Counted from the first letter of the stretch, positions 1 to 40,711 are shown. The stretch is DNA of 40,711 nucleotides from Antechinus flavipes (GCF_016432865.1 NC_067398.1:244652001-244692711), one strand, 5' to 3'. The notes: generated by a model from the letters alone, not told the origin. Made by a program: numbers and translations.

Positions 1-1055
1 ACTGGAGCTGGCCCGATATTTTCCTCAGCTGTTGCTGGAACCTTTCCCCAAGCCAGCCCTTTCTAGTGGGCTTGAAACCCCAAATATTAGCAGCATTTCA
101 TGAGACAATGTGGAGTGAGCCCCAAGTCCCTCTCCCCCTTTCCCTATTCTACTCAACCAGTGTTCTTCTTTTCCTGACTCCACAAGTTTCTCCTTTACCT
201 AACTAAAGTTGTTCTTTCCCAGGAACAATTGATTTCTCCTTTCCCCCCTCTTGCTGAACTAACCTCTTCATACCTTCCAGCTTGAGTGGATTTTTGAAGA
301 TGGGCCTTGGCTGTTTTTAAATTTTCACTTTTGGTGGTTCAGCTTCCCACTTCCATAAGGAGAAAGCTGTGTGAGCCTCTCCTCTTCCCTTAAGCCTTAA
401 CCATCTCCCTACATCTCCCCTCTGTGCCAGACTAGGAAGCGGAGGGGCCTCTCTATATTATATATATATATGGATATATATATAATATATATATCTGATG
501 TCTCTGCATTGTAATTATGTACACAGGACCCTGGGGGGTTCAATCTCTACTTCCTCTCTTGCTCTGTTCACTGGTTGGTTAATTTAAGGGGAGTTGACCT
601 GCAGCAGGAAGGATCCCTCAGCTAGACTGCTTGCCTTTCAGTCCCATTTCTAGCTGCTTTTCCTCATGTACTCTTTTCCACTACATCTACCAGTCTCACA
701 CACCCGTCTCATCCTTCTCGGGCCCTTTCTAATTTTTTCCATGATCAAGTCTTTCCCATTCTCTCCCCCTCTTTTGTTCCTTGAACCTCTTGCTCCCCTT
801 TGGGTTGGGCATCCTCTCTGTTCTCTAAGGGGGTGGGGGGGCCCTCATGTTTACATTCTCTTTCTGCCCCCTCACTTTCCCTATTGCATTGTCCCCCTTC
901 CCCCACAACTGTACAGAGCTTTGTGGAACCAGGAAAGAACAAATCTACTGTCCTGCCCTATACTTGACTCTCGCTTGGTTATTTTTTTTTTTGGAGATTG
1001 GGACACAAGGATGGAATGGATGGGTGTACAATAGACACTGATCAGACAAGTGCTT
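1..1055 (+). other. Probable terminal 3'UTR of TBC1D10B (no coding sequence in window)
   Basis: Non-coding, pyrimidine-rich, repeat-poor stretch with a (TA)n-like tract at ~455-495. It ends in TGTA (1025-1028), a variant PAS AATAGA (1030-1035) and a U/GU-rich downstream tract. Identity is inferred only from synteny: TBC1D10B lies immediately upstream of CD2BP2 on the same strand in human and mouse. Confidence 0.45.
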
Positions 1056-1110
1056 AGCTTTGGGACTTTTATTGAAGTGTGTTTCCAGGCTGTGTGAACC
1101 CCCTTTTATT
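1030..1110. terminator. Convergent polyadenylation signals: AATAGA (+, 1030-1035); AATAAA (-, 1068-1073 and 1105-1110)
   Basis: The hexamers are read directly from the sequence. The minus-strand signals lie about 90 and 125 nt downstream of the PHETA-like stop codon. Confidence 0.55.
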
Positions 1111-1198
1111 TTGTCCCAAAACAACTGTCAGTCCCAGATGTCCCTTAAGAGAACTCTAGACCTGCCATATCATCCTCTCCAGGATTCTGGTTCCTCCT

Positions 1199-1777
1199 TC
1201 ACCCAAATTCTGTGAGGTCCACTTGCCTCCTGGCAGCCCTGGACCTGGCAAGTGCCTGAATCTCTTCCCCAAAGCGTTGGTGCAACTCCGGGAAGCCAGA
1301 GGGGGCTGGAGAGCAGGGGAGGCTCAGAACTATCTCTTCCTGCGGTGGGGACCGGGGCTCCACTCCAGCCTCTTGGCACACTCTTTGGTACTGCTCCTGT
1401 AAGGGCTGCAGGAGCTCCCACAGCTGGCTCCATCCTGCCCAAACCAAGGCTTGAAGCCAATTATCGAAATCCTTCTTGGTCTCCGCTGCCAGTTTGTAGC
1501 ACCTACCACCTTCTGCGGAGGCCAGGATGGTAAAAGCATAGAGCCCACTGGTACTGGCTCGGGGCTCCACCCGGCAGTTGTCCAACAAGATGAGGCCCAG
1601 GGGGCTCCGATCCCCTTGGTGCTCCAGATAATAGAGGAGATTTCCACGGAGGATAAACCAGCGGCGTTGGTAGCTGGGATTGCGGGTCCCCTTCTTCAGC
1701 AAAATTCCTTCCTGATCTGGGGCCCGGCCCCCCGTTCCCCGAAAGTAGCTGAGCACAGGTTTTCGGTGCAGTTTCAT
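1199..1777 (-). CDS. Sesquipedalian/PHETA (FAM109/IPIP27)-like PH-domain endocytic adaptor, 192 aa, single coding exon
   Basis: The MKL N-terminus and PH domain (EGILLKKG..YQRRWFILRGNLLYY..PLGLILL..YKLAAE..W) resemble recalled PHETA1 (GFLYKKG..YHRRWFVLRGNMLFYF..PVGVIILEGC..YVLAAES). A helical segment follows, then the F&H motif FPELHQRFGEEI (PHETA1 FARLHECYGQEI). Start context is ctaccATG. A polypyrimidine tract with AG acceptor lies 11 nt upstream (exon starts at 1788), and AATAAA signals lie downstream. Confidence 0.9.
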   Translation of the reverse strand: MKLHRKPVLSYFRGTGGRAPDQEGILLKKGTRNPSYQRRWFILRGNLLYYLEHQGDRSPLGLILLDNCRVEPRASTSGLYAFTILASAEGGRCYKLAAETKKDFDNWLQALVWAGWSQLWELLQPLQEQYQRVCQEAGVEPRSPPQEEIVLSLPCSPAPSGFPELHQRFGEEIQALARSRAARRQVDLTEFG

Positions 1778-1788
1778 GGTAGCTAAAC

Positions 1789-2169
1789 CTGAGAAGGGAC
1801 CATGGGTTCAAGGAAGGTATGGGGGGGGGGAAGGAATCATGGGGTTGGTGAAGCAGGGATACAGATTTGAGTGCCCGCTGTCTGCGGTACTGCCCGGGGT
1901 ACTCTGGGGAAAAAGGCTGTCCCTGCCTTCATGGAAATATATCCTAATTACACGACAGATTAGTTTTAACGTCCTAGTAACTCTCTGAAGGTCCTGACTT
2001 GTTTTTGGTACCCCCAGTGCTTGAGGTGTGAGGGAACAAAGTAGTCAGCGGAAAACCGAGCCCTGGCAGGGTACTTCGGCGGGGAGCACTGGGCAACTGA
2101 AGCTCCAGCGTTATGGGATGCAGCTGCAAAGGAAGCCGGTGCGACCTGGCCTAGGACGTCTGGGCCTAC
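1789..2169 (-). other. Predicted 5'UTR intron of the PHETA-like gene
   Basis: Minus-strand donor CAG|GTAGGC at 2170/2169. Acceptor ...ccttccccccccccatacc...tcccttctcag| at 1789/1788. The acceptor is strong; pairing it with this donor is inference. Confidence 0.5.
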
Positions 2170-2199
2170 CTGAGAGCAGGGGGCTGGAGGGTCCCTCCA

Positions 2200-2960
2200 G
2201 GCTGGGACGGTGGGAACAGGTGCAGGGGCGGGGCGGTCGTTTCCCTATCTCTTGGTGGTTCACACCCCACCCCAGAAACCAGGAAATCCTCCCGGGGACC
2301 GGCCCCAGGCCAGGCCGAAGTACAAAAAGAGACTTCCTCCTGGGTCCTAGAGGGCGCTAGATTTTCAGGGGAAACTGGAGGTGGTTGAAGAATTAATGAG
2401 ATTTCCCCTAGGTTTTCCTTAAAGTGACAAAGTTGAAAAATGTTCCTTTCCTCACAATAAAGCTGGAAAGGGAGAGAGGCTGGTGGTTTTGCAAAAAGAA
2501 GAGCGGAACCCTGAGACCCCTTTACTTTCTGGTTCAACTTTAGGCAAGGGCAATGGGTTATGCCCTTTTCTCCCTGGCATTCCCATTTGTGCCCCATTCC
2601 TCTTTTTGTGTCCCTTCGCGGCACACAAGATTTCCGCCCTCAATCCTTCTCCGGCCCAATGTAGTTAGAAGGAAGAGAAGCTACTTCCGACCAGTTTGTC
2701 GCAACTTCCGCCCTCACTACAGTCTGTCCCTTCGCCTACGGAGAGTGATGTCAACCACATGGTTTCTAGGTGCTTATTTCCGCCCTCTTTCCCAACAGTC
2801 TTCCGAAGCGAGAGAAGTCACTTCCGGGTTTTCTGAGTCTCTTCCGGTTGGCTCCCTGGATGTAGCCTCGGCAATAGCGTTCTTTTTCTCCCCCGCCCCC
2901 TTCTCCCCTCTCCTCCTCTCCCCTCCCCGAGCCCCAGGTGAGGGCGCGCACGCGGAGTGA
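2200..2960. promoter_or_regulatory. CpG-rich bidirectional promoter (CD2BP2 / PHETA-like) with clustered ETS/GABP motifs; includes the non-coding exon 1 of CD2BP2
   Basis: ACTTCCG at 2683, 2704 and 2820, with further TTCCG cores at ~2778, ~2801 and ~2842. CCAAT at ~2656, GC boxes at ~2226-2237, and locally raised CpG density. A donor CAG|GTGAGG at 2937/2938 ends the non-coding exon 1. Confidence 0.75.
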
Positions 2961-3655
2961 GCCCCGAATTCCGCGGGGTTCCATCGACTCCCTGCTCATT
3001 TACATATTAAGAGGAGGAAGAAGGGGCGGGGGCGCTTGTAAGGGATGGACTGGGAGTTGAGGCGGGTTTGGGGTAGAGCTGATTTGAGGAGTGGGGCTCC
3101 CTACAATGGGCTCCGAATCCTGGAAGGGCCCTCGGGTTGGAATTGGGGTGGCAGGGTCGCGAGTGTGCGCGGCCAAGGGGAATCGCTGGGTCGAGACCGC
3201 TGCCCTCTCACCCCAAATGTAAGGGGACTCCGGGGATAGAAGACATACATCTTCTGGGAAAGGATGCAAGTCCCCGATATTGGGGCAGGAACTCCCCGCT
3301 GAGCAGAGCAGTGGGACCTTACTGGCAGTCCATGGGCATCCTTTCCCCTCCCCCCATCTCCCAAGTCAAAGGAGCTCCAGTCCCGGCCCCCTTCCTCTCC
3401 CCACCCCCATCAAGAGTTATGGCAGCTTCCTGGGGACTCAGATGTGTGCTCTTACCTCCTTCTCTCCCTTTCCTTATTTGATCACAGAGAGTAACACTCC
3501 CCGGGTCTGAGGAATAGTGTCCTGGAAGTGGGAAAGTGGATTCTGAATTCCCAAACCCCATTAAGTCCATCACGCTGTTTTAGGGCTCCCTGACCCTGGG
3601 GCTCCTTTTTGGTCAGCTCCTGGGAAGGATCTGATCCTACCCTGCAAGTCCCACC

Positions 3656-3727
3656 ATGCCCAAGCGGAGAGTGACCTTCCAGGATGTGGGAGTTGAAGAG
3701 GATGGAGAAGATCTCCCCAAAAAGAAG
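3656..3727 (+). CDS. CD2BP2: CD2BP2 coding exon 1 ([24 protein letters not shown])
   Basis: ATG at 3656; donor AAG|GTGAGG at 3727/3728. Confidence 0.93.
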
Positions 3728-5735
3728 GTGAGGAGGTCAGAATGTGTGAATTTCCAGGACATAGAAGGGAGAGGATCTCTTCAAAAAGAAGGTGGGGGTC
3801 AGGCTGCTTGGGTTTCCAGGATGTGGAATAGAGAGGATCTCCCCAAAAAAAAGGTGGGGCAGGGTTAGAATGCCTTGAGTTCCCAAGTGAGTGGGTTGGA
3901 AGGGACTGAACTACACGGGACTAAATTGCATTTGGGTCCACTGCATCCAACCCTATTTTCTGCCTGTAGCTGGTGGATCCTGTGACAGGAGCAGGGGGAC
4001 CTGGGAGCCGGTTTAAAGGCAAGCATTCTTTGGACAGTGATGAAGAAGATGAGGAAGAGGATGGTTCTAGCAAGTATGTCATCCTAGCTTCAGAAGATGT
4101 GGAAGGTGAGGCCATGGCACCTAAGGGCTCTATACTCTTCTCACATCCTTCTCAGTCTCAGGCTGGATTCTTGAAAGTTGAAGGTAGATTCTTCCCAGAG
4201 GATATTTTCAATAAACATTTATTAAGTTTTGGTCTGTGCCTAGTATTGTGCCAAGATGTGATGGGGGAAGGCTGGAGGATAATATGTTAAGTAGGATCTA
4301 AGCGTTGCTTCCCTTTTTCTCGCCCAATTCTGGGTATCTGTTTATCCAGGTCAGGAGGCAGCCACACTCCCAAGTGAGGGTGGTGTGCGTATCACACCCT
4401 TCAACTTGCAGGAAGAAATGGAAGAGGGCCACTTTGATTCAGATGGCAACTACTTTCTGCACCGGGATGCCCAGATTCGGGACAGCTGGCTGGACAACAT
4501 AGACTGGGTTAGAGCCCCTAGGCCAGGAGACTTAGGTCCTGGCTGAGTGATATGCTTCATTTGTGAAATGAGTTAGAGACCAACAGAGAGACGGGGGTGC
4601 CTGGAGTGGGGACTGGGGCTAGGGAGCAGTATAATAACCTGTCCTATCCTATCTTAGGTGAAGATCCGGGAGCGCCCTCCAGGCCAGCCCCCTGCCTCAG
4701 ATTCGGAGGAAGACAGTCCTGGCCAGACACCACTGGGCCCTCAAGCCCTCTTAGAGGGTCTCTTGGAGATGTTGTTGCCAGGGGAGACAGTTGCTGGGGC
4801 ACTGAGGCGGCTAGGTGCCAGGAAGGGTGGTAATGGACCCCAGCGGCCAAATTCCCCACAACGATTAGACCGACTCTCAGGATTGGCTGACCAGATGGTT
4901 GCCCGGGGTAACCACGGAGTGTACCAGGAAACCAGGGAACGGCTAGCTGTGAGGCTGAAAGCGCTGGGGGGCCCCACACCCGGGCTTCCAGACACAGCTT
5001 CTCGTCCTGTTCTGGACATGTTTGCTGAAGAGGTTGGGGAGGGGGAGCTAGAGACTCCAACCCCAGCCCAAGGAGGAGGTGAGGGTTGAAGACTTTGGAA
5101 TTGTAGATTCCTTTCAGGGAAATGGAGACTTGAAAGGTTATAGAATCTGACAAGATATCAGAGGATGTGGGAACCATGTGTGTGTGGGGGGGTGCGAGGC
5201 AGAGCTAAATGGAAAAAGTATGGGACCTGTGGATAGATGGGATTTGACTTTGTATGGGGAGGGCGATGAAATGTGATGGGAATTATAAGGGGAGACAGGG
5301 ATAGATTATGTGTAGGGAGAAAACAGGTGGGGTAGAATGTACTTGGGCTCAGGGAACAGGGTAATGTACCTGAGAAGGCTTTCTCTGGTTGTCTTTCTAG
5401 AAGCAGCTGCCATGGGAGATGGCTTGGCTGATGTGATGTGGGAATACAAATGGGAAAACACAAATGATGCAGAACTCTATGGGCCCTTCACCAGTGCCCA
5501 GATGCAGGTAAGAATTCTCTCTCCATCCAGACCTTACCTACCTCTCCCCCTAATTTCTCTTCCCTGTATTAGAGATATTACCATCAATATCCCTACTTAC
5601 CTCTCTTCTTTCCTTTCTCCCTAGACCTGGGCAGATGAAGGCTATTTTCCAGATGGTGTTTATTGTCGGAAGTTGGATCCCCCTGAAGGCCAATTCTACA
5701 ACTCCAAACGTATAGATTTTGGTCTTTATTTCTGA
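3656..5735 (+). CDS. CD2BP2: CD2 antigen cytoplasmic tail-binding protein 2 (U5-52K, GYF domain), join(3656..3727,3970..4105,4350..4507,4658..5078,5401..5507,5625..5735), 334 aa
   Basis: Peptides [116 protein letters not shown] and [16 protein letters not shown] match recalled mammalian CD2BP2. All introns are GT-AG with consistent phases (0,1,0,1,0). Total is 1005 nt with a Kozak ccaccATG. Confidence 0.97.
3677..3880 (+). repeat. Three degenerate tandem copies (~62-75 bp) spanning the CD2BP2 exon/intron junction
   Basis: TTCCAGGA anchors at 3677, 3752 and 3814. Each copy carries GATCT(C)..CAAAAA(G/A)AAG|GTG, with GT at 3728, 3792 and 3854. Confidence 0.88.
3970..4105 (+). CDS. CD2BP2: CD2BP2 coding exon 2
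   Basis: Acceptor cctgtag| at 3969; LVDPV...SEDVE; donor G|GTGAG at 4105/4106. Confidence 0.95.
4350..4507 (+). CDS. CD2BP2: CD2BP2 coding exon 3
   Basis: Acceptor tttatccag| at 4349; (G)[11 protein letters not shown]...DNIDW; donor GTTAG at 4508. Confidence 0.95.
4658..5078 (+). CDS. CD2BP2: CD2BP2 coding exon 4
   Basis: Acceptor atcttag| at 4657; VKIRERPP...TPTPAQGG; donor G|GTGAG at 5078/5079. Confidence 0.95.
5401..5507 (+). CDS. CD2BP2: CD2BP2 coding exon 5 (start of GYF domain)
   Basis: Acceptor gtctttctag| at 5400; (E)[19 protein letters not shown]...AQMQ; donor CAG|GTAAG. Confidence 0.95.
5625..5735 (+). CDS. CD2BP2: CD2BP2 last coding exon (GYF core)
   Basis: Acceptor ctccctag| at 5624; [36 protein letters not shown] then TGA at 5733-5735. 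Confidence 0.96.
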
Positions 5736-5892
5736 ACCTGTTTTTATTTTTTGGGTAGGGGAAGAGGGCTGGGGAAAGAATTTTCCAGGCTATGCCTTCA
5801 GGAGGAGGCCCTGGGTTTAGTCTGGGGATTCTGTGGACTTTAAATGGGGTGGGGAGGATGGCACCAGAGTTGGGGGGGCCATTTCCTGTCTC

Positions 5893-5898
5893 AATAAA
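5893..5898 (+). terminator. Proximal CD2BP2 polyA signal AATAAA (a distal candidate lies at 6922-6927)
   Basis: AATAAA lies 158 nt after the stop and is followed by a GU-rich tract (gttgtgt). A second AATAAA lies at 6922. Confidence 0.6.
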
Positions 5899-6299
5899 AA
5901 TCTCTAGTTGTGTAAAAGGGGTGTCCAATGTGGAGGGAAGGGAGTGGTTATAGTTGCACCAAGAGCCTGATTCCCCTTTGCTCTTCACCCTCGAGAGGTA
6001 TTGCTGGCTCAAACTGTTCAGGATGGACTTCTGTTCCTAAATTACAACATCCTGGTCTGTTCCAGGCCTTCCTTCCCCTTTTCCCTTCTCACTTCCCTAC
6101 TACCCCAGATCAGGCTTCCCATAAGATCGAAGGAATGATCCTTACAAAGGCTCTCCATTCAGAAAGATCCCTGAATTTCTATTCTGACTTTGCTACTGAC
6201 CAGTGTGTGATCATGAGCATATATATATGACAACTTCCTCTTCTCTGGGTCTGTGTCCACATTGTGAACCTGGATTTAGTACCATGTTAAAGGATCCCA

Positions 6300-6500
6300 T
6301 GAGAGTCCTGAGCTTAAGTCAGGATACTTGGGGTTTGAATCTTAAACTGTTGGCTATAGATCTGCCTAATTCTATCAAGTTTCTTCCTTGAGCCTCAGTT
6401 TTTTTTTTTAATCATAAAATGGGGATAATCATTACCTACCTCACAGGGTTGTTGTGGGGAATGCACTTTGTAAACCTTAAAGTGCTTGAGAAATGTGACT
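6300..6500 (+). mobile_element. MIR/CORE-SINE
   Basis: Core-like text ctcagtttt..cataaaatggggataat..acctacctcacagggttgttgtg..gcactttgtaaacc. Boundaries are approximate. Confidence 0.75.
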
Positions 6501-6956
6501 TATTGTAACACTTTAAGATGCTTTATCAAGGGAATTGGTTTTTTTTTTTGTTGTTGTTGTTTTTTTTTTCCATTTTCTAATTTGGGTCAGATATGGAAGA
6601 TTGGGGCAGATGGAAGGGGAAAATGGGGAGGGAAGAACCTTAGGATATTGAATGTTAGATTGAAAGAGACTTCAGTGACCTAAATCAGTCCAGTTCCCTC
6701 CTTTTATAAATTTTTTTTAAAAAGCATGCGGAACAGGGAAAGGATTTGCCTGAGGGTAAAGTCCCTGGAAGAGTTGGACTTAATGCTTCCAGTCAGTCTA
6801 CCTCATCCTCCTCCTCCCTTGGCCAGAAAATGGTGGTCCTCTTCTGATCTAAGGACCTCCTGCTTTCTGAAAATGGTGGGATGCAAACTCCTGCCTCCTC
6901 TTCATTTTCACCTCCAGCTGTAATAAAGCCTCAATTATATCGCCGGTCAGCTAGCC

Positions 6957-7146
6957 CAAAACTTCTTAAACCCCATATGGGGTAGTTTAACTGAATGTGG
7001 GAGTCATGAAATTATAATTTATTATCAGTAAACGTTTAATTTGTATGTCTATTTTATATAATTATATACCTGGGGTTTTATAAAAATTTTTGAGGGAAAT
7101 GAATGAATTTCTCAAGTTATGAATGGAAAAAGTTTAAGAAGTCCTG
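6957..7146. mobile_element. Non-autonomous hAT (Charlie-type) MITE, 190 bp
   Basis: Imperfect TIRs CAAAACTTCTTAAAC / GTTTAAGAAGTCCTG and a perfect 8-bp TSD AGCTAGCC (6949-6956 and 7147-7154). Confidence 0.8.
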
Positions 7147-7179
7147 AGCTAGCCCAGTAGGTTGTATTCAGTTCAGCTA

Positions 7180-7790
7180 ACATGAAGTGAAGCAAGCAGT
7201 CTTTGCCTTAAAAGAGCTTACATTCTTCTGGGGGATACAACATTACACAAATAAATACACTTTCTATACAATGTAATTGGGGAGGATGAGGGAAGGCCTT
7301 GAAGTTGGTACCTGAGCTCAGGGTTCCAGAAGTTAGAAGTAAGCACGAGAATGTCCTAGGTGTGGAAGTGTAAGACGGATTATGTTTGGGGAATGGCAAA
7401 TAGGAATAGTGAGTATGGAAGGTTAATTTGGGGCCAAAATGTTGGATAGAGGGGTTTGCTTTATCTAATAAAGAATAGAGAACCATTGTAGCATCGCAAA
7501 CAGGAATGATGAACATAATCTATGATGTCTTTAGGAAGATTAATTTGATAGCTCTATGGTAGTAGAGGGGTGTTAATTGGTGAGGGGAGAGATCCAGAAG
7601 CAAGGAAACCAATTTAGAGGCTCTTTCTATAAAGGTGAAAGGGTATGAAAGCCTGAGCTAGAAATATGGATCAATGTGGAAAGCTGACAAAACCTTGACG
7701 TCAATTGAATGTTGGGGCAGAGAGTGAGTGGGAAGTGGTACAAGATGATTCCAAGATTGATAAGCTGGAAATGTTATCATCAACACTACT
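7180..7790 (-). mobile_element. L2 LINE fragment
   Basis: Purine-rich degenerate text typical of antisense L2 (ttaaaagagcttacattc..ggggga..gaaggccttgaag..ctgagct). Boundaries are approximate. Confidence 0.5.
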
Positions 7791-8103
7791 CTATTTACCC
7801 CTCCAAAAAAAGTTTCTGATCATCCCTGATGAGATACCTGAAATTTCACCATTGTTGATCCACTTTTTAAAGGACCTCTTTGCAGTATTTCCCCACATCC
7901 ACCTCTCTATATAAAGTTGTTATAAGAGTTCTGCTCCCATTGGACTCCCATGGTCCTCTTCAGGAACTAAGGACAAAAACAACCTTTGTGAGTAGTAGTA
8001 GGAACAGCTCCACTGATGACCTAACTGGCATGCAATTGGGCAGTATAGCTGTTTTCCTTCTTTTCTTTTTTTTTATGTCTCATTTCTTATTTAACTGTAA
8101 TTA

Positions 8104-8350
8104 CTGATTAGGTGTTGCCTCAAACTGAAATCTGTTAAAGACTAACTTAAAAAGGCCAGAGTGTCTCACTCTATCCAGGGCCATCTCTAGTTATCCTGAT
8201 TTATATCTTGCCGCTAGACTCGGATGGCTCTGGAGGAAAAAATGAAGCTGGTGATTTTGTGTAGCCCTCACTTAAAAATTCAGTTCATTTCATGTCATGG
8301 CATCTCCCTGATTTTATGATCATCTTCAAGAATGAAGGACAAACAACAAT
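8104..8350 (+). mobile_element. RTE-derived marsupial SINE / RTE 3' end
   Basis: Ends in ..catcttcaagaatgaaggacaaacaacaat. An inverted relative lies at 17160-17430. Confidence 0.6.
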
Positions 8351-8653
8351 AAGGGCCTCAGGTTCAGACTTGGACTTAAACACAGTGTTCTGATGGGGAA
8401 AAAAATGAAGGTTTGGGCAGGGATAATGGTAAGAGTTGAGGAGGCATTGTTTTTATAATTGTTTATCAGGCAGGATGTATGAGGCTGTTAAAAACCTAGC
8501 TAGCCTTAGCTTTTCACAACTCCTTTGGAATTGTGCTTTCAGAGTTTTTGCTATTTTTTATAGCTGTATTTTCCCAACATTGAAACCTTCAGGTAACCAA
8601 CAAGCCTACCCTATGCTAAGTATTAGAAATACAAAGATTTTAAAAAATGAGTT

Positions 8654-8800
8654 GGGGCAATTAGATGGCCCTGTGGATAAAGCACCAGCCCAGGAGTCAG
8701 GAGGACCCGAGTTTAAATTGGCCTCAGACATTTAACACCAGTTGTGAGACCTTGGGCAAATCACTTAACCCCAATGGCCTGCAAGAAAAGAAAAAAAAAA
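8654..8800 (+). mobile_element. Short tRNA-derived CORE-SINE (WSINE1-like) with A-tail
   Basis: ggggcaattagatgg..gtggataaagcacc..ggagtcaggaggacccgagtttaaat..gcctcagaca..ttgggcaaatcacttaacccc, then an A-rich tail. Confidence 0.8.
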
Positions 8801-8949
8801 GCCTATCCTTGCTAAATTAACTTTAAAAAATGTTTTTAATGATGTCTTTTGTTTTCTCTAACACCATAATTTTTATGAAGTATCCTTTTCAGTAAGCTAT
8901 GTTATATAACATTTTTTAAAAATAAGAAAGTAAAATTAATTTTTAAAAT

Positions 8950-10030
8950 TTTATTATACTTTTTATTTACAAAATATATTCACGAGTAATTTTAATTTTT
9001 CAACGTTGACCTTTGCAAAACCTTCTGTTTCAAATTTTCCCCTCCCCCCAGATGGCAGGTAGTCCAATATGTGTTAAATATGTTAAATCCAATATATGTA
9101 TACATATTATCTTGTGCACAAAAACAATCGTATCTAGAAAGAAAAAAAAAACTTGAGAAGAAAAACAAAAATGCAAGCAAACAACATAAAGAGTGAAAAT
9201 GCTATGTTGTGGTCCACATTCAGTTCCCATAGTCCTCTCTCTGGGTGTAGTTGGCTCTCTTCATTACTGAACAATTGGAACCGGTTTGAATCAACTCATT
9301 GTGAAGACAGCCATATCCATCAGAATTGATCATCGTATAGTCTTGTTAATAATGATTTCCTGGTTCTGCTCGCTTCACTCAGCATCAATTCATGTAAGTC
9401 TTGCCAGGCCTCTCTGAAATCATCCTGTTGGTCATTTCTTACAGAACAATAATATTCTATAACATTCATATGCCACAATTTATTCACCCATTCTCCAATT
9501 TATGGACATTATATAACATTTTTTTAAAAGACAAAAGAGTATGTGTGGGGGAATTGGCATAACTAATCAGTACATATCAGAAAATACATGCATTACACTT
9601 TTCTGGACCTCCTACCTTTGCAAAAGTTTCTTTTGAAATTTCTTTTGAATCATGTTTGTTCTTTGTAATTTTGTAGTATATGCTTTTTGTGTGTGTGGCT
9701 CATCTTTCCAGTTAGTTATAGTCATGTGTGTCTTGGCTCTGCTTACTTCATTCTTCATCAGCTCATGTAGGTATTTGCATCCTATCACAATTCATAATTT
9801 CTTATAGCATAGTAATCCATTACATTCATATACCACAATTTGTTTAATCCTTTCTCAATAGGCATCTACTTTGTTTCCATTTCTTTGCTCTCACAAAAAA
9901 AACTATTATAAATAGTTAATCCAATTAAGTTCTTCAAGTATAAGCTAATAATAGAATCTCCGGGTTAAAGGGCATGGATATTTTAGTCACTTATTTGCAT
10001 TATATCAAAATGCTTTTCAAAAATAGTAAT
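8950..10030 (-). mobile_element. L1 3' fragments (younger at ~8950-9500, older at ~9550-10030)
   Basis: T-rich tail and the marsupial L1 3'UTR motif cccctcccccagatggcagg..ccaatatgtgttaaatatg, followed by antisense ORF2-end text (ttcactcagcatca..tcatgtaagtc..gaaatcatcc). Confidence 0.75.
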
Positions 10031-12699
10031 GAATCATACACAGCAGGGAAGTTTACCTTCTAGGTTAAACTCTTACTTTGAGTCTGAGTGTCTTACACCT
10101 TCCCAGATTCTGAAATGACTTGCACCCTGGATTCAGAGATTGTCCTTTGGAACTGGATGGCTTAGTTTCTGCTCTTTTTCCCTTCACCTCTTACTCTTAC
10201 ACTACTTATAAGAAGTAGTTTTTAAGGATTTAACAAGGAAAAAGAACAGAAGTTAAGAAATAGTACACTAGAGCAAAGGCATTGGATATTACAAGAAAAA
10301 ATCTGCCCAATCTCACACTGAGTAATTTATAAGGTATCCGTATCTAGTTTGTGCTCTCCTAAGATAGTGATTTTCTATCCTAGAAGACTCCCATTTAGGT
10401 TCTAGGAATTGAACTAATTGGTTCACACTAAAAATTCTAGGCTTTTGCCATCAGGAAGCCTCCTTAATGGATGTTAGGAGCTCTGCCCACATTATTGCCT
10501 AATCATAATCTAACACTTCCTTGCTGAGAAACAGCTATCAACTCGTGAACAAAATATGCTTTTATCACAAACCAATCTTTGGTTTGCATCTCTACAGTTA
10601 TTTTCCTGACCTTTTAAGCATAAGAAAATGATTATAGAGACATGTTTTTGACATCAACATTTCTGGGATATGCCCACCCTCTCAAAGTCACTCAGATGGT
10701 AGTCTGCCCCATTAATACTTCTTGATTGAGAGAACACATAAAGACAAAAGATAATGCTTTAAATTCAGTCAGGATTTAAAATGAAATTGTATTTTATTAC
10801 AATAACTACATAAATTTAAAAAATAGTAATATTAGAATATATAATCAACTGCTTAGTTTGTTATACTGAGTCATTTGGTGAGATGGATACCAGTAATCGA
10901 CCTTTCCACTTTGTTCTTTTCATTCCCAAAGGTCCACATGTTGAGACCAATGTCCTACAATACTCCTCAGTTTGCTTCTGACTCACTTCAGTGTATGATA
11001 TTGGATAAATTTCTTCCCTTCTCTGGGTCCCACTTTCCCCCTAACTTAAATATGGTGAGATCGGTTCTGACGTTTTAATGTTCAGGGACTGAGGAATATT
11101 TTCTTCAGATGGTGAAGTATATCTCATGTCTCCATCTAGTCCTTGAACTCCCAACATCAGGAATGCAGTAACTACAGCACATCCTGGGTTTCTTGAATTA
11201 CATTGAATGAAGTTTGCTCAGATGCAATTGCAAAAGAAAGCAGCCCCAGCCTGGCCTGAGCAGTTTGTACTGTGTCCCTTGATTGTATGTACTAGGATGC
11301 TACCAACCCATCTGCCCTCTGTGTACCTACATGGATACTTCAGTCTCCTTCCTACTTATCTGAAGCAGTTTTGATTAATCAGTTTCATCCTATACGGAGA
11401 TGGAGAAGGTTAGTAGTGATAATAGACCATAATAGCATTTATATAGTTTTAAGATTTTGAAAATTGGTTTCTCTGTGAAGTAGGTAGTATAAGTATTATT
11501 GCCTCCTTTTTATAGGAAACTGAAGCTCAGAGGGGTCATTACTTTTTCTCTGGGTCACACAGTAAGTTAGGCATAAGGTTGGGCTACACCTTCGGTTACC
11601 TCTTCCCAACAACTGGGGCCTAGTTGCCTCAGGCTACTCATTGCTGGACTCACATCAGGATCCATTAGCTGCTCCTGCACTCACAGGATATAGCCAGAAG
11701 TGGCTTTGGAGATCATTTAGGCCAATGTCCTTATTTTATAGATGAAGAAATTGAAGATTAAGTGACTTGCCCAATGGTACACAAATGGTAAGTGGCAGAA
11801 TCAAGACTTGAACCCAGGACCTTTGAATCCAAATCCAGCTTGACTCGAGTGTGTGGGTACCTGGGGTTCAGCTTGTGTTCCTCTCCAGCCCTACCCCCAC
11901 CCCAGATTCTCCGTTCAAAGGAACACGGGTCCTGGTGGGAAGGAGCCAACTTATCCCCTGTTTTCTCTCATGATCTGGGGTCAGGGGCTGAGGAAAGCTC
12001 TGGTACAGAATGTAGCTCATCAGCAGAATTAAGGAGTAGGGCAAGGACCATAAACACAGGAAACGGCCCTTCCTGCCTCTGTTCTCTCTGTACTCCAGTT
12101 GGATCTGGGTGGGCCTGGACCCCCATGCAGGCAGATGCTGAAATCCTCATCACACTAGTCCTCAGCAGAGGCACATCAGTTCAGATCCAGAATGCCCTGA
12201 TAGAGTGGAAAGAGTACTGCCCTCATTAGAGGGCCTGGTTTGGGTCCTGCTCCATGTGTATCCTTAGTAGGTCACTTAGCTTCTTTCATGTGTATCCTAT
12301 TAAGTCACTTAGCTTCACTGGGCTCTGGTTTCCCCCCATCTATTAAAAAGGATGTTAGACTGGATGGCCTCTGAGAGGTCTTCCAATTCTAGGTTAATGA
12401 TCCTGCCCTGTCTCCAATGAGCAAGAGTTCTTTGGCTCAGAAGTAGGCATTTTGTTTTCCAGTTCGGATGCCATTTTCCAGCATGGAACTAGACTCCCCA
12501 CCAGTTCAGACCTAGGTATATAGTCTTAGCTGATATCTGGCTATCTCCTCATCTTGAACCCAGGAATACCCATCTTCAGCTATATTTGCAGATGGGAAGG
12601 AGAAATTATATTGTGGCATTGCGTTCCTTAAACTTTCACTATTGAAATATGGGCAGGTTAAGGATGTAGGATGTTGAGGATGGAGAGGGAGAGGCACCG

Positions 12700-12841
12700 T
12701 GACACTCATAAGGGGGTGGAGCTAGGGCCACTTCCTTCCCTGTTATGGGCCCTCAGTCTAAGTCCCTGCCTATCTTAGTCTGAGAAGGGCTCTGAACTCA
12801 GACAGACAGGCTCCCTCCAGGATCTCCAACTATAATTGCAG
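12700..12841 (+). promoter_or_regulatory. SPN promoter and non-coding exon 1
   Basis: GGGGGTGGAG Sp1-type box at 12712-12721, resembling the CD43 promoter GGGTGG element. ETS core CACTTCCT at ~12729-12736. Donor CAG|GTAAGA at 12841/12842, with a matching acceptor tctctcctcacag| at 13234. Confidence 0.7.
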
Positions 12842-13294
12842 GTAAGAATGAGCACAGGACAGGACTGTGACTAGAGTTGGGGCAGCCCATGGCAAGGGGG
12901 AGGCTAAAGAACATCCTTTAAGAAAAGACTAGAAAGCAGGGCAAATTGGAGCAGAAGTAGGTGAAGATTTCCTATCTAAGAGTGTAATAGGAGGATGGGG
13001 ATTGAGGGTCGAGAGCTTGGTTGGTCATTGGAAAGGGGGTTTCTAGGAAGAGTCAGATCCAGAAGTACTCAGTGAGTGGGAGGGCATTGATTCTGGGTAT
13101 CCCCACCCTGATTATTTCTGAGGCTGGAAAAAGCCGTTGAACCACAAGCCCAGCCAGGCAGCTGGTAGGGATGTGGGCAGGATGAGGAGGATGTTCCGGC
13201 CTCTGCAGACTCCTCCTTGTGTCTCTCCTCACAGGTCTTGACTCACAGACACCCCTGAACCTTTCTTGGTCCGTGGGAGATCTTACATGTTGTC

Positions 13295-14377
13295 ATGGCG
13301 ATGGTGTCCCCTCTGTCTCTCTTGTTGCTTCTCATCCTCTCTGAGTGCTTCTGGACCTCAATAGCCACCACTGACTCCCAGGCCCTGGATATGGTGTCTG
13401 TGTCAAGCTCTTTGGACCTGCACCCCTTGACCTCTCAGCCGCCCCTGGAAGCCGCATCCTTGCCAGCCTCAGACTCAGATACGACCCTCATGTCCTCTGC
13501 AGCCCTGGATGCCAGATTTTTGACGTCCTTGATGACAGAGGCCAGGGAGAGCACTCCTACTGCTGAAGTGGCGTCCTCTACCACTTTTGGTTCTGGGCTG
13601 ACCTCGGTGGATAAGAAAGACCTTAGTAGCACCCAGGAACTGACTACACATGTGGCTACTCTGTCTACTAGTATCAAGGCTGTAGTTCCTGCGGTAACGA
13701 CTCCCCCCGGACCTCCTCCCTTTAATGCCACTGGAGGGGAGGAAGGGAATACCACCCTAGTCACTAAAGAAACAACCCCCTCCCATGAGATTTCAACGGA
13801 TAAGATCACCTCCACATGTTTCCAGGGGTTCCAGACCACTTCCACGTCTTCCACTTCATTGGCCAGTGTGTCTCCTGCAAAGAAATTGCAACAGGGTGGC
13901 AATAACTCCGCGCTGGTGATTCTGGTTGTGGTGGTTGTGGCGGCAACTCTCTTGGTAGTCCTGTTCTTGCTGTGGCGTCGGCGGCAGAGGAGGAGGACCG
14001 GGGCTCTGATGCTTGTGGGAAATGGGAAACATAAAGGAGCTGGGGATGCTTGGGCTGGACCAGTTCAGGCTGTGGAAGAGCAGGCTGCGTCTGGGTCAGC
14101 AGCAGGTGAAGGGGACGCAATGAATGCTGAAGGCGAGGGGACTGGTCGTAGGCCCACACTCACCACCTTCTTTGGCAAGAGGAAGTCTAGACAGGGTTCT
14201 GTGATGATGGAGGACCTGGAGGCCGGGGCAGCCTCCAGTGACCTCAAAGTCGAGAGCGAACCCCTTGTGGAAAACATGGATGAGGCTGTAAAGCCCCCTA
14301 AAGTTGACGGCTTAACTGCTGATGAGTCAATAGCAGGAGATGGGAACTTGCCATCGAGCCCAGTGACCAATGTATGA
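13295..14377 (+). CDS. SPN: Leukosialin (sialophorin, CD43), 360 aa, single coding exon
   Basis: Signal peptide, Ser/Thr/Pro-rich mucin ectodomain and TM at aa ~206-227. The cytoplasmic tail RRRQRRRTGAL..DAWAGP..RRPTLTTFFGKRKSRQGS..MEDL..EPLV matches recalled CD43. It lies upstream of QPRT, as in human and mouse. Confidence 0.96.
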   Translation: MAMVSPLSLLLLLILSECFWTSIATTDSQALDMVSVSSSLDLHPLTSQPPLEAASLPASDSDTTLMSSAALDARFLTSLMTEARESTPTAEVASSTTFGSGLTSVDKKDLSSTQELTTHVATLSTSIKAVVPAVTTPPGPPPFNATGGEEGNTTLVTKETTPSHEISTDKITSTCFQGFQTTSTSSTSLASVSPAKKLQQGGNNSALVILVVVVVAATLLVVLFLLWRRRQRRRTGALMLVGNGKHKGAGDAWAGPVQAVEEQAASGSAAGEGDAMNAEGEGTGRRPTLTTFFGKRKSRQGSVMMEDLEAGAASSDLKVESEPLVENMDEAVKPPKVDGLTADESIAGDGNLPSSPVTNV

Positions 14378-14613
14378 AAGAACCAGGGTCATCAATCAGT
14401 GAGCATTTTTGAAGGCATTCCAGGTAGTATGAGATGGAACCTCCCCTCAAGGAATTTAACTTTCTCATTCTTCATAGACTCTTAATCGTCTTAATCTTTT
14501 TTTTTTTTTTCACATCATTATTTCCATCTCCTCTACCTGTGTCTTCTCTATGGCCATCATTTTCTTCTTTATAATGGTCACTGAGTATTGCCTGGGAAAC
14601 ACATGGTCTCTCC

Positions 14614-14619
14614 AATAAA
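14614..14619 (+). terminator. Candidate SPN polyA signal
   Basis: AATAAA about 237 nt after the SPN stop. Confidence 0.5.
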
Positions 14620-14889
14620 ATCCTGATGTAGTGAAATTTCCAGAGTGCCTCGTTTTTAAGAAATAGATATTTTGACAAGCTTACATCATGGATTTGTCCC
14701 ACTCATTCAAATTCTACCCCAGGAGCCATCAGCTGTGCTTCAGTTTAGGACACTCATTCCCATGGGGGCACCGACACATCCCTCATATCTCTGATAGAAT
14801 CTGCCTCCATATCTTCTCTATTCACTCATTCCACGGCCTAATTAATGATTTTTATTCTAATGAGGCTGACCCCGGGTTTAGCCCAAGTT

Positions 14890-15270
14890 CATAACCAGCT
14901 TCCAGCCTACCTCTCCAGACAGTTCATATTACTACACTTCATGCTCTCTGTCAGCCAAACTGACTGCCTTGCTCCTCATCTCCATGTCTGCTCCTGCCTG
15001 CAATGCCCTTTCTCAACACTGACTTTTAGAATCCGTGGTTTCTTGAAAGACTTAAGTCAGATGCCACTTCCTATGTGAAGCTTTTTCTGATCCTCCAAGC
15101 TATGGGTGCCTCCTTGACTAGAGCCAAATCACCTTGTATCTGTATACATATTTTGTATTTGCTCACATGTGTATCCATTGTCTCCTTCGTTAGAATGCAA
15201 GCTCATTGAAAGCAGGGACTGTTTCATTTTTATCTGTGTAATCTCTGGACCAGACAAATAGTAGGGATAG
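14890..15270 (+). mobile_element. L2 3' end
   Basis: ttagaatgcaagctcattgaaagcagggactgtttcattttt matches the L2 3' terminal region. Boundaries are approximate. Confidence 0.65.
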
Positions 15271-15524
15271 AGATGGGAATACTGAGCAGACCTCTGATTT
15301 CTTTGGTTCGGAAATTTTGAGAGAGGCTATTGCCTCTGCAAAGCAGGTCAGCACTTTCTCTGCAAATTATTACCTTACAGAACTGCCTGAATGTTGAACG
15401 ACTTGCCTGAATCACACAAGTATATGTGTCATGAGTAGGATTTAAACCCAAATATTCCTGGCTTTGAGAGCAGCTATCTTTCAAATGTGTTGTACTTTGC
15501 TGCCTCTCAGTAGTTCCTTAATCT

Positions 15525-15677
15525 TTTTTTTTTTTTTTTCCCTGAGGCAAGTGGGGTTAAGGGACTTGTCCAGAGTCATACAGCTAGGAAATATTAAATG
15601 TCTGAGGTCACATTTGAACTCAAGTCCTCCTGACTTCAGGGCTGGTGCTCTATATAATGTACAACCTGGCTGCCCCC
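15525..15677 (-). mobile_element. WSINE1-like CORE-SINE
   Basis: Poly-T then gaggcaagtggggttaagggacttg..tctgaggtcacatttgaactcaagtcctcc..gctgcccc, the reverse complement of the 8654 family. Confidence 0.8.
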
Positions 15678-16145
15678 TTACTCTATTAAAAAAAATGCCT
15701 CTTAATTGATATTTACAGGAACCACCGCAATAAAGAGACCTTGCTGAGTATTCCCTAAGGGATTTAGGGATGTGGAAATCCAAATCATACTGTCTCTGGA
15801 CTGAAGGATTTCTTCCCAAAAGCTCCTTAGGGGTGTAATAGGACAGGAATGGGCACAAGAACAAGTCTGGGAAGATGGTGATGTGAGGTAGTACGGGGAG
15901 AATGTTTATAAAGTATCTGGATGGAATGGGTCTGGAGCCCAGGGGAATGGATTAGGAATGAGATGAGCATTACCTCTTACAACTGTAGAAAGGAAAGATA
16001 AGAATGGGTATCTCTTGTTTGTGATACAATAAGTTTATTAGGCAAAATGTGTGGCATGTGTGTTATATTTTTTCATTCCAGAAGTTACTTTGATCACTTT
16101 TCCAGAGGAATTTATTTCTATTATTTCAGTTCCCTATTCCATCTG

Positions 16146-16370
16146 GAGGGACAGCTAGGAGATTTTGGAACCAGAGAGACTCATCCTCATGAGTTCCACA
16201 GAACACACACTAGTTGTGTGAGCCTAAGCAAGTCACTAAACCCTGTTTGCCCAGTTCCCTCATCTATAAAATGAACTGGAGAAGGGAATGGCAAACCTCT
16301 CCAGTATCTCTGCCAAACAAATCCCTGGTGGGGTCAGGAAGAGCCTGACGTGACTGAAAGAATGCAACTC
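16146..16370 (+). mobile_element. Mar1-type CORE-SINE with RTE/BovB-like tail
   Basis: ctggagaagggaatggcaaacctctccagtatctctgcc..gacgtgactgaa tail. Confidence 0.75.
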
Positions 16371-17159
16371 TATTCTGGGTACTTGGTGGTTCTGCAGGCA
16401 GGCTTTGGACCTTCTTGCCTAGTGGCCCCGTCCCATCTCTAAACCCTATAGTAGCCACTTGGACTGTGTACTCCATGCGTCTGTCTCCCCTGAGCCTCCT
16501 ATTCATGGTCAAGCATGTCTGTGTTCCTAACTGACTCTCCTAGCCCAGGAGAGTAAACTACAACCACAATAGAGAAGTCGGTCGAGGTTTGGGGAACCTG
16601 GAACTTCCTTCCTCGGCGCAGGGGACTGGCAGGGAGATAATACATTTTTTTTAATGGGCTCTGGCCCTTTAGATTGGTCTCATCATTTTAACCCTAACTA
16701 AACTCAGTCCGGTCCAATCCAGCTCAGTCCAAAATGCAAAGCCCATCCTGAGAGACTCGGGCCCAGGCTCACCCAGCCCAGCTCAGTCTGTGGTGATGGG
16801 TGTGTACACAAGAAAGTGTCTGGGGGTAGTGTTGACATGCAGAGAGGAAATTTGCAAAGAAAAGGAAACTATTGAGTCAGAGCCCGTGTGCATAGTCTGT
16901 GACCTTGTAGGAAAGAGAAATAGCCAGGGAGAGTTATGATGGGGGGGGGGGGGAATGAAATCAGATTGGGGAGGGAAACATTGAGAATCATTGTGAGCCA
17001 TCCTAGTCCAGAAAATGGTTCTGGTCTTCTGGGAGGCAGGTTTGGCTGGTGGTTGTGAAGAACGATCCGACATCAGGTCTAGATGAGGAGGAAGAAGCAA
17101 GAAAAGACTTGCCAGCATTTCTAGCTTACATAACTGAAAGATTCAGCCCCTGACCTAAA

Positions 17160-17430
17160 TCAACTTGTTTGTCCTTTGTTCTCAAAGATGACCATGACAT
17201 CATGGAAGCAATACCATGACTTGCAAATGAGTTGGATTTAAGTGAGGGAGGGCTGGGCAAGGTCCCCTGACTCCCTTTCCCCTCCAGAGCCAGCTGGGTC
17301 CAGTGGCCAGAAACACATCAGGACGACAGGAGATGGCTCTGGATGTAGTGGGAGATGTTGCCCCTTTTAAGTGAAGGTCTTTAACAGGTTTCAGGATGAC
17401 TGAGACAATCACCCCTTCAGTAATGAGGGA
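17160..17430 (-). mobile_element. RTE-derived SINE / RTE 3' end
   Basis: Begins cttgtttgtcctttgttctcaaaga, the inverse of the 8104-8350 terminus. Confidence 0.6.
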
Positions 17431-17543
17431 TAGTTTCAAGAAGTCAGGCTATCCACACTTATCTCTACTCAGAATCAGACTAAGGACCTTTACCAGTACC
17501 AAGACAAATGTCTTCAGTACTTTCACAGCTTTACTGATCATTA

Positions 17544-18099
17544 TGTTGAGGTGTGAGAATTGAGGGTTGCGTGATCCCCTGACAGCAATTGGGTCCCCCT
17601 TGGCCAGTGGCAGGCTTTACAAAAGAATTCACAAACCCCAATGAATACAGGCTTGAGGTTTGTGGCAAGAATGGGTTTATTTACACTGAGAAAACAGCTT
17701 TCTTAGCGGGCAAGATACTGTTAGGGCTATTGCAAAGATGGGTTTACCCTGAGAAGAAAATATCTTCATCAGTGGGCATTCCTGATTAGGAATTAACAGA
17801 GATGGATTGACAGGTCTTGGGTTTTATCAGGTTTGTCCTGGCCCAGAGCTGGGGAGCAGTTTGAGAGACTAATCTTCAATCCAATAGTGGGTGGTGATTA
17901 TGACCCTGGCCAAGATCTCCAATTGAATGAGATTACTTATCTGGGAGTTTCCCTCATGAATGGGTGGTCCCCTCCTGGGTGGTCCCTTCTGGGTGGGACT
18001 CTCCTAAGTGGGTAAGTGGGACTCTCCCAGAGGCCAGGAGGGTTTGAGAATCAGGAGCACTCTTTCCCCCAAAGATTAAAGGGGACACAGTTTACATCA
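17544..18099 (-). mobile_element. Probable solo LTR (~556 bp)
   Basis: TG...CA termini and a possible 4-bp TSD with one mismatch (atta/atca). On the minus strand, a TATA-like GATAAAA at ~17823-17829 lies about 145 bp upstream of AATAAA at 17676-17681. Confidence 0.6.
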
Positions 18100-18401
18100 A
18101 TCAAATATCAACTTGAGGCATTGACCATCCTGGTTCCCTCCTGACCCCTGGTTTCTAAGATCTATTGCACTTTATCCCTAATTACCACTCTCTATCCTTC
18201 CCCACTGTACTTCTGAAGCTATGTCAGATTTTTTAAAAAAATTTCACTTTATTTTTTATTTTGAATTTGAATTTCAAATAAAATGAGCATTTACACATAA
18301 AATGTAGAAAAGGAGATTATACATGAAATTTTGAATTTCTACTATGTAGAGCTTGCTTTACTTAAATATGTAATAAATTCAACGTATAACTTTTCAAAAG
18401 G

Positions 18402-18590
18402 GGCAAGTAGGTGATTCAGTGGATAGATTGCTGTGTCTAGAAACAGGAAGACCTGAGTTCAAATGTGATCTCAGATGTTTCCTAGCTGTGTGATCCTGGA
18501 CAAGTTACTGAGATGGCAAACCACTCCAACATTTTTGCCAAGAGACCCTAAAAGGGGTTTCTTGACAAGAGACATAACTGATAAGCACAA
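18402..18590 (+). mobile_element. Mar1-type CORE-SINE
   Basis: ggggcaagtaggtgattcagtggataga..ggaagacctgagttcaaat..gagatggcaaaccactcca..tttgccaaga. Confidence 0.7.
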
Positions 18591-18994
18591 TAGCATTTCA
18601 CAAAGTTGCCCTCCTTATCTGAGAATCCTTCTGGTCTTCTATTCATTTCTCTTTTTGGCAGGAGAGGGGGAACTATTTCTCCCTTTCTCCTACTCCCCAC
18701 GTGTTGAAAAAAAGAAAAGTAAAATTCTTATAACATACAAGTAATAAATCCCTAGGTTAACCACATCTAAAAATGTGGTTCTTATATCATTTGTTCTCTA
18801 AGCTCTACTCACTTCACTTTGTGTCAGTTCACACAAATATTTCCAGGTTTCATGCCAACCTGTTGGTTCCTCCATTGCCCAGAAAGGATCAAGACTTTTT
18901 GGAGCTTTCCCTAAGCAATTTTGGGATTCTCTGATTTGGGTTCTCTCTAATCCATTGGTTCTTCTGGTAATCAGACTCTCAAATTCTTTGCATA

Positions 18995-19395
18995 AATCTC
19001 TCTCTTCTTTTCTCCTCCTTTCCTTCCCCAATTCATTTCTCTTCCCTCCCTTATTTCCCCCCTTCTCTCTCTTTATTTCTTTCTTACTTTCCTCCCTCCC
19101 TTCCTCTGTCTCTGTCTCTTTGTCTCTCTGTGCCTTTCTCTCTCTCTCTGTCTCTGGTGTATTTCTGTTTCTGTGTGTATCTCTCTCCCTCTCTCTGTCT
19201 CTCTTTGTCTCTCTGTGTCTCTGTATTTGTCTGTTTCTCTCTGTGTCTCTGTGTCTCTATCCTATCTCTCTGTCTCTGTCTCTGTCTCTCTCTCCTCCCT
19301 CCCTCCTCTTCCTTTTTTCTTCTCTACTTCTCTATTTCTCCTCTCTCTTTTTCCACCCTCTTTTTCTTTCTTCTTTCCACTCTTTTTCTCCTCCT
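18995..19395. repeat. Low-complexity (CT)n/(TCTCTG)n pyrimidine tract
   Basis: Direct inspection. Confidence 0.9.
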
Positions 19396-19608
19396 AAGAT
19401 TTTGCCCTCATATTTAAGGTTGAACAATGGTTACTCAATCTCCATCCATGAGGAGACTTTCATTAAAAAATGTTCTTTGAATCTCTGATTACATTCCAAT
19501 CCTAGGCTCACTTTTAGCCAATTTGAAAACTGCCTGTTCCTTGGGCCCCAGTTTTCTTAGTTGTAAAATGGGAGGATTGGATAGGTGACTTCTGAGGCTG
19601 CTCTAGAG

Positions 19609-19790
19609 CAAGGGTCTTTAACCTGGGGTCTGTGAACTTAGGTGTTTTTTTTTTTTATCTTGATAACTTTTTTTGGGTATAATTGGTTTCTTTTGTAATC
19701 CTTTGTATTTTGTTTTATGTATTTAAAAATATTTTGCAAAGAGTTTATAATTTTCACCAGATTTCCAAATGAGTCCATGACCAAATAAAC
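19609..19790. mobile_element. Truncated Charlie-type hAT MITE
   Basis: caagggtctttaacctggggtc start and the internal tataattggtttc..tgtaatcc motif. Confidence 0.55.
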
Positions 19791-19976
19791 AAATAAAATA
19801 AAAAGTCCATTTTTTCCTTCCTTCCTTCCCACAATCAAGGGAATGCAATTTGAAGGGGAATCTCTAGTGGAATGCACTTGGGTTGGACATGGTCAGCACA
19901 AAAATTGATTATGTGTATTTGTTTAAAAGGGTTTTGTTTTTCTTTCTGTTTTCAATTGGTGGGGAAAGAGGAGAAA

Positions 19977-20347
19977 GAAAAGAGGGGAGAGCAGTAAGGA
20001 GGGTTTTGAACAAAAAAAAATCATACATGGATCTATGGATCTTTGAAATAACTAGATATATTTTAATTTGGAGAAAAAAAGGTTTCAGGGTATGGCGTAG
20101 GACAGGGCTTTGATAATTGTCTTCAAGTATTTTGAAAGGTTGTCAAGTAGAAGGAAGAGAGAAAAAAGGGGAGAGCTGTAAGGAGGGTTTGGGTTAATTA
20201 AAAAAAATGTCACACAAGGTTCTATGGATCTTTGAAATAAATAAAAATATTTTAATCTGGAGAAGAGAAGGCTTAGGGGTAAGGAATAGAACAGGGCTTG
20301 ATGGTTGTCTTCATATATTTTGGAAGGCTGTCAAGTCGAAGGAAGAT
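19977..20347 (+). repeat. Local tandem duplication, 2 x ~184 bp, containing a CR1/L3-like fragment
   Basis: ggggagagc.gtaaggagggttt at 19984 and 20168. Both copies share ctatggatctttgaaataa..tattttaat.tggagaa..acagggctt..ttgtcttca..tattttg.aagg.tgtcaagt.gaaggaaga. Confidence 0.85.

Positions 20348-40711: not shown

What the first reader, a model, noticed from the sequence alone, without database searches (positions are those of the whole stretch)
1199..1777. Intact third PHETA/sesquipedalian (IPIP27-family) gene where human has only a lncRNA (CD2BP2-DT)
Seen: a 192-aa uninterrupted ORF with Kozak context, a 5'UTR acceptor, AATAAA signals, a full PH domain, a helical segment and a C-terminal F&H motif (F162-PEL-H166-QRFGEEI, nt 1259-1294). 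Known: PHETA1/PHETA2 (FAM109A/B) use the F&H motif to bind the ASH-RhoGAP domains of the 5-phosphatases OCRL (Lowe syndrome) and INPP5B. Human has two such genes, at 12q24.12 and 22q13. PHETA1 sits next to SH2B3/ATXN2, whose ohnologues SH2B1/ATXN2L are at 16p11.2, and CORO1C/CORO1A, ATP2A2/ATP2A1 and TAOK3/TAOK2 show the same pairing. Inference: this is a 2R ohnologue (a PHETA3) retained here and lost or decayed into the divergent lncRNA in humans. It would be an uncharacterised OCRL adaptor.
Basis: partly seen in the sequence, partly recalled or inferred. Interest (0 to 1): 0.85.

Follow-up and report, generated by a model that had tools for sequence, protein, structure and literature searches.

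The report
Third PHETA adaptor gene beside CD2BP2
This marsupial window holds an intact, selectively constrained gene for a third member of the PHETA/sesquipedalian family of OCRL-binding endocytic adaptors. It is an ancient vertebrate gene, the true counterpart of zebrafish 'pheta2', that most mammals keep, that is broken in monkeys and apes, and that has no annotated protein in human or mouse.

Summary
A 192-aa ORF (1199-1777, minus strand) encodes a PH domain, a long helix and a C-terminal F&H motif. A conserved 5'UTR intron and two AATAAA signals flank it.

It is not unique to marsupials. Databases already list it as 'sesquipedalian-1-like' in marsupials, monotremes and many placentals. 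Colobine monkeys, bonobo and a mole-rat have truncated forms, and no human, mouse or rat protein was found. No paper describes it.

It lies head-to-head with CD2BP2 and next to TBC1D10B or MYLPF in koala, platypus, musk deer, Anolis, bowfin, a cyprinid and a shark. The tree puts all of these in one starred clade, separate from PHETA1 and fish pheta1. A recent copy of PHETA1 is rejected (AU p = 2e-8).

The published zebrafish pheta2 guide-RNA target maps into the cyprinid CD2BP2-linked gene. Zebrafish 'pheta2' is therefore this gene's orthologue, not human PHETA2's.

Selection is purifying: dN/dS is about 0.2 against koala (p = 1.5e-8).

'2R' is consistent but not proven, human decay is only inferred, and 'uncharacterised' overlooks the zebrafish knockout. 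OCRL binding is inferred, not shown.

The parts
1199..1777 (-). Complete coding sequence (192 aa plus TGA) of the CD2BP2-linked PHETA/sesquipedalian paralogue, in a single coding exon
   Evidence: ORF list and translation. 98% identical to Sminthopsis 'sesquipedalian-1-like' and 88% to koala. dN/dS against koala is 0.21-0.25.
1439..1714 (-). PH domain (residues 22-113)
   Evidence: Pfam PF00169, E = 1.2e-16. PDB sequence matches to cytohesin/GRP1 and PEPP1 PH domains. The AF2 model has seven strands plus helix 101-114, pLDDT 82-95. Regional dN/dS is 0.18.
1367..1429 (-). Long helix after the PH domain (residues 117-137), the 'coiled-coil' segment of the family
   Evidence: AF2 helix H117-137. 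No amino-acid change between the window species and koala, with dS = 0.34.
1259..1297 (-). 13-residue F&H motif (G161-I173): F at position 2, H at position 6, F at position 9
   Evidence: Translation. F162 and L165 invariant, H166 and G170 at least 90% conserved, in 56 sequences. Lies in AF2 helix 162-182. Motif rules come from PMC6743453.
1789..2169 (-). 5'UTR intron (381 nt): donor GT at 2169-2168, acceptor AG at 1790-1789
   Evidence: Donor CAG|GTAGGC and acceptor TTCTCAG|G are conserved with koala. Koala isoform P0003 reads ...LLSG|LATMKLH across this junction. The intron is only 72% identical to koala with 124 gap columns, against 88.5% and no gaps in the CDS.
2170..2420 (-). Upstream non-coding exon sequence (5'UTR). 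Its upstream limit was not determined.
   Evidence: 84% identical to koala. A 13-nt indel relative to koala shifts the frame, so the N-terminal extension annotated in koala is not conserved as protein.
1068..1110 (-). Two AATAAA polyadenylation signals (1110-1105 and 1073-1068), 89 and 126 nt after the stop codon
   Evidence: Pattern scan and sequence.
2600..3200 (.). CpG-rich region between the two divergent genes, a likely shared bidirectional promoter with CD2BP2
   Evidence: CpG observed/expected 0.79-0.87 and GC 0.52-0.63 in 2601-3200, against below 0.5 on either side. Promoter function is inferred, not tested.
5337..5624 (+). Open reading frame holding the GYF-domain exon of the divergent neighbour CD2BP2 (synteny anchor)
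   Evidence: Pfam GYF, E = 5.6e-5. The same GYF gene lies head-to-head with the PH gene in koala, platypus, Gracilinanus, Moschus, Amia and Garra.

Best explanation
This is the marsupial copy of a third, ancient vertebrate member of the PHETA/sesquipedalian (Ses/IPIP27) family. It is the lineage that sits head-to-head with CD2BP2 in the CD2BP2-TBC1D10B-MYLPF neighbourhood.

It is a functional protein-coding gene with a non-coding 5' exon, a 381-nt intron and one coding exon. The 192-aa product has an N-terminal PH domain, a conserved helix, a short disordered linker and a C-terminal amphipathic helix carrying an F&H motif.

By inference from PHETA1/2 and APPL1, that helix docks on the ASH-RhoGAP-like module of the 5-phosphatases OCRL and INPP5B. 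The PH domain and helix would place the complex on endocytic or recycling membranes. The protein lacks the PPPxPPRR PACSIN2 site of PHETA1.

Its fish orthologue is the gene studied as zebrafish 'pheta2'. The lineage split from the PHETA1/pheta1 lineage before the gnathostome radiation, which fits a 2R origin. It evolved fast on the mammalian stem, where it lost about 60-90 linker residues. It was then disabled in catarrhine primates and is missing from the annotated proteins of human, mouse and rat.
For: Shown:
- ORF, PH domain and motif.
- The best reviewed structural matches over the whole length are Sesquipedalian-1, then Sesquipedalian-2.
- Intact orthologues occur in 5 marsupial, 2 monotreme and more than 20 placental clusters, all carrying the F-x-E-L-H motif.
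- Microsynteny: GYF(-)/PH(+)/RabGAP-TBC(-) in koala, platypus, Gracilinanus and Moschus. PH/TBC in Anolis. GYF/PH in Amia. GYF/PH/mylpf in Garra. PH/mylpf in Salmo. PH beside a faint EF-hand gene in a shark.
- Careful ML tree: the CD2BP2-linked group has 100/98 support and the PHETA1/pheta1 group 100/100.
- AU test rejects a clade with mammalian PHETA1, p = 1.9e-8.
- The zebrafish pheta2 gRNA target matches the Garra CD2BP2-linked gene with 2 mismatches, 0 expected by chance. The pheta1 gRNA matches the start of the Amia group-B gene.
- Ates et al. found no synteny between zebrafish pheta2 and human PHETA1/2.
- Purifying selection: dN 0.069, dS 0.28-0.34, omega 0.21-0.25. Differences by codon position are 11/17/38, binomial p = 1.5e-8. 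The CDS has no indels, whereas the intron is indel-rich.
- Constraint is regional: PH 0.18, helix 0, linker about 1, F&H plus tail 0.2.

Inferred: OCRL/INPP5B binding, from the motif rules F2, H6 and bulky hydrophobic 9 (PMC6743453).
Against: - No expression or protein evidence for this species could be obtained.
- OCRL binding is untested. The window species and Sminthopsis carry Pro at motif position 3, where every other orthologue has Gln. This might weaken the helix start.
- pLDDT of the motif helix is only 67-73.
- The mammalian clade sits on a long stem branch (0.86). Holding it together with all of group B is not formally rejected (p-AU 0.053), so its place in the CD2BP2-linked group rests on synteny as much as on the tree.
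- Within that group, mammals, Anolis, frogs and sharks cluster apart from coelacanth, lungfish and ray-finned fish. This departs from the species tree and probably reflects rate differences.
- PHETA2 proteins were not in the tree.
Confidence: 0.8

Rival explanations
1. A functional gene of the same origin whose mammalian form no longer acts as an OCRL/INPP5B adaptor. After fast evolution on the mammalian stem and loss of most of the linker, it may have taken on another role. The F&H-like helix would then be kept for a different partner or for folding back on the PH domain.
For: Long mammalian stem branch (0.86 changes per column). 192-214 aa in mammals against 250-283 aa in fish, shark and salamander, with loss of the conserved S-P-K-L-W-P-K-R linker block. 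Divergent C-terminal tails in placentals. Pro at motif position 3 in dasyurids. Repeated loss in primates and some rodents suggests the gene is dispensable.
Against: F, L, H and G of the motif stay invariant or nearly so through the whole clade, mammals included. The motif region has dN/dS of 0.2. It meets the published requirements at positions 2, 6 and 9.
Confidence: 0.13
2. The mammalian gene and the fish CD2BP2-linked gene are not one-to-one orthologues. They would be two old paralogues that once lay side by side at this locus and were lost reciprocally, one kept by sharks, amphibians and amniotes, the other by coelacanth, lungfish and ray-finned fish.
For: Inside the group the tree separates these two sets (90/92 and 87/80 support; also seen in the quick tree), which is not the species tree.
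Against: Both sets occupy the same slot and orientation next to CD2BP2. No fetched locus holds two copies. Support for the split is unstarred. The set with mammals, frogs and Anolis is made of long branches (0.86-1.3), which attract one another.
Confidence: 0.05
3. A recent marsupial duplicate or retrocopy of PHETA1 or PHETA2 that happened to land beside CD2BP2.
For: The coding sequence is intronless, as a retrocopy's would be. Databases call it 'sesquipedalian-1-like'.
Against: The same gene sits in the same slot in monotremes, placentals, lizard, bowfin, cyprinid and shark. AU p = 1.9e-8 rejects a clade with mammalian PHETA1. Only 24-28% identity to reviewed Ses1/Ses2 in the structural alignment. 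It has its own spliced 5'UTR.
Confidence: 0.01
4. A decaying, non-coding remnant (as proposed for the human locus) whose open frame survives by chance.
For: Primate copies are truncated. The human transcript at this position is treated as a lncRNA with weak coding potential (PMC12005790).
Against: The frame is open and indel-free across marsupials and monotremes. dN/dS is 0.2 with p = 1.5e-8, and the domain-wise pattern of constraint matches the protein's architecture.
Confidence: 0.01

Closest known systems
Zebrafish Pheta2 (zgc:153733; Ates et al. 2020, PMC7272357)
   Same: Same orthologous lineage by synteny (cd2bp2 / PH gene / mylpf in a cyprinid), by tree (group A) and by the published gRNA target mapping into that gene. 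Shares the PH domain, helix and F&H motif, and lacks PPPxPPRR.
   Different: The fish proteins in this group are 250-295 aa, with a long linker and a conserved S-P-K-L-W-P-K-R block that the 192-aa marsupial protein lacks. The zebrafish gene was named as if it were the counterpart of human PHETA2, which the evidence here contradicts.
PHETA1 / Sesquipedalian-1 / IPIP27A / FAM109A
   Same: Same architecture and the best whole-length structural match. The F&H motif sits in the same position. Probably its ohnologue: 12q carries MYL2-..-CUX2-PHETA1-SH2B3-ATXN2 and 16p carries ATXN2L-TUFM-SH2B1-ATP2A1 (PMC12898128), and MYLPF is a neighbour of this gene in fish.
   Different: A separate clade (100/100 against 100/98). 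About 27-28% identity. No PPPxPPRR PACSIN2 site. Shorter linker. Linked to CD2BP2, not SH2B3.
PHETA2 / Sesquipedalian-2 / IPIP27B / FAM109B
   Same: PH domain plus F&H motif, and lacks the PACSIN2 motif. Whole-length structural match.
   Different: 24-25% identity and a different locus (22q13 in human, per PMC7272357). PHETA2 sequences could not be placed in the tree here.
APPL1 (and Frabin/FGD4): other F&H-motif partners of OCRL
   Same: Share only the short helical F&H peptide rules: F at position 2 and H at position 6 (PMC6743453).
   Different: Unrelated domain architecture (BAR-PH-PTB and DH-PH-FYVE), so not homologous proteins.
Human lncRNA CD2BP2-DT
   Same: Same genomic slot (divergent from CD2BP2) according to its name and the literature. 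Bonobo has a 175-aa truncated homologue annotated as an uncharacterised LOC protein.
   Different: Treated as a 1215-nt non-coding RNA with weak coding potential (PMC12005790). Homology of the human transcript to this gene was not tested here.

Membership tests
PHETA / sesquipedalian (Ses, IPIP27) family | N-terminal PH domain that starts within about 20 residues of an M-K-L/I-x-x-K/R N-terminus | tested here: met
   Pfam PH, E = 1.2e-16, residues 22-113. The N-terminus MKLHRK aligns with MKLNER/MKLHEK of family members, and M1 and K2 are invariant.
PHETA / sesquipedalian (Ses, IPIP27) family | Helical ('coiled-coil') segment directly after the PH domain | tested here: met
   AF2 helix 117-137. 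L126 is invariant in 22 sequences and at least 90% conserved in 56. No amino-acid change against koala.
PHETA / sesquipedalian (Ses, IPIP27) family | C-terminal 13-residue helical F&H motif: F at position 2, H at position 6, bulky hydrophobic at position 9 | tested here: met
   F162, H166 and F169. Conservation. Predicted helix 162-182. Rules from PMC6743453. Caveat: Pro at position 3 in dasyurids.
PHETA / sesquipedalian (Ses, IPIP27) family | F&H-dependent binding to the ASH-RhoGAP-like module of OCRL/INPP5B | not testable with these tools
   Needs pull-down, ITC or co-IP with F162A/H166A controls.
PHETA / sesquipedalian (Ses, IPIP27) family | Groups with family members, within vertebrates, in a tree rooted on invertebrate homologues | tested here: met
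   Vertebrate clade 100/98, with hemichordate, sponge and mite homologues as outgroup. Top Foldseek hits are Ses1 and Ses2.
PHETA1 subtype | PPPxPPRR PACSIN2-binding motif in the linker; linkage to SH2B3 | tested here: not met
   No such motif in the 192 aa, whereas fish pheta1 (Esox) has PPPVPPRRR. The neighbours are CD2BP2 and TBC1D10B. The clade with mammalian PHETA1 is rejected, p = 1.9e-8.
CD2BP2-linked PHETA lineage (includes zebrafish 'pheta2') | Head-to-head with the GYF-domain gene CD2BP2, with TBC1D10B and/or MYLPF on the other side | tested here: met
   Window: the GYF exon at 5337-5624 (+) is divergent from the ORF. Koala, platypus, Gracilinanus, Moschus, Anolis, Amia, Garra, Salmo and Heterodontus.
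CD2BP2-linked PHETA lineage (includes zebrafish 'pheta2') | Monophyly with the fish, amphibian, lizard and shark genes of that locus | tested here: met
   100/98 starred clade of 34 rows. The broader alternative (mammals with all of group B) is only borderline, p-AU 0.053.
2R ohnologue of PHETA1 | Duplication after the split from invertebrates and before the gnathostome radiation | tested here: inconclusive
   Sharks fall inside the CD2BP2-linked clade and invertebrates fall outside both clades. No shark member of the PHETA1 group was sampled. Hagfish and lamprey join the CD2BP2-linked clade only weakly (92/75).
2R ohnologue of PHETA1 | Lies in paralogous chromosome blocks with other ohnologue pairs | tested here: inconclusive
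   MYLPF lies beside this gene in fish. MYL2, SH2B3 and ATXN2 lie beside PHETA1 on 12q, and SH2B1, ATXN2L and ATP2A1 on 16p, from published gene orders. No genome-wide paralogon analysis was run. PHETA2's place is unknown.

The most novel reading that the evidence does not exclude
Vertebrates began with a CD2BP2-linked PHETA adaptor distinct from PHETA1/2. Most mammals still use it as a third OCRL/INPP5B partner, with its own C-terminal tail and without PACSIN2 coupling. Human (as CD2BP2-DT) and mouse lost it independently. The two main model species would then under-represent the OCRL adaptor set. The zebrafish pheta1/pheta2 double knockout would model loss of PHETA1 plus this gene rather than PHETA1 plus PHETA2. 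The cancer-studied lncRNA CD2BP2-DT would be a unitary pseudogene that may still encode an F&H-bearing fragment like the bonobo 175-aa product.
Probability: 0.35. Interest if true: 0.7.

Novelty: new member of a known kind. Interest (0 to 1): 0.55.

Why it matters
PHETA1/2 are the adaptors that link OCRL, the Lowe syndrome and Dent-2 phosphatase, to endocytic recycling. All functional work assumes two vertebrate genes. This finding changes three things.

- **A third lineage exists.** It is old and intact in most mammals, but absent from the human and mouse protein sets. That absence probably explains why no paper mentions it.
- **Zebrafish 'pheta2' is misassigned.** It belongs to this lineage rather than to PHETA2. 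This changes how the zebrafish single and double knockouts map onto human PHETA1/2 deficiency.
- **CD2BP2-DT has a likely origin.** The human lncRNA would be the remnant of a protein-coding gene.

It also offers dog, pig, ruminants or marsupial cells as systems where a third OCRL adaptor can be tested. The gene itself is an ordinary family member already predicted by annotation pipelines, so this is a correction and extension of a known family, not a new kind of system.

Tried and rejected
- **PHETA2 for the tree.** The exhaustive search listed only the best 150 representatives, none of them PHETA2. The profile search listed 120 rows, almost all teleosts. PHETA2 enters only through the Swiss-Prot fold search.
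- **AU test of mammals plus all of group B.** It gave p = 0.053, so it does not reject that arrangement. Only the recent-copy version was rejected.
- **Missing DNA.** The Rhinatrema, Gracilinanus and Heterodontus loci returned no DNA because the files were too large. For Rhinatrema and gar (L001) no neighbour fell within 10 kb, so they say nothing about synteny.
- **Literature.** 'PHETA3' and 'sesquipedalian-1-like' returned no papers.
- **Earlier scan notes.** There is nothing on PHETA or OCRL elsewhere in this genome.
- **Upstream extension.** The koala-style N-terminal extension (288-aa isoform) is not conserved as protein, because a 13-nt indel shifts the frame in the window.
- **Saturation.** YN00 failed on the platypus pairs and the NG86 regional estimates against Moschus failed for the linker and tail, so only the window-koala pair is used for regional dN/dS.

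Full report
**1. Observation**

The minus strand carries an uninterrupted ORF from the ATG at 1777 to the TGA at 1199, 192 codons long.
- Pfam scores residues 22-113 as a PH domain (E = 1.2e-16, 61.5 bits against a 25.1-bit cut-off). PDB sequence matches are PH domains of cytohesins, GRP1 and PEPP1.
- An AlphaFold2 model built on a 56-sequence alignment has mean pLDDT 77.6 and pTM 0.63. It shows the seven-strand PH sandwich with its C-terminal helix, a second long helix (117-137), a disordered linker (138-160) and a final helix (162-182).
- That last helix holds G161-F162-P-E-L-H166-Q-R-F169-G-E-E-I173, at nt 1259-1297.
- The published definition of the OCRL-binding F&H motif is a 13-residue helical peptide. 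[quoted passage not shown] The window protein meets all three.
- F162 and L165 are invariant, and H166 and G170 are at least 90% conserved, over 56 family members.
- The start context is ACCATGA. Two AATAAA signals follow the stop at 1110-1105 and 1073-1068.
- A splice acceptor (AG at 1790-1789) and an upstream donor (CAG|GTAGGC, exon end 2170) are conserved with koala. A koala isoform reads straight across this junction.

**2. The gene is real and constrained**

Against the koala orthologue (L007) there are 66 nucleotide differences, distributed 11/17/38 over the three codon positions, and no indels.
- dN is 0.069, dS is 0.28-0.34, and omega is 0.21-0.25. The shortage of non-synonymous change has binomial p = 1.5e-8.
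- The 381-nt intron just upstream is only 72% identical, with 124 gap columns.
- Constraint follows the architecture: PH domain 0.18; helix with no replacement at dS 0.34; linker about 1; F&H helix plus tail 0.2.
- Comparisons with platypus and musk deer give 0.18-0.31 but are near saturation.

**3. Distribution**

The word-indexed search returned 41 clusters.
- Intact proteins of 181-214 aa named 'sesquipedalian-1-like' occur in Sminthopsis (98% identity), koala, Gracilinanus, bilby, platypus and echidna.
- They also occur in many placentals: shrew, moles, hyena, sea lions, canids, lion, hippopotamus, musk deer, armadillo, squirrel, marmot, kangaroo rat, beaver and tree shrew. All carry F-x-E-L-H.
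- Colobine monkeys have 125-149-aa products that leave the frame after about residue 90.
- Bonobo has a 175-aa 'uncharacterized protein' that lacks the first three PH strands but keeps the F&H motif.
- A mole-rat product stops at 105 aa.
- No human, mouse or rat protein appeared.

So the gene is not a marsupial peculiarity. It is a widespread mammalian gene that was disabled in some lineages. No paper mentions 'PHETA3' or 'sesquipedalian-1-like'. The human transcript CD2BP2-DT is treated as a 1215-nt lncRNA with weak coding potential (PMC12005790). I did not examine human DNA, so decay in human is inferred.

**4. Locus**

In the window the ORF is divergent from a plus-strand gene whose exon at 5337-5624 encodes a GYF domain, the mark of CD2BP2. 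A CpG-rich stretch lies between them. The neighbours found elsewhere are:

| Species | Arrangement |
|---|---|
| Koala | GYF(-) / PH(+) / RabGAP-TBC(-) |
| Platypus | GYF(-) / PH(+) / RabGAP-TBC(-) |
| Gracilinanus | GYF(-) / PH(+) / RabGAP-TBC(-) |
| Musk deer | GYF(-) / PH(+) / RabGAP-TBC(-) |
| Anolis | PH gene next to the TBC gene |
| Bowfin | Head-to-head with the GYF gene |
| Garra rufa (cyprinid) | GYF(-) / PH(+) / 169-aa EF-hand gene |
| Salmo trutta | PH protein annotated as an isoform of the myosin light chain gene |
| Horn shark | EF-hand gene (faint hits) is the neighbour |

The Garra EF-hand gene has an exon that matches skeletal-muscle myosin regulatory light chain best (E = 4e-15). 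The CD2BP2 / PH gene / TBC1D10B / MYLPF neighbourhood is therefore at least as old as bony vertebrates and probably as old as jawed vertebrates.

**5. Phylogeny**

A careful ML tree of 58 sequences (LG+C20) was rooted on invertebrate homologues, among them hemichordate, sponge and mite sequences. It gives:
- a vertebrate clade (100/98);
- a clade of tetrapod PHETA1 plus fish 'sesquipedalian-1', including the bowfin copy (100/100);
- a clade of 34 sequences that contains every CD2BP2-linked gene (100/98): the query, other mammals, Anolis, frogs, a caecilian, a salamander, three shark-type sequences, coelacanth, lungfish, bichir, sturgeon, gar, bowfin and both teleost duplicates.

Forcing the mammalian genes together with mammalian PHETA1 costs 51.5 log-likelihood units (p-AU = 1.9e-8). 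A recent copy is excluded.

Forcing them together with the whole PHETA1/pheta1 clade costs 18.9 units and is only borderline (p = 0.053). The mammalian stem is long (0.86). Assignment to the CD2BP2-linked lineage therefore rests on synteny and the tree together.

The reviewed proteins most similar in predicted structure are Ses1 (27-28% identity) and Ses2 (24-25%) over the whole length.

**6. Link to zebrafish**

Ates et al. (PMC7272357) named two zebrafish genes.
- pheta1 is syntenic with sh2b3.

Their pheta2 guide-RNA target matches the Garra CD2BP2-linked gene at L006 12129-12148 with 2 mismatches (0 expected by chance). It falls in the codons for S-M-I-V-R-D of that protein. Their pheta1 target matches the start of the bowfin group-B gene with 3 mismatches.

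Zebrafish 'pheta2' is therefore the orthologue of the window's gene, not of human PHETA2. The lineage already has some functional data. Maternal-zygotic pheta2 mutants are viable. pheta2 loss affects some craniofacial measures. Impairing both genes disrupts renal endocytosis and ciliogenesis.

**7. Origin**

The split between the two lineages postdates the invertebrate outgroups and predates sharks. Cyclostome sequences attach only weakly (92/75).

Published gene orders put MYL2, CUX2, PHETA1, SH2B3 and ATXN2 together on 12q, and ATXN2L, TUFM, SH2B1 and ATP2A1 on 16p (PMC12898128). I find MYLPF next to this gene in fish. The pairs MYL2/MYLPF, SH2B3/SH2B1 and ATXN2/ATXN2L make a block duplication the simplest account, which fits 2R.

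It is not proven. No paralogon analysis was run. That same paper argues for a later ATXN2L origin. PHETA2's position is unknown. If PHETA2 is a later copy of PHETA1, this gene is the second ancient lineage rather than the third.

**8. Mechanism (inferred)**

The PH domain and helix would target endocytic membranes, and the F&H helix would dock on the ASH-RhoGAP-like module of OCRL and INPP5B, as for PHETA1/2 and APPL1.

Differences from PHETA1 and from the fish orthologues:
- There is no PACSIN2 motif.
- The linker is very short. The S-P-K-L-W-P-K-R block conserved in fish, shark and salamander copies is absent.
- Dasyurids carry Pro at motif position 3.

I put identity and coding function at about 0.9 and OCRL binding at about 0.7.

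**9. Verdict**

This is a correct observation and a largely correct interpretation. The gene is a new, so far undescribed-in-print member of a known family, already predicted by annotation pipelines.

The added value is threefold: the orthology with zebrafish pheta2, the conserved CD2BP2 linkage, and the likely pseudogene origin of CD2BP2-DT. Interest is moderate.

Noticed in passing
window 13295-14377 (+) and 34351-37453 (+): A 360-aa single-exon ORF has a signal peptide, a Ser/Thr/Pro-rich ectodomain, one transmembrane helix and an RRRQRRRTGAL...RRPTLTTFFGKRKSRQGS tail. From memory this looks like leukosialin (SPN/CD43). QPRT exons follow it (Pfam QRPTase_N/C). CD2BP2 would then be the direct neighbour of SPN-QPRT here. 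From memory, in human these flank opposite ends of the recurrent 16p11.2 deletion interval, which would imply a rearrangement between the lineages.
   Followed up: partly
alignment A1, last 5-7 residues; window 1202-1222 (-): Most CD2BP2-linked family members end in L-I/V-D-L/F-G/S (for example ...DLIDLG). This tail is absent from the PHETA1/pheta1 group and replaced in placentals. The window protein has V-D-L-T-E-F-G. It resembles a clathrin-box-like L-I-D-L-x (recalled, untested).
   Followed up: no
alignment A1 columns about 275-295: A conserved K/R-S-P-K-L-W-P-K-R block in the linker of fish, coelacanth, shark and salamander copies is missing in mammals, Anolis and frogs. Those proteins are 60-90 residues shorter and sit on long branches. 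The block's function is unknown.
   Followed up: no
window 1289-1291 (-), codon 163: The window species and Sminthopsis have Pro at position 3 of the F&H motif (F-P-E-L-H). Every other orthologue listed has Gln, with Arg or Leu in two cases.
   Followed up: no
L002 (Salmo trutta); P0223: The public annotation treats the PH protein as 'isoform X1' of the skeletal myosin regulatory light chain 2 gene, so two adjacent genes are merged in one gene model.
   Followed up: partly
L004/L005 (Amia): The bowfin PHETA1-type gene lies next to a 5-phosphatase gene with a SKICH domain (INPP5J/K-like). An adaptor for 5-phosphatases thus sits beside a 5-phosphatase gene. This may be coincidence or a trace of 22q/17p paralogy.
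   Followed up: no
window 26943-27080: A run of 138 N (assembly gap or masked). It was left untouched.
   Followed up: no
window 2300-2315 (-), alignment A3 columns 480-492: A 13-nt insertion relative to koala in the upstream exon shifts the frame. The long N-terminal extension annotated for a koala isoform (288 aa) cannot be conserved protein.
   Followed up: yes
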